From contig CAVTMK010000002.1 in assembly GCA_963735805.1 (NCBI GenBank), forward strand, positions 224,001-288,000: DNA of 64,000 nt. Reading direction: 5' to 3'. Within the stretch, counting starts at the first letter, position 1. Each line of letters begins with the position of its first letter. Positions 1-64,000 of the stretch are shown piece after piece. The position numbers were made by a program, and so were the translations under genes. Source of the stretch: an uncultured Verrucomicrobiae bacterium (GTDB taxonomy: Bacteria; Verrucomicrobiota; Verrucomicrobiia; Chthoniobacterales; UBA10450). The notes beneath the pieces are model-generated. The model worked only from the letters and a program-made list of their open reading frames with translations, searched no databases and was not told the origin of the DNA.

Positions 1-838
1 CGCCGTGTTCGGTGTAAATTTCGACAAATCGATAGCCGAATTGAACATCGCGCCAGCTGTAATCTTTTTGCGTTTGAACGGCAGCCGCAATGACAGGATC
101 GATTCCAACCACTGAGACAATAAAGAGGACCCGGCTGGATTCGAGCGACTCGGGAGTTGCTCCAAACAGCGGACTGGTTTCGTCGATCGTATGCCGCAAA
201 GTGAGTGCCGCGGGAAAAACCGTCAACCGATCGAAGTGAAGTTTGAGAACATAAAAGTGACGGAAATCTCCGCCTTCGAGCAACGGTTCATCGCGCGAAA
301 ACATGATCCGAAACTCGGCTTCTACCATGCTGTGCTGGTTTTCGTTACCAATCCGCACCATCAAAGTCGGCTTCCCATTTAACGGCGCGACAACAATGGA
401 ATTACTGAACATGACGCGCGCAAACGGACGCGAAAAGCGAACAAAGATCAGCCCAGTCATCACCGCGAGCAAAAACAGGCCGCTCATAATTTCAATGGTG
501 GTAACGATGTGGCCATACAGCGTTTGCGGATACATGTGGCCATAGCCGACGGTGGCCAGCGTTTGTACGCTGAAAAAGAAGCAGTCAAAAAACCGATGCC
601 CACCAGTGCTACCGGCAATGCTGTTTTGCTGGAAACTGTAGAGCCCCGCAAAAAAAAGGTTTAACCCGACGTAAAGAGTGGCAGCAAACGCCGCGAACCG
701 CGGCCAACTCAAACCGAGCAGCCAGCGATAGACATCCCGCCACCTCCAATGGTCCGTCCCAACTTTGACGAATTCCACCTGGCCGGCACGGACAGAAACG
801 GGAGCGGGGTTTCTCCTCGTTATCGGTATTGGCAACAT
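1..838 (-). CDS. Inward-rectifier potassium channel (KirBac-like), 3' end runs off the window
   Basis: Not in the ORF track. Manual translation from ATG 838 gives MLPIPITRRNPA...WRDVYRWLLGLSWPRF...FFFSVQTLATVGYGHMYP...FVRFSRP...GKPTLMVRIGN, with the TVGYG selectivity filter. No stop before base 1. Confidence 0.9.
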   Translation of the reverse strand, partial: MLPIPITRRNPAPVSVRAGQVEFVKVGTDHWRWRDVYRWLLGLSWPRFAAFAATLYVGLNLFFAGLYSFQQNSIAGSTGGHRFFDCFFFSVQTLATVGYGHMYPQTLYGHIVTTIEIMSGLFLLAVMTGLIFVRFSRPFARVMFSNSIVVAPLNGKPTLMVRIGNENQHSMVEAEFRIMFSRDEPLLEGGDFRHFYVLKLHFDRLTVFPAALTLRHTIDETSPLFGATPESLESSRVLFIVSVVGIDPVIAAAVQTQKDYSWRDVQFGYRFVEIYTEHG

Positions 839-898
839 ATGGCGAAATAGCGCAGAAATGCCGTGACAAGATTTCTGCCAATTAGATAAACAAACTCT

Positions 899-1177
899 GT
901 GAGACAGACACTGTTTGCAACCGTATTGAGCGCCAGCCTCATGGCGAACGGGGTATCATAAGCGTCTCCGCAACCAAGCAAAGTCGCATCAAACGCGCCA
1001 GTTCCAATAAGGTTGACGCCGTTCACGTCGTTATCCGTTCCGGAGCGGATTTGGAGCAGATCTTCACCTATTTTCCGTATCCCGATATACCCGCCCAGTA
1101 TCGATTTGCCAAAATAACCGGGACGGGCATCTGTCGATTGACAGTCGACTCGCGAGGCAAAATTACAGAGATCTAAA
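899..1177 (+). pseudogene. Disrupted TonB C-terminal-domain-like protein remnant
   Basis: Signal-like VRQTLFATVLSASLMANGVS* in one frame. A different frame reads FTYFPYPDIPAQYRFAKITGTGICRLTVDSRGKITEI*, which resembles the start of TonB_C. Internal stop plus frameshift. Confidence 0.4.
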
Positions 1178-1290
1178 ACACTCATTCGCTGGCGCGCTAA
1201 GCCTGGTCCGACCCGAATTGTAGATACGCCATGGACCGTTTCTGCAGGTTACCGCTTGATCACCAACGAAGGATCGCATATCCCGAGACG

Positions 1291-1902
1291 CTAACTTTTT
1301 CGTTTCGCGTTCAACCCGGAAACGAATTCTGTGATCATTTGGAGGATTTGTTGATCGATATCCTCTTGCGTCTTTCCTGCCGCCTGAAGCTGGCGTTTCA
1401 ACACGCGCAGGGAATGGTCCGCTCCTTCAACGACATGCAAAACGTTTTGCGTTTTCATTTCCGTGCGAACGCGCTCAAGGAGATCTAACGGGCAAAGCGG
1501 ATCCCGGGTGCCTTGCACAAAAAGAATTGGCGTAGTCAGGGCGCGCAAAACTTCATCGCGGAGTTTTGTGCGATCTCCCATCGCGCAGAGCGGGTATCCG
1601 AGGCAAACGAGTCCGTCTACCTTTTCTTCGAGTGAAAGATGACATCCAACACGGCCTCCCATGCTCTTACCAATCAGAATCGCTAATTTGGTCGGATGCC
1701 GTTTTCTCGCGGCGCTGAACGCATGTTGGTGCGCCGCGATAAGTTTTGCCAATGGATCGGGACGCCTGCGGCCTTCGCGCATGTAATCGTAATCGAACGT
1801 CTCGACGTCGCCAATCTCCGACAAACGATTTTTCCAATTTTGGATCCAGGTATGCGATGATGGCGCGCCTGCTCCGGGAGCAAATAAAATCAAGGGTTTC
1901 AT
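1291..1902 (-). CDS. Alpha/beta hydrolase family protein
   Basis: GKSMGG nucleophile elbow, QGTRD and ADH motifs. Start taken at MKPLILF. Confidence 0.85.
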   Translation of the reverse strand: MKPLILFAPGAGAPSSHTWIQNWKNRLSEIGDVETFDYDYMREGRRRPDPLAKLIAAHQHAFSAARKRHPTKLAILIGKSMGGRVGCHLSLEEKVDGLVCLGYPLCAMGDRTKLRDEVLRALTTPILFVQGTRDPLCPLDLLERVRTEMKTQNVLHVVEGADHSLRVLKRQLQAAGKTQEDIDQQILQMITEFVSGLNAKRKS

Positions 1903-1959
1903 AAGTTGTGATTGGCCTCCGCAGCAGCAGAGCCCCACAATCTTCGTACTCGGCCGGAG

Positions 1960-2658
1960 TTAAACAAAGAGCCTTGGCAAGACGTTCGCAACAAAATCCA
2001 CCAACCCGTGACCGATCATGTTGGCCACCAGGTCGCGACGCCACAAATAGAATCCGGTCAGGATTGCACCTGCCGCGAGTGCGATAAGAACGTTAGCCGC
2101 GCCGCCGGACCAATGGCCGAGCGAAAAAATAACCAGAGGAATTGTGACCGACCAGAAGCGTCCAAGACCAATCATGCGCAGACGTTCGATCGCGTAACCG
2201 CGGTAAAATAGTTCCTCCACCACTCCAGCCCGGAAAACGATCAGCGTAATTAACCACAGCGGAAGTTTCTCGAAGGCAGCCGATCCGGGACCGTGCCCAT
2301 AGCCTGTAAGATGGGCCAGGCCGCCCACCACTGTTGCCGATACGACCGCGATTACGAACCCCCATAAAATAGACGCCCACCAGCGGGTTGTACCCAAACC
2401 GATCGAACGCAGAGACAAATGTTCGCCGCGCCGAATGATAATCAGGAGAGCGACTGCGCTCAGCCAGTATAGAGCTTCTTTAAGAATCGCCCAGCCGAAC
2501 GTGACTTCAGGCACAAAGAAAACCAGCGCGTAGCGAATCGCTACCATCGCGAACAAAGAAATAAAAAGTCCAAGCCAGGTGGCATGTGACACTTTTGCGG
2601 CGACCAAATTCTTATCCGTCACAAGAAACGGTTGTAATCCGACATTGTCTGTTTCCAT
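1960..2658 (-). CDS. CPBP (CAAX/Abi) family intramembrane glutamic endopeptidase
   Basis: EELFYRG, FSLGH and GHGLVD motifs; multiple TM segments. Confidence 0.9.
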   Translation of the reverse strand: METDNVGLQPFLVTDKNLVAAKVSHATWLGLFISLFAMVAIRYALVFFVPEVTFGWAILKEALYWLSAVALLIIIRRGEHLSLRSIGLGTTRWWASILWGFVIAVVSATVVGGLAHLTGYGHGPGSAAFEKLPLWLITLIVFRAGVVEELFYRGYAIERLRMIGLGRFWSVTIPLVIFSLGHWSGGAANVLIALAAGAILTGFYLWRRDLVANMIGHGLVDFVANVLPRLFV

Positions 2659-2753
2659 AAATCTCCATTAGGATGCTGTGGTAGGGGATTTGGATTCAAC
2701 AAATCGGAGAATTTCTCCTGCGTCGAATCTACTTTGCGCTATCGCCCGTTGCT

Positions 2754-4046
2754 CTATTGGACGGTCACAAGCGTCCCGATCGGGATTTCCGAGAAGAACT
2801 TGCGAGCAGCTTCCTCAGGGAGTCGAATGCAACCATGTGAGGCTGGATAATTCGGCACGATGCCCGCGTGCATTCCGAAGTCGAGGCAACTCAACCGCAT
2901 GAAATAGGGCATCTCCACGTGGTAAATGGTAGAGCGATGGTTTCGTTCTTTATTGGTAATTACAAAGTCGCCTCTGCGCGTGGCATAGCCCTGGCGTCCA
3001 GTTGAGCATTGCGTGCGATACACCGGCACGCCGTTTTTAAAGAGAGCAACCCTTTGCAAGGCAAGAGAAATCTCCACGCGTAATTGATCCGGTGGAGGCC
3101 CGCCACCGAGAAGAATTTGCGAGGAACGCCAATGACCCGTTTCCGCGGCGATGTCGAGCGCCGACATTTTGTCGCGCTTGGTCAGTTGATTTCGGGCTGC
3201 GCCTGTCGCAAGCAGAGCGCGCAAGTAGTCTTCCCGGTCAAGGCCTGCCGCCAGCATCAGCATGGTGAGTCCCTTGTCGCCTTCAACGTAACTGGTGAAC
3301 GATTTCGATGGAAAGAGTGCCAGAAAATCTTTGTCACAGCGCGATGGCAGAACCGTGTTGGGGTCGGCGCCACAGTTCAAAAGCGCGCTAAAGAGAGAGG
3401 AGTCATTGCCAGCGATTGCGTACGCCAGCAATGGAACATTTTTTCCCTCAGGCGTTGGAGGGGCGGAGTGTTTGCTGAGCAGCAACCGGATTTCGTCCTT
3501 GTCTCCGGTCATCAAGGCTGCCTGAAGAGCGCGCTGTGCACTGCTGCGCCAGTCAGGCATCTTGGGCAACTGTTCCACAACAGACCTGACGATTTCCGAG
3601 TTGCCGCCATCGAGTGCTACGCCCAGCAAATCACTTCCATCTTTGCAGCGCGCTTCAGCGTGAAGATTGGCGGAACGAGCCAGCAATTCGCGGAAAATTT
3701 CGAGGTTGCCGTGCATGGCGGCGGCCATCAACGGCGTAAACCCGTTTTTGTCAGCAAGATCGACCAACGCACCGACACCCATTAAACGCTGTGCCGTTTT
3801 CCAATCCTGCTGTGAAGTTGCAATCAGCAACGGCGTCCGGCCCTGCGCGTCATGGCCGTTTGGATCGACGTGATCAATCAGGCACAATTCGATGAGCGAG
3901 TCGCGCTGAATTGTAACGGCCCGAACCAGTTCGCTCGACGAAATCGAGATGTGTGCAAAGGGCTCAGGTCCAAGCGCAGTTGCCCAGAACAACATTAAAA
4001 GTACGACGCCTGCCGGGAAGACAAATCGCCTCTTAAACACGCGCAT
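2754..4046 (-). CDS. Ankyrin-repeat L,D-transpeptidase (YkuD domain) fusion
   Basis: N-terminal hydrophobic leader, ankyrin repeats (GRTPLLIA, GFTPLMAAA, MSALDIAA) and C-terminal HAG...ASHGCIRL catalytic motif. Start moved to MRVFKRR to avoid overlap with htrA. Confidence 0.85.
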   Translation of the reverse strand: MRVFKRRFVFPAGVVLLMLFWATALGPEPFAHISISSSELVRAVTIQRDSLIELCLIDHVDPNGHDAQGRTPLLIATSQQDWKTAQRLMGVGALVDLADKNGFTPLMAAAMHGNLEIFRELLARSANLHAEARCKDGSDLLGVALDGGNSEIVRSVVEQLPKMPDWRSSAQRALQAALMTGDKDEIRLLLSKHSAPPTPEGKNVPLLAYAIAGNDSSLFSALLNCGADPNTVLPSRCDKDFLALFPSKSFTSYVEGDKGLTMLMLAAGLDREDYLRALLATGAARNQLTKRDKMSALDIAAETGHWRSSQILLGGGPPPDQLRVEISLALQRVALFKNGVPVYRTQCSTGRQGYATRRGDFVITNKERNHRSTIYHVEMPYFMRLSCLDFGMHAGIVPNYPASHGCIRLPEEAARKFFSEIPIGTLVTVQ

Positions 4047-4191
4047 ATGCAGGGTTGGGCCGGCTATTATACAGGCGTCGTCCAGCACTGTAGTAGACGG
4101 GGGGGTGGACTGCGAGCCTACCTTTGAACAAGCCGGGATTGGACGTATCCAGTTGAACGTTGCATGTTCCGGGCTGTCCAAATTCCAACCA

Positions 4192-5658
4192 ATGCGCTTA
4201 TCCATTTTCACCCTGTGCGTCGCAGTGAGTACATCGTTTGCCGCGCAACCTGAGGCTGTCCCCACGGCGACTGTTCCTGCCGCCGTGGCCGAAGCTGGCA
4301 AAGATGTCGTTCATCAGTTAAATAATGCTTTCGCAAAAGTCTTCGAAACAGTCGCGCCGAGCGTTGTTATTATAGAGGTTTCCAAGAAAAACGATATCAC
4401 CGAAAATTCGCCGCTCGACGATTTGTTTTTCCAGGGGCCGCCCGATGACAATAATCCGCGGCGGAGCCCAGGCGCGCAGCGCCAGATCCAAAGCGAAGGC
4501 TCCGGTTTTGTCGTCCGGCCGGATGGTTATATTTTCACGAACTTTCACGTCGTTGAAGGGGCAGACAAGATTGATGTGAAGTTAAAGGACGGCCGCAATT
4601 TTCCGGCAAAGGTCGTAGGTACTGACGAAAAGACTGATATTGCGGTCATCAAAATCGACGCCAAAGATTTGCCCGTTGTCCAGCTGGGCGACAGCGACGC
4701 GGTGCGGGTGGGCCAGTTTGCATTCGCGATCGGTGCTCCATTCAAGCTTGATTACACTTTTACTTACGGTGTGGTCAGCGGCAAAGGCAGAAGCAAATTG
4801 CTTCAGACGGGCGCTTACTCCATCTCCGATTATTTGCAGACCGATGCTTCGATTAATCCGGGTAACAGCGGAGGCCCGCTCTGCGACATCGACGGCAAAG
4901 TAATCGGCATGAACACTCTGATTAACGGTATGAATCGCGGATTGGGCTTCGCAATCCCCAGTAACATGGCCAGGGAAATCGGCAGCGAACTGATTGCTGG
5001 TCACAAAATCTCGCGTCCCTGGCTGGGCATCCGGATCGAGACGCTCGGTGACGATCCGGATATCCGCGATTTGTTCAAAGGCGCCGATCGAGGCGTGATC
5101 GTTCGCACGATTGAAGCCGATGCGCCTGCTTCCAAAAGTGATTTGCGACCGTTCGACGTAATTACGCACCTGGATGGAACGCCGATCGAATCGGACTCAC
5201 AGCTCCAGCATGAGATTTTGAAAAAGAAAATCGGTCAAAGCGTTCAACTGACTGTCTGGCGCAAAGGCCAAACCATCAAAGTCCCCATCAAAACTGGTGA
5301 ATTACCTGGCGAAATTGCGCGAACGTCGAATACTCTGCCGACGCAGCCGCCGCAGCCGAAGCAGGAAAGCGTGGGCAAATTTGGGTTACAAGTTCAGGAA
5401 TTGACCAAAGACGTTGCGGAACGCCTGCATCTGCCAGTCCAGCAAGGGGTGGTGGTAACCGATGTCGAGGAAAATAGCATTGCTGCCGGACAGGACATTC
5501 AGCGTGAAGACGTGATTACCGAAGTGGACGGTAAGCCGGTCGCGAACGTGCAGTCATTCCGCGAGGCGCTAAATAAAGCCGATCCGAAACGCGGTGTTCT
5601 TCTCTATCTCGACCGCAAAGGCAGCAAAACGTTCGCAGTCTTAAAGGCCGGCGATTAG
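4192..5658 (+). CDS. htrA: HtrA/DegP-family serine protease with two PDZ domains
   Basis: Signal peptide; intact triad TNFHVV, KTDIAV, INPGNSGGPL; two PDZ-like regions. Confidence 0.93.
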   Translation: MRLSIFTLCVAVSTSFAAQPEAVPTATVPAAVAEAGKDVVHQLNNAFAKVFETVAPSVVIIEVSKKNDITENSPLDDLFFQGPPDDNNPRRSPGAQRQIQSEGSGFVVRPDGYIFTNFHVVEGADKIDVKLKDGRNFPAKVVGTDEKTDIAVIKIDAKDLPVVQLGDSDAVRVGQFAFAIGAPFKLDYTFTYGVVSGKGRSKLLQTGAYSISDYLQTDASINPGNSGGPLCDIDGKVIGMNTLINGMNRGLGFAIPSNMAREIGSELIAGHKISRPWLGIRIETLGDDPDIRDLFKGADRGVIVRTIEADAPASKSDLRPFDVITHLDGTPIESDSQLQHEILKKKIGQSVQLTVWRKGQTIKVPIKTGELPGEIARTSNTLPTQPPQPKQESVGKFGLQVQELTKDVAERLHLPVQQGVVVTDVEENSIAAGQDIQREDVITEVDGKPVANVQSFREALNKADPKRGVLLYLDRKGSKTFAVLKAGD

Positions 5659-5876
5659 CTCCTTCGGCTGCCGATAACTACCAGCGCAATCCCACCGATC
5701 AGGCAAATTCCGCTGGCAATGGGTGGAAACGCAATTCCGTGGCTCTCCTTGTGAGTGATCTCAAGGGGACCGAGTTGCGCGTCTTTCTTTTGCGTCGTCC
5801 AGCCTAGTCCACCCCAGGCGAATCCAACGATGCCGATGATAATAAGGACGATGCCGAGGATGGCGGCTGGTTTCAT
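5655..5876 (-). CDS. Small two-TM membrane protein (DUF3185-like)
   Basis: Two hydrophobic helices flanking a QLGPLEIT motif. Confidence 0.7.
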   Translation of the reverse strand: MKPAAILGIVLIIIGIVGFAWGGLGWTTQKKDAQLGPLEITHKESHGIAFPPIASGICLIGGIALVVIGSRRS

Positions 5877-5886
5877 TCAGGGGAGG

Positions 5887-6036
5887 CTATAACGGGCGCC
5901 GGCCTTGGATCAATTGAATAATCAGCACCACAATCGCAATGACGAGCAGGATGTGAATGAATCCGCCCATCGTATAGGAACTGACCAGTCCAAGGAGCCA
6001 GAGCACAAGCAAGATCACGAATATTGTCCAGAGCAT
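5887..6036 (-). CDS. lmo0937-family small membrane protein
   Basis: MLWTIFVILLVLWLLGLVSSYTMGGFIHILLVIA; AAGGAA RBS upstream. Confidence 0.85.
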   Translation of the reverse strand: MLWTIFVILLVLWLLGLVSSYTMGGFIHILLVIAIVVLIIQLIQGRRPL

Positions 6037-6152
6037 ATATTCCTTTCGGTTAGCTACATGTTCTTCGTGGGCTGCTGTTCCGCTGCGCTTATGAAAAACC
6101 AAAATTTCTGCCCGGGTCCGGCCTTGTAGCATTGTTCCCTGAATTACGCCAG

Positions 6153-7955
6153 CTACAGCCTTCCCACTATGGACCGCAGGTTCCAGTCCGCCGCTTCGAG
6201 TTGCCGCCGCGCCGAATCGTAATCGCACTGCGCGAGATTAGCGACGACTCTCACGGCGCGGTCGCGCAGTTTCGCACTGGTGGTGTGCAGATCGATCATC
6301 AGGTTCCCGCGCACTTTGCCAAGCGCGACCATCGCTCCGGTGCTGACAATGTTTAGCGCAACCTTGGTCGCCGTTCCGGCCTTCAACCTGGTCGAGCCGG
6401 TCAAGATCTCGGGACCAACGGCAAGTGCTATCATAAGATCCGTACCGCTGTAACCACGGCCCTGTGGGTCGTCGCTTGGACCGGCCACAGGTCGGTGGTT
6501 ACAATGCGGATTGCACGTGAGCAGAATCGTTTTTGCGCCTAACGACTTTGCGCGGCCAACTGCACCGAGGACAAAAGGTGTGCGGCCGCTCGCGGTAATC
6601 CCGATGACAATATCGCCGTTTTTTATTCCTCTCTCCTGCATTACCAGTGCGCCTGCAGATTCTTCGTCTTCCGCACCTTCGACGCTGCGATAGAGCGCGG
6701 TCACCCCGCCGGCGATGATTCCCTGCACAAGGTCGGGCGAACCTCCAAAAGTTGGCGGGATTTCGCTTGCATCGAGGACGCCAATGCGGCCGCTGCTACC
6801 GGCGCCGACATAAAACAACCGGCCACGATTCCGCAGCGCTTCAGCCACCATTTCAATAGCTTTGGCGAGATCGGCAATAGTTCCACGTAGTGCGTCCTCG
6901 ACAAATTTCTCTTCCTCTACAAAAAGTTCCGCCAGTTGTCGTGCGTTCATTTTTTGCAGGTTCTCCGAACGCGGATTGCGCTGTTCAGTAAGCGCGGCGG
7001 CCAGATCTTCAATTTCCTTTTCAGAAAGCTTAGGCTGACTCTTAACGGGATCGCCCGTCTCCGCTGCAAGCCATGCGGAGCCGAGTTCCGGAGGACGCTC
7101 AACGATCGTCACGCGAGCATCGGGCAAATTTTTCTTGAGTCTGCGTCGAAAGGCGTGTGTGTAGATAGAGTCACGATGAAAGAGGCCGCCCATCAGCGCA
7201 ACTTTGGGCGCGAGCAGATGCAGACGAGTAGCTACCGCCTCGGTGTATTCGCAGAGTACGCGAGCGCCTTCTTCGACGATCTCATTCACACGCGCGTCGC
7301 CGCCAGCTGCGGCTTCGAACACCACCGGGGCCAGGGCGGCAATCTCCATTTTGTCTGCGGTTTGGGCCCAGCGAACAAGTTCATCCAGATTGTTCAACGA
7401 AAGCGCGCGCAGGATTTTCGCAGTGAACTGCATCACTCCGCAGTGCAGATCGTATTCGCGTAAGATCAGGCGCAGCGCTTCAATCGAGAGGAAATAACCG
7501 CCGCCGGTGTCACCCAAGATATGCCCCCAACCACCAGCCCTCTCGATTCGATCCCCGCGCCGACCGGTTACCGAAGATCCGCTTCCGGCATTGACCACAA
7601 TACCGTCACCATGGTCGAGGGCCGCCGCCAGTCCGGAATCACGATCACTGCCCGTCACGATTTTCGCATTTGGCCAAATATCCCTGCAAATGAGCGCGAG
7701 TGATCGGCGATCTGCCTCGGTCCCGCAGCCGGCGAGAAAAACTCCTGCACGCTCGATTTGTTTTGGCAACTCGGCCAAAATTTCGTGCAAACGTTCCGGA
7801 GTTGTCAGCCGGAGGTTAGATGGCGGCAGTTTGCCTTGATCGAGAATTCGAAATTCTGTGCCGGCGTCACCGCTGGAAATGATCGCCTCCACTAACACCC
7901 AGGCGGTTTTTGTTCCGCCTCCTTCGACACCGAGGATGCGCTCACCGGATTTCAC
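6153..7955 (-). CDS. murQ: Fused BadF/MurK-type amino-sugar kinase and N-acetylmuramic acid 6-phosphate etherase
   Basis: N-half: GVEGGGTKT, NAGSGS, GGWGHILGD. C-half: LTEQRNP, GAGSSGRIGVLDASEIPPTF, GPEILTGSTRLKAGTATK, GKVRGNLMID. Confidence 0.92.
   Translation of the reverse strand: MKSGERILGVEGGGTKTAWVLVEAIISSGDAGTEFRILDQGKLPPSNLRLTTPERLHEILAELPKQIERAGVFLAGCGTEADRRSLALICRDIWPNAKIVTGSDRDSGLAAALDHGDGIVVNAGSGSSVTGRRGDRIERAGGWGHILGDTGGGYFLSIEALRLILREYDLHCGVMQFTAKILRALSLNNLDELVRWAQTADKMEIAALAPVVFEAAAGGDARVNEIVEEGARVLCEYTEAVATRLHLLAPKVALMGGLFHRDSIYTHAFRRRLKKNLPDARVTIVERPPELGSAWLAAETGDPVKSQPKLSEKEIEDLAAALTEQRNPRSENLQKMNARQLAELFVEEEKFVEDALRGTIADLAKAIEMVAEALRNRGRLFYVGAGSSGRIGVLDASEIPPTFGGSPDLVQGIIAGGVTALYRSVEGAEDEESAGALVMQERGIKNGDIVIGITASGRTPFVLGAVGRAKSLGAKTILLTCNPHCNHRPVAGPSDDPQGRGYSGTDLMIALAVGPEILTGSTRLKAGTATKVALNIVSTGAMVALGKVRGNLMIDLHTTSAKLRDRAVRVVANLAQCDYDSARRQLEAADWNLRSIVGRL
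6449..6503. repeat. REP-like palindrome located in frame inside murQ
   Basis: TGTAACCAC...CCTGTGG...CCACAGG...GTGGTTACA; 9-bp perfect terminal inverted repeat. Confidence 0.7.
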
Positions 7956-8014
7956 GCCTTGTTATGCTTAACCGTTTTCGCTGGAAATTAAAAGCATTGT
8001 TGGCCTCGAGAAAT

Positions 8015-10310
<2,296 letters not shown>

Positions 10311-10352
10311 TCCCGCTGTGTGACGCTGGCTGGAGACTTTGCGATCGCCGAT

Positions 10353-11456
10353 TTACGGCATTGGCGGCTCGTCGGAACCTAGCGAAAGAGGTATTCCCTG
10401 GTTCATTCTGGGCGAAGCGGGAGAAGCAATTAACGGGTTGGCGCGACGACTGTCCGGATGAAGATCCGCGCGAACGTCAAAGCTCAGCTTCTGGTTGCCG
10501 CGTATGACCGTAACCGGGACAACGTCGCCAGCAGTGACGTAAAACGAAGCATCGATTACATCCTCGGCTCTGGCGATTCTTTTCTGCCCAAGCTGCAGGA
10601 GAATGTCGCCCTGTTTTATCCCGGACTTGGCCGCCGGTGTGCCCTCCACGATCTGGGTTATTTCCACTCGCGAGCCTTCCGCCGGTTTGGGTGCTTCCAA
10701 AACCTGACTGACTCCGATCCAGCCGTCCCGCACCTCACCAAAACGGACAAAATCGCTGCGGATTTTCTCCGCTGCTTCAATCGGAACAGCGTAACAAGCT
10801 GAATTGTTTTCGATACCGGCCACCACGATGCCGACAACGTCTCCTTTCATGTTCAATAGCGGCGAACCAGCTTCGCCACGCTGAGTCGGCAAATTGGCGC
10901 GCAGGTGGACCGTAGAAAAATACTGACCGAGATATTTGCGATCTAGTCCCCCGATCAGCCCGAAATTGGGTGTCTCCGGTAAATCCAATGGGTATCCAAT
11001 CGCGATCACCGGCGTCGCCACCTCCATCTCCTCCGATTTACCCGCTGTCAGCGCTGGAGTGACAGCATCGATCTTCAAAATGGCGATTCCGCTGCGGAGG
11101 TCCTTTACCAACTGACGCGCGGGATATTTCCTTCCATTAAATTCGATCGTAAAATCTTCTGCTTCGCCGCCCACTGTATACGCCGTGTAGAGTGTGCCTG
11201 TTGGATCGATAAAAAATCCGGTGCCGCAAATTGGGCTGTGTTCATCGACACCATGAATCTTGACCACTGCTTTGGCGGCGCGATCAAAAATCTCTTTCAC
11301 CTGATGGCTAATCGCTGTAGCCGAGGCGGCCTGTGCCATGGCGCGCTGAAACATATCCTGGGGCCTATTCCCGGTCGTCCCGGCAGATTGCTGCTGTGCA
11401 AAGAGGAACGGAACGCCTGAACAGAAAATCACTGCAAATACAGCTTTACGAAGCAT
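10353..11456 (-). CDS. HtrA-like trypsin-fold/PDZ protein, predicted catalytically inactive
   Basis: Signal peptide; GTGFFID and AIGYPL motifs plus a PDZ. The triad positions read TAYTV, SGIAILK and GEAGSP. Confidence 0.85.
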   Translation of the reverse strand: MLRKAVFAVIFCSGVPFLFAQQQSAGTTGNRPQDMFQRAMAQAASATAISHQVKEIFDRAAKAVVKIHGVDEHSPICGTGFFIDPTGTLYTAYTVGGEAEDFTIEFNGRKYPARQLVKDLRSGIAILKIDAVTPALTAGKSEEMEVATPVIAIGYPLDLPETPNFGLIGGLDRKYLGQYFSTVHLRANLPTQRGEAGSPLLNMKGDVVGIVVAGIENNSACYAVPIEAAEKIRSDFVRFGEVRDGWIGVSQVLEAPKPAEGSRVEITQIVEGTPAAKSGIKQGDILLQLGQKRIARAEDVIDASFYVTAGDVVPVTVIRGNQKLSFDVRADLHPDSRRANPLIASPASPRMNQGIPLSLGSDEPPMP

Positions 11457-11529
11457 ACCAAGGCGCGAACTCTTAGCGTGCGTTACTGGATTGCGCAACC
11501 CGCCTGAGTCGAGTTGTCTTTTCTGCGGC

Positions 11530-12018
11530 CTAAAATCTGAAAGTCGGCTCATAACTCACGGGGACGCTATCGAGTACGTAGCGCGTCGGGGCTGCGACTC
11601 GGTGAGTCTGGGCGCTTTCACTAAAGCTGCGAAGCGGCTGCGTCCTGATCCGGACGATTCCGGGAGACGCAAGCGTCAATTCTTCTTCAGCATTCGCTGG
11701 CGCTGATAAGACCGGCGGACTCTGGAGAGCGACACGAGCTGCGTCCGGTTGCTGATAAATCTTTAATGAAATGACTGCGGCGCAGACCAGCACTGCCGCG
11801 ACGGCAGCCGGATACGAGGCAAGGGAACGAACATCCAGGCGGAGCATGAGACCGTGAGCGCGTTCAAGACAAATGCGCCACAGCGGCTGGCGAAGCATTT
11901 CATCACGCTGCCGGCGATGAAATTCATGAAGGAAATTCTCGAAATAGCCTGGTGGCGGTTGCTCGTAGCGCTTCAATCGAAGCAGCCTCGCAATTTCGTT
12001 ATCGTTAAACTCGTCCAT
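11530..12018 (-). CDS. Putative single-TM anti-sigma factor
   Basis: Immediately downstream of the ECF sigma; cytoplasmic N-terminus (LKRYEQPPPGYFENFL), one TM segment, C-terminal tail. Confidence 0.7.
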   Translation of the reverse strand: MDEFNDNEIARLLRLKRYEQPPPGYFENFLHEFHRRQRDEMLRQPLWRICLERAHGLMLRLDVRSLASYPAAVAAVLVCAAVISLKIYQQPDAARVALQSPPVLSAPANAEEELTLASPGIVRIRTQPLRSFSESAQTHRVAAPTRYVLDSVPVSYEPTFRF

Positions 12019-12031
12019 TTTTCAGCGCGGA

Positions 12032-12718
12032 TTAAGAGACAGGATTTTTCCGAAATTCATCCAGATAATTCTGTAGCTGCCGATTCGCGTAGAAGAGCCT
12101 CGAACGTACCGTTCCTTCCGAAACGCGCAAGATTTTACTGATCTCAGCGTGGGGCATCCCCTGGATATGGAACATGGTAACCACAGCTCTGTGTTCATCA
12201 GACAATTTCATCATGGCCTCGTTCAATCTTCGCTGCAGCTCGGACAGGTCCGCTTCGCGCACCGGACTACTGGTGGCCGTGCTCTCCAGGAATTCCTTGT
12301 CGTTTTGAATACTGGCATCAACGTCATCCAGGCTCAGTTGAAAACGTCGGCCGCGTTTTTTGAGAAAATTGAGCGTCATATTCACGGAAATGGAATGAAT
12401 CCAAGTGTAAAAGGACGATTTGCCACGGAAGCCGCGGATGGCGCGGTAGGCTTTGGCAAAAATGTCCTGCAAAAGATCGTTCGTGTCCTCGTGATTGGAG
12501 GTCATGTTGTAAACCAGACCGTAAAGACGCGGCGTGTATTTGATGACCAGTTCATCGAAAGCACTGGCATCGCCCGATTGCGTTCGCGTTACCAACTCCT
12601 GATCTGGATCGACCCTTGGCTGGTCCATTGTCTCGCGCCTAGACTTAGCACGAGCCTGGAGACCGGACGACAACAAATCAGAGATCCGTCGAGCAGGTAA
12701 CGTGAGAGCTTGGTCCAT
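12032..12718 (-). CDS. ECF sigma-70 factor (RpoE-like); alternative start at 12628
   Basis: Region 2 DLLQDIFAKAY...SSFYTWIHSI; region 4 EISKILRVSEGTVRSRLFYA. Confidence 0.93.
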   Translation of the reverse strand: MDQALTLPARRISDLLSSGLQARAKSRRETMDQPRVDPDQELVTRTQSGDASAFDELVIKYTPRLYGLVYNMTSNHEDTNDLLQDIFAKAYRAIRGFRGKSSFYTWIHSISVNMTLNFLKKRGRRFQLSLDDVDASIQNDKEFLESTATSSPVREADLSELQRRLNEAMMKLSDEHRAVVTMFHIQGMPHAEISKILRVSEGTVRSRLFYANRQLQNYLDEFRKNPVS

Positions 12719-12735
12719 TTAAATAATGCGATCGA

Positions 12736-13428
12736 TCAGCGCCGATCGCGGATCGACAGTAGCCAGAGCAGGTTGCCCAACGCCGCGATGAACGCCGCCA
12801 CATACGTAAGCGCAGCTGCGTTGAGGACCTTGTTCACGCCCACCACTTCCTCTCCTGGCTGGACGATCCCCATTTGTTGCAAAATGATCTTTGCTCGCCG
12901 CGAGGCGTCGAATTCCACGGGTAGCGTGATTACTTGGAAGACCAGTAGAATCGCATAACAATATATGCCGATTGTGATCAAGCCGGTAATGTGAAAGAAC
13001 AATCCACCCAGGATCACGAACGGCAGCATTTGTGACGCGACCATTGTCACCGGCACAATCGCCATTCGTGCCTTCAGGGGCGCGTACGCTTTCGCGTGTT
13101 GAATTGCGTGCCCGGTCTCATGTGCTGCAATGCCCAACGCCGCTACCGACGGCGTGTTGTAAACGCTGGTGGAAAGATGCAGCTTCTTGTCCCTTGGATC
13201 GTAGTGGTCTCCGAGAAAATCGTTCGTTTCCACTACATCGACATCGTGAATTTGCGCTGCTTGCAGAATTTCCCGCGCACATTCGGCACCGGTAATGTTC
13301 GAGCTCGCACGCACCTCACCCCATTTTCGAAATGCGCTGGTAACCCGAATTTGTGCCCAAATCCCAATGATCAACGGGACGCCAATATAGAGCAGCCAAT
13401 GAGATCCAAAACCGAAACCGTAATACAT
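12736..13428 (-). CDS. Membrane zinc metallopeptidase (YugP/Zn_peptidase_2 family)
   Basis: DHYDP, AAHETGHAIQH, TLPVEFDASRRA, AAALTYVA. Confidence 0.92.
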   Translation of the reverse strand: MYYGFGFGSHWLLYIGVPLIIGIWAQIRVTSAFRKWGEVRASSNITGAECAREILQAAQIHDVDVVETNDFLGDHYDPRDKKLHLSTSVYNTPSVAALGIAAHETGHAIQHAKAYAPLKARMAIVPVTMVASQMLPFVILGGLFFHITGLITIGIYCYAILLVFQVITLPVEFDASRRAKIILQQMGIVQPGEEVVGVNKVLNAAALTYVAAFIAALGNLLWLLSIRDRR

Positions 13429-13606
13429 ACCGAGGTTAATTTAACGTATCGAGGTCACTTGTCACACCACTGGCTCGAAACAATTAGACGCGTAATCGCG
13501 GCCTTCGTTCATTCAGAAGTGGGTTGGGCTCAGTCAATCTATACAAGAGGTTGGCGCCGAACGTGCATCTGGCGTCAGCAACGCTCTGAGGACAGTGCCG
13601 TTTCGC

Positions 13607-14740
13607 CTAGATTTCCAACTGCTTTGGAAACCGAGACAGGACATTGCAACCCTTTTTGGTAACCACGACTACGTCTTCCAGTCGGACCCCGCCGAGTCCC
13701 GGGTAATAAAGGCCAGGCTCAACAGTCACCACCTGGCGATCTTTTAGAATAACCTTTTGCAAGCGTGGATGCTCGTGGATTTCCAGTCCAAGACCGTGCC
13801 CGGTGCCGTGAAAGAATCCGACGCGTCGACCCCTGCGCACTTCGGTTGGAAAACCGCGCTGGGCGAATAACTCCTGAATGGCTTTATGAATCGTCATTCC
13901 ATCGACTCCTGCCTTGATTCTCTTTAAAGCCAGCACCTGGCCGGCCTTCACCGCCTCCCAAAGCTTCCGCTGAGCTTCGCTCGCCCGCCCGCGCAAAACG
14001 GTGCGGGTCATGTCGCCAAAATATCCTGTCCTCGCGTCGCGCGGAAAAACATCGAGGATAATCAACGAGTCTGCGTAAAGCGGACCGTAACCGCGCTCAT
14101 GCGGGTCGCACGCCTGGTCGCCACCGGCGACGATGGTACCGGTGGGAATACCGCCGGCATGTAAGATCGTCGAATCAATTTCAGCCCGGAGCATTTCGGA
14201 GGTCAGCGCCTTGCCTCTCCAGCGCAGCCGTTTCCCAGCGCCGGCCTTGGACGCTCTCAAAACTTCGATGCCGCGTTTGAGTCCTCTCTCGGTAATTCGC
14301 AAGGCCTGGCCGATCATTTCCACTTCCTTTTCCGATTTCGCTTCGCGCTCCGGCCAGAAAAATCCGTTTGTTGCGCGAACACGGATTTTGTTTGCGGTAA
14401 GTTCGTCCGCGTAAGCAAGTGAAAAATTTGCGGGCACGGCTACGGATCTTACGCCCCGTTTTTTAAGGAAGTGTGCAAGGACTTTTTCATAAGAGGGCGC
14501 TTTTTTGGATTTCCCCTGCACTTCGCGCTCGAGCTCGCTAAACATGACGAATTCATTCGCATTGGCTTGCTTGCGGCTGCGATCGATTTCCAAATCGCTA
14601 AGGACGAGGGTGCGCTTGCCATTGCGTTCCAGAAAGATGAATGGATCTGGTGCCCAAAATTTCGTTGCGTAAAACATGTCGGCGTCTGTATCGCTGCTTG
14701 CGACAATTAGGCGTGCCGGTTTTGTTTTTCGTTTAGTCAT
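13607..14740 (-). CDS. Xaa-Pro aminopeptidase, M24 family
   Basis: GYFGDMTRT, HGTGHGLGLEIHE, TVEPGLY, GVRLED. Confidence 0.93.
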   Translation of the reverse strand: MTKRKTKPARLIVASSDTDADMFYATKFWAPDPFIFLERNGKRTLVLSDLEIDRSRKQANANEFVMFSELEREVQGKSKKAPSYEKVLAHFLKKRGVRSVAVPANFSLAYADELTANKIRVRATNGFFWPEREAKSEKEVEMIGQALRITERGLKRGIEVLRASKAGAGKRLRWRGKALTSEMLRAEIDSTILHAGGIPTGTIVAGGDQACDPHERGYGPLYADSLIILDVFPRDARTGYFGDMTRTVLRGRASEAQRKLWEAVKAGQVLALKRIKAGVDGMTIHKAIQELFAQRGFPTEVRRGRRVGFFHGTGHGLGLEIHEHPRLQKVILKDRQVVTVEPGLYYPGLGGVRLEDVVVVTKKGCNVLSRFPKQLEI

Positions 14741-14824
14741 TCCCTCTTGTTACGCCGATTGGCGTTGTAGGCAACCCGTCGGCCGCAAACTGTCGGAGCA
14801 GGCCGAGCGCCCGTCATGCGAAGA

Positions 14825-17800
14825 CTAGCTTCGTCTCACTTCGAGTTCTCTTCGTAAGATCCAATGCAACAGCCCAAGCAATCCGAGCGTTGATAAAATC
14901 AAGACAGCCGTGTTGAAGAAAAAGATACCAAAATTGATCCCGAAATATCGTTTCTGCGCGCCGAAAAATACGTTCGGCTTGTTCCCCCGACGGTAATCGC
15001 TTTGATCCATCTCGGCGTTTGAGATCAGGTCTGAGACCTTCTGGTTCACATAGATTTGCTCGGCCGTGATCGGGCCGTTCGCGTCCTTGAAAAGGGCGCG
15101 GTCGAAGGGCCGTTTGCCGCTTAGCACTGGATCGATCAGGTGCAGGTAGTGATCCACGTCGCGCGGGGACTTACCCTCCAATCCCGAGAGCAGCGCCAGT
15201 ACGTCCTTCAGGTCGTCAAGTCGTTGGCGTTTCTCTGGACTGTTGGCCTGAGGGGCGAGGCGTTGAATCTCGTCGTTGGCCCGATCCTGTCTCCGCGTGA
15301 GCGGATTAAGCTTCGCCTGCGCGACAATCATCTCCTCGTACGACCAGCGCATGGCGATGAATTGACAGACGAACGGCACCTGCAATTTGCTCTCCGTCTT
15401 CCTGGTCTTCTCCGTGTTTGGATGTTCCTGGACCCAACGCGAAAGCGTCCACAGAAGCGTGAGGTTCCGGTTCATGTCCTCATATTTGATGAGAGCGCCC
15501 CCCATGATGATCTGCGGAATTAGGACAAGCGGTACGATGTTTGCCGCCGTCTTCGGATCGGCCACCAATGAAGAGATAAGTAGCCCAAGAGCGACACCAC
15601 CCATGGCGGTCATGAACATGATCCCGAGGTCGAGCCAGAACATTCCGCGAATTTGCAGAATGTAATTGCCAATCAGGACAAACAGGACGCATTGAACAAG
15701 GGCGAATACTCCGAGCGTGAGCGTTTTCGAGACGACGTAGTACGACAAACGAACGTTGACGTTTCGCTCGCGTTGCAGCACCGGTCGATCCCGAATGATG
15801 TCGTCGGCGCTGTTGGTTAGGCCGAGAAACATCGCGACAATCAGGCCGAGGAACAGGAACGTCGGAATATGATAGGCGGAAGCAAAATCGTATATCCCGC
15901 TCTCCGAATAGCGCAGGATGGTCGCAATCAGCATCGCCAGTACAGGCGAAACCCCGATGGTGATCACCATATTGGCGCGGTTGCGCATTTTGCTTACAAA
16001 CGCGCGCCGCAGCACGGTGCGAAATTGCGTCCATTCATCGTGCCAACGAAGTGGCAGCCGCTTTTTCTGAACGGGCGCCACTGGCAACGCAGATGGCTCT
16101 TCTTTCCGCAGAGAAACCTGTTTGACGTCCTGAATCAGGCGAAACGCTTCATATTTGTCGCGCCAGAATTCCGGCGAATAACGACGCGCTGCAACAAGCT
16201 GGCCACGGCTGTTTTCTTCGTAAATGATGTCTCCACTCAGGTCGCGCAGCGGCGTCTCCAGCACATCGAAAATAAATTCCGGGCGCGTTGTACCACAGGC
16301 CGGACACGCGCCCAGCTCCGCCCCAAACTGATGTTGGTGTTCCGCTTCAGCGAAATAGCGCAACATGTCGGAAGGCGCTCCGAAAAAGACCAGGCGGCCG
16401 CCTTTGTCGAGCAGGATCGCCTTGTGAAACATCTGGAAAATTTTCGAACTCGGCTGATGAATGGTGACGATAACGATTTTGTTGTGCGCCATGCTCCGAA
16501 TAATTTCCATGACGTGCTCGGAATCCTTTGAGGAAAGGCCGGAGGTCGGTTCATCGAACAGATAAACGTCCGACATCCCGATCATATCGAGCCCGATGTT
16601 AAGACGTTTTCGCTCGCCGCCGCTGAGCGTTTTGCTTTCCGGGCTGCCGACAACTGCATCACGCCGTTCACCGAGCCCGAGCTCGACTAGTTTGGCATCC
16701 AGACGGCGATTGCGATCGCGGCGTGAGAGATGCGGCGCGCGAATTGCCGCCGCAAACAATAGATTTTCGCCGATGGTGAGATGTTCGTCGAAAGCGTCCT
16801 GTTGAGGCATATAACTCAGATAGTGCTTCAGGGCGTCGAGATTTTGATAGAGCGATTGTCCATTGAGGAGGACTTCGCCGCTGCTGGGCTGAAGCTGGCC
16901 AGCCAGCACTCTCATGAGCGTGCTCTTTCCGCAGCCACTGGCGCCCATCACGCACACGAGTTCGCCCCGCGCGATGCTAAAGGAGATTCCCTCGAGACCA
17001 ATCTGGCCCTTGCCAAATCGGTGCGTGATTTCGTTGGCCTCGAGAGTGCGAATGATATTGCGCTCTTCTTCGATGATTCTTTCCGAAAAATTGCATCGTA
17101 GAAATTGGCCGATATCGATTCGAATGGTGTCGCCGTCTTTGAGTGGCGCCGTGGTGCGCACGACAGTGTCACCCACCATGATCGGACGATCCGCTTCGAT
17201 GACCTCCAGCTGACCCACTCGCCGATCGTAATCGCAGAAAATCTTCAACAGCACGTCGCCGCTCGTGCCAGGGGAAAGAAGAATATCGTCAGCCTGCAGC
17301 CGGCTCGGTTCATTCGAAACCAGATACTCCGATTTGGAGGCCTTTAGTTGAAACCGGCCACCCAGGGCGCGCGCCCGTCGGCGCAGGTCATTCAAATCCA
17401 TCTCGCTGTTGTTGCGGAAGACGATCCTGTCTTCTAAAGCCGCATCGACCTGCGTCCCGGCCTTTAACTTCACGCCGTTGAGCTCGGCGTCCACATCACG
17501 CAAAGCCGTCACGCGAACCTTCAATCCGAAAGTGACCCGGAGCGCGCTTTCGCGTGTTCGCGAGCGTTCCAATCCCACCTCATCCGAGTCTCTGTTTACA
17601 CGAATGAAAATCTGCGGAAGCGAAACGTTCTTCTTTGCATTGAAAAATTGCGCCAGCTCCTGATAGCTAAGCACCTGATCGCCCACCAGGATGCGCTGCC
17701 CGGGATAAATTCGGCAAAAACCGCCACGCACCAACGGTCTTCCACGGACCGAGACGGTTTGGTCGCTGTAATTTTTTAGCAAAATCAGTTCGTGATAGCG

Positions 17801-18433
17801 AAAAGCCATCAAACGATCGGTGTCGTTCAGATTTTTAAGCGTTACGTCGGCCTTCCCGTCGGGACCGAAAGAAAGCGACTCCAGCGGTGACGCGCCATGC
17901 TGATAGATCGACGGATCGGAATCTTCCGAGGCGTTGAGTTGATAAACGATGTCGATCGCCTGCGCAGCCATCCCCATCTGCGACATGAACGAATAGAACG
18001 CAACAACCTGTTCCTGCTTCAAACCGGCTTGCGATATCAGGTCGTATAGTTGGACCCCAAGCATGATTTTGCGGTCTGTGCTCACTTGCGCGCCGAGCTT
18101 TTGCGCCATCGCAGCCAGGTCTTGCTGCTCGTAAAGTGCCTGCCGAAATAATTGTCGCAGCTCGGAGTAAACCGCCTCCGGATAATCGTACCGGAGAAAG
18201 CCAAGGCTTGAGTCGATCTCTTCCTCAAGCAGAACACCGTCTGCTTTCGTAAAGCTCGCAAGCACCTGGATTAACACGGGCAGCATATTCGGCCCCTCCG
18301 CGACGCTTCGAGGCTTGCGCAACGCTCGACGCACCCAGCGGCGCCCAGTGCGACGCACTCGATAGGCAAGGGGCGTGACACGCTGTACAGCGCGGTCGAT
18401 CTTATCTGCGACTGATGAGACGAGCTCTGTCAT
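14825..18433 (-). CDS. Large fused ABC transporter (ABCG-like ATPase + permease) with N-terminal TerB-like and possible FHA-like domains
   Basis: Walker A GASGCGKS, LSGGERKR, LFDEPTSGL, TIHQPS; ABC2-type TM region; N-terminal LASFTKADGVLLEEEI resembles TerB/DjlA. Confidence 0.88.
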   Translation of the reverse strand: MTELVSSVADKIDRAVQRVTPLAYRVRRTGRRWVRRALRKPRSVAEGPNMLPVLIQVLASFTKADGVLLEEEIDSSLGFLRYDYPEAVYSELRQLFRQALYEQQDLAAMAQKLGAQVSTDRKIMLGVQLYDLISQAGLKQEQVVAFYSFMSQMGMAAQAIDIVYQLNASEDSDPSIYQHGASPLESLSFGPDGKADVTLKNLNDTDRLMAFRYHELILLKNYSDQTVSVRGRPLVRGGFCRIYPGQRILVGDQVLSYQELAQFFNAKKNVSLPQIFIRVNRDSDEVGLERSRTRESALRVTFGLKVRVTALRDVDAELNGVKLKAGTQVDAALEDRIVFRNNSEMDLNDLRRRARALGGRFQLKASKSEYLVSNEPSRLQADDILLSPGTSGDVLLKIFCDYDRRVGQLEVIEADRPIMVGDTVVRTTAPLKDGDTIRIDIGQFLRCNFSERIIEEERNIIRTLEANEITHRFGKGQIGLEGISFSIARGELVCVMGASGCGKSTLMRVLAGQLQPSSGEVLLNGQSLYQNLDALKHYLSYMPQQDAFDEHLTIGENLLFAAAIRAPHLSRRDRNRRLDAKLVELGLGERRDAVVGSPESKTLSGGERKRLNIGLDMIGMSDVYLFDEPTSGLSSKDSEHVMEIIRSMAHNKIVIVTIHQPSSKIFQMFHKAILLDKGGRLVFFGAPSDMLRYFAEAEHQHQFGAELGACPACGTTRPEFIFDVLETPLRDLSGDIIYEENSRGQLVAARRYSPEFWRDKYEAFRLIQDVKQVSLRKEEPSALPVAPVQKKRLPLRWHDEWTQFRTVLRRAFVSKMRNRANMVITIGVSPVLAMLIATILRYSESGIYDFASAYHIPTFLFLGLIVAMFLGLTNSADDIIRDRPVLQRERNVNVRLSYYVVSKTLTLGVFALVQCVLFVLIGNYILQIRGMFWLDLGIMFMTAMGGVALGLLISSLVADPKTAANIVPLVLIPQIIMGGALIKYEDMNRNLTLLWTLSRWVQEHPNTEKTRKTESKLQVPFVCQFIAMRWSYEEMIVAQAKLNPLTRRQDRANDEIQRLAPQANSPEKRQRLDDLKDVLALLSGLEGKSPRDVDHYLHLIDPVLSGKRPFDRALFKDANGPITAEQIYVNQKVSDLISNAEMDQSDYRRGNKPNVFFGAQKRYFGINFGIFFFNTAVLILSTLGLLGLLHWILRRELEVRRS

Positions 18434-18674
18434 GTCAATATTCGGGTGCGGATTTTACCCGAAACGGGCGAACGACGCAATGCACGGTCACGAATATAAA
18501 AGTGGGGGCAAATGACGAAATCCGAACGACCAGCAGCTCCGCCACGTCAAAGCGTTTAGAATAATGAACCATTTTAAGGGTGTAACGAATCACCAATCAT
18601 GTGGGGTTTCCCCATTTTGCATTGCCAATTTGTTCATGGTAACCTTTTTACAACGGTAAATCCCGTTCCTATTT

Positions 18675-20714
18675 ATGCCTCAGTTCGATCGCAACTCGCA
18701 AAAGGAGAATAAAAACCGGGGTAGCGAACCCAATTTCAATTGGCGTGGCGTCATCCTCATCGTGATCGCCTTTAGTCTCATCGCCATGGCGATGCTCTTT
18801 TACCGCGGCGGAATGCAGCCGGTCGAAGACGTGCCGTACAACCGGTTCCTCGAACTGCTGGAGAACAAACAAATCGTTAACGACAAAAACTCTCCGCTCC
18901 AGTTGGTGGTTGAGGATGGCCGGCCAACTCAAACGTTGCGCGGCGCTTACACCCGCCAGGGAATAGGTGCGGCGCCGTCTCAGCAGGTGCCGTTTAAAAC
19001 CACGGTTTATTTGACTTTCACAAACGATCTGCAGCAAAAGCTCGCTGCCGCCGGTATTCAGCCCGCCATCAAGACTGAATCGAACATGCTTGCGCAAACC
19101 GTGGTCGGGTTTCTGCCGATCGCCCTTTTCTTGCTGGTGCTGTATTTCCTGTTCCGCCAGCAAATCCGCATGGCTGGGAAAGGCGCGCTCAACTTCGGCA
19201 AATCGAAGGCGCGCATGCTCGCCCGCGATAAGAACAAAATCACCTTTCGCGATGTCGCCGGAGTCGAGGAAGCGAAGGATGAAGTGCAGGAGCTCGTCGA
19301 GTTTTTGCGTGATCCGAAAAAATTTCAGAAGCTCGGCGGACGCATTCCAAAAGGCGTCCTGATGGTCGGGCCTCCGGGCACTGGCAAGACGCTTTTAGCG
19401 CGCGCCATTGCAGGAGAAGCGGATGTCCCGTTCTTTTCCATCAGCGGCTCGGATTTTGTTGAGATGTTTGTCGGCGTCGGCGCGTCGCGGGTGCGTGACA
19501 TGTTCGACCAGGGCAAAAAATCCGCGCCCTGCATCATCTTCATCGATGAAATCGACGCAGTCGGACGCCATCGCGGTCATGGCGTAGGTGGCGGTCACGA
19601 TGAACGGGAACAAACGTTAAATGCGTTGCTGGTCGAGATGGACGGGTTCGATACTCAGGAAGGCGTCATCATCATCGCAGCCACGAACCGTCCCGATGTT
19701 CTCGATCCCGCTTTGCTGCGGCCGGGGCGTTTCGATCGCCAGATCACGGTCAATCTGCCTGATGTGAAAGGACGCGAAGAAATTTTGCGTGTCCACGCCA
19801 AGAAAGTGAAGCTTGCCGAGGGCGTCGATCTCGCAGTTGTCGCGCGCGGCACGCCTGGTTACTCAGGCGCCGAATTGGCGAATGTCATCAACGAAGCGGC
19901 ATTACTCGCCGCGCGTCGGGGATTAAAGGGAATCACCCTCGCGGAACTCGAAGAAGCGCGGGACAAAGTTCGCTGGGGCAAAGAACGCCGAAGCCTTGCG
20001 CTCAGCGAAAAGGAAAAGCAGAACACCGCGTACCACGAAGCCGGTCACGCATTGTTGCTCGAACTTTTGCCGCACACCGAGCCGTTGCACAAAGTCACCA
20101 TTATTCCGCGCGGGCCGTCGCTTGGATCGACCATGTGGTTGCCGGAGGAAGATAAATACACAAATCGCAAAAACGAATTGCTGGCCGGTCTTTCCGTCAG
20201 CATGGGCGGCCGCGTGGCCGAGGAAATCATCTTCGGCGACATCACAAACGGCGCGCGCGGCGACATCAAAATGGCTACGGCGATCGCGCGCCGGATGGTT
20301 TGCGAATGGGGCATGAGCGAAAAAATGGGCATGGTCGAATACGGCGACCACGAAGATTACGTTTTCCTCGGACGCGACATTTCTCGGGCGCGCGATTACA
20401 GCGAAGCGACTGCCGAGCAGATCGATCAGGAAGTGCGCAAACTCCTCGATGATGCGTATCATCTGGCGAAGGAAACGCTCACAGCGAATCGCGATAAACT
20501 CGAAGTAATCGCAAAAGCCTTGCTTGAGTTCGAAACCTTGGACGGCTCGCAGATCAAAGAAATCGTCGAACACGGTCGCCTGATTAATCCGCCGCCGGGC
20601 TCAGCGCCGCCGCCGGATAAAAAAATGCCACCAGAAAAGCCGCCAAAACAAGTTGTAGCCGCACCCGACGTCACACCACCGCTCCCTGGCGCACTGGGCG
20701 GCGCCCCCGCATAA
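18675..20714 (+). CDS. ftsH: ATP-dependent zinc metalloprotease FtsH
   Basis: Two TM segments, [50 protein letters not shown]. Confidence 0.98.
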
Positions 20715-20717
20715 TTT

Positions 20718-20745
20718 GTCATTCCGAGCGAAAGTCGAGGAATCT
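20718..20745. repeat. REP-like half element downstream of ftsH
   Basis: GTCATTCCGAGCGAAAGTCGAGGAATCT, related to the repeat at 8015. Confidence 0.55.
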
Positions 20746-20800
20746 CAAGATTATCTTCGCCACAGCTTTCGCGCCTCCCCGCGAATCGCGCGCGCTTAAC

Positions 20801-20890
20801 TTAATAATACTTGCGCCGGATGACGTCTCGCACCTGGTCGAGCAGTTTGGGTTTGTTAGACTCTTCGGCACTGGTTATCCTCTTGGTCAT
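20801..20890 (-). pseudogene. intI: Integron integrase N-terminal remnant (29 aa)
   Basis: MTKRITSAEESNKPKLLDQVRDVIRRKYY* matches the typical IntI N-terminus (KLLDQVR...R.KHYS) and is divergent from a cassette array. Confidence 0.8.
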
Positions 20891-20939
20891 GGCAACAGCG
20901 ATTTTGTCTTCGCGGTTCCAAAACTCAAGCCCGATTGGA

Positions 20940-20998
20940 CCCAAAATCTGGGTATTTGTCTCGAAATGCCCAAAAATTAGATCGAATGCTCGTTAGGT
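20940..20998 (+). other. Candidate attI recombination site
   Basis: Core GTTAGGT at 20992-20998, between the intI stub and the first cassette; exact complement of ACCTAAC at that cassette's end. The 5' boundary is approximate. Confidence 0.7.
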
Positions 20999-21007
20999 CA
21001 GAATCGG

Positions 21008-21508
21008 ATGACTGTTGCACTCCGCGAAGTTACGAAGGAAGATCTGCCGATTTTTTTTGAGCATCAGCTGGATGCCGAGGCGACACGTATGGCGGCGTTC
21101 CCCAGCCGCGACCGCGACGCCTTTATGGCGCATTGGGCCAGAATCATGAGTAAGGAGACCAACGAGACCGGAATCCTAAACACCATCCTCGCGGACGGCA
21201 CCGTGGCAGGCAACGTCGTCTATTGGGAAGCGGCGGGGGAGCCAAACATCGCCTACTGGCTCGGCAAGACACATTGGGGGAAGGGGATTGCTAGTGCGGC
21301 CCTGGCCCAATTCTTGACCAAGATAGAGGCGCGACCAGTTTACGCGCATGTCGCAAAGCACAATTTCGCTTCGATACGTGTCTTACAAAAATGCGGATTC
21401 CAACTTGCACGAGAGGATATGTGCGATGGCGATGATGGCGAAGAACTTGTTATGGAGCTGCGCTCCGATCGTTGCGCCACGGGCGCCAATAAACCCACAA
21501 AGACCTAA
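21008..21508 (+). CDS. Cassette 1: GNAT (RimJ/RimL-like) acetyltransferase
   Basis: YWLGKTHWGKGIAS and NFASIRVLQKCGF; stop codon lies within ACCTAAC. Confidence 0.9.
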   Translation: MTVALREVTKEDLPIFFEHQLDAEATRMAAFPSRDRDAFMAHWARIMSKETNETGILNTILADGTVAGNVVYWEAAGEPNIAYWLGKTHWGKGIASAALAQFLTKIEARPVYAHVAKHNFASIRVLQKCGFQLAREDMCDGDDGEELVMELRSDRCATGANKPTKT

Positions 21509-21559
21509 CCAATCGATGAAGCCTCTATCTTCTTTAAAGGGGCGTTGATTTGGTGCAAA

Positions 21560-22683
<1,124 letters not shown>

Positions 22684-22803
22684 AACCAAGACAGTTACTA
22701 ACGGTCCCATTTCGAGATGCGTTCAGTGTGTTTGCGCCGACACCCCGCCGTGACTTATCTCCGTCTCGTTAGGGAGCGGCGTGCCGGCTACAATTCACGT
22801 CAA

Positions 22804-23392
22804 ATGCGCACCCATGTCGGATCGGCAGCCCTCTTTTGCGTTATCGCCGCCATATTTCTCGTCGAACTCACGACCGGAGCAGTCAGAAACGACGCTCGTC
22901 TCCTCCGGTTGGGCGCGTTACCTGATAGCGGTGAGATTGGTCACGAGGTACTGGCGTCTAATCACGTTCGGGTTTTCACACTGGGACCTCAACCATCTCT
23001 TGCTCAACACTGTCCTACTACTCATATTGGGACCGATCGTAGAGCGCCGCGCCGGTGCCGCGTGGCTGCTGCTCGTGTTCCTCACTGCATCAATAGCTAG
23101 CGGCGCCGGTATTCTCTTTAAACATCAGCTCTGGCCATCGCAAGGCGTCTCGCTTGGCGCCTCCGGCGGACTATTCGGCCTTCTCGGGGCGGCGCTCGTG
23201 CTTGCCTTCCGGGTCCCCTCACACACTAAATTCGCTCGGATGGGCGTGATTATCGTACTGGCAGTGGGACTAACCTACTCATTCTTCCCAGGCGTTAGTA
23301 TGATCGGGCACATCATTGGCTTGCTTGTAGGCATCGCGATGGGATTCTTGGTTCCTCAGGCGACAGCGAGGCCCGTGGTCGCGGATGCCTAA
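22804..23392 (+). pseudogene. Cassette 2: rhomboid intramembrane serine protease with a +1 frameshift near 22948
   Basis: MRTHVGSAALF...LLRLGAL...GHE continues in another frame as YWRLITFGFSH...HLLLN...GASGGLFG...GHIIG. Confidence 0.8.
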
Positions 23393-23420
23393 TATGCCGT
23401 GGAGCATTCACCCCCCCCCA

Positions 23421-23672
23421 ACGTAACCACTCGATGAAGCCAACTCCGGAAGCTTTGACCCTTTCGCTCCCGCTCATTTGAAACTCGCTCCTTCCCTCGC
23501 AGTTTTACCTTCTATGTCGCTTTTCCGTTAAGCTCCATTCGACCTCTCGGTTTGCCCGTCTATGTAGCTCGTGTCCCGCGGCCCGATTCGCGAGCAGGCT
23601 GGCCCCATTGCGAAGCAAGTCCAACGTGTTTGCCACGATACCGTGCCGTGGCGTATCTCTTTCTCATTAGAC
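23421..23672 (+). other. attC site 2, degenerate and lengthened by an internal ~130-bp segment
   Basis: ACGTAAC CACTCGATGAAGCCAAC ... GTGTTTGCCACGATACCGTGCCGTGGCGTATCTCTTTCTC ATTAGAC; both ends are similar to attC1. Confidence 0.7.
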
Positions 23673-23688
23673 CGCAAGGTCTGCAGCT

Positions 23689-23934
23689 ATGAAATACATT
23701 GTTGGACTTGTGACCATGGGATTGCTCGCCGTTCTTGCGCTCGTTGTGGCCGGCTATTGCCTGTGGCTGACCACTACGTCTCTCTCGTATGCGCGAGTGG
23801 ATGCCGTGGAGAATGGGATTTTGCTGTCACTCGGCGTTTTTATGATGGCATTGGCCAGCTCAGCCGTAATTATCACGCGCTGGCTTCGATCAAGACGGAC
23901 AGAATCCAGTTCGAAAACTACGTCAAACGCCTGA
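23689..23934 (+). CDS. Cassette 3: small two-TM hypothetical protein
   Basis: 81-aa hydrophobic ORF between attC sites. Confidence 0.65.
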   Translation: MKYIVGLVTMGLLAVLALVVAGYCLWLTTTSLSYARVDAVENGILLSLGVFMMALASSAVIITRWLRSRRTESSSKTTSNA

Positions 23935-24031
23935 TACGATGCAGCGAACCCAGATCTTTGTTGTAAGCTCTCGGTCCATGCACACGCCAACTTTTCAAGT
24001 TGTTGGGGGGTGCAACTCGGCCTTGTTAGAT
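23922..24031 (+). other. attC site 3 (degenerate)
   Basis: CGATGCAGCGAACCCA ... GTTAGAT at 24025-24031, overlapping the next ATG. The R'' end is uncertain. Confidence 0.55.
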
Positions 24032-24335
24032 GGTTAAGCGCATCTTACTGCGAAAGGTCGTCGCTGTTGCCGCCCTTCTCGGCATTCTTGTTCCGATCGC
24101 TCTGCTGGTTCGAACGCTGTTGCTCGGGCGTCTCTTCGGCAGCACTTTGGAATTGCTGCTCTATCCCGGGTCCATCTTTCTGTTCAATCAATCGCGTCAC
24201 TCGTCATTCTACGGACTGACAACCTTTGGGTTGAGTCTTGTGGTCACCGTCGCGCTATATGCATTGGCCGGGGCGATCTTGTTCGGTATTGTCCGAGGCA
24301 TAGTGAGTGCATGGCGTTTTGTGCGGCAACGGTAA
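24030..24335 (+). CDS. Cassette 4 ORF A: hypothetical membrane protein
   Basis: ATG within the core site; hydrophobic 101-aa protein. Confidence 0.65.
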   Translation: MVKRILLRKVVAVAALLGILVPIALLVRTLLLGRLFGSTLELLLYPGSIFLFNQSRHSSFYGLTTFGLSLVVTVALYALAGAILFGIVRGIVSAWRFVRQR

Positions 24336-24360
24336 GCGACAAGAGAAACAGTAGCGGCGT

Positions 24361-24699
24361 ATGGGAACGAAGACGATGGCAGTGCTGGTCACGATTGCCT
24401 TTAGCGTGATCGGCGTCCTGGGTGACTATTTTCTCAAGCTGGCCAGCGGGCGCGAACAACCGCTGCGCACGAGCTGGTTTTACCTCGGCTTCGTCCTATA
24501 TGCCTCGACGGCGTTCGGCTGGGTGTTCGTAATGAAGCACCTGAAGCTGGCTACTATCAGTGTCCTTTACTCTGTCTCTCTGGTCCTGCTTCTCACTGCA
24601 ATCGGCGTGGTGTTGTTCCAGGAGTCACTGACCTACTTTGAGATGTTCGGGATCGTGTTAGCCGTGGCCTCGCTCGTGCTGTTGATGCGTTTCGCCTAG
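24361..24699 (+). CDS. Cassette 4 ORF B: SMR/DMT-superfamily small transporter
   Basis: 112 aa, four TM segments, acidic residue in TM1 (GDYFLK), GVVLFQESL motif. Confidence 0.8.
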   Translation: MGTKTMAVLVTIAFSVIGVLGDYFLKLASGREQPLRTSWFYLGFVLYASTAFGWVFVMKHLKLATISVLYSVSLVLLLTAIGVVLFQESLTYFEMFGIVLAVASLVLLMRFA

Positions 24700-24724
24700 C
24701 GATAAGACAATGCCTATCCCGAAG

Positions 24725-24841
24725 ATCTAACCAAGCGATCAAACCAACTCCCACGGCCTTCGCCTACAGATGTTGCATCAAAGACAACTTGCTACAACAC
24801 GGAGAAACAGATAACAACAGCGAGCAACTCCTACGTTAGAC
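24725..24841 (+). other. attC site 4
   Basis: ATCTAAC at 24725-31 is the exact complement of GTTAGAT that opens the cassette; ends at GTTAGAC 24835-41. Confidence 0.7.
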
Positions 24842-24843
24842 AA

Positions 24844-25464
24844 ATGACACGGAACTACCGCTTACTCTTCGGACCTTTGGCCGGAATTATTCTTGGTTTT
24901 GGCATAGCTGGCTTGGCGCTGCTGATTCCGGGCTATTGCCACGTTCAGCAAACGGTGAGCGAGATCGGAGAGATCGGTTCGCCGGCCAGGGTGCCCTTCG
25001 CTGTCATGTTAGGTTGCGTTGCGGTCTGCATTTTAGTCTTCGCTTGGGGTGTTCGCGATGTGTCGATAGCCGCACACCACTCCCGGTCAGCCGCATATTT
25101 GATTGGGTTTATGGCCTTGCCGGCTGCAGGAATTGGAGTCTTCGCCTACCCGCACCCGGCTCACAACGTTTTCGGAATGTCCGAACTGATCGGATATCAG
25201 GCACCGTTAGCCTTTGCCCTGACATGGAGACACGACGCGCGAGCGAAGACTCTTGTCACGCTCTCCTGGATTTTCTTTGTACTGATATGGGGTGCGATTG
25301 CTTTAAACTTAAGCCCATTTGTCGCCCCGGTTTGGACGCACATAAAGCCGATTCACGGGGTGATACAAAGAGCTCTTTTTGCTGCCTGGTTCGGTTGGTG
25401 CGCTGTACTAGGCATATTGCTGTTCCTACGAAACTGGCAGAATTCTGCCCATCGAAGCGCCTAG
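24844..25464 (+). CDS. Cassette 5: DUF998-like membrane protein
   Basis: PGYCHVQQTVSEIG motif, multiple TM segments, GVIQR motif. Confidence 0.75.
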   Translation: MTRNYRLLFGPLAGIILGFGIAGLALLIPGYCHVQQTVSEIGEIGSPARVPFAVMLGCVAVCILVFAWGVRDVSIAAHHSRSAAYLIGFMALPAAGIGVFAYPHPAHNVFGMSELIGYQAPLAFALTWRHDARAKTLVTLSWIFFVLIWGAIALNLSPFVAPVWTHIKPIHGVIQRALFAAWFGWCAVLGILLFLRNWQNSAHRSA

Positions 25465-25475
25465 AGTTACCTACT

Positions 25476-25910
25476 ATGGGAGCTCCTCTCGCAATCTTGG
25501 CGATAACGTTATTCGCTACTTCGGCGCGGTGTGCCGACGCCGACCGGAAACCACTCGATGACGAATCTTTGCGTAGCTACATGGCAGGCGAATATGACCT
25601 CATCGGACGGAAGGCCGAATCGACTGCGACTTACACCGGACATGTAACGATTCGAGATCAACGAGGGGTTTTACAAATAACAAGAACGTTCGAACGCAAA
25701 ATCGACGAATGCGTTGCTCGATTTGACACGGTGGCGGGCGCCGATCGTATCCCGGTGCTCAGAATGCGTTTTCGTTTCGACGGCAAAGAGTACGATGCCA
25801 CTTACCGCTGGCAATCTGATCCCGATAATTATCCGCGATTCGCCGGCTACTTTTATCTTGCCGGCACCAAATCGCCGGGGATTGAAGCGTTTTTTCCAAT
25901 CCATCAATGA
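25476..25910 (+). CDS. Secreted hypothetical protein
   Basis: Signal peptide MGAPLAILAITLFATSARCA; this is the 3' part of the 324-aa track ORF. Confidence 0.7.
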   Translation: MGAPLAILAITLFATSARCADADRKPLDDESLRSYMAGEYDLIGRKAESTATYTGHVTIRDQRGVLQITRTFERKIDECVARFDTVAGADRIPVLRMRFRFDGKEYDATYRWQSDPDNYPRFAGYFYLAGTKSPGIEAFFPIHQ

Positions 25911-26106
25911 CGCGAATGCGTTTCCGAGGCGAACAAGCAAGACTTTCGATCAAAACATCAAATCACTTCGCAATGAATTATGGACCTGGCCGTGCTCCTT
26001 AGTCATCATCGCTTATACGCCTGACGTATGATTGGATCTAAAAAGGCGATTTTACCTTACAATGCGCCAAACCGCAGTTCGCAAGTCTAGCCCGACGCCT
26101 CAGCGG

Positions 26107-26898
26107 ATGAACAAGAAATCCATGGTCCAAAAAAGACTGGATGGGAAAGTAGCGATCATTACCGGGGCCACGGGGGGGATCGGTGAGGCCACGGTGAGGC
26201 TTTTCCTGCGCGAGGGCGCCAACGTCATGTTGGTGGATCGCTCCTCGGATGAGTTAAAGGCCGCGTACGATCGGTTGGCTCCCAACAAAGCTATGGCGTG
26301 GTCTGTTGCCGACGCCAGCGATGAAGAGGCGACAGCGGCTGCCGTCGCAGCGACGATCAAAACTTTTGGCGGTGTGGACATCTTATTCGCCAACGCCGGC
26401 ACCGAAGGTCGGGTCAAGCCAATCGAGACAGTCAATGTAACGGAATTCGAACAAGTGCTGCGAACCAACATCCTCGGTGTCTGGCTCACGATAAAACATT
26501 GCGTCGAGCCTATGAAGAAACGGGGAAAGGGCTCAATGATCGCGACGGCTTCGGTCGCCGGCGTGATCGGTTATCCCGGCCTGGCTGCTTACAGCGCGAG
26601 CAAGCATGCGGTTTGCGGCCTGGTCAAAACAGCAGCGCTTGAGTTAGGTGCGCGTGGGATACGCGTGAATGCGATCGCGCCAGGACCGATCGACAATCGA
26701 ATGATGGGGTCGCTCGAATCCCAAATGTCGCCTGCGGATCCAACGTCCGTGCGCGAGGCAGTGAAGGCGAATATTGCGATGCAACGCTATGGCCTTAATG
26801 ACGAAGTGGCCAACCTTGCCGCGTTTCTCGGAAGCGACGAATCCTCGTATTGCACGGGCGCAATTTTTACGATTGACGGCGGATACACGGCTGCCTGA
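26107..26898 (+). CDS. Short-chain dehydrogenase/reductase
   Basis: TGATGGIG, NAG, YSASK, VNAIAPG, IDGG. Confidence 0.93.
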   Translation: MNKKSMVQKRLDGKVAIITGATGGIGEATVRLFLREGANVMLVDRSSDELKAAYDRLAPNKAMAWSVADASDEEATAAAVAATIKTFGGVDILFANAGTEGRVKPIETVNVTEFEQVLRTNILGVWLTIKHCVEPMKKRGKGSMIATASVAGVIGYPGLAAYSASKHAVCGLVKTAALELGARGIRVNAIAPGPIDNRMMGSLESQMSPADPTSVREAVKANIAMQRYGLNDEVANLAAFLGSDESSYCTGAIFTIDGGYTAA

Positions 26899-26947
26899 CC
26901 AGGTAACCCTTCATTCTCGTTAGCTATGGGAATTTGAGGCCGTCCTT

Positions 26948-27342
26948 ATGAAACCTAGCGCAACGATGCGGGTGGCCCGGCCAACTGATAACCTCACGGC
27001 GATTGCCGAGATGTATGCGAAAGGGCTGGGTTTCACCGTGCTGGCACGGTTTGAAAATCACCGCGGCTTTGATGGTGTTATCCTGGTCACGCCAAACAGC
27101 CCTACCATGTCGAGTTCACCTCGCAACGAGGACATCCGGTCGGCAAGGCCCCGACCCGGGATTATCTGCTGGTCTTTTACATTTCAAACAAGCGTGAATG
27201 GGAAACAGGCTGTGCACAGATGATATCGGCAGGCTTTCAGGAGGTGTCGTCCTACAACCCGTACTGGGACCTGCAAGGCAGGACGTTCGAAGATATCGAC
27301 GGCTATCGAGTGGTATTGCGGAACGCGACGTGGACGGAATAG
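26948..27342 (+). pseudogene. VOC/glyoxalase-family (YycE-like) gene frameshifted near 27085
   Basis: RVARPTDNL...FENHRGFDGVIL continues in another frame as GHAKQPYHVEFT...LLVFY...NPYWDLQGRTFEDIDGYRVVL...TE*. Confidence 0.8.
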
Positions 27343-27407
27343 GGCAGACAATTTTGTCCGCCCTGTTTTATGAGCCCTTGCAGGCAGAATTGCCGGCGCT
27401 ATTGACT

Positions 27408-27773
27408 CTATTTTGGAGATCGTGAATCGGCGTGCGTCTTAACGTCACGCCTTTGCTTGTCCACGACGCGGCGCAATTCGCGCTCCATCGTTTTGAACGC
27501 GTCGTGAATCACCTTGTTGAGCGGCTGGTGTGAGCCGTTATCCATCTGCTTTTCATCAGCAACCAATTCGTGGCCCCGTGCCACAGTTACATCGATACGG
27601 CACCGGTACGGGTTCCCTTTTTGATGTGTGTGATTAGTTTGCTCAATCGCCACATCGCAGCGGTTGATGTGGTCGCAAAATTTTTCTAGTCGCGTGGCAT
27701 AATCAAAAACGAGATTGTCGATCTGGTCAGATTTTTCCAGACCCCGATACGAGATCTTAACAGGCAGTTGCAT
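27408..27773 (-). CDS. HPF/RaiA-family ribosome-associated protein
   Basis: MQLPVKISYRGLEKS...LEKFCDHI...IHDAFKTMEREL. Confidence 0.85.
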   Translation of the reverse strand: MQLPVKISYRGLEKSDQIDNLVFDYATRLEKFCDHINRCDVAIEQTNHTHQKGNPYRCRIDVTVARGHELVADEKQMDNGSHQPLNKVIHDAFKTMERELRRVVDKQRRDVKTHADSRSPK

Positions 27774-27837
27774 GATTATTTAAATAGTAATCCTCTACCT
27801 CGCGTTGAAGGAACAAAAATCGCGATACGCCATGGTT

Positions 27838-28305
27838 TCAAATTTGCTGCAGCGAACGAAACCGCGAAACGAGTTTCGCCGGTTCTACTTTTACCAAATC
27901 CGATTTCACATGTTCGACGATTCGGTCGCGCACTGCCGCAGGCAGAAGATCGACAATCGCTCCATGAATTTCTGCAGGCGCGGCAAACGACCATCCCGCC
28001 GTTCCATTTAGGGAAACAATTTTTGTAATTTGATCGGCGAGTTCCCTATGGATGCGGCGGTCCATTTCTGTTGTCAACTGCGTCCGCTCGGCAATGGAAG
28101 CCGCTCCATGGTGAGAACCGGCGCCGTTGGTCACCGGAAATCGCCCGGCCGAATCGCTCACTTTGTCCACTAACCTGCCGTGCGCGTCTGTGATGTTGAA
28201 CGCCTGCACTAACTGCAGATTTGGTCCACGCGTCGGCGTCTCGTTTACCCGATATGCTTTTAACTCGCCTCGATCAGTGACGATGATAAGCGAACTCGGT
28301 GTCAT
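27838..28305 (-). CDS. Host-attachment (baeRF12/AtsE-like) protein
   Basis: IIVTDRG, SDSAGRF, FAAPA and KSDLVK motifs. Confidence 0.75.
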   Translation of the reverse strand: MTPSSLIIVTDRGELKAYRVNETPTRGPNLQLVQAFNITDAHGRLVDKVSDSAGRFPVTNGAGSHHGAASIAERTQLTTEMDRRIHRELADQITKIVSLNGTAGWSFAAPAEIHGAIVDLLPAAVRDRIVEHVKSDLVKVEPAKLVSRFRSLQQI

Positions 28306-28421
28306 GAGGAATCACTGACCAAAAAATTGGCCGCGCATCAAAGATGCGTTCTACATGTCTATAGATTAATTCGTTTCTGGCAACAAGATTGCGTTGCCGA
28401 ATTTTTCTCTCGCGCAACAGG

Positions 28422-30650
28422 CTACCTGTGGCGAGCGCGCTCTTCTTCTGCACTGAGTGGAGGAAACTCGACGTGACGCTTTTTCCAGGATTCCTCCCGA
28501 GCCTGGGCTTGCGTCCCGCTTACAAGCTGGAGCAAGCAGCAAGCGCGACCGCCAATATTGACGTCGTCACCCGACCCGAATGTTTTTGGCTGATCAAGGA
28601 AGCCCTTCGGATCCATTGTGTCGAGAATCAACTGCCACTCCAGATGCTCCTGGCCGGGCAGGACAAATGGGATTGGTTCGTAATGTGCATTGATCAGAAG
28701 GAGAAATGTTTCGTCACGGATTGGCTCGCCTTCGAAACTGAGAATATCGCTTGTGTCGCCGCTCAGCAGCATCCCGACACAGCGAACAAATGGCGACGCC
28801 CATTCTTCGTCGCTCATTTCACTCCCGCCCGGATTGAACCACATCACGTCGCGAATCTCCGAACCGCGTATCCGCCGACCCTGAAAAAATTTCGGCCGGC
28901 GAAACGTCGGATGCGCATTGCGAAATCCAATCAACTTGCGCGTGAATTCCAACAGCTGATTTTGCTTTTCGTTGCGTGTCCAGTTGAACCAGCTGATCTC
29001 ATTGTCCTGGCAATAAGCGTTGTTGTTGCCATTCTGTGATCGTCCCCATTCGTCGCCGCCGCTGAGCATCGGCACGCCTTGCGAAAGAAAAAGCGTAGTC
29101 AGAAAATTACGCTGTTGCCGTTCGCGCAACGCATTGATCTGTGGGTCGTCCGTCGGACCTTCCGCGCCGCAATTCCACGATAGATTATTGTTGTCGCCGT
29201 CTTTGTTGCCGTCATCGTTCGCTTCGTTGTGCTTTTCGTTGTAGCTGACCAGGTCGTTCAGCGTGAAACCATCGTGCGCGGTTACAAAATTCACACTGGC
29301 GTACGGCCGTCGACCATTGTGCTGGTACAAGTCGGGGCTCCCGGTAAGCCGGTATCCCATCTCGCCGATCCGGCCTTCGTCGCCTTTCCAAAAACCCCGA
29401 ACCGCATCGCGATATTTTCCGTTCCATTCCGACCACGGCGAAGGAAAATTTCCCACTTGATAGCCGCCGTCCCCAACATCCCACGGCTCCGCTATTAGTT
29501 TCACGTTCGAAAGGATCGGATCCTGCTGGATGGTTTGGAGAAAGGGATGCAGCATGTTTGCGCCGTCGCGATTGCGCACAAGGGTGGTCGCCAAATCGAA
29601 GCGAAATCCATCCACGTGCATTTCCACCACCCAATAACGCAGACTGTCGATCACTAATTGCAGGACGCGCGGATGAAGCAGATTAAACGTGTTGCCAGTG
29701 CCAGTGAAATCCAGATAGAAACGCGGATTTTCGGGATGCAACCGGTAATAGGCGGCGTTGTCGATGCCACGAAAGCAGAGCGTCGGACCAAGATGATTTC
29801 CCTCCGCGGTATGGTTGTAAACGACATCGAGAATCACTTCGATTCCGGCAGCGTGAAGACTGCGCACCATCGACTTGAATTCCTGGACTTGTTCTCCCAC
29901 TTGCCCGCCGCTGGAGTACTGCCCATGCGGCGCAAAAAATCCGATCGTATTGTAACCCCAGTAATTCGTCAGGCCGCGATCGATCAGGACCTTGTCCTCA
30001 ATGTGCGCGTGCACTGGTAATAGCTCGATGGCCGTCACGCCGAGCTTTTTGAAGTAATCAATGGCCGCCGGGCTGCCGAGTCCTGCGTAAGTGCCTCTCA
30101 ATTTCTCCGGCACATCGGGCCAAAGTTTGCTGAAGCCCTTCACGTGCACCTCATAGATCACAGAACTGTGCAGGGGCGTAGCGGGCTTCTGATCGCCCTG
30201 CCAATCGAATCCCGCGTCGATAACTACCGACTTGGGCACGCCCCACGCATCGTCTCGAAAATCCTGGGTCAGATCCTCTTTCTCGCCGCCGATAACGTAT
30301 CCGAACATTTCATCAGCCCAGCTCACTTCTCCGGCGATCGCCTTCGCGTACGGGTCGAGAAGGAGTTTCGAGCTGTTGAAGCGCAATCCGTGTTCCGGAT
30401 CATAAGGACCGGAAACGCGGAAACCGTACAACTGCCCAGGCCGTACATCCGGCAAAAATACATGCCAGACCTGATCGGTGCGTTCGTTGATGGGGATACG
30501 AATGTTTTCTTCGGTGGCCTCGATGTTGTCGAACAAGCAAAGCTCAACACCGGCAGCGTGCTCGGAAAAGATTGCAAAGTTGACGCCGTTCCCCATCCAG
30601 GTTGCGCCCAAAGGATAGGGGTAACCGAGGAAAGTCCGTACCGAAGTCAT
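28422..30650 (-). CDS. glgX: Glycogen debranching enzyme (GH13)
   Basis: PLGAT, NYWGY, DVVYNHTAEG, DGFRFDLA, IAEPWD, TAHDGFTL, GNNNAYCQDN. Confidence 0.97.
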   Translation of the reverse strand: MTSVRTFLGYPYPLGATWMGNGVNFAIFSEHAAGVELCLFDNIEATEENIRIPINERTDQVWHVFLPDVRPGQLYGFRVSGPYDPEHGLRFNSSKLLLDPYAKAIAGEVSWADEMFGYVIGGEKEDLTQDFRDDAWGVPKSVVIDAGFDWQGDQKPATPLHSSVIYEVHVKGFSKLWPDVPEKLRGTYAGLGSPAAIDYFKKLGVTAIELLPVHAHIEDKVLIDRGLTNYWGYNTIGFFAPHGQYSSGGQVGEQVQEFKSMVRSLHAAGIEVILDVVYNHTAEGNHLGPTLCFRGIDNAAYYRLHPENPRFYLDFTGTGNTFNLLHPRVLQLVIDSLRYWVVEMHVDGFRFDLATTLVRNRDGANMLHPFLQTIQQDPILSNVKLIAEPWDVGDGGYQVGNFPSPWSEWNGKYRDAVRGFWKGDEGRIGEMGYRLTGSPDLYQHNGRRPYASVNFVTAHDGFTLNDLVSYNEKHNEANDDGNKDGDNNNLSWNCGAEGPTDDPQINALRERQQRNFLTTLFLSQGVPMLSGGDEWGRSQNGNNNAYCQDNEISWFNWTRNEKQNQLLEFTRKLIGFRNAHPTFRRPKFFQGRRIRGSEIRDVMWFNPGGSEMSDEEWASPFVRCVGMLLSGDTSDILSFEGEPIRDETFLLLINAHYEPIPFVLPGQEHLEWQLILDTMDPKGFLDQPKTFGSGDDVNIGGRACCLLQLVSGTQAQAREESWKKRHVEFPPLSAEEERARHR

Positions 30651-30762
30651 AAACGCGCCGCGCATTTATCCGGCATCGAGTCCGCATTGGCAATCATCAA
30701 CTGGGGCGACCGCACGGTCGCGCTAATGTTGCATTTGTCAGCGTGTCACTAAGATGACTTAA

Positions 30763-31290
30763 GTGATCGGCAAAATCATTGTCACAGCGGTGGCATCGGT
30801 TGCTCTCTGCGCCCTGGCTTTTTACTTCTACGCACATCACAATTGGCATCCGCTGCCGGGAGGCACAGCAATCGATCGGATCGTCGTGGAAAAAGCAGAA
30901 AGGAAACTGTCGATCTTTCGCGACGGCAATGAGATCAAAAGCTATCGAATCGCGTTAGGTGGGAATCCGGTTGGCGCGAAGCAAGAAGAAGGCGACATGA
31001 AAACGCCGGAAGGAATTTACAAGATCGATAGTCGAAATCCGCAGAGCAGTTTTCACCTCGCGTTGCACATTTCTTATCCGTCAGATGAAGACAAACTGCG
31101 CGCGGCTGCGCGAGGCGTCTCAGCCGGTTCTGACATCATGATTCACGGAATTCAGAACGGACGCGGCTGGATTGGGACCTTTCATCGTTGGAAAGATTGG
31201 ACTGCCGGCTGCATCGCACTCACTGACGAACAGATCGAAGAACTCTGGCGTGCGACGCCGGATGGGACGACGGTCGAGATTCGTCCGTAG
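30763..31290 (+). CDS. L,D-transpeptidase (YkuD/YafK-like) family protein
   Basis: EGDMKTPEG, ISYPS, IMIHG...WTAGCIAL. Confidence 0.9.
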   Translation: MIGKIIVTAVASVALCALAFYFYAHHNWHPLPGGTAIDRIVVEKAERKLSIFRDGNEIKSYRIALGGNPVGAKQEEGDMKTPEGIYKIDSRNPQSSFHLALHISYPSDEDKLRAAARGVSAGSDIMIHGIQNGRGWIGTFHRWKDWTAGCIALTDEQIEELWRATPDGTTVEIRP

Positions 31291-31468
31291 TTTTCACAGC
31301 CGATGTTGCCCATCACCCAATAAAAAATTCCTCATGGAACCGGAGGACAAGGAACTGCGAGGCCGCAAATGGTTGAGGAACCTGCTCGCGAGAAACTGAC
31401 CGGCGCTACATCAGCCTCATCCCGATTGCTCCATTGCGAATTCTAGAGACCGAAGTAAAACGAGATCA

Positions 31469-32443
31469 ATGAAGGCTATTCGCGTGCATGAATTTGGTGG
31501 TCCGGAAGTTCTTCGCCTTGAAGAGGTGCCGACACCGCAGCCCGGTCCTGGTGAAGTCCTAATTCGAATGCACGCAATCGGTGTGAACCCGGTAGAGACA
31601 TACATTCGTGCTGGAACTTATGCGCGATTGCCGAGGCTGCCTTACACCCCAGGTAACGACGGCGCGGGCATTGTTGAGCAAATTGGCGACTCCGTCACGG
31701 GGTTTAGATCGGGCGATCGCGTTTACACTGCGGGATCAGTGAGCGGCACGTATGCCGAGTTAGCATTGTGCAAAACAGAGCAAGTACATGCGCTGCCGGA
31801 AAAAGTTTCGTTCGCACAAGGCGCAACTGTGGGCACGCCATACGCAACGGCATATCGCGGAATGTTTCAGCGCGCCGAAGCCAAACCGGGCGAAACGGTG
31901 TTGGTGCACGGTGCCAGTGGTGGTGTCGGGACGGCAGCCGTGCAACTGGCGCGCGCTCGCGGTCTGCGTGTATTTGGCACCGCGGGCAGTGACGAAGGCT
32001 GTAAGCACGTCCGCGAAGAAGGCGCGCACGAAGTGTTCGATCATCGCGCGCCTGATCATTTCCAGCAGATCATGAAGGCGACCGATGAGCGCGGCGTTGA
32101 TGTGATAGTGGAATTGCTTGCAAACGTGAATTTGGAGAAAGATCTGACCATTCTCGCGAAGGGCGGTCGCGTCGCGGTTATCGGCAGCCGCGGTCGGGTG
32201 GAAATCAATCCGCGTGACGCGATGCAGCGCGACGCCGATATTCGCGGAATGGTATTGCCGAACACGCCACCGGCGGAGATGGCGAGTATTCACGCCGCGC
32301 TGATAGCCGGTCTGGAAAACGGGACGTTGCGTCCGGTCATCGGCAAGGAATTCGCGCTAGCCGAAGCAGCCCACGCGCATCGCGCGGTCATGGAGGCAGG
32401 AGCAGTGGGAAAAATTGTGCTAGTGACGGAAAGTAAGAAGTAG
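31469..32443 (+). CDS. NADPH:quinone reductase (zeta-crystallin-like)
   Basis: FGGPEVL, GVNPVE, HGASGGVG, GKIVL. Confidence 0.92.
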   Translation: MKAIRVHEFGGPEVLRLEEVPTPQPGPGEVLIRMHAIGVNPVETYIRAGTYARLPRLPYTPGNDGAGIVEQIGDSVTGFRSGDRVYTAGSVSGTYAELALCKTEQVHALPEKVSFAQGATVGTPYATAYRGMFQRAEAKPGETVLVHGASGGVGTAAVQLARARGLRVFGTAGSDEGCKHVREEGAHEVFDHRAPDHFQQIMKATDERGVDVIVELLANVNLEKDLTILAKGGRVAVIGSRGRVEINPRDAMQRDADIRGMVLPNTPPAEMASIHAALIAGLENGTLRPVIGKEFALAEAAHAHRAVMEAGAVGKIVLVTESKK

Positions 32444-32512
32444 CAATTACGAAGACGGAAACCGGCACCACGGCTCTGAACGCGCCAACAAGACGCGAAT
32501 CGATTTCAAATG

Positions 32513-33045
32513 TCAGGGCGTGAACCCGATTCGAGGCTTCGGCGGTTCCGGTGGTGCCGGCGGAGGATTGAGGATCTGCATCAGCTCTTGTAAGAGCTCC
32601 ACGATAGCCGCTTCGTGTACGTCCAGTCTGGAGGTGAGTTTTTTCTCAAGTGCAGCGAGCTTTTTGGCAAGTGCGGGAGCGGCGCGAAGCGTCTCCCGCA
32701 TTTTTGCAAAGGCACGGACCACAAAAATACTCATTTGCACAGCGCGAGCGCTGTTTAGAATGTTGGCCGCTTGCAACGCGCCGTATTCGGTGAAGACGTA
32801 TGGGCGGTATCGGCGGCCACCATGCGAACTTGAGGTCGCAATTTGCGACCTCAAAGAATTAACCTCCTCCGCGGTAAGCTGGAATGCGAAGTCTTCTGGA
32901 AACCGTTTCCGATTACGGCGATATTGTTCGTTCAACCTTTTGGTCGGAACGCCATATAGCGCGGCAAGATCCGAATCGAGATCACCCGCGCACGGCGAAT
33001 TGTGTAAATCCGCTGTTCAATGATTGCGAGGTCGGTTTCGGCCAT
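32513..33045 (-). pseudogene. ORF6N-domain DNA-binding protein, frameshifted near 32981
   Basis: MAETDLAIIEQRIYTIRRARV then, in a shifted frame, LDSDLAALYGVPTKRLNEQYRRNRKRFPEDFAFQLT...PYVFTEYG...PRIGF. Confidence 0.8.
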
Positions 33046-33333
33046 TGATTAATGTTGGGTTCAGCTCCGAGTCATCACCGAACTCATCACAATTTACAAT
33101 GAGTTCACGACGCGCTTTGAATTCTTCGTCAAATGAATTGAGAAGTTCAAGGTCACAATTCGCGACCAGGAAAATTCCACAGGTTAGTTGCCGTCGATCC
33201 AAGCACATAGAGGAATTGACTTTTCGTCGGCGGGACTTGGATTTGTCCGATTCTTGATGTGCTCGTCGTCGACGTGGAGTTTCAAAGTAGAAAGGCTGGC
33301 GTTATCGTAATCTCGTTAAGATAGGAATTATCC

Positions 33334-34251
33334 ATGGAGATTCATCAGTTACGGTATTTTGTTGCGGTGGCGGACGAAGGAAGTTTTTCGCGCGCAGCGG
33401 GCAAAGTCCGCGTTGCCCAGCCTTCGCTTAGTCAACAGATTCGAAAGCTCGAAGCGGAGGTTGGCCAACCGTTGTTCGACCGTTTGCCGCGTTCAGTTGT
33501 GTTGACTGAAGCCGGCCGTTGTTTGATCGATTATGCGCGGCAAATCCTGGCCTCGATCGGGGATGCCCGACGTTGCGTGGACGAGCTCAAAGGTGAGGTT
33601 GCAGGTAAAGTGGCGGTGGGAGCAATTCCCACGATCGCGCCATATGTCCTTCCCGAATTGGTTGTGACGTTCCAGAAACATTATCCCGACGTGCAGCTGG
33701 AGATCGTGGAAGACGTCACTGACGGCATTACTCAACGAATTGAAGCCGGAGAACTGGATGTTGCATTAGCATCCACTTGCCGGCCGAGTCCAACTCTGCG
33801 GCGCGAGTTTCTGGGCAACGAACCGTTGCTTCTATTGGTCCCGGAGGGGCATCCGTTGGCAAAAAAATCCCTGATAGAATTTGACGACCTCAAATCGCAG
33901 AGATTTTTACTGCTCCACGAAATGCATTGCCTGTCGCAGCAGGTGAATCACCTGCTAGAATCCCGTCGGCTCCGGCCGCAGGTCGCGCTGGCGGGCAGCC
34001 AGCTTAGCACGATCGCGAACATGGTGGCGGCATCGATTGGTATTTCAATTGTGCCGCAAATGATGGTGAAACATCACCCAACACCGGGATGTATCAGTGT
34101 GCCGTTCGCTCCGCCGGTCCCGGAACGCGAACTAAATCTTCTACGCAATCCACTTCGATTCCAGAGCAAAGCAGCCGCAGCGTTCCGTCAGGAAGCTGCA
34201 GCTGCCTTGTCAGCAAACCATTTGTTAATCAATCCTGTCGCGAAGGAGTGA
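33334..34251 (+). CDS. LysR-family transcriptional regulator (OxyR-like)
   Basis: HTH QPSLSQQIRKLE, IPTIAPYVLP, and HCL with a single conserved Cys. Confidence 0.93.
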   Translation: MEIHQLRYFVAVADEGSFSRAAGKVRVAQPSLSQQIRKLEAEVGQPLFDRLPRSVVLTEAGRCLIDYARQILASIGDARRCVDELKGEVAGKVAVGAIPTIAPYVLPELVVTFQKHYPDVQLEIVEDVTDGITQRIEAGELDVALASTCRPSPTLRREFLGNEPLLLLVPEGHPLAKKSLIEFDDLKSQRFLLLHEMHCLSQQVNHLLESRRLRPQVALAGSQLSTIANMVAASIGISIVPQMMVKHHPTPGCISVPFAPPVPERELNLLRNPLRFQSKAAAAFRQEAAAALSANHLLINPVAKE

Positions 34252-34256
34252 AGTTC

Positions 34257-34430
34257 TTATCTCATTCTCTCCAGCGCCGTCGCCACCATCGATAACATCG
34301 GCCAGACGGCGAGGATCATGATTATTCCAAACCCGGCGAGCTCCGGCAGATAATGCGGGTGCGCCCGGTGCACATATCGCGTCTCGACGAATCGCGCAAT
34401 GCGTTGTCCCAAAGGCATTCTAGTTTCCAT
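34257..34430 (-). CDS. Small membrane protein (57 aa)
   Basis: AGGAGA RBS before METRMPLG; C-terminal TM segment. Confidence 0.6.
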   Translation of the reverse strand: METRMPLGQRIARFVETRYVHRAHPHYLPELAGFGIIMILAVWPMLSMVATALERMR

Positions 34431-34732
34431 TTTGTCTCCTCTATTGTTGTTTTGTTGCTTGATGAAATTCACAGGCTCAAGTCCGCGCCGGTCTCTATTC
34501 AGGGACACCGAGAACGTTGAAGTTCTTAACGGCGCGTTGTTTATGGCCCAGAACGCGGCCGAGCGAGTCAGCCGATTACGCTCCACGAACGGTTGTTTTC
34601 CCTGGTTGTTCTCATCCCTAAACCTGAACCGTTCATACAATCAACTGGCCACATCCCGGTGGCGGGTTGAAATACTTTATACGTCTAGCCGCGATAGGAT
34701 TTGCCTATAGACGCGGAATTTTGAAGGAAGAA

Positions 34733-35191
34733 TTAAGAAGAAGTGTCGAGCATTGTGTCGCGGCACTTTGAGCTGCCGCAGTGGCACGCGTATTTCTTTT
34801 TTGTTTCTTCAGTGATCGGTTCGTCGATCTCCAGCGCGTAATCGTAAAAGAGTTCCTCACCTGGCAGGATATCGCGCAGCGCATCGATGAATATGCGGTC
34901 GTCTTCCTCGGCGGCTTCGCAGTTTGGATCGCAGGAGTGGTTGATCCAGCGCGCGTCGTTGCCACCGATCTTTGGGTTGATTACCTGACCGTTATCCAGC
35001 CCAAAATTGAATGTATGAGGATCGTTCTCGTCGTTGGGAGCGGCTTCCCAGGAGGTGCGTTCCCCGGTGTATTCGATAATGCGAGTTCCTTGAGGAATGA
35101 ACTGCATGGCATAAACGCCGCGACCGTGCACGCCGGACTTGCGGACCTCGAGCCGTGCGGCTCGCTTTCGAGTTTTATGTTTCTTCGCCAC
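34733..35191 (-). CDS. SET-domain protein-lysine methyltransferase with post-SET cysteines
   Basis: HGRGVYA, RWINHSCDPNC, GEELFYDY, CHCGSSKCR. GTG start assumed. Confidence 0.92.
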   Translation of the reverse strand: MAKKHKTRKRAARLEVRKSGVHGRGVYAMQFIPQGTRIIEYTGERTSWEAAPNDENDPHTFNFGLDNGQVINPKIGGNDARWINHSCDPNCEAAEEDDRIFIDALRDILPGEELFYDYALEIDEPITEETKKKYACHCGSSKCRDTMLDTSS

Positions 35192-35329
35192 GGAGGAAGG
35201 AAAGAGTGGGAGGAACAATTAAGAATTAGTCAAAGGAATGGCGAGAGGAAAAAGCAGGAAGCGAAAATCAACAAGGGGAAACGGAAGAATGGGAAGGAAA
35301 ATAAGGAAGGATGAATTAAATAGGGGAGA

Positions 35330-35857
35330 ATGAAACCGGAAGAACGCACGCGCATTGAATCGATCAACACAGTTTTGCGATCCGAGGCTATTCGCTCCCA
35401 AATTCGCCCGGTTGTCGAACGCGTCCGGGCGGAGCTGGCCCGGAAGAAAGGTGCTTTAATGACGTGGGAATCGGTTTCGTTGACTGTTTTCGGCGGCGCG
35501 TTGCCGGCTGAGATCCAATCTGCCTGGGTATTTGTTTTGCGAGCGGGCGCAGACACAGGCGCGGAACGCCATCCGAACAGTCACCAGCGTATGATGTCGT
35601 TTGAAGGAAGTGGCGATATGAAAACTAGAGGCCAGGGACAGTGGCAATCGAACATGTTGATCAGTGACAATGAGGCGCCGCTGGAGCAACGTTGGATCTC
35701 AATTCCTCAGAACGTCTGGCATCGGCCCGTAGTCGGCACGGACGATTGGGTGGTGGTTTCGTTTCACACTGTTCCGGCCGGGGAACTGATTGAAGAAAAG
35801 CCGGATGACAGCGGGAAGGATGGAACGAAGCAGAAGAAATATTTGGAGCCGGAATAA
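35330..35857 (+). CDS. Cupin-like hypothetical protein
   Basis: ERHPNSHQR and ISIPQNVWHRP motifs; GGGGAG RBS. Confidence 0.75.
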   Translation: MKPEERTRIESINTVLRSEAIRSQIRPVVERVRAELARKKGALMTWESVSLTVFGGALPAEIQSAWVFVLRAGADTGAERHPNSHQRMMSFEGSGDMKTRGQGQWQSNMLISDNEAPLEQRWISIPQNVWHRPVVGTDDWVVVSFHTVPAGELIEEKPDDSGKDGTKQKKYLEPE

Positions 35858-35877
35858 AAGGCGAGGACGGACGACGT

Positions 35878-36300
35878 ATGAAGCAATTTCTGATTATTGC
35901 ATTAACAGCTATCACTGCCTCGAGCTCGGTGCAGGCATATCTCGGGGACAGCTCGGACAGAATTGACGACTTGTATGGTAATCTGATCCAGCGGCGTTTG
36001 CGCGATGATGGAACTGTCAGCGTGCTCTATCACAAGGATCAATATCTCTACCTTGTGATTTTTGCCGACGACCGGAGCATTTCGGAAAGCTATTCCCGTA
36101 TGAATGGCAAGGACCTGTCTGAAAAAGAGATCGCAAAATTTCTGAAAGGAAACGCCGTCGGTGCGACCTGGATTCCTGCCAACACGTCGAAAGGACGGCG
36201 CTTCAAAAGAAGTGACGATAGAGCGGAGGCGACGTACGGAGTCACGGACGGACACCGGGCTCTGACAGTGCGGGAAGTTCGCCGGCGTGGTGATCGGTGA
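35878..36300 (+). CDS. Secreted hypothetical protein
   Basis: Signal peptide MKQFLIIALTAITASSSVQA. Confidence 0.7.
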   Translation: MKQFLIIALTAITASSSVQAYLGDSSDRIDDLYGNLIQRRLRDDGTVSVLYHKDQYLYLVIFADDRSISESYSRMNGKDLSEKEIAKFLKGNAVGATWIPANTSKGRRFKRSDDRAEATYGVTDGHRALTVREVRRRGDR

Positions 36301-36385
36301 TTTGTCGCGTCCCGGCACTCGTGAAAAAAGATCGCTTTCGCTTTGACCAGCGTGTTAGCCTCTGAGGCCAAACTAAAACAAGCCT

Positions 36386-36643
36386 ATGTTAAACATCATT
36401 TGGTACATTATTGTCGGCTTCATCATCGGGTTAATCGCACGCGGCATCATGCCGGGCGTACAACATCTCGGTTTCATAATGACAACTGTGCTGGGCATCG
36501 TCGGCTCCATCGTTGGCGGATTGATCGCCCGTCTGTTTTCCAAACCCGAACCAGGCGCCGCGTTTCATCCAGCGGGATTCATCCTCTCGATCATCGGCGC
36601 AATCATTGTGCTGTTTATTTGGGGGAAATTGGCGCCGGCCTAA
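36386..36643 (+). CDS. GlsB/YeaQ/YmgE (transglycosylase-associated) membrane protein
   Basis: IIVGFIIGLIARGIMPG...LGIVGSIVGG...SIIGAIIVL. Confidence 0.9.
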   Translation: MLNIIWYIIVGFIIGLIARGIMPGVQHLGFIMTTVLGIVGSIVGGLIARLFSKPEPGAAFHPAGFILSIIGAIIVLFIWGKLAPA

Positions 36644-36726
36644 CGAAAGCAAACGACAGCGATTTCGTATTGCTGGCCTTTAAAGTACCAATTTTGGTAC
36701 CTTAAAACGTCCCACTTATCTTCCGT

Positions 36727-37308
36727 TCAGACGCTTGCCGGGTGTTTTCGCAGTACCAGCGCGGCGACGATTCCCACGCAAAGAAATCCGATGACTGTGA
36801 TGAACATGTAACTGGCAACGTACACACCGGGGAAGCCATACCAGTTCCAGTAGGAAACGTTTGTTGCGATAGCGGCTAAAATTCCGACAACGAAAACGAA
36901 GCCAACTCGGCCCGCGAAACTCCCGATGTGCGTCTGGGCGAGCAGGAACACGGCCAAAATCGCCTCTAGTAATTCGGTGCCGAATTCAATTCCCATCAAT
37001 TTGCCCAAGTTAAACGGCCGAGTGGAATGATACATCAAAATCCCGGACGGCCCGGTGCTGGCTTTCGCTGCCGATTGTTTCATTGCTTCATTTTTCTCCT
37101 GACGGGTTGCGTTTTTGCCAACACCTAGACCGGGAAAAATGTAAAGACCGGTCTGGTCCCCGATGTTGCTTTGCATCGCGCTGAGCACGGCTGATTCATT
37201 TGGAATTTCGTCGACACCGGCTTCGCCCAGAGGCAGGAACATGTGCGCGATCGAAGTCCAGACGAACATGACAATTCCACCAAGAATTCCAGCGAGAAGA
37301 ATTTTCAT
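36727..37308 (-). CDS. Conserved hypothetical membrane protein
   Basis: Four TM segments, GLYIFPG and YWNWYGFP motifs. Confidence 0.75.
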   Translation of the reverse strand: MKILLAGILGGIVMFVWTSIAHMFLPLGEAGVDEIPNESAVLSAMQSNIGDQTGLYIFPGLGVGKNATRQEKNEAMKQSAAKASTGPSGILMYHSTRPFNLGKLMGIEFGTELLEAILAVFLLAQTHIGSFAGRVGFVFVVGILAAIATNVSYWNWYGFPGVYVASYMFITVIGFLCVGIVAALVLRKHPASV

Positions 37309-37530
37309 GGGCGGAATAATGGCGGGTCGGGGAGGAATTTTGAAGAGAAATTTGGAATCAAGAAAACCGAGTTGATTTAAGTCAGAACGAAGAATGTTCT
37401 GGCCCGTAATTGCAGAGCTGGCCGGCTATGATTTCGAGAAAACCTGTGCATCCGATTGATACCGGAGTTTGACTCGACTGCAGTCTCTCGTAAAGTTCGC
37501 AGCTCTCCCGCGCGGGAGAGATTTTCCCCA

Positions 37531-39342
37531 ATGGATAAAATTCGTAATATCGCCATCATTGCGCACGTCGATCATGGCAAGACGACTCTGGTCGATCAGT
37601 TGTTGCGCCAATCGGGCACGTTTCGCTCCAATCAAAAGATTGAAGAGCGCATGATGGATTCGATGGATCTCGAGCGCGAAAAAGGAATTACAATTCGCGC
37701 GAAGAATGCAGCTTTTCTGTGGAACGGTTATCGGATCAATATCGTCGATACACCCGGTCACGCGGATTTTGGCGGCGAAGTCGAGCGGATCATGAAAATG
37801 GTGGACGGCGTGCTGCTGGTTGTGGATGCGCACGATGGGCCGCAGGCGCAAACGCGTTTTGTTTTGCGAAAGGCGATGGAGAACAAACTGCAGCCGGTTG
37901 TTGTCATTAACAAGGTGGACAGGGAAAACGCGCGTCCACACAAAGTCCTGGACGAGATTTTCGATCTCTTTGTCGAGCTGAAAGCGACTGACGCGCAGCT
38001 CGATTTCCCAATCATCTACGCCAGTGCAAAGGACGGTTTTGCCATGCGCGAACTGCACGAAAGCAGCGAAAACATGACGCCGCTTTTCCAAGCGATTGTG
38101 CAACATGTGCCGCCGCCAAAAATTTCGAGCGAGCCATTCTTTCAAATGCTCGTGTCGAATCTTGATTACAGTGATTATTTGGGAAGAATTGCACTCGGGC
38201 GCATCGTCAGCGGTCGCGTTGCAGTCGGAGACTCCATCGTCTGCATTCACCGCGATGGCCATCACGAGCGGGCTACCGTCACGGCGCTTTTTACCTATTC
38301 GGGACTGGAACAGGTGGAAATAAAACACGCGGCCGCCGGCGACATCGTCGGACTGGCCGGTTTCGAGGAAGTTTATATCGGCGAAACCCTCGCAGACCGC
38401 GAAGAACGGACGCCTCTTCAATTTGTAGATATCGATCCGCCTACGATTCGCATGCACGTTCGGGTCAACGATTCGCCTTTCGCCGGGCGTGAGGGGAAAT
38501 TTGTGACCGCCCGGAATATTCGCGAGCGCCTTATTCGCGAGACGCGTGGCAACGTCTCGCTTCAGGTCAACGATACGGAAACCGCAGGGTCATTTGAAAT
38601 CAACGCGCGCGGCGAAATGCAGATCGCGATCTTGATTGAGCAAATGCGACGCGAAGGTTTTGAAGTGATGGTCTCACGTCCCGAAGTGATTTTCCATCGG
38701 GCAGAGAATGGCACGCTGCTCGAGCCCCTGGAAAATCTTTATGTCGATCTACCGAACGAAAATCTCGGTGACATTTTGCAATTGGTTGCCAATCGCAAAG
38801 GTGAGGTTGTGGGCATGGATCATCACGCAACACGCGTGTCGGTGGAGGCGATTATTCCGACTCGCGGCCTGATCGGCTTTGAAACCGATCTCGTCAACCT
38901 GACTCGGGGCGAAGGATTAATGAGTCATCTCTTTCGCGAATACGCGCCGTTCAAAGGCGAGCTCGAAGGACGCGATCGTGGTGTGATGGTGTCGATGGAA
39001 TCGGGAGTCAGCACGGCTTACGCGCTTAACAACATTCAGGAACGCGGGCGGCTTTTCATCGGTCCACAGGAGGACGTTTACGAAGGGATGATCGTCGGCG
39101 AAAACGCGCGCCCGGAAGATTTGCCAGTCAATCCCTGTAAAGCAAAACATCTCACCAATATGCGTTCGCAAGGTGAAGGGAAAGGCATCCAACTCGAAGC
39201 TCCGCTTCGCATGAGCCTGGAACGCGCGATTGAATACATCGACATCGACGAATACGTGGAAGCGACGCCGAAATCGCTCCGACTGCGCAAACATATCCTG
39301 GACGCGACCGCACGGAAACGCGCGGCCGTGGTAGCGGCCTAA
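37531..39342 (+). CDS. typA: Translational GTPase TypA/BipA
   Basis: AHVDHGKTT, EKGITI, DTPGHADFGGEVER, NKVD, RGEMQI, KHLTNMRS. Confidence 0.97.
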   Translation: MDKIRNIAIIAHVDHGKTTLVDQLLRQSGTFRSNQKIEERMMDSMDLEREKGITIRAKNAAFLWNGYRINIVDTPGHADFGGEVERIMKMVDGVLLVVDAHDGPQAQTRFVLRKAMENKLQPVVVINKVDRENARPHKVLDEIFDLFVELKATDAQLDFPIIYASAKDGFAMRELHESSENMTPLFQAIVQHVPPPKISSEPFFQMLVSNLDYSDYLGRIALGRIVSGRVAVGDSIVCIHRDGHHERATVTALFTYSGLEQVEIKHAAAGDIVGLAGFEEVYIGETLADREERTPLQFVDIDPPTIRMHVRVNDSPFAGREGKFVTARNIRERLIRETRGNVSLQVNDTETAGSFEINARGEMQIAILIEQMRREGFEVMVSRPEVIFHRAENGTLLEPLENLYVDLPNENLGDILQLVANRKGEVVGMDHHATRVSVEAIIPTRGLIGFETDLVNLTRGEGLMSHLFREYAPFKGELEGRDRGVMVSMESGVSTAYALNNIQERGRLFIGPQEDVYEGMIVGENARPEDLPVNPCKAKHLTNMRSQGEGKGIQLEAPLRMSLERAIEYIDIDEYVEATPKSLRLRKHILDATARKRAAVVAA

Positions 39343-39590
39343 ATCGGCGGCATTAGCGACAGTTTTCAGTCTCTCGCATTGCTCGCGGGGACGACTGGTC
39401 GTTTTCATTTTCAATTCCTTTCAATTTTTGGAAACAGGTGGAGCGCTCGGTGCTAATTACGAACATTACGAAAATGTAATTCGAAAGTCATTGACACTGT
39501 GGCTTTTACTTTGGCACTCTCGCGTTGCCTTTGTCGCCACTCTCACTCCCGGCACTCGGCAAAACTTCAACTGCTATATCTCCACATCAC

Positions 39591-42500
39591 ATGAAAATTA
39601 CACGTTGGTTTGTGCGCAATCGTCTTCAATCGCACCTGCGCTTCGCAACTGCGATAGTGCTTATGTCCGCAGCGGCCGCCATGGCGTTCGTCGCGATGAA
39701 ACCGTCGGGCCCGTTATGGGCGAAATCAGACAGTAAAAACGCGATCAATAAAAATCGCGTTGCGTTATTTCGAAACAAATTGGCCATGCCTGGCCCCGAA
39801 CGAGAAGCCGGGCCCATGGCTGCAGCCGAGGAAGATTATGCGAATCGGGCTGGCCCCGCTCCATATGTGCCGTTCGAATTGACGCGAAAGGCACAACGGG
39901 CTTGGAGTAATGTCAGGGCGAGGGCCGCGAATGCAGTGACAACTACCCGATTAGGGCCCCTGCTGCGGCCGGCGCCGGCGCAGTGGACGCTCGTCGGTCC
40001 GAGTTCGGCAAATAATCCGGACGTGTTGACCTTTAGCGGAGCTCCCTACACGACATCTGGTCGAATTACTGCGTTTGCTCTCGCACCGAACTGCGGCCAG
40101 GGCCTTTGCTATCTCTACCTCGGCGCAGCTGGCGGAGGTGTTTGGAGAACAAAACACGCTCTGCACACAAATCCTTCACAGCAGTGGGAATTCATTTCCG
40201 GTAGCTTTGCAACGAATGCTATCGGCACGTTGACTATCGATCCAACCGATCCGTCGGGGAACACGATTTACGCTGGAACCGGCGAGCCTAACGCGTCTGC
40301 CGATTCGGAAGCTGGTTTCGGAATTTACAAGTCAATCAACGGGGGCGACACGTGGACGCATCTTGCAGCGCACACTGATGTGCCGCAGGGGGCAGGCGTT
40401 GATTGCACGGCGGTGCTCGGTACCGGCGGCTTTCAGACAGCACCCGCGTATAGCGGTCCCGCTTTTGATGGGCGAGCCATCTCGTCGATCGTTATCGATC
40501 CGAACCATTCGAATACCATTTACGTCGGTTCCACCCGTGCTGTGCGCGGAGTCAGTTCCGTCTCAAGTGGTGGGGCCGTAAGCCTTGCTCCCGGTCTGCC
40601 GCCGTACGGATTGTGGAAATCGACCGACGGCGGGGCAAACTTCACGTTGATGAATTATCAGGACGTTTGCTTGAACATACTCCCGGGCAATGCAGGAGTT
40701 GTGCAGGCGAGCTTTGGTTCAACGCGTGGGGTGCATGCTGCCGCGCTTGACCCCAGCAATTCAAATATCGTCTACGCTGCCCCGTTCCCTCAAAACAACG
40801 CGCTGCCGCTCAACACCAAAGGCGGGGTGTGGCGCTCGAGCGATAACGGCTCCAATTGGACGCAGATCAAGAACGCGTTGAACGCCACGCTAAACACTGA
40901 TCGAGCGTCGTTCGCCGTTACGCCGATTGCCGGCGGATTTACGCGAATGTACGTGGGCGTAGGGAATTCCAGCGTGGCTGCGGTGAATCAGGCGCGTCTA
41001 TATCGCACGGACGATGCAGTGACAGCGACCGACGGTAGTTTCACGGATCTGACAGCGGTGCAACAGGCGTCAACGGCGCCAAATCAAACGTTAAACTATT
41101 GCGGCGACCCAGCTGCCGGCGCGCAATGCTGGTACGACAATGTTGTTTATTCACCGCCTGGAAAACCCGATGTCGTTTATCTGGGTGGTTCCTTTAACTA
41201 CAGTCAGTACGGCTTCAGGAACAATGGTCGCGCGTTTATCCGCTCAACGGACGCTGGCGCAACTTTCACCGATATGAGCTGGGATGCGACGACGAAGCCA
41301 ACACCACCAGGAACGTGTTGCCAGCCAAATCCAATTGCGCCAAACGGCATGCACCCAGACAGCCATGCAGTTATAGAGGTCCCCGGTACTGATATCGCCT
41401 TCTTCGGCGGTGATGGTGGAATTGTGCGTTCGAGCGGGAGCTTCGCGAACATTTCATCCCAGTGTACAGCCCGTGGATTGACCGGGACGAGCCTTGCGAC
41501 CTGCCAGCAAATGCTCTCGGCAGTTCCAACGCAGCTTTTAACAACGTACAACGACGGACTCTCAACGCTGCAATTTCAGAGCGTCTCGATTAATCCGGCA
41601 AACGCAAACAACCTGATGGGTGGCACGCAAGATAACGGTACATTTGAAAAACCGAGCAATTCGACGACTAACTGGCCGCAGGTAATCTACGGCGACGGTG
41701 GTCAGTCTGGCTTCAACGTGGGCAACACCGCGTTTCGGTTTAATTCGTTCACTTCGAACTTCCACGATGTGAACTTCCGGAATGGCGATCCAACCAAGTG
41801 GGTCATCGCGAGTGGCCCGATCGCGGCGAGTGGGGAAGGCGCGCAGTTTTATGCCCCCATCATCGCCGATCCTGTCAGCGCAGGGACGATCTTCCAAGGC
41901 TCTCTGAGTGTCTGGCGTACCCAGAATTGGGCTGGCAACCAGGCGTTTCTGGAAGCCAACTGCCCTGAGTTTACGACTTCGGGTGCGAATCCGGCCTGCG
42001 GCGACTTCGTCCAGATCGGGCCGATGGGCGCGACAGATCTAACGGCGAGCGCGGCAGATTATCGGGGTACTACGCTTGCTGGCGGAAATGTCGCGGCCGT
42101 CGCACGTGGTACTTCTGATTCGTCGACCTTATGGGCGGCGACGACGACAGGACGTGTTTTCATCTCGAAGAATGCAAACACAACGAACATCGGTGTTACC
42201 TATACGCGGCTCGATTCGCTGGCTACAAACAGCCCGCCTCGGTTCGTCAGCACTATCTTCGTCGATCCGGCAGATTCGAACCACGCGTGGATTTCATATT
42301 CGAGCTACAGTTCGCTGACTCCGGCGACGCCTGGTCACATCTTCTCGGTGCGGTACAATCCGGGCCCGGGCACAGCGACGTGGACAAATCTGGATGGATC
42401 GGGAGCAACAGCGTTCCCGGATTTCCCGGCGACGAGTGTCGCCTTTGATTCCGTCACCGGCGATCTGTATGCATCCAACGATTGGGGCGTCCTGAAGCGC

Positions 42501-42641
42501 GCGCATGGCTCGACCGATTGGGAGGTGGCAGCGGCTGGTCTTCCCATGGTCGAGGTCAACGGCATCGTGATAGCGACGAATGCGCGAAAGCTATATGCGG
42601 CTACACATGGGCGTAGCGCCTGGGTGTTAAATTTGCCGTAA
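39591..42641 (+). CDS. Large secreted BNR/Asp-box beta-propeller protein (VPS10/GH74-like)
   Basis: N-terminal hydrophobic segment; repeats SINGGDTW, STDGGANF, SSDNGSNW, STDAGATF; GGTQDNGT; ATHGRS. Confidence 0.85.
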   Translation: MKITRWFVRNRLQSHLRFATAIVLMSAAAAMAFVAMKPSGPLWAKSDSKNAINKNRVALFRNKLAMPGPEREAGPMAAAEEDYANRAGPAPYVPFELTRKAQRAWSNVRARAANAVTTTRLGPLLRPAPAQWTLVGPSSANNPDVLTFSGAPYTTSGRITAFALAPNCGQGLCYLYLGAAGGGVWRTKHALHTNPSQQWEFISGSFATNAIGTLTIDPTDPSGNTIYAGTGEPNASADSEAGFGIYKSINGGDTWTHLAAHTDVPQGAGVDCTAVLGTGGFQTAPAYSGPAFDGRAISSIVIDPNHSNTIYVGSTRAVRGVSSVSSGGAVSLAPGLPPYGLWKSTDGGANFTLMNYQDVCLNILPGNAGVVQASFGSTRGVHAAALDPSNSNIVYAAPFPQNNALPLNTKGGVWRSSDNGSNWTQIKNALNATLNTDRASFAVTPIAGGFTRMYVGVGNSSVAAVNQARLYRTDDAVTATDGSFTDLTAVQQASTAPNQTLNYCGDPAAGAQCWYDNVVYSPPGKPDVVYLGGSFNYSQYGFRNNGRAFIRSTDAGATFTDMSWDATTKPTPPGTCCQPNPIAPNGMHPDSHAVIEVPGTDIAFFGGDGGIVRSSGSFANISSQCTARGLTGTSLATCQQMLSAVPTQLLTTYNDGLSTLQFQSVSINPANANNLMGGTQDNGTFEKPSNSTTNWPQVIYGDGGQSGFNVGNTAFRFNSFTSNFHDVNFRNGDPTKWVIASGPIAASGEGAQFYAPIIADPVSAGTIFQGSLSVWRTQNWAGNQAFLEANCPEFTTSGANPACGDFVQIGPMGATDLTASAADYRGTTLAGGNVAAVARGTSDSSTLWAATTTGRVFISKNANTTNIGVTYTRLDSLATNSPPRFVSTIFVDPADSNHAWISYSSYSSLTPATPGHIFSVRYNPGPGTATWTNLDGSGATAFPDFPATSVAFDSVTGDLYASNDWGVLKRAHGSTDWEVAAAGLPMVEVNGIVIATNARKLYAATHGRSAWVLNLP

Positions 42642-42668
42642 GTCAGGGTTAAGTTCGGTTCGCAAGTT

Positions 42669-42704
42669 GGGCGGGATGGTGAAAGCCATCCCGCCCGTTT
42701 TTTT
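42669..42704 (+). terminator. Rho-independent terminator
   Basis: GGGCGGGATGG-TGAAAG-CCATCCCGCCC followed by G and T7. Confidence 0.9.
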
Positions 42705-42868
42705 CGCGCAATCTGTCCCAGGACAACAATGTTGTAGGTGATTGACAAGTTGTTACTGCTGGGATTAAATAATCCGCGCTAGTTTCCTTGCTCGCCAGCG
42801 ATTCACTCGGCGAAGTGTTGTTCGGAAATTTGCACGTTCAATCAGTAGTTGCATAACAATCCCCACCC

Positions 42869-43624
42869 ATGGCGGGACATAGTAAGTGGTCGAAGGTCAA
42901 GCGTTTCAAAGGCGCGATCGACGCGAAACGCGGCAAGATCTTCAGTAAGTTGTCTAAGGAGATCACCATCGCGGCAAAGCGAGGCGGAGGCGATCCCAAC
43001 GGCAATCTGCGTCTACGAAGCGCGATTCAGGCTGCACGCACGCAGAGCATGCCAAACGATAACATTGAACGCGCGATTAAACGCGGTACTGGCGAGGACA
43101 AGAATGGACAACAATTCGATGAGATCGTGTACGAAGGTTATGCGCCTGGCGGGGTTGCGATCATTGTCGAAACGGCAACCGATAATAAAAACCGCACCGG
43201 TGCGGAGATTCGAAGTATTTTCAGCCAGCATAATGGCAACCTTGCCTCGACAGGGAGCGTTTCGTACATGTTCCACAGGAAAGGCCAAATCACCGTTCCG
43301 CGATCGAGCATCGATGAGGATCGACTACTGGAGGTTGCCCTGGAAGCTGGCGCAGAAGAGTTGACAACCGACGATGATCAGTATGTTATCACTACTTCCC
43401 ACGATCAGCTATACGCGGTAGCTGAGGCGCTCAAAAATGCGGGCGTAACCACCGATGGGCAAAAGTTTACATTCATTCCCGATACGACTGTTGCTGTGCC
43501 CGACGAAGCCGCGGTACGTCAGGTACTCAGCTTGTGTGATGCGCTTGAGGACGACGACGACGTGCAAAACGTCTATTCAAACCTAGAAATTCCCGACGAA
43601 TTGCTGGCCAGATTGCCAGCCTGA
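42869..43624 (+). CDS. yebC: YebC/PmpR-family protein
   Basis: MAGHSKW, YEGYAPGG, TDNKNRT, DDDDVQNVYSN. Confidence 0.97.
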   Translation: MAGHSKWSKVKRFKGAIDAKRGKIFSKLSKEITIAAKRGGGDPNGNLRLRSAIQAARTQSMPNDNIERAIKRGTGEDKNGQQFDEIVYEGYAPGGVAIIVETATDNKNRTGAEIRSIFSQHNGNLASTGSVSYMFHRKGQITVPRSSIDEDRLLEVALEAGAEELTTDDDQYVITTSHDQLYAVAEALKNAGVTTDGQKFTFIPDTTVAVPDEAAVRQVLSLCDALEDDDDVQNVYSNLEIPDELLARLPA

Positions 43625-43683
43625 AAGACTATTGCTTGCAGGAGACGTGTTAAGGCGGTGCTGCGCCGCGAAGATTTTAGCTT

Positions 43684-45060
43684 ATGAACGAAGAAAACGA
43701 AAACCAACCTGTACCGACTGAGTCTGCCTTGCCGGAACAACGGCAACATCGCCCGCGCCGCCGTTTCCCGCGAAAACGTTACCGGGACCGGGGTGATCGG
43801 TTCAGGCGCGAAGATTCCGCAGAGTCGACAAATTCTTCGTCAGTTAATGCCGATTCTGTCGGTGCGGTTACCGACGTAGAGACTCTCGACAAGTCGGCTT
43901 CGGGTGGGCGCGAGGGAGCGGAAGCTAATACCGAAGGCGGCGAGCAAGTTCAGGCCGAACCCGAATTTGGCGAAGGGATCATCGAAATCTCGGGCAAAGG
44001 TTTTGGCTTCTTGCGCGATGCGAAGCGTAACTTCGTACAAACGCCGCAGGATATTTTTGTGACCCCCGAAATTGTTCGCCGTTTCGGATTGCGCGATGGG
44101 ATGTGGATTTACGGTGAAACGCGACGCGGCAGTCGCGGCCCGCAGCTGGTCAAGCTGCTGAAGATCAACGGCGAAGAGCCGGCAAAATATCAGGGGCTCA
44201 CGCCATTTGAAGAGTTGACCACAATCAACCCGAACAAACGGATCAAGCTCGAGACGGTGCCGGACCGTTACACGACTCGGATTATGGATTTGATGACGCC
44301 GCTCGGAATGGGGCAGCGCGGTTTGATCGTTGCGCCGCCGCGCACTGGCAAAACAACACTGTTGCATCATATCGCCGACGCAGTGGCGAAAAATCATCCG
44401 GAGGTGATTCTGATCATTCTCCTTGTCGATGAGCGCCCGGAAGAGGTCACGGATTTTCGCCGTTCGCATCCAACGGCAGAACTGATGGCGAGTTCGAATG
44501 ACGCCGACATCAAAAGTCATACGCGCATTTCGCAATTGGCGATCGAGCGCGCGAAGCGTCTCGTCGAAGCAGGAAAACATGTATTTATCCTCCTCGACTC
44601 CATCACACGCACCGCTCGTGCATTTAACAATGCAATGTCAGGGGGAGGCCGCACGATGAGCGGCGGTATCGATGCGCGTGCCATGGAAATTCCACGGAAG
44701 ATTTTTGCCGCGGCGCGTAACACCGAGGAAGCCGGTTCTCTTACCATTGTCGCGACGGCGCTCATCGAGACCGGCAGCCGCATGGACGAATTGATTTTTC
44801 AGGAATTTAAAGGCACCGGAAACATGGAAATGGTGCTCGACCGGAAAATCAGCGACCAGCGAATCTACCCCGCTGTGGATATTTTTCTTTCCGGCACACG
44901 ACGAGAGGAGTTGCTGCTGCAACCGTGGGAACTGGAGAAAATTAATCTCATTCGGCGCGGCCTGGCCGGACACAAACCGGAAGAAGCGATTCAGAGACTG
45001 CTGATGTTTGTGAAAAAATTCCCGACTAACGCGGAGATGCTCAAGGGCATTCCGGGTTAG
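43684..45060 (+). CDS. rho: Transcription termination factor Rho
   Basis: GFGFLR, GQRGLIVAPPRTGKT, DERPEEVT, LDSITR, EFKGTGNME. Confidence 0.97.
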   Translation: MNEENENQPVPTESALPEQRQHRPRRRFPRKRYRDRGDRFRREDSAESTNSSSVNADSVGAVTDVETLDKSASGGREGAEANTEGGEQVQAEPEFGEGIIEISGKGFGFLRDAKRNFVQTPQDIFVTPEIVRRFGLRDGMWIYGETRRGSRGPQLVKLLKINGEEPAKYQGLTPFEELTTINPNKRIKLETVPDRYTTRIMDLMTPLGMGQRGLIVAPPRTGKTTLLHHIADAVAKNHPEVILIILLVDERPEEVTDFRRSHPTAELMASSNDADIKSHTRISQLAIERAKRLVEAGKHVFILLDSITRTARAFNNAMSGGGRTMSGGIDARAMEIPRKIFAAARNTEEAGSLTIVATALIETGSRMDELIFQEFKGTGNMEMVLDRKISDQRIYPAVDIFLSGTRREELLLQPWELEKINLIRRGLAGHKPEEAIQRLLMFVKKFPTNAEMLKGIPG

Positions 45061-45063
45061 TGT

Positions 45064-47823
45064 TCAGGGGCCTTCCGCGATGTAGCGCTCATAGAGCGTG
45101 TGAATTCTGTCGCGAGCATCGAGATAATCACGACGGAAAGCCTCTAGTTCCTGGTAGCCAAGCCGGATGGCAAACTTTCGTTGTTCGTCTGGATCGCTCG
45201 GAAGCGCTGAAACGCTTCTGTTGTCATACCGACGCAGGACAAGTTCGCACCGGCGCAGAAACGCATACGAATTTTTGAGCCCTGCAACGTCGGCGTAGTC
45301 CAGATGCCCGTGCTCGTTCAGTCGATCGACGGCTTGCTCCCAGTTCTCTTCCCAAATGGTTGCACGCATCTGCAACGCTTGAACCAGAAACTCAGCTTCG
45401 ATTATGCCACCGTTTCCCGTCTTTAAGTCGAGAAATTCGGACCCGCTTCCGCGCTCCCTCCGAATGCGCTCCACCATATCATCGATTCTTATGAAAAGGT
45501 CGGCGTCCTGGCATGCCCGACGCCATGCGCGATTTGCGATCTCCATGAATTCGTTTTGTAACGGCCCACTAATGGCGCGCGACCGAGTCAGTGCCTGCAA
45601 TTCCCAGGGTTGTGCCCGGCTGGCATAGTACGATTCATAAGTTTCAAGAGAACAGACAAGCGGGCCTTTCTCTCCTTCAGGACGCAGCCTCGCATCCAGC
45701 GCCCAAATATCCCCCTCGGCAGTTGGTTGTGCCATGGCGCCCATTAGGTTCTGAGCGGCGCGAATGTCCTCGCCCACAAATAAAACGTCCAGGTCAGCGC
45801 CGTAGCTGATCTCGCGTCCTCCAAACTTTCCAAGCGCAATGATGGTCAATTGGTCGCTTGCGACGAGGTTCGCGACAAAAACCAGACACGCTTCCGCAAC
45901 ATCGGAAAGCTCGGAAAAGGTTGCCGCGGGTTGTATAAGTCCCAGCACGTCGCGCAGGATGATGCGTAATAGTTGCCGTTGGCGGTAGGCGCGTATCGGG
46001 TCGAGATTGTTTGCATCCGCGTCTAACGAATCCAGCCGTTTCAAATTTTCTGCTACCGACCGCGGTTCATCAAATGCTGAATCTCGGGTGATGTCTTCCA
46101 GGAGCTGCGGACGGCGAACCAAAAGCTCGCTGGCGAAGCGACTCATATCGAAGGTTTTTACAACCAGTTCCAGTAATCGAGGGTTTGCAACGAGAAGCTC
46201 AAAAAACAAGCTGCGCAAACCGTAACCTTCCACGAGGCGAACAAATTGATTCAGCGTCGCGTCAGGGTCTGCGGTTTTTGCAAGCCATTCTAGTAATGTC
46301 GGACGCAGCTTGCGAAAGATATGGCGGGTGCGCGGCGCGATATGGAAACTTGCAGCGCCCTGCGCGAGATCGGATAGGGCCTTGGCTGCTCGCTTCTGAT
46401 CGCTGAAAATTTCAAGGTCATCCGCCGTGGCTGACCTGACGGCCGCCATGGATGTTCCTGAAACGATCCGTTGAAAAATGGGACGCACTGCGCGCATCCT
46501 TTCTTGCAGCGTCGCAGCGAAATCATCACTGGATGAAAACCGGAGGCTGAGTGCAAGGCGCCGCAAGGCTTCGGGGTCTTGAGGAACGAGGTGCGTTTGC
46601 TGTTCGCCCTCGATCTGCAAACGATGCTCCACGCGGCGTAGGAACCGGTATGTATTGTCGCAAGTCAGCACTTCCTCGCGCGGAAGAAGGTCCAACTCGC
46701 GAAGCGCTCGCAGGGCTTTGAGCATACTTGGTTCCTGCAGGAACGGATGACGCGCTCCGTGGATAAGCTGTAGGGTCTGCACGATGAACTCGATCTCGCG
46801 AATGCCACCGCGTCCCAGTTTTACGTCGCGCTCCAGCTTGTCCGCGCCGACTATGTCCCGCTCGATGCGTCGTTTGATACCGGCGATCTCATCCAGCAAA
46901 TCGGGCGATGGACTCTTGGGATAAATAAAAGGCTGATGTTGCCGCAGGAATTCGTAAGCAAGTTCTCGGCTGCCGCCTACTCCGCGCGCCTTGATCAGCG
47001 CAAGGCGTTCCCAGGTTTCACCAAAGCCGGCGTAATAGTTTTCCATACTATCGAAGGAGCGGGCCAATGGCCCTGCCGAGCCTTCCGGTCGCAGACGCAG
47101 ATCTACGCGAAACAGCGAACCAGCCGGATGCCCGGTTGAGAACGTTTCCAGGATTCGTTTTGCCAGCCGGTTGAAAAATTCGTGATAGGAAATGTGTGCT
47201 GTGAGCTGGCCTTCCTCACTGTAGAGAAACAGGAGATCAACGTCTGAGCTGTGATTGAGTTCGCCGCCTCCAAGCTTGCCCAGTGCAAGGATGGCAAATT
47301 CCGCCTGGGGTGAACCATAACGTTGCCGCAATTCGGTGTTCCAATGTTCGAACACATTGCGAATGCAAATTTCCGCCACCTGCGAAAGTTCGGCAGTGGT
47401 CTCTTCCAGGGACGCTACATTTGCGAGCTCGCGAACAGCGATGCGGGTCATTTCGCGGCTCTTCCAAAAACGAAGGGCAGAAAAACCCTGGTCTGCGATT
47501 GAGTTGCCAGCCGACCTGCGCAGGTAACCCAACATTTCCGCATAGCTCCTGGGCGCGGAGCAGATTTGGGGCTGGCACAGCCACAGGAGGGTGTCAGGGT
47601 CGTGCGTAAGGCGCGCCGCGCAGATACTGGAGACCGCAAGAAGATGAAGCAACGCAGCTTCGCCCAGCGGAAATTGTTCCACGACATCGGCAAGGGGCTG
47701 GGCCGTTTCCGGCCAATGCTCACTAAGTTGAATCAGGACGGATTCGACCTGAGCGGGGTTAAGTGATCCAGCCGCTTTTCCGCGAATCCAGTGATCATTG
47801 CGATCCATCGCGCAGAACATCAC
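45064..47823 (-). CDS. glnE: Bifunctional glutamine synthetase adenylyltransferase/deadenylase
   Basis: Duplicated LGKLGG.E...SDVD and LGKFGG.E...ADLD, D.RLRPEG, GGIREIEF. Confidence 0.95.
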   Translation of the reverse strand: MMFCAMDRNDHWIRGKAAGSLNPAQVESVLIQLSEHWPETAQPLADVVEQFPLGEAALLHLLAVSSICAARLTHDPDTLLWLCQPQICSAPRSYAEMLGYLRRSAGNSIADQGFSALRFWKSREMTRIAVRELANVASLEETTAELSQVAEICIRNVFEHWNTELRQRYGSPQAEFAILALGKLGGGELNHSSDVDLLFLYSEEGQLTAHISYHEFFNRLAKRILETFSTGHPAGSLFRVDLRLRPEGSAGPLARSFDSMENYYAGFGETWERLALIKARGVGGSRELAYEFLRQHQPFIYPKSPSPDLLDEIAGIKRRIERDIVGADKLERDVKLGRGGIREIEFIVQTLQLIHGARHPFLQEPSMLKALRALRELDLLPREEVLTCDNTYRFLRRVEHRLQIEGEQQTHLVPQDPEALRRLALSLRFSSSDDFAATLQERMRAVRPIFQRIVSGTSMAAVRSATADDLEIFSDQKRAAKALSDLAQGAASFHIAPRTRHIFRKLRPTLLEWLAKTADPDATLNQFVRLVEGYGLRSLFFELLVANPRLLELVVKTFDMSRFASELLVRRPQLLEDITRDSAFDEPRSVAENLKRLDSLDADANNLDPIRAYRQRQLLRIILRDVLGLIQPAATFSELSDVAEACLVFVANLVASDQLTIIALGKFGGREISYGADLDVLFVGEDIRAAQNLMGAMAQPTAEGDIWALDARLRPEGEKGPLVCSLETYESYYASRAQPWELQALTRSRAISGPLQNEFMEIANRAWRRACQDADLFIRIDDMVERIRRERGSGSEFLDLKTGNGGIIEAEFLVQALQMRATIWEENWEQAVDRLNEHGHLDYADVAGLKNSYAFLRRCELVLRRYDNRSVSALPSDPDEQRKFAIRLGYQELEAFRRDYLDARDRIHTLYERYIAEGP

Positions 47824-47923
47824 GCGGATTTCATCGAAGGCCAGCTGGTTGGAACTGTGCTTCGACAGGGATCGCGCAAAACAATCGCTGCATGTTACAC
47901 ATGTAACGCAAAAACGATCAGGC

Positions 47924-48793
47924 TCACGACCGAGGCGCTAGAATGCGAAGCGCTCTCTCTCGAATTCGGAAATCTATCGGGCAATTCCCTGCCAGTTCAC
48001 CATCCAGCTCAAGGGGAACATCCTGCTCGCTCGTGATGCGCAGCTCTCGAGTCTGAAAATATTCGACCTCCGGAACGTTAATGTCGGAGCTGAAAACAAC
48101 GTCCTGGAGATATTTAATGATTTCGAGATAGCCGAGCCGTTTGAAGACGACTACATCAAACAAGCCGTCATCAATGATGGCGTGCTTAAAAAATGGGAAA
48201 GGACCTCCGTAAAGGCGACCGTTTCCAACAAGAACAAACGATCCCTCTTCCAAAGACGTATGGTCCGATTCGATGAGCAGCTTCGGCGGTTGCCGTGCGG
48301 CGATCTGCGCTGCAGAGATGAGATAACTTAGTGGGCCAAAGCTGCGTTTGAAAGCGAGGCTGGTCTCTTTCACCACTTGCGCGTCCAATCCCACCCCGGC
48401 CAGCTGTACAAAGTACTTTGCATTGGCACTCGGCAGATCGACCGTACGGACGTTTGTATCTTCGATGATGTCCCAACAGCGCTGGAGACTGTGCAACGGC
48501 AGGCCAAGCTCCATTGCGAAAACGTTTACGCTGCCCATGGGAAGCACGCCCAATGCGGCATCGCTGTCAGCGATTCCATTTGCAACCTGATTGACTGTTC
48601 CATCACCGCCTGCAGCGACGATTCGCGTAAATCCCTCCTTGACTGCATGCCGGGCTAGCGCCTCAGCTTCACCAGGGTGCGATGTAATCCGGACGGGACA
48701 ATCGTTGGCGAGCGACTCGACACGCTCCTGCCAGCTGTGGACGTGTTCCGGGCTGCCTGCGGTCGGATTAAGGATGACAACCGTCTCAGTCAT
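47924..48793 (-). CDS. YegS/DAGK-family lipid kinase
   Basis: NPTAG, GGDGT, LPMGSVN, ELDGE. Confidence 0.92.
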   Translation of the reverse strand: MTETVVILNPTAGSPEHVHSWQERVESLANDCPVRITSHPGEAEALARHAVKEGFTRIVAAGGDGTVNQVANGIADSDAALGVLPMGSVNVFAMELGLPLHSLQRCWDIIEDTNVRTVDLPSANAKYFVQLAGVGLDAQVVKETSLAFKRSFGPLSYLISAAQIAARQPPKLLIESDHTSLEEGSFVLVGNGRLYGGPFPFFKHAIIDDGLFDVVVFKRLGYLEIIKYLQDVVFSSDINVPEVEYFQTRELRITSEQDVPLELDGELAGNCPIDFRIRERALRILAPRS

Positions 48794-48854
48794 GGGGGAG
48801 AATAGCAGAGGGCTTTGGTCTTTTCTTCAAACTCGGGCTGGGTAACGTCTCACG

Positions 48855-50465
48855 GTGAAAAAATTGCGCAGGATTGCGTTGATTGCTCTCGGAGCGGTGA
48901 TTGCACTTGGTGCGATTTTGTTGACCGGCATAAATCTATATGTGCAATCGCAGGGTACCCACGCAAAGATTCAACAGGAACTGAGCCGGCGCCTCGGCAC
49001 TGCACTGGGAATTCGTAGCATGAGCGTGACTCCCTGGGGCGGACTGGAACTCAGCGGTATTACTATTGCGCAAACTTCGCCAGTTGGTCCGAGGCATTTC
49101 CTCGAAGCAAAGACGTTCCGGCTGCGCGTTCGGTTCCTTTCCCTTTTTTCGCGGCGTTTGGTGATTAAGGAGGTTGCGCTCATCGATCCAAACATTGTTT
49201 GGCTACAAGATGCGGGTGGAAAATGGAAATTACCCAGTTCGGCCAAGACCAAAAAGGCTGCTCCAACTGTGGCCCGGCCGGAAGTTGAAGGCCGATCTGC
49301 TCAAACCTCCGGCGCCCAGAGCGCGTCAGTTGTCGCCATTACTCCGGCAGATCTTCCTTCTCCAGTCCGGGCGCCAGTTATCGATCAACCGCCGAGACAG
49401 GAACCAAGACTGGCAGTGCCTCCGGAAGTTCGACGCGTCACTATTAAGAACGGCAATTTCACTTTTCTCGATCACGCTGGCAGGCTGCTGGCAAGTTTTA
49501 GCGGAGTCGACTTCGGCACCAGCATCCGCAGCGCTCTGGCACTTCACGGCAATACAAGGGTGGCAAGGATTTCATTGCAGAACCGTTTCTTTCTGGAAGA
49601 ACTGCGCTCCCCGCTGCGTTACGAACCGGATGTGCTGGAGCTTTCCAAGATTTCCGCGCGCGCCGGTAATGGCGAGATCAACGGCTATTTTGCCATGCAA
49701 CCGGAGGCCGAGGATTCTCCGTTCACAACGAGCGTAAAGTTTCACGATGTGCTGGCTGACCTGATTATCACGAACGCGGGGGGCCCAAAAGGAATGGTTC
49801 AGGGCAAATTGGAGGGAAATTTCCAAGCGTCCGGGAAAACTGCCAATCCGGAGGCACTTGTAGGAAGAGGCGAAATTTCGCTGCGGGACGGGCGAGTCCA
49901 GCAATACAGCTTACTGGTGCTATTAGGGGAGCTTCTGCAGATTGAAGAACTGAGAGAGCTTCATCTCGAGCAAGCGCAGGCAAAGTATCACGTCCGTCCG
50001 GGGTTGGTCACAATCGACGAGTTGATTTTGCGCTCCCCGAATATTCGTCTCACAGCAGCGGGAACAGTTGCGTTTAACGGAAAGCTGAAGCTCAATTCTC
50101 AGCTCGCGATCAACGACAAAATTCGTGGCCAGCTTTTCAAAGCGATTCGTCAGAATTTTCAACCGATCAATGAACCGGGCTATTCCGCCATAGACTTTCA
50201 AGTTGGCGGCACCATCGATCGGCCAAGCACAAACTTGATGGACAGACTGGTCGGGCGCGACCTTAGCAGCATGATCAACAGCTTCTTTGGTGGCGGAAAA
50301 AAGGAGCGAAAGAAGAAAAAGAAACAGATTGAAGAGGCCGCGCCGGCAACGCCTGAGCCTGGCGGTACGGGCAACGCGATGCCCATTGCGCCATCAACTT
50401 CTGCGTCACCGCAGGAGGCTCTGCCTGAGTTTACCGCAACGCCAACGCCAGCCTCTTCGCCATGA
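48855..50465 (+). CDS. AsmA-like protein
   Basis: N-terminal TM segment, beta-rich body, FQVGGTIDRP C-terminal motif. Confidence 0.8.
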   Translation: MKKLRRIALIALGAVIALGAILLTGINLYVQSQGTHAKIQQELSRRLGTALGIRSMSVTPWGGLELSGITIAQTSPVGPRHFLEAKTFRLRVRFLSLFSRRLVIKEVALIDPNIVWLQDAGGKWKLPSSAKTKKAAPTVARPEVEGRSAQTSGAQSASVVAITPADLPSPVRAPVIDQPPRQEPRLAVPPEVRRVTIKNGNFTFLDHAGRLLASFSGVDFGTSIRSALALHGNTRVARISLQNRFFLEELRSPLRYEPDVLELSKISARAGNGEINGYFAMQPEAEDSPFTTSVKFHDVLADLIITNAGGPKGMVQGKLEGNFQASGKTANPEALVGRGEISLRDGRVQQYSLLVLLGELLQIEELRELHLEQAQAKYHVRPGLVTIDELILRSPNIRLTAAGTVAFNGKLKLNSQLAINDKIRGQLFKAIRQNFQPINEPGYSAIDFQVGGTIDRPSTNLMDRLVGRDLSSMINSFFGGGKKERKKKKKQIEEAAPATPEPGGTGNAMPIAPSTSASPQEALPEFTATPTPASSP

Positions 50466-51076
50466 GAGTAATCGCCGGCAGCGCCGGCGGAATCCGCCTG
50501 GCAGTTCCGAAACATGGTGTTCGACCAACGATGGATCGCGTCAAAGCTGCCATCTTTTCCAGTTTGGGCGACGCCATCGTGCGTGCGCGCGTCCTCGATC
50601 TTTTCGCGGGAAGCGGTGCACTTGGAATTGAAGCGCTCAGCCGTGGCGCGTCGTCTGTTGTTTTTGTTGAGGGAGAGCGACAATCTGCAGATATCATCAC
50701 AGGAAATCTTGCCAGGACGAAGTTGAAAGGACGAGTTCGACAGCAGGACGTCTTCGATTTCATTCGAAACACCTCCGGCGCAGAACCTTTCGACATCATC
50801 TTCGCCGATCCGCCGTACGAAAAAAACGACGATGGCAAGCGCTTCACCGAAAAACTGGTCACAGACGAAGCAATGCCGCGACTGCTCGAGCCGAGTGGTA
50901 TTTTCGTGTTGGAAAAGCATCCGAACGAAGCTCTTCCCGGAATGCCGCAATGGCGGTTGCTTCGCCAGAAAACCTACGGCGCGACAGAAGTTCTTTTTTT
51001 GGTAGCAATCTGCGGGCAACTCCGGTCCGATTCGGCCAAGTCCGTGATTCCCAAACCGCAATCCGCAATTTCATGA
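50462..51076 (+). CDS. rsmD: 16S rRNA m2G966 methyltransferase
   Basis: MRVIAG, RPT.DRVK, LDLFAGSGALGIEALSRGA, DPPY. Confidence 0.95.
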   Translation: MRVIAGSAGGIRLAVPKHGVRPTMDRVKAAIFSSLGDAIVRARVLDLFAGSGALGIEALSRGASSVVFVEGERQSADIITGNLARTKLKGRVRQQDVFDFIRNTSGAEPFDIIFADPPYEKNDDGKRFTEKLVTDEAMPRLLEPSGIFVLEKHPNEALPGMPQWRLLRQKTYGATEVLFLVAICGQLRSDSAKSVIPKPQSAIS

Positions 51077-52377
51077 TTCGTTTCGTCTACAACCTGCTTT
51101 GGCCAGTCGGGCTGTTTTTCTTTTTGCCGGGCTATTTCGTGAAAATGATTCGGCGCGGCGGCTACCGCGAAAAGTTCGGACAGCGTCTGGGCATTTACGA
51201 TCGCGAACTACGCTCTCGCCTGTTAAAGCGAAAATCGACCTGGCTGCATGCGGTCAGTGTGGGAGAAGTAAACATCGCGTTGAAACTGGCCAACTCGTTA
51301 CGCGCGCTGGAGCCGGATTTGCACTGCGTGTTGACCACGACCACCACAACCGGTTTCGCTCTGGCAAACAAGAACGCTCCGCCATGGATCGAGGTCATGT
51401 ACACCCCTCTCGATTACTGGCCGATCATGCGACGCGCGTTTTCGGTGATCAGGCCGACGAGGATCTCGCTGGTTGAAGCTGAAGTCTGGCCGAATCTGGT
51501 CGCATTCGCTCACGAATGCCAGATTCCCACGATATTGGTAAACGCGCGCTTGTCCCCCAGATCGGAAAGGAGGTTTCGTCGGTTCCGCTTCTTCGTTACG
51601 CCAACATTTCGCCTTTTGGACCTGGTCTGCGCGCAGGAGCCGGATGACATCGATCGCTGGGCTGCGATTGGCGTTAAGCGCGATCGGATCCGTGTGGTCG
51701 GAAGTATCAAATACGATCCCGATGGGCGCGATCACACTTCGGAAGCGCAACTAAGCGGGCCGCACGCGGACTTGAGTAATATGGATCGACGGCGACCAGT
51801 GTTGTTCGGCGGCAGCACGCATCGCGGAGAAGAGGAAATTCTGACGACCATCTTTCTCCGCTTGCGTCGGCAATTTCCCTCATTGCAGTTGTTCATTGCG
51901 CCTCGTCATGTCGAACGTCTCCGCGAAATTCGCTCGCAACTTGCTGCCCTCCCGTTGCGCGTTGCGCCGGCGAGCGAAGTGAAGATTAATCGCGAGTCAG
52001 ATGCAGATTGTGTCCTTCTCGACACGACAGGTGAACTCCAGCGCTGGTACGGCATAGCCACAATCGTATTCATTGGAAAGAGTCTCACTGCGCAGGGCGG
52101 CCAAAATCCCGTGGAGCCAATCATGGCGGGTAAACCAGTCGTGTTTGGTCCGCACATGGAAAATTTCGCGTCACTCGCGGAGAGACTCGTGTCGAAGAAA
52201 GGTGCGATCCAGGTCCGCGATGCCAATTCCCTTGAACTAACGATCGCCGATCTTCTGGGTGATAACGAAGCGTGTCGACGCCTCGTCCGTAGCGCGCGCG
52301 AAGTTTTGAGCGAACATGAGGGTGCAACTGCGCGTGCAGCAGCGTTGATTCATCGACTGGGGTGCGAGAAGGAGTAA
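51073..52377 (+). CDS. waaA: Kdo transferase
   Basis: WLHAVSVGE, EAEVWPN, NARLS, GSTH, APRH.ER, GGQNPVEP. Confidence 0.95.
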   Translation: MIRFVYNLLWPVGLFFFLPGYFVKMIRRGGYREKFGQRLGIYDRELRSRLLKRKSTWLHAVSVGEVNIALKLANSLRALEPDLHCVLTTTTTTGFALANKNAPPWIEVMYTPLDYWPIMRRAFSVIRPTRISLVEAEVWPNLVAFAHECQIPTILVNARLSPRSERRFRRFRFFVTPTFRLLDLVCAQEPDDIDRWAAIGVKRDRIRVVGSIKYDPDGRDHTSEAQLSGPHADLSNMDRRRPVLFGGSTHRGEEEILTTIFLRLRRQFPSLQLFIAPRHVERLREIRSQLAALPLRVAPASEVKINRESDADCVLLDTTGELQRWYGIATIVFIGKSLTAQGGQNPVEPIMAGKPVVFGPHMENFASLAERLVSKKGAIQVRDANSLELTIADLLGDNEACRRLVRSAREVLSEHEGATARAAALIHRLGCEKE

Positions 52378-52451
52378 GAATAAAAGTCGATCCGGCTGGG
52401 CAATTTGCCTTGCGTAAAAGAACAGCAATTCTGATATTGCACGCGCTTTGC

Positions 52452-52524
52452 GACCCTATCGTCTAGAGGCCCAGGACACCGCCCTTTCACGGCGGTAACA
52501 CGGGTTCGAATCCCGTTAGGGTCG
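52452..52524 (+). tRNA. tRNA-Glu(TTC), CCA not encoded
   Basis: Acceptor GACCCTA/TAGGGTC, anticodon arm CCGCC-CTTTCAC-GGCGG, T arm ACGGG-TTCGAAT-CCCGT. Confidence 0.97.
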
Positions 52525-52692
52525 CGTTACAGCAGCAATTCTGCCTGGATGCGCGTGACTTGAAAAGCACGCGAACCGTTTACGAGACTACGTCGCGCGA
52601 CCAAGTTGCAAGGGCGGTTGCGCGCTCCGTCACCTGACAGACAATTCACGCCGTTGCGCGAATATGGCAGCAAATATCCTGGTTCGTAGCGG

Positions 52693-53343
52693 CTATTCCT
52701 TGGGGCGCTCCGAGACGTTAAAGAAATTCCACTCCCACGTCTTGCCGTTATCTGCTGAAAAAGCCTGACCCCAGACAGGACGTTCCTTGTTCCGCGCATC
52801 CCAGCGAAAGACGACGAGGATCGGTTTGCCATTAAGCGTGTCTTTGCCAAAGAAATGACCGACGCCGTTTTGGTCGAACGAACCGACGACGGGAGGCTCG
52901 ATCTTTCCTGTGTTGCTCGCGATCCAGTAGAGACTCCAAAGTCGTGTCTTTGAGTCGAATAATCGCAAAGTGAGACCTTCGAAAAGTTTGCCTCCCATTC
53001 CAGGAAACTGCGTGGTTGAGTACGTATCCATGTCGGCCGCGCCGTTTAGAATCTTGGTATTCACGTCCGAGGAATCGAACTCCGTCCAGTCGCGGCAATT
53101 GGCCAGCCGTTTATCCAGATGCCGGTTGTGCATTTTCCATTTCCCGACTAGAAAATCGAAGTCTTTAGGCGAGGAATTGGGCGAAGCAGTTATCTTGAGC
53201 TCGCCCTGAGCGTCCAATTCCACTTTGGGAATCGAGATACTTTTGTCCGCCGTCAGCTCTTTGTTTTCCGCCGGAGCAAAATGCGAAAGTGCTAAGACCA
53301 AACTGATAATCAGGCAATTTCTAGGAACGAAACTGTGTCCCAT
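52693..53343 (-). CDS. Secreted DUF1579-like protein
   Basis: Signal peptide; DFDFLVGKW, LYW...PPVVGSF and QAFSADNGKTWEWN. Confidence 0.75.
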   Translation of the reverse strand: MGHSFVPRNCLIISLVLALSHFAPAENKELTADKSISIPKVELDAQGELKITASPNSSPKDFDFLVGKWKMHNRHLDKRLANCRDWTEFDSSDVNTKILNGAADMDTYSTTQFPGMGGKLFEGLTLRLFDSKTRLWSLYWIASNTGKIEPPVVGSFDQNGVGHFFGKDTLNGKPILVVFRWDARNKERPVWGQAFSADNGKTWEWNFFNVSERPKE

Positions 53344-53504
53344 CGCTCAATCTAAAGGTAAAAACTGGGCATTAGCAAATCGCCTTCTCCAGCGAAGCGC
53401 GCCTATTTGCAGCCTTCGCCGAGTCGCTGCGTTTCCATCGTAATGCGCACTCTAGCGCACATTTATGTCGGAATTGCGCAACTTCAAGAGACCTTGAAAG
53501 AGGT

Positions 53505-53523
53505 TTCGAATCCCGTTAGGGTC
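53505..53523 (+). repeat. 19-bp direct repeat of the tRNA-Glu 3' end (attR-like)
   Basis: TTCGAATCCCGTTAGGGTC is identical to 52505-52523. Confidence 0.85.
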
Positions 53524-53593
53524 CGAGCCGGCTCGGATCCGAATTGAAAAAGCGCGATTGAGAACGCGGCTGCTATGCAATAATTTAAAGGAG

Positions 53594-54622
53594 ATGGAGA
53601 CGGCCTTTTACCAGTCGGAATCTGAGCAGCCGCATCCAGGGCGTGCCCGCGCGATTATTAAAGCGCATCCGGAAGTCCGGCAATTGATGGTGCGCAATCC
53701 ATGGACGGCTGTCATTGCCGTCTCAATCGTGCTCATGCAAACGGGCATCGCTTTCGAAATGGGAAGACTGGGGTTCGGTTACTGGTGGCTCAGTTTGCTC
53801 ATTGCCTATTGCGTAGGTGCGTTCGCGAATCATGCCAATTACGTCATTATTCACGATGCCACTCACAATCTGATTTTCCGGAATAAAAGCTGGAACAAAA
53901 TGGTGGCCGTCGTCGCCGACCTTCCCAATCTCGCGCCCGGTGCTATGGGTTTCCGTGTTTATCATTTGAAGCATCATTCGCATCAGGGGGATTACGAATA
54001 CGACGCGGACCTGGCGAACCATTGGGAGGCACGACTCGTGGGCAACAAATGGCATCGAAAGGCGGTCTGGCTAATGCTCTTTCCATTTTTTCAGCTGACT
54101 CGGCCGCCACGACTGAAAGCGATTAAGATGTGGGACCGGTGGTTCTTCGTTAATTTTGCATGCGCTGTGGTTTACGATCTGGGGGTCGTTTATTTTTGCG
54201 GTTGGCCGGGATTTCTTTATCTCGTATTCGCATTTTTCTTTTCGATCGGGCTGCATCCGGTGGGGGCCCGCTGGATCCAGGAGCACTACACTTACGATTT
54301 CGACCAGGAAACGTTCAGTTACTACGGGCCGATCAATCGCGTTGCGCTAAACATGGGTTATCACAACGAGCACCACGATCTGCCCTCAATTCCGTGGAAT
54401 AATCTGCCGAAACTGCGCGCCATGGCTCCGGAATTTTACAATAACCTGAAATATCATTCGTCGTGGAGCCGATTGCTTTTCCAGTTCGTCTTTGACAAGC
54501 GATACAGCCTTTATTCGCGGGTTGAACGGATGAAAGAGAGGACGGACTTCCAACGAATCCCCAACATGACAGCCAATCAGGTCGGCGGTCTTGATCTGAG
54601 TGCGAGGACCATTAGTTTTTAG
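53594..54622 (+). CDS. Sphingolipid delta-4 desaturase-like (DEGS/Des1) membrane desaturase
   Basis: N-terminal QPHPGRARAIIKAHPEVRQL resembles the Lipid_DES motif; His boxes HDATH, HLKHH, HNEHH; GLHPVGARWIQEH and TFSYYGP. Confidence 0.85.
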   Translation: METAFYQSESEQPHPGRARAIIKAHPEVRQLMVRNPWTAVIAVSIVLMQTGIAFEMGRLGFGYWWLSLLIAYCVGAFANHANYVIIHDATHNLIFRNKSWNKMVAVVADLPNLAPGAMGFRVYHLKHHSHQGDYEYDADLANHWEARLVGNKWHRKAVWLMLFPFFQLTRPPRLKAIKMWDRWFFVNFACAVVYDLGVVYFCGWPGFLYLVFAFFFSIGLHPVGARWIQEHYTYDFDQETFSYYGPINRVALNMGYHNEHHDLPSIPWNNLPKLRAMAPEFYNNLKYHSSWSRLLFQFVFDKRYSLYSRVERMKERTDFQRIPNMTANQVGGLDLSARTISF

Positions 54623-54624
54623 TA

Positions 54625-55239
54625 ATGGCAGAGCGATTGTACGTCTCGAACAAAAACGAGACAGTCCGGATGTTCGATAGCGATTTCATAGAGTTTTTTT
54701 CGCGGGTGCATCCGGTGACTCCATTGGTGTTGTATGTACCGGTGATTGGCTACATGCTTTATGTGTCTCTCTGGCAACACCAGTTGTCAGTCGTGCCGGT
54801 CACGGCGCTGTTTTTGTTCGGCGTTTTGCTGTGGACACTGACTGAGTACCTCATCCACCGGTACATATTCCATTACCAACCCAGGACTCGTTGGGGAAAA
54901 CGGTTGCACTATGTGATTCACGGCGTGCATCATGACTATCCCAACGACGCGCGACGGCTCGTTATGCCGCCAGTCATCAGCATCCCCCTTGCGTTTCTTT
55001 TCTATGGTCTGTTCCTTCTAATTTTTGGGAGCCTGGCGCCGCCGGTGTTTGCCGGACTGGTCTTCGGTTACGTTTGTTACGACATGCTTCATTACGCAAC
55101 GCACCATCTGATAATGAAGCGCGGCGCGTGGCTTTGGCTGAAGCAATATCACCTCCGCCATCATTTTAAGGACGATCACGTTGGATACGGCATCAGCTCG
55201 CCGCTTTGGGACTATGTTTTTCGGACCACGCGAAAATGA
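54625..55239 (+). CDS. Fatty acid 2-hydroxylase-like (FA2H/Scs7) protein
   Basis: EYLIHRYIFH, HGVHHDYPND.RRLVMPP, YDMLHYATHH, HLRHH, GYGISSPLWD.VF. Confidence 0.88.
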   Translation: MAERLYVSNKNETVRMFDSDFIEFFSRVHPVTPLVLYVPVIGYMLYVSLWQHQLSVVPVTALFLFGVLLWTLTEYLIHRYIFHYQPRTRWGKRLHYVIHGVHHDYPNDARRLVMPPVISIPLAFLFYGLFLLIFGSLAPPVFAGLVFGYVCYDMLHYATHHLIMKRGAWLWLKQYHLRHHFKDDHVGYGISSPLWDYVFRTTRK

Positions 55240-55486
55240 CGCGCTGGGAATATTCCACGGCCAGATAATCAGTTGACGCCGCAAAGGGTGGGGGTTCCGC
55301 CATCTCACCAAAAATCTTGTCCTGAAATCCGAAACCCGCTAGATTGGCTGCCCCGAGACGGAACTCGGCTGCATACGGATGCAGCGGACAACTTCGTAAG
55401 GAATCTGTGAAACACGAAAGCTTTCAACTTTGCCGGGACGCGCCGTCCGTTCGGACGGGAGCGAGCGAAAGGCAGTGTACCATTTG

Positions 55487-56791
55487 ATGAATCACGACCC
55501 GGCAAAACTCAGTCTGAGTAATTTTCTGGCACATGAAACGAGTGATCCGCTGGAGCCGCCGCCCGGATTCACGCATTGGATGCGACAGGCCACGTTCGCA
55601 GTGGAACTTTACGAACCGGAGCTGCTCGCCAGTGCGGACGCGCGCACGACTATCGATTACAACGGCCGGCCGCGCTCGGTAATCAACCTTTGTTCCTACA
55701 ATTATCTCGGGCTGGCAAATCACCCCGAAGTCATCGCCGCAGCGCAGGAAGCATTAAAGACGCACGGTCTCGGCGCATGCGGTTCGCCGATGCTGTCCGG
55801 CATGACGGACCTTCACCGCGAGCTTGAGCGGCAGGTGGCAAAATTCCTCGGACGCGAAGACGCCATGCTTTTTAACAGCGGATTTGGCGGCGCGCTTGGA
55901 ACTATCTCCGGTTTGCTGCGCAAAAACGACGTAGCGATCCTGGATAATCGCTCGCATTTGAGTTTGCGCGACGGTGCGGCGCTTTCGCGATGTCGGGCGG
56001 ACAAATTCGAGCACAACGACCCAGCATCGCTCGATAAGGCGCTGGCGCGTAAACAGGCTCGGCGTCAACTCGTGGTGATGGAAGGAATTTATTCCATGGA
56101 TGGCGATTTCGGGAACCTGCCGGCGCTGCTCGATATCGCGGAGTCGCACGGGGCGAGTGTTTTTGTCGATGAAGCGCACTCGATGCTCGCCTGCGGCGAA
56201 AACGGTCGCGGGGCCGCGGAAAAATTCGGTGTGGAAGGTCGCATACCGCTTGTTTACGGCACATTTTCAAAAGCTTTTGGCGCGCTGGGCGGGTTTGTGG
56301 CCGGCCCGAAGGACACCCTTCGCTACCTGCGTTTTTACGCGCACCCGTATGTTTATTCGTGCGCTTTGCCGCCCGTCGTGGTCGCGGCGATTCTAAAAGC
56401 GCTCGAAATCGGAATGCGCGAGCCGGAGTTACGGAAAAAACTTTGGGAGAACGCCGATTACTTTCACGCGCAACTGCGCAACCTTGGCATCGATACCGGA
56501 ATGTCGACAACCTACATAATGCCGCTCGTAATCGGCGACCGGGAACGCATGTACCGGTTAGGCCACGAGTTGAGACGGCGCGGTTTGTGGGTGGCGCCGG
56601 TGGATTACCCGGCGGTGCCGCAAAACAAGATTTGTTTCCGCGCGTGCGTGACGGCCAAACATACCCGCGCCGATCTCGATGAAGCGCTCAACATTCTCGA
56701 TGACACGCTCAAAGCGGATTCGAAAATTAAGGCGACCACGTTCCGGTTGCGCCTCAAAATGTCTGAGCTGGCGGTGAGGATGAGTTCTTAA
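55487..56791 (+). CDS. spt: Alpha-oxoamine synthase, probable serine palmitoyltransferase
   Basis: SYNYLGL, EGIYSMDGD, DEAHS, GTFSKAFG (PLP lysine). The Spt assignment rests on gene context. Confidence 0.8.
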   Translation: MNHDPAKLSLSNFLAHETSDPLEPPPGFTHWMRQATFAVELYEPELLASADARTTIDYNGRPRSVINLCSYNYLGLANHPEVIAAAQEALKTHGLGACGSPMLSGMTDLHRELERQVAKFLGREDAMLFNSGFGGALGTISGLLRKNDVAILDNRSHLSLRDGAALSRCRADKFEHNDPASLDKALARKQARRQLVVMEGIYSMDGDFGNLPALLDIAESHGASVFVDEAHSMLACGENGRGAAEKFGVEGRIPLVYGTFSKAFGALGGFVAGPKDTLRYLRFYAHPYVYSCALPPVVVAAILKALEIGMREPELRKKLWENADYFHAQLRNLGIDTGMSTTYIMPLVIGDRERMYRLGHELRRRGLWVAPVDYPAVPQNKICFRACVTAKHTRADLDEALNILDDTLKADSKIKATTFRLRLKMSELAVRMSS

Positions 56792-57729
56792 TGCCGGCCC
56801 AGGTTGTTCACACGTCAGCCCCCAAGATCGAATCGACTTTCAAAGCGCGCGACGTCGAGGGAGCTTTCGATCTCTATTTCTACAGGCCAATAGGGTTTTG
56901 GTTGGCCCAGTTTTTTGCGCGCCTCAAGATGACGCCGGCGGGCGTAAGCTTGCTGGCCGGCATCTTTGGCATCGTCGCGGGACATCTTTATTTCTATCGC
57001 GATCTGAGCATCAACGTTGCCGGGATGGTGCTCCATGTTTGCGCGAATACTCTCGATAACGCGGACGGACAGCTCGCGCGTTTGACGCATCGGGAAAGCC
57101 GCGAGGGCCGTATCATTGATAGCATTGCTGACCACCTGGTCTTTGTCAGTGTTTACGTTCATTTGACCCTCCGTTATCTGTTCGAAGGCTCATCGCCAGC
57201 GATCTGTCTTCTCGCACTTGCAGCGGGGGTCAGTCATGCATTGCAAGGAGCAGCCGCGGATTATTATCGCAACACCTATCTTTACTTCGTAACAGCGACC
57301 GTCCGAAAGGGCGTAGATTCCTCATCTGAACTGCGATCGGATTATCGGAAATTGACCTGGCGTCATACACCGTGGCAGAAGCTTCTACTTGCTTTGTATC
57401 TGAATTTCACTCGCCAACAGGAAATGCTGGCGCCACGGCTGAAGACGTTTCGTGATGTCACCGGGCAATTATTTCATGGCAAAATCCCCGACTGGCTAAG
57501 AACGCGCTATCGAAACGTGGCCCGTCCAATGCTCAAGTGGTGGGGACTGTTAATGACGAATATCCGGATGCTGGTCTTGTTTGCCCTTCTGTTCATCAGC
57601 CAACCAGTTTATTACTTCTGGTTCGAGCTGATCCCGCTCAATTTGCTCTTTGTTTATCTTCTGTTTCGCCAGGACAACATGGCCGAGTCGCTCCTGAACG
57701 TCGTTGAGAGCGCAGAAAATTCGGCGTAG
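56791..57729 (+). CDS. CDP-alcohol phosphotransferase
   Basis: DNADGQLAR...GRIIDSIAD signature; its ATG overlaps the spt stop codon. Confidence 0.9.
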   Translation: MPAQVVHTSAPKIESTFKARDVEGAFDLYFYRPIGFWLAQFFARLKMTPAGVSLLAGIFGIVAGHLYFYRDLSINVAGMVLHVCANTLDNADGQLARLTHRESREGRIIDSIADHLVFVSVYVHLTLRYLFEGSSPAICLLALAAGVSHALQGAAADYYRNTYLYFVTATVRKGVDSSSELRSDYRKLTWRHTPWQKLLLALYLNFTRQQEMLAPRLKTFRDVTGQLFHGKIPDWLRTRYRNVARPMLKWWGLLMTNIRMLVLFALLFISQPVYYFWFELIPLNLLFVYLLFRQDNMAESLLNVVESAENSA

Positions 57730-57740
57730 TCATTCTCTGC

Positions 57741-58874
57741 GTGTCGGACGTCGAAATTTCAGAGGTCAGCTCACGCCGGGAGCGCGATGCGTTCATCAAG
57801 TTTCCCTGGAAAATTTACGCGAATGATCCCGCCTGGGTACCGCCGCTAATAATCGAACGCAAAGAGTTCCTCGATCGCAAGCGGCATCCGTTCTACAGAC
57901 ATGGCGATGCCGCGTTATTTTTGGCTCGGAAAAACGGCGAGATCGTTGGCCGAATCATGGCCAGCGATGACCCGAATTACAATTCGTTGCACCAAACCAA
58001 CGTCGGCTGTTTCGGTCTGTTTGAGTCCATCGATGATCGCGATGTAGCCGCCGCGCTCTTTAACGCTGCGGCGAGTTGGCTTCGCAAGAAAGGCCGTACT
58101 GAGATCATGGGTCCGATCGATTATTCAACCAATTACGTCTGTGCCCTGTTGATCGACGGCTTCGAATTTCCGCCCACAGTATTGACCGCGCACAATCCAC
58201 CGTACTACCGGCAACTGATCGAGGGCTGTGGGTTTACAAAAACGAAGGATTGGTACGCGTGGTGGTTTGCTGATCCGTCAAAAGCCGTGGCGCAGTTGCG
58301 ACGGCTGGGCGCTCGCGTTCACAGGCGGTGCTCTGTCACTTTTCGTCCAGCCAATCTCAAAAATCTTCGGGATGAAAGCAGACGGCTCCGTGAAATTTAC
58401 AACCAGGCATGGGAAAAGAACTGGGGCTTTGTGCCATTCACAGAAGCGGAAATTGAGTTTATGACCAACGAGCTTAAGCCGCTGCTCCTGCCGAAGTTTT
58501 CATGGGTTGCCGAGAGCGGCAATGAGCCGGTCGGATTCGCGCTGGGTTTGCCAGACATCAATGTGGTCCTGCGCGACCTCAACGGCCGGCTGACACGATT
58601 TGGGTTTCCAATCGGTCTGATCAAATTACTGTTTTGCAGGAACCGTATCCAAAAGGGTCGCTTGGTCGCTCTCGGCGTAATTGAAAAATATCGCCGTGCC
58701 GGCATTGCCGAGGTGCTCGTGCTGCGCGTGATAGAAGAAACAATGGTCAAACGCGGGATCACCGGCGAACTAAGCATGACTTTGGAAGACAACTTCATGA
58801 TCAACCGCTTTCTCGAAGCGATTGGTGCGCATCGCTACAAGACATATCGCATCTACAGCAAATCAATTGCCTAA
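57741..58874 (+). CDS. Bacterial ceramide synthase-like GNAT protein (bCerS)
   Basis: FIKFPWKIY.NDPAWVPPL, GEIVGRI, GCFGLFE, GPI, HNPPYY, WEKNWGFVP, YKTYRIY; co-oriented with spt. Confidence 0.82.
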   Translation: MSDVEISEVSSRRERDAFIKFPWKIYANDPAWVPPLIIERKEFLDRKRHPFYRHGDAALFLARKNGEIVGRIMASDDPNYNSLHQTNVGCFGLFESIDDRDVAAALFNAAASWLRKKGRTEIMGPIDYSTNYVCALLIDGFEFPPTVLTAHNPPYYRQLIEGCGFTKTKDWYAWWFADPSKAVAQLRRLGARVHRRCSVTFRPANLKNLRDESRRLREIYNQAWEKNWGFVPFTEAEIEFMTNELKPLLLPKFSWVAESGNEPVGFALGLPDINVVLRDLNGRLTRFGFPIGLIKLLFCRNRIQKGRLVALGVIEKYRRAGIAEVLVLRVIEETMVKRGITGELSMTLEDNFMINRFLEAIGAHRYKTYRIYSKSIA

Positions 58875-59100
58875 AAGAATCGTGGTGTGTCGAGACGGGA
58901 CTACATCCTGAATTTTTTGACTAGAACAGCCGTCAGCAGAGAAACACTCTGGGTCGGGCAGATGATGTTTCATTGGGACGTTTAAGGGCCGACACCGTCG
59001 GGGGGAACGTAACACCAGCGTTACCTTTCCAGTCTAGCGCCGTCGGGCTATCGGCTGGAGTTTCCGACTAAGATAGCAAACGAAAGAAAGGAAAAATTGT

Positions 59101-60285
59101 ATGAAAACGACAACCTTACCGATCAGCAGTTCGATCAACCATTTGTCTTTACGATGCTCGTTGATTTTCATTTCGCTCGTCCTTATATGCGTGTTTTTGC
59201 CGAGAGCTGAAGCGGTGACTCCAGCTCCGGATGGCGGTTATCCGGGCTCTAACACAGCTGAAGGGGATAACGCGCTCCAAAGTCTTACGAGTGGCACATC
59301 GAATACAGCCATTGGATTTGACGCGCTCTTTAGCGATACCGCTGGCAGCAATAATACGGCGACTGGTATTGGCACACTCGGTAGCAACACGACTGGCAGT
59401 GATAACACGGCTAATGGTTTTGGCGCTCTGCTTCTTAATACAACTGGCCCTAACAATACCGCGGTTGGCTTTGAAGTGCTGTTTTTCAACAGCGCGGGCT
59501 TCGAGAATGCAGGCACTGGTTCGAGAGCGCTCTTTGCAAACACGACAGGTTTCCATAACACGGCCGACGGTTTTTCCGCGTTAATGAGAAACACAACGGG
59601 AAATCATAATACAGCAAACGGTGACGACGCGCTCAGCAACAATACAACCGGCAATTTTAATACAACAGATGGCGCTCATTCCATGGAAAACAATAGGAGC
59701 GGTAGCGCCAACTCGGCCTTAGGCTTTGGAGCTGGCAACAACGTCACCACGGCCAGTAATGTTATCTGTATCGGTTCCGGGGTAGTTGGTGCGAACGCGA
59801 GCAATAGCTGCTATATCGGGAGCATTTTTGGTCAAACCTCCGCCGGAGGCGCGGCGGTATTCATTAATTCAAGCGGCAAACTTGGCACGAGCACTTCTTC
59901 TCGTCGGTTTAAAGACGAGATTAAGCCAATGGAGCGAACAAGCGAAGCGCTCTTCGCGCTCAAGCCGGTAACCTTTCGTTACAAAAAGGAGATTGATCCG
60001 ACAGGCACACATCAGTTTGGACTGGTCGCCGAAGAAGTAGAGAAGGTGAATCCTGACCTGGTGGTGCGCGACCAAGCCGGAAAACCCTACACCGTGCGTT
60101 ACGAGGCAGTGAATGCGATGTTGTTAAATGAGTTCTTGAAGGAGCACTGCACAGTTCAGGAGCTCAAACAGGAAATTGCAATGCTCACTGCAATTGTCCA
60201 AGAGCAGGCGAGACAAATCGAGAAAGTGAGTGCTCGGATCGACGCAAGCCGGCCCGTTCCTCAAATTGCGCTAAACAATCAGTAA
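59101..60285 (+). CDS. Secreted repeat protein with C-terminal peptidase S74 (intramolecular chaperone) domain
   Basis: Signal peptide, ~14-aa NTA.G..AL..NTTG repeats, SSRRFKDEI, FGLVAEEV, VRYEAVNAMLLNEFLKEH and a coiled coil. Confidence 0.88.
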   Translation: MKTTTLPISSSINHLSLRCSLIFISLVLICVFLPRAEAVTPAPDGGYPGSNTAEGDNALQSLTSGTSNTAIGFDALFSDTAGSNNTATGIGTLGSNTTGSDNTANGFGALLLNTTGPNNTAVGFEVLFFNSAGFENAGTGSRALFANTTGFHNTADGFSALMRNTTGNHNTANGDDALSNNTTGNFNTTDGAHSMENNRSGSANSALGFGAGNNVTTASNVICIGSGVVGANASNSCYIGSIFGQTSAGGAAVFINSSGKLGTSTSSRRFKDEIKPMERTSEALFALKPVTFRYKKEIDPTGTHQFGLVAEEVEKVNPDLVVRDQAGKPYTVRYEAVNAMLLNEFLKEHCTVQELKQEIAMLTAIVQEQARQIEKVSARIDASRPVPQIALNNQ

Positions 60286-60549
60286 AACGCCAGGCGCGAG
60301 GGCTACAGATTAAACACCTCGCCTGGGCGGCCTGTCGTTCCTTCACCGCTCAGTGTTGTCGGCATGGTGACACCATGCCGGGTTCGACAGGCGTTGCCAG
60401 ACAATGAAAAATGAAGGCCTTAGGCGGCAGTGGTGACGGAAACCCGATTGTCAGAATGCAGCCGTAGATATTATGCTCGAATCGGTTCACTGAGTCATCG
60501 GAATGCAACGCTACAAGACATATCGCATTTTCAAGAGAACAGTGACCTA

Positions 60550-61257
60550 ATGAGCAAACCCCAGGATGGTTTCGTTTCACGATTTCTGAATCGGCCAATC
60601 TCGCGCCGGGTAACGACTTTTTTGCTCAAGTTTCCGATTCATCCCAATTGGTGGACGCTATCAATCTTTATTTTGCCGCTGATCGCAGCCGCATTCCTGA
60701 TGCGCGGCGATTACGCCAGCGTCGTCACTGGCGCGGCCATTTTTCAGGCATTCAGTATTCTTGATGGTTGCGACGGCGAAATCGCGCGCGCTAAAAATTT
60801 GGAATCGAAGTTCGGGGAACGTTTGGACAGCTTCTGCGATTTTCTTGCCAGTCTCGTTTACGTTCTCGCGCTTGGGATGGGGCTTCATCATTCAGTCGAA
60901 GGAGTTCTCTGCGCCGGTTTGATTATAGTGAACGAATGGCTTCTGCGGGGTGGCAAGAACGAGATGCAGATGGTTTCGGCAACGCTGCATGAGTCGTTTT
61001 ATTCCAGGCACCACGGAATGATCGGGCAGTCCGGGTTGCTCAATCTCGGCGAACGATTTGTGTGGTGGGTTTTCCAGCTAACCAAGCGGGATATGGCCAT
61101 CCTCTTTTTTCTCCTGCTTGCGCTACTCGGTCTGGCTGAGTGGATTCTTCATCTTTGGACGACTGTCGCCGCCGTAAGCCTGATTGTGACTGCGATCGCT
61201 ACGATCAGGTCTGGCGTGAACCAAGGCGATGTCGTTAGGCGAGAGCCGCGATCATAA
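60550..61257 (+). CDS. CDP-alcohol phosphotransferase (DIPP-synthase-like); start may be 60430
   Basis: DGFVSRFLNRPISR and DGCDGEIAR...FGERLDSFCD. Confidence 0.88.
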   Translation: MSKPQDGFVSRFLNRPISRRVTTFLLKFPIHPNWWTLSIFILPLIAAAFLMRGDYASVVTGAAIFQAFSILDGCDGEIARAKNLESKFGERLDSFCDFLASLVYVLALGMGLHHSVEGVLCAGLIIVNEWLLRGGKNEMQMVSATLHESFYSRHHGMIGQSGLLNLGERFVWWVFQLTKRDMAILFFLLLALLGLAEWILHLWTTVAAVSLIVTAIATIRSGVNQGDVVRREPRS

Positions 61258-61295
61258 GGCGGTGCTCTACTGGAACGACACATTCGTCCGCCGTA

Positions 61296-62054
61296 TCAGG
61301 TCAGTGCGTTCTGCTCCGAAAACCTTCGGGATTTGAGTATCTGTCTCTCGGCATGTTGCAGCATTTGCGGAGTGTCCACGTCCTGCCACCAGCTCTCACT
61401 GATATCTATGGCCCGGACCTTATTGTCACGAGCCATCAACTGAACCCCATCAGCGAGGCTGCAATCGCCCTGACTGCCGCCGGACCTGGCTCGCTCGAGA
61501 TAATTGAAGATTTCGAGCGGGCAAACGAACAAACCGATATCAATCCCATTGTAATCGGACAGATTTTTTCCGATGTTGGTGATGTCGTTTCCGCGAGTTT
61601 GGACTTTCATGGCATCGTCCAGATCGAAAATGGAATCGAGTTTTCGATCCACAGCGATGTTAAGAAAACCAGGAGCGAAAGATTCAAGCAGACAACTGAT
61701 GATCGCGTTCTCGAAAATATGGTCGCTCATACTGAGAAGAAACGGATTTGTCACGCGGCCGGTGGCCATGAGAAGCGATACCCCATTCTGTTTTCTCCAG
61801 GAACGATTTTCGATGAAGGAGATGCTGAGGCCGGAAGGGATTAATTGGCTGACCTGCGAGATCATGCGCTCGCTTTCATAGCCCACCACGAAGTTGACGG
61901 TTCTGATCCCTCCGTGAATTAAGGCATCCAATGTGTACGAAATCAAGGGTCGGCCAGCCACTGAGACGAATGGTTTGAGAAAGGTTTTATCGGAATCACG
62001 CAGTCGCGAGCCTTCGCCGGCCATCAAAATCACAGCTTCGTGGATAGGAGCCAT
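61296..62054 (-). CDS. NTP transferase (IPCT/LicC-like cytidylyltransferase)
   Basis: AVILMAGEGSRL, KP, NGVSL, MSDH, AMKV...IGKNL..Y.GID.GLF, WQDVDTP. Confidence 0.88.
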   Translation of the reverse strand: MAPIHEAVILMAGEGSRLRDSDKTFLKPFVSVAGRPLISYTLDALIHGGIRTVNFVVGYESERMISQVSQLIPSGLSISFIENRSWRKQNGVSLLMATGRVTNPFLLSMSDHIFENAIISCLLESFAPGFLNIAVDRKLDSIFDLDDAMKVQTRGNDITNIGKNLSDYNGIDIGLFVCPLEIFNYLERARSGGSQGDCSLADGVQLMARDNKVRAIDISESWWQDVDTPQMLQHAERQILKSRRFSEQNALT

Positions 62055-62105
62055 ATTCGGAGACAACTCAGTCTGGCGAGACCAGCGTTGCAATAAGGAC
62101 GAGAC

Positions 62106-62909
62106 TCATATCCCGTAATGCCTTTTCAGGCCCCATAGTCGAATGCGTTGTGGAAGAAATCTAAAGATCAGCGGTGCAATCCTCGATTCAAACAGATCAC
62201 CAACTGTCACCCGCGGTGGCGGTCGATCTGCGTTGATCAATTTGAGAACTTCCCGGGCAACGAGGTCCGGAGAAGGCGCATTTTTCATAGTGCGTTCGAC
62301 GATTTCCCACGCCCTGGCGACTTTTGCGTCGTACCGTGGATCCCCCTTCGCACTCCTGATCACGCCTTGATTAAATTCAGTGCAAATATCGCCGGGCTGG
62401 AGATCGACAATGCGCACCGGAGAATTACCTAGCTCGAGCTGGGTTGACATGGTGAAGGATGCCATCGCCGCTTTTGCGGCGTTGTAAGCAGCCATAAACG
62501 GTACTGGTAGCCGGGAAGCTAACGAAGTGACGTTAATGATCAAACCTTCTCCACGTGTCTGCATGTGGTGCAACGCGAGGTCCATCAACTGGATTTGGCC
62601 GAAAACGAGAATCTGAAACTGGCTGGCAATTGTTTCCGGTGGAAGAAGCTCGGCGGGTCCAAAATGACCGGCGCCTGCATTGTTAATCAAAACGTCGAAG
62701 TATCCCGCTTTGGCTAGCGCACCATTGAACGCCTGTTCGATGGAGAGCGAATCGGTTAAATCCAAGTGGACCGCATACCATCGCGGCATTTTTGGGATGC
62801 GTTCCAAATTACGCGACGTACCCCAGACCTCATGACCTTCCGCCAGGAGTAATTTGGCGGTGGTCAAGCCGATGCCGGAGCTCGCACCGGTGATAAAAAC
62901 TTTTTTCAC
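62106..62909 (-). CDS. SDR oxidoreductase
   Basis: TGASSGIG, NNAG, YNAAK. Confidence 0.92.
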   Translation of the reverse strand: MKKVFITGASSGIGLTTAKLLLAEGHEVWGTSRNLERIPKMPRWYAVHLDLTDSLSIEQAFNGALAKAGYFDVLINNAGAGHFGPAELLPPETIASQFQILVFGQIQLMDLALHHMQTRGEGLIINVTSLASRLPVPFMAAYNAAKAAMASFTMSTQLELGNSPVRIVDLQPGDICTEFNQGVIRSAKGDPRYDAKVARAWEIVERTMKNAPSPDLVAREVLKLINADRPPPRVTVGDLFESRIAPLIFRFLPQRIRLWGLKRHYGI

Positions 62910-63073
62910 GATTTAGAAAATGGTTCACGTCGCGCGACGCATTGCATGTTGCTACCGCGTTAATTCCTATTTTAACTATCGGTTCGATGCAAGAATGTCC
63001 TTCGCAGCAATATCAGTATCCGGCGAGTTATGTTTAGACGCTCCTCGGATTCCAAGGTGCCCATTTTGTCCCA

Positions 63074-63958
63074 ATGTTGCCGCTGACTTCGGTTGTTCTT
63101 ATCATCGTCTTTGCTGCGTTGGGTCTGATACGTCTGCTTCCTGTCATTAGAAAGCGTCGTCGGCAAGTCCGCTTCATCCGTGAAACTTTGGCAAATGCCG
63201 GCAAATCCAACCAACCGCGTGTTATCGTTTCACTTTCAACCGTACCCGATCGTATCGGCAATCTAGGGCCGACGATTCGCTCCCTTCTAAAACAAACACG
63301 CCCGCCGGATGAGATCGTCCTGGCCGTTCCGGAATTTTCGATTCGGGAACAGCGGCCTTATGTCGTGCCGAAATATATTTCCCGGTTGCCGCGCGTGCGT
63401 GTTTTGCGTTGCCGCGAGGATTGGGGACCGGCAACGAAGTTTATCGGTGCGATTCAGGACGAGCTGGCGGCGGGGCGGGCGAATACGTTGATCATGGTGG
63501 TAGACGACGACCGGCTTTATCCGCGCGATGCGCTGGAAACTTATCTTTTCTACAGCGAACAATTGCCGGAGGCGGCCCTTTGCTTCCGCGGCGCTGCCAT
63601 GCCGTCTACTTTAGATTGGGACGACGCCAAAATGATTTACGGGAAGGATCTTCGCGAGCCGCGCTCCGTGGCCGTGATCACCGGGTGCGGAAGTTACCTT
63701 GTGCGCCCGCGGTTCTTTGACCAATCGCTGTGGGATTATTCAAAAGCTCCGTCTGTGGCGTTTTACATTGATGACATTTGGATCAGCGCCTGCCTCACTC
63801 GCCGCGGCGTAAAAAGATATGTTGTTCCGGCGTCGGCTATGATGCGCAACGTGCGTCGGCAGCGAGAGACGGTATCATTAAACAAGATCCACGGCCGTCA
63901 GAAACTCAACAATGAAACGATCGCGTTTTTTAAAGATACCTGGGACATCTTCGCCTGA
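63074..63958 (+). CDS. Membrane-anchored GT-A fold glycosyltransferase
   Basis: N-terminal TM segment, VSLSTVPDRI, D.GPATK, VDDD, DDIWIS. Confidence 0.82.
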   Translation: MLPLTSVVLIIVFAALGLIRLLPVIRKRRRQVRFIRETLANAGKSNQPRVIVSLSTVPDRIGNLGPTIRSLLKQTRPPDEIVLAVPEFSIREQRPYVVPKYISRLPRVRVLRCREDWGPATKFIGAIQDELAAGRANTLIMVVDDDRLYPRDALETYLFYSEQLPEAALCFRGAAMPSTLDWDDAKMIYGKDLREPRSVAVITGCGSYLVRPRFFDQSLWDYSKAPSVAFYIDDIWISACLTRRGVKRYVVPASAMMRNVRRQRETVSLNKIHGRQKLNNETIAFFKDTWDIFA

Positions 63959-64000
63959 CCCTAGGCAAGCTGGTGTTTGGAACGTGTATGGTGTCTCCAC

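Follow-up and report, generated by a model that had tools for sequence, protein, structure and literature searches.

The 64,000-nucleotide stretch of DNA analysed here (the window), from an uncultured verrucomicrobium, contains a gene cluster that probably encodes sphingolipid (ceramide) biosynthesis and tailoring in a member of the Udaeobacter family, through a six-step path to phosphoinositol ceramide. All five ORFs described in the initial annotation were confirmed on the + strand in the ORF list of the window, and each product scored above its Pfam gathering score (Table 1). The desaturase (DES) and hydroxylase (FA2H) genes are 2 bp apart, the stop codon of the alpha-oxoamine synthase (AOS) gene overlaps the start codon of the first CDP-alcohol phosphotransferase (CDPOH) gene by one base (TAATG), and 11 bp separate the latter from the N-acyltransferase (GNAT) gene. 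The synthase gene may start with the TTG at 55430 or with an ATG at 55487, which leaves a gap of 190 or 247 bp, respectively, after the hydroxylase gene. ORFs, Pfam hits and spacing agree with the five-gene content and the sphingolipid reading first put forward, while the pathway gene list given there was incomplete, missing a short-chain dehydrogenase (SDR) gene and the downstream CDP-inositol-type genes. The soil verrucomicrobial origin suggested earlier was also borne out, as the nearest relatives by name are Candidatus Udaeobacter / Chthoniobacterales and the stretch is present in soil metagenomes. Udaeobacter is very abundant in soil. Metatranscriptome contigs matched at only 90-95%, mostly over the synthase gene, which is weak RNA evidence given possible DNA carry-over.

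Table 1. Genes of the putative sphingolipid cluster and its surroundings, with positions in the window
Feature	Coordinates	Strand	Length (aa)	Domain or model score
WaaA	50950-52377			Pfam 178 bits
DEGS-like membrane desaturase (or hydroxylase) (P0001)	53594..54622	+	342	FA_desaturase 90.2, Lipid_DES 36.5 bits
FA2H/Scs7-like fatty-acyl 2-hydroxylase (P0002)	54625..55239	+	204	FA_hydroxylase 69 bits
Divergent alpha-oxoamine synthase, candidate long-chain-base synthase (P0003)	55430..56791	+		Aminotran_1_2 191 bits
CDP-alcohol phosphotransferase no. 1, candidate ceramide phospho-head-group transferase (P0004)	56791..57729	+	312	CDP-OH_P_transf 41 bits
bCerS/YghO-family tandem-GNAT N-acyltransferase (P0005)	57741..58874	+	377	Acetyltransf_1 47 bits
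CDP-alcohol phosphotransferase no. 2, DIPPS/AF2299-like	60430..61257	+	275	CDP-OH_P_transf 48 bits
NTP transferase, inositol-1-phosphate cytidylyltransferase (IPCT)-like	61296..62093	-	265	NF041135 123 bits
Short-chain dehydrogenase, candidate 3-keto reductase	62106..62909	-	267	adh_short 141 bits
GT2 glycosyltransferase, conserved neighbour	63074..63958	+		Glycos_transf_2 29 bits

The five-gene cluster is a conserved block across the Udaeobacter family. The order DES-FA2H-AOS-CDPOH-GNAT is kept, with proteins 49-85% identical, in L005, L006 (whose contig is that of G048:C13), L007 and G300, and is rearranged in L009. The surroundings form a large envelope region containing WaaA, as the initial annotation had recognized, together with an AsmA-like gene, GT9, PMT_2, a flippase and further CDP-OH genes, and the clustered genes could accordingly be envelope-lipid neighbours without a common product. 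In that case, the acyl chains of glycerolipids or lipid A would be the substrates of the desaturase and hydroxylase, and glycerophospholipids or a soluble inositol phosphate the products of the CDP-alcohol transferases; in thermophiles, the IPCT/DIPPS pair yields a soluble solute. In Gemmatimonadota, 13 of the 201 genomes sampled also carry DES homologues, of ~50% identity, and in none of 12 loci did the homologue adjoin AOS or GNAT. However, the tight gene spacing and the conserved order across several genomes make the absence of a common product very unlikely. Furthermore, DES and FA2H were found in only 4 and 5, respectively, of the 301 genomes of the phylum sample, almost exclusively where the cluster is present, and G290, from another verrucomicrobial family, carries DES, a CerR-like gene, GNAT and FA2H in one row, an independent linkage that argues for the ceramide reading, as does the presence of GNAT in 13/13 DES-positive Gemmatimonadota genomes versus 129/201 of all those sampled.

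The assignment of the GNAT protein as bCerS-like was upheld by its full-length match to E. coli YghO (39% identity, E 2e-83). Its AlphaFold model (pLDDT 94) has a tandem-GNAT fold, and the BL21 YghO query found it as the sole match in genome G000. YghO is listed as corresponding to CC_1154, the ceramide N-acyltransferase of Caulobacter, and the aca genes CC_1154 and yghO (ECD_02850) are named among the requirements of dihydroceramide synthesis (PMC9386255). Judged by homology, the cluster GNAT is a member of the ceramide-synthase (bCerS/YghO) family. An AOS gene lies within ~3.4 kb of GNAT in 49 of 73 non-Chthoniobacterales loci, Epimerase(CerR-like)-AOS-GNAT sets were found in L017, L018, L019 and L051, and AOS-GNAT fusions in P0142 and L075. 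The NCBIfam Spt model was the best for 44 of 47 GNAT-neighbouring AOS, with its cutoff passed by 2. The cluster thus shares with the dihydroceramide pathway of Caulobacter crescentus and E. coli BL21(DE3) (Spt, AcpR, AasR, CerR/epi and bCerS/aca) a homologous N-acyltransferase and an AOS gene beside it, the GNAT family being part of Spt-CerR-bCerS sets in many phyla. In contrast to that pathway, the cluster has a synthase outside the canonical Spt clade, no CerR orthologue that could be found and neither AcpR nor AasR, and it adds desaturase, hydroxylase and CDP-alcohol transferase genes.

The synthase, which carries a TFSK lysine motif at residues 278-281, had been read as a bacterial Spt, and this point did not stand. 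It scored below the cutoff of every NCBIfam model, the Spt model included, and fell outside the canonical Spt clade, which includes the E. coli BL21 Spt that has been tested biochemically, on a branch with 97% SH-aLRT, ruling out a canonical bacterial Spt. A grouping inside BioF or Kbl, which the initial annotation had contemplated, was not seen in the phylogeny either, and the protein is taken to be neither. Its identity to Spt, Kbl and BioF is ~35% in each case. Of the 18 signature columns that mark the Spt clade, it shares only 2, and it forms a separate clade with a long stem (1.86-1.90); neither a sister position to the canonical Spt clade (AU p 0.595) nor a union with Kbl (support 3.7) was rejected. 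The other AOS of G000 lies next to a Zn-ADH gene and, at 660 bits (cutoff, 493 bits), is identified as Kbl; no BioB scored above cutoff in that genome. The sister genus G048 encodes the cluster AOS, one more AOS and a BioF that passes its cutoff. On sequence grounds, the cluster synthase is a third paralogue, apart from Kbl and BioF.

The separate long-stemmed clade, the few signature columns, the lack of a passing NCBIfam model and the presence of cysteate-C-fatty acyltransferase (199 bits) among the PDB relatives are consistent with a synthase using a non-serine substrate (glycine, alanine or a sulfonated amino acid, for instance). The cluster would in that case make a sphingolipid-like aminolipid by N-acylating and tailoring a base of non-canonical type (1-deoxy-, nor- or capnine-like). 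This is nevertheless improbable, considering that the CDP-alcohol phosphotransferase translationally coupled to the synthase needs a free hydroxyl, for example the serine-derived C1-OH, and that DEGS- and Scs7-type enzymes are ceramide-directed wherever known. Moreover, comparisons slightly favour Spt over Kbl, both in the PDB, where the best match was Sphingobacterium SPT 3a2b (270 bits; KBL, 248 bits), and with the tested BL21 Spt as query, which scored 223 bits with the cluster AOS and 196 bits with Kbl in G000. Despite lying among AasR-, CerR- and bCerS-like genes, the ACP-fused synthase of L018 is another that the tree places outside the canonical Spt clade, indicating that clade membership is no strict proxy for Spt function.

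In the search for a CerR orthologue, the best match reached 96 bits, compared to 208-272 bits among CerR-like proteins, and BL21 epi gave 48 bits. The SDR encoded beside the cluster, with copies of 61-74% identity likewise adjoining it in relatives, has the TGxxxGxG and YxxxK motifs and no signal-like N-terminus. It scored 162 bits against NF049977, the NCBIfam model of 3-ketodihydrosphingosine reductase (cutoff, 400 bits), and slightly higher, 177 bits, against the generic PRK06179.

Pfam domains, the Scs7 match and the His motifs agree with the FA2H-like and DEGS-like assignments made earlier. The hydroxylase shares the FA_hydroxylase domain with yeast Scs7 and FA2H, aligning with PDB 4zr1 (yeast Scs7) over residues 21-201 (E 2e-29) with all four His motifs, and it lacks a cytochrome b5 domain, like plant enzymes (PMC10002949). 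The genome, which is 94% complete, yielded no cytochrome b5 gene, a point against the ceramide reading. In three loci (L015, L028 and L063), two of Myxococcota type and one from Eisenbacteria, hydroxylase homologues of 42-54% identity lie 2-5 kb from a GNAT gene. The desaturase ORF is in frame with a longer TTG ORF from 53558, has an AAGGAG-like site just 5' of its ATG, and has copies, 75-85% identical, in the equivalent position in relatives. Its product has hydrophobic segments and shares with the eukaryotic dihydroceramide delta-4 desaturases DEGS1/DES2 the Lipid_DES and FA_desaturase domains and three His boxes (HDATH at 87, HLKHH at 124 and HNEHH at 257), a likeness of domains and motifs only. 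In Pfam, the N-terminal Lipid_DES domain is the one that marks delta-4 desaturases of sphingolipids. The description of both proteins as typical eukaryotic tailoring enzymes was overstated, because functional FA2H homologues have been reported in myxobacteria (Ring et al., 2009, cited in PMC10002949) and DES homologues exist in Gemmatimonadota.

Desaturase-fold di-iron enzymes shift between desaturation and hydroxylation, and the chemistry is not fixed by sequence alone. In Caulobacter, hydroxylation of the amide-linked acyl chain of ceramide has been attributed to a desaturase/hydroxylase of the DesA family (PMC11324152), suggesting that the DEGS-like enzyme may hydroxylate rather than desaturate. 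The ceramide reading would then hold with this enzyme as a C4-hydroxylase or acyl-chain hydroxylase, giving a phytoceramide-type or doubly hydroxylated lipid without the 4,5 double bond. The Lipid_DES score above its cutoff of 23 bits and the dedicated Scs7-like hydroxylase already encoded 2 bp downstream argue against this alternative, which we regard as possible but rather unlikely.

A candidate for the phospho-head-group enzyme anticipated in the initial annotation is present, CDP-alcohol phosphotransferase no. 1 having the complete motif D-x2-DG-x2-AR-x8-G-x3-D-x3-D at residue 89 and weak PDB matches to AF2299/PI-phosphate synthase chimeras. Its gene lies between the synthase and GNAT genes in L004-L010 and in 0/73 other loci. 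The motif matches that of Drosophila CPES, D-x2-DG-x2-(A/Y)R-x8-16-G-x3-D-x3-D, a likeness of motif only; as a ceramide phosphoethanolamine synthase, CPES provides a precedent for this family acting on ceramide (PMC9550178). Unlike the phosphoethanolamine of CPES, inositol is favoured by gene context as the donor alcohol of the cluster enzyme. Phosphotransferase no. 2, encoded directly 3' of the GNAT gene in L005, L008 and L023, also has the complete family motif and matches the transferase half of NF041135 (IPCT/DIPPS; 80 bits), PDB 4o6m (E 8e-18) and 4mnd (3e-14). The NTP transferase matches model positions 2-220 of NF041135, the cytidylyltransferase half, and is kept near the cluster in L005, L006, L008, L009, L023, G048 and G300. 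A lone, unclustered inositol-1-phosphate synthase (MIPS) gene (126 bits, C2:306451) lies ~18 kb past the end of the window. With IPCT-like, DIPPS-like and MIPS genes on the contig, CDP-inositol is the most likely donor and phosphoinositol ceramide the most likely product; the head-group genes together suggest a CDP-inositol route. GT2 copies of 62-71% identity adjoin the cluster in L005, L006, L008 and G300.

Inositol lipids of Prevotella and Bacteroides vulgatus have been proposed to arise by a CDP-inositol ('alternative') route that involves no PIP intermediate. The putative cluster there likewise combines an NTP transferase, a CDP-alcohol phosphotransferase and MIPS, and the last transfer to ceramide is proposed to involve a HAD hydrolase and pass through PI-DAG (Heaver et al., 2022; PMC9246714). 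In contrast, the verrucomicrobial cluster showed no HAD or AUR1-like gene and has a second CDP-alcohol transferase between the synthase and ceramide synthase, suggesting direct transfer to ceramide; both routes are proposals.

We propose the following path, each step of which is predicted from homology and gene linkage. The divergent AOS may condense serine with an acyl thioester to a 3-keto long-chain base, and the cytoplasmic SDR, substituting for the missing CerR, may reduce the 3-keto group before or after N-acylation. The YghO/bCerS-type tandem GNAT would N-acylate the base to dihydroceramide, and the Scs7-like enzyme would 2-hydroxylate the amide-linked acyl chain. The DEGS-like di-iron enzyme may add the 4,5 double bond, or a 4-hydroxyl. 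Finally, the operon-embedded CDP-alcohol phosphotransferase would transfer a phospho-alcohol from a CDP-alcohol to the ceramide 1-hydroxyl, a head-group route that, to our knowledge, has not yet been shown in bacteria. The predicted product is most likely a hydroxylated, desaturated ceramide with a phosphate-linked head group. If this is true, the cluster would represent a variant of the bacterial sphingolipid pathway with an unusual first enzyme.

The five genes form a real, conserved cluster, and the chemistry predicted for it is that of a variant of the known bacterial sphingolipid pathway. The variant is predicted to combine a non-canonical synthase, a candidate short-chain dehydrogenase (SDR) replacing CerR, tailoring enzymes that resemble DEGS and Scs7, and head-group genes of the CDP-alcohol type. 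The initial annotation had described five co-oriented open reading frames (ORFs) for a desaturase (DES), a hydroxylase (FA2H), an alpha-oxoamine synthase (AOS), a CDP-alcohol phosphotransferase and a bCerS-like GNAT protein; all five were present with these domains, every Pfam match exceeded the gathering score, and the spacings held, with a 2 bp gap between DES and FA2H, a one-base stop/start overlap between AOS and the transferase gene, and an 11 bp gap before the GNAT gene. The waaA gene, which it had also listed, was found upstream.

Coordinates of the cluster genes and their neighbours in the window
Feature	Position	Strand	Assignment
WaaA	50950-52377		upstream of cluster
DES	53594-54622	+	FA_desaturase and Lipid_DES, above gathering score (Pfam)
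FA2H	54625-55239	+	FA_hydroxylase, above gathering score (Pfam)
Cluster AOS	55430-56791	+	Aminotran_1_2, 191 bits, above gathering score (Pfam)
CDP-alcohol phosphotransferase no. 1	56791-57729	+	CDP-OH_P_transf, above gathering score (Pfam)
GNAT	57741-58874	+	GNAT family, above gathering score (Pfam)
Peptidase_S74-domain gene	59101-60285	+	Peptidase_S74 (endosialidase chaperone) domain, 394 aa
CDP-alcohol phosphotransferase no. 2	60430-61257	+	matches Archaeoglobus AF2299 and IPCT/DIPPS structures
NTP transferase	61296-62093	-	matches cytidylyltransferase half of IPCT/DIPPS model
SDR	62106-62909	-	short-chain dehydrogenase
GT2 glycosyltransferase	63074-63958	+	downstream neighbour of cluster

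The window is C2:224001-288000 of the source genome, G000 (3.52 Mb, 94% complete), which shares the gene order DES-FA2H-AOS-transferase-GNAT with G048 and G300, both from its own family, in which the NTP transferase and SDR genes also adjoin the cluster; locus L006 is the same contig as G048:C13 and was counted once. The S74 gene, lying between the GNAT gene and the second transferase gene, looks inserted, because the second transferase gene directly follows the GNAT gene in loci L005, L008 and L023, where the S74 gene is absent. In another Chthoniobacterales relative (L009:11150-15252), a rearranged cluster lies beside a fused NTP-transferase/CDP-alcohol transferase gene (459 aa) and two radical SAM genes. 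The soil verrucomicrobial origin suggested earlier was borne out, as the nearest relatives of the GNAT protein belonged to Candidatus Udaeobacter, Verrucomicrobia and Chthoniobacterales and the stretch was present in soil, rhizosphere and plant metagenome runs. A promoter and terminator scan found promoter-like sites at a frequency no higher than in shuffled sequences, and one weak terminator-like site (58896-58910) 3' of the GNAT gene. One soil metatranscriptome had contigs 90-95% alike, which covered mainly the synthase and a portion of the desaturase, and two doubtful 'RNA' runs also matched parts of the stretch at 90-95% likeness. This is a weak hint that relatives transcribe the cluster genes, and it carries no information for the uncovered parts.

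The GNAT protein is assigned to the bCerS/YghO family, with N-acylation of a long-chain base as its predicted reaction; it showed both full-length homology to a named member and genomic association with Spt-type synthases. BLASTP aligned it over its full length with YghO of Escherichia coli K-12 (39% identity over 373 residues, E = 2e-83). PMC9386255 gives 'aca: CC_1154, yghO ECD_02850' in its list of genes that dihydroceramide synthesis depends on and thereby makes YghO the counterpart of CC_1154; the window protein was aligned with YghO, and its link to Caulobacter thus runs by way of YghO. In strain BL21(DE3), yghO adjoins genes annotated as fatty acyl-AMP ligase, epimerase, ACP and serine palmitoyltransferase, and BL21 YghO used as a query matched the cluster GNAT as the sole gene in G000. 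The family is large, with 1495 representative clusters at E <= 1e-30, and 80 loci from many phyla, found with a 12-row alignment, were surveyed. An AOS homologue occurred in 57 of these 80 loci (seven of the 57 being Chthoniobacterales), and 49 of the 73 loci from outside Chthoniobacterales had it no more than about 3.4 kb from the GNAT gene, a count that leaves apart a distant AOS hit inside a giant ORF in L013 and is to be read with several hit-less loci ending close to the GNAT gene. When 47 of the non-Chthoniobacterales synthases were scored on NCBIfam (L015 and L032, in the wrong frame, being uninformative), serine palmitoyltransferase NF047600 was the top model for 44, at 395-683 bits, and two of them (L055 and L071) exceeded its cutoff; the top model for the L018 synthase was bioF. 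Genes of the NAD-epimerase family lay near the GNAT-AOS pair in L017, L018, L019 and L051. At the acidobacterial locus L018 (11146-15775, minus strand), the GNAT gene adjoins a synthase with a fused ACP, an AMP-binding gene and an epimerase, the same parts as in the Caulobacter five-gene set described in a section of PMC11324152. Furthermore, synthase and GNAT were fused in single ORFs in protein P0142 (780 aa) and in an Ignavibacteriales metagenome-assembled genome (MAG; L075:7937-10138, 797 aa, Spt-type plus bCerS-type). The AlphaFold model of the window GNAT (pLDDT 94) has a tandem GNAT fold, and the nearest solved structures (2wpw, 7q3a, 5kf1 and MshD) are tandem GNAT N-acyltransferases of amines. 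The GNAT sequence gave nothing useful against the PDB, and the ESM Atlas returned generic names only for both GNAT and DES.

The cluster synthase had been taken for a bacterial Spt, of which the alpha-oxoamine synthase part stood and the canonical Spt part did not. The PLP-dependent fold and the active-site lysine are present (Aminotran_1_2 match; TFSK motif, residues 278-281). No NCBIfam model was passed, the scores being 323 bits on NF047600 (cutoff 640), 316 on NF047599 (500) and 268 on NF047603 (670) among the Spt models, and 349 on bioF (426). The best PDB match was Sphingobacterium SPT (270 bits, vs 248 for E. coli KBL), and the tested BL21 Spt, used as a query, matched the cluster synthase at 223 bits vs 196 for Kbl. 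The cluster synthase is a third paralogue, because Kbl is separate in G000 and BioF is separate in the sister genus G048. The only other close AOS paralogue in G000 is Kbl (660 bits, above cutoff), encoded beside a Zn-dependent dehydrogenase, and G048 carries a BioF above cutoff and a further AOS copy in addition to its cluster synthase. The possibility that the cluster synthase is the organism's BioF was ruled out, since no BioB above cutoff was found in G000 and G048 has its own BioF.

The initial annotation had named grouping with BioF or Kbl as evidence against its reading. In a tree of 71 AOS rows with SH-aLRT supports, the BioF clade (99%, with 98-99% across the trees) and the Kbl clade (100%) both excluded the cluster synthase, which scored below cutoff on both models. 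The tested BL21 Spt fell within a 49-row clade of GNAT-adjacent synthases, and a branch with 97% SH-aLRT support split this Spt clade from BioF, Kbl, L018 and the Chthoniobacterales synthases. The eight Chthoniobacterales synthases formed a clade of their own on a stem of about 1.9 changes per site; joining this clade to the Spt-like clade was not rejected (AU p = 0.595), and the free tree joined it with Kbl at a support of only 3.7, where long branches meet. Of the signature columns, the clade carried 2 of the 18 for the Spt clade, 8 of the 47 for Kbl, which were defined from two Kbl rows only, and 0 of the 6 for BioF, and it was about 35% identical to the Spt, Kbl and BioF groups alike. The L018 synthase, which is surely linked to the pathway by its gene context, also fell, on a long branch, outside the canonical Spt clade, and clade membership is thus weakened as a proxy for function.

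No orthologue of CerR, the NDUFA9-like ceramide reductase, was found in the 94%-complete G000. CerR-like epimerases from four phyla scored 208-272 bits with each other and at most 96 bits in G000, where the BL21 epimerase had a best match of 48 bits. The best epimerase hit in G000, at C4:71 kb, lies within an AMP-ligase/ACP/MBOAT glycan cluster, and the AasR/CerR-like pair at C4:67-72 kb (L150, G000:C4:62001-78000) was rejected as part of the pathway because it sits in that cluster. Genes for an AMP-ligase, a small ACP, MBOAT, an epimerase, GFO/IDH/MocA and GT2 stand there in a row near a Wzy_C gene, a set that looks like one for glycan O-acylation outside the sphingolipid pathway. From linkage, we infer that the SDR gene beside the cluster is a candidate for the pathway reductase. 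The protein scored 162 bits, below the cutoff of 400, on the 3-ketodihydrosphingosine reductase model NF049977 (Bacteroides, BT_0972 type), and a generic SDR model gave 177 bits; it has the SDR motifs, its N-terminus is not signal-like, and synteny beside the cluster is conserved. According to passages of the respective papers, BT_0972 is an SDR with 3-ketodihydrosphingosine reductase activity (PMC9278070) and CerR is periplasmic (PMC11087976).

FA2H aligned with yeast Scs7 (PDB 4zr1) at E = 2e-29, with all four His motifs in register (positions 78, 95, 156 and 176). The 204 aa protein consists of the hydroxylase domain alone, unlike animal and fungal FA2H, which have a cytochrome b5 domain at the N-terminus, and a search for Cyt-b5 (PF00173) found no gene in the 94%-complete genome. 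DES scored 36.5 bits on Lipid_DES (cutoff 23) and has the His boxes HDATH, HLKHH and HNEHH; its sequence gave nothing useful against the PDB. DES is thus a putative delta-4 desaturase, of a type whose sequence does not reveal whether it desaturates or hydroxylates; in Caulobacter, ceramide is hydroxylated by a DesA-family enzyme, according to PMC11324152. Among 301 Verrucomicrobiota genomes, G000 included, the queries found DES in 4, FA2H in 5 and GNAT in 26, and DES and FA2H occurred together in all three genomes of the family and in G290, from another family. In G290 (L143, G290:C1:2077000-2096900), the genes for DES, a CerR-like protein, GNAT and FA2H stand in a row; one in-frame TAG interrupts GNAT and a TGA splits FA2H there, which could be decay, sequencing error or recoding. 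Among 201 Gemmatimonadota genomes, DES homologues (about 50% identity) occurred in 13, all 13 of which had GNAT; GNAT occurred in 129, a tally that includes three unpublished genomes and in which related genomes are not independent. At the 12 Gemmatimonadota DES loci examined, DES adjoined the synthase or GNAT gene in none and FA2H lay beside DES in one. Five other genomes with GNAT, searched for DES, gave a single weak hit (29% identity). FA2H homologues lay 2-5 kb from GNAT in L015, L028 and L063, which fits the myxobacterial enzymes cited in a passage of PMC10002949.

Both CDP-alcohol transferases have the complete catalytic motif of the family, as defined in PMC9550178, a section of which also describes Drosophila CPES as a ceramide-directed member. 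The operon-embedded transferase was present in L004-L010, all Chthoniobacterales, and absent from all 73 remaining loci. Each half of IPCT/DIPPS has a look-alike here, the NTP transferase for one and the second transferase for the other. A MIPS gene, found with PF01658 and missed by a PF07994 search, lies at C2:305857-306960 (L146:4857-5960) as a solitary gene, flanked by an efflux operon and by AddAB-like helicase/nuclease genes. A CDP-inositol route has been proposed, as unconfirmed, for Prevotella and B. vulgatus in a portion of Heaver et al. (PMC9246714). Phosphoinositol ceramide is thus the most likely predicted product, with inositol a candidate donor alcohol. Farther from the cluster, a YegS/DAGK_cat-family lipid kinase gene (47924-48793, minus strand), 5 kb upstream, may encode a putative ceramide kinase; in L051, too, the Spt-CerR-bCerS set has a DAGK_cat neighbour. 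Upstream of the desaturase, an ORF of 216 aa (52693-53343, minus strand) matched nothing in Pfam or NCBIfam. Immediately beyond the end of the window (L001, G000:C2:286001-302000) are genes for a flippase, GT9, two PMT_2 proteins, an epimerase, GT2 and YdjC, along with two more CDP-alcohol transferase genes whose products (399 and 442 aa) have long N-terminal extensions.

In the Black Sea, 22 Verrucomicrobiota MAGs have Spt-like proteins, according to PMC11334938; our literature search on sphingolipids of Verrucomicrobia or Udaeobacter, and on a bacterial DEGS or dihydroceramide desaturase homologue, found nothing on point. Considering these results, we tentatively put forward the following scenario, which we regard as possible rather than probable. 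The Udaeobacter family may make 4-unsaturated (sphingosine-type), 2-hydroxyacyl phosphoinositol ceramides, using a separate lineage of long-chain-base synthase and a direct transfer of phosphoinositol from CDP-inositol to ceramide by the operon-embedded transferase. If true, the synthase lineage would stand apart from all characterised bacterial Spt and the head-group step would be of the Kennedy type, a bacterial parallel to insect CPES and a way of reaching inositol phosphorylceramide (IPC) without an AUR1-like enzyme or phosphatidylinositol (PI). The operon offers a candidate, open to testing, for bacterial head-group transfer that is CDP-alcohol-dependent and goes directly to ceramide, as well as a bacterial DEGS-type enzyme, and its synthase shows that producers can escape surveys relying on Spt models. 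Udaeobacter-type Verrucomicrobia are reported to rank with the most abundant bacteria in soil and, to our knowledge, have no cultured representatives. If Udaeobacter does carry eukaryote-looking sphingolipids, with an unsaturated base, a 2-hydroxy acyl chain and a phosphoinositol head, lipid biomarkers in soil that are at present ascribed to fungi or plants could in part come from bacteria.
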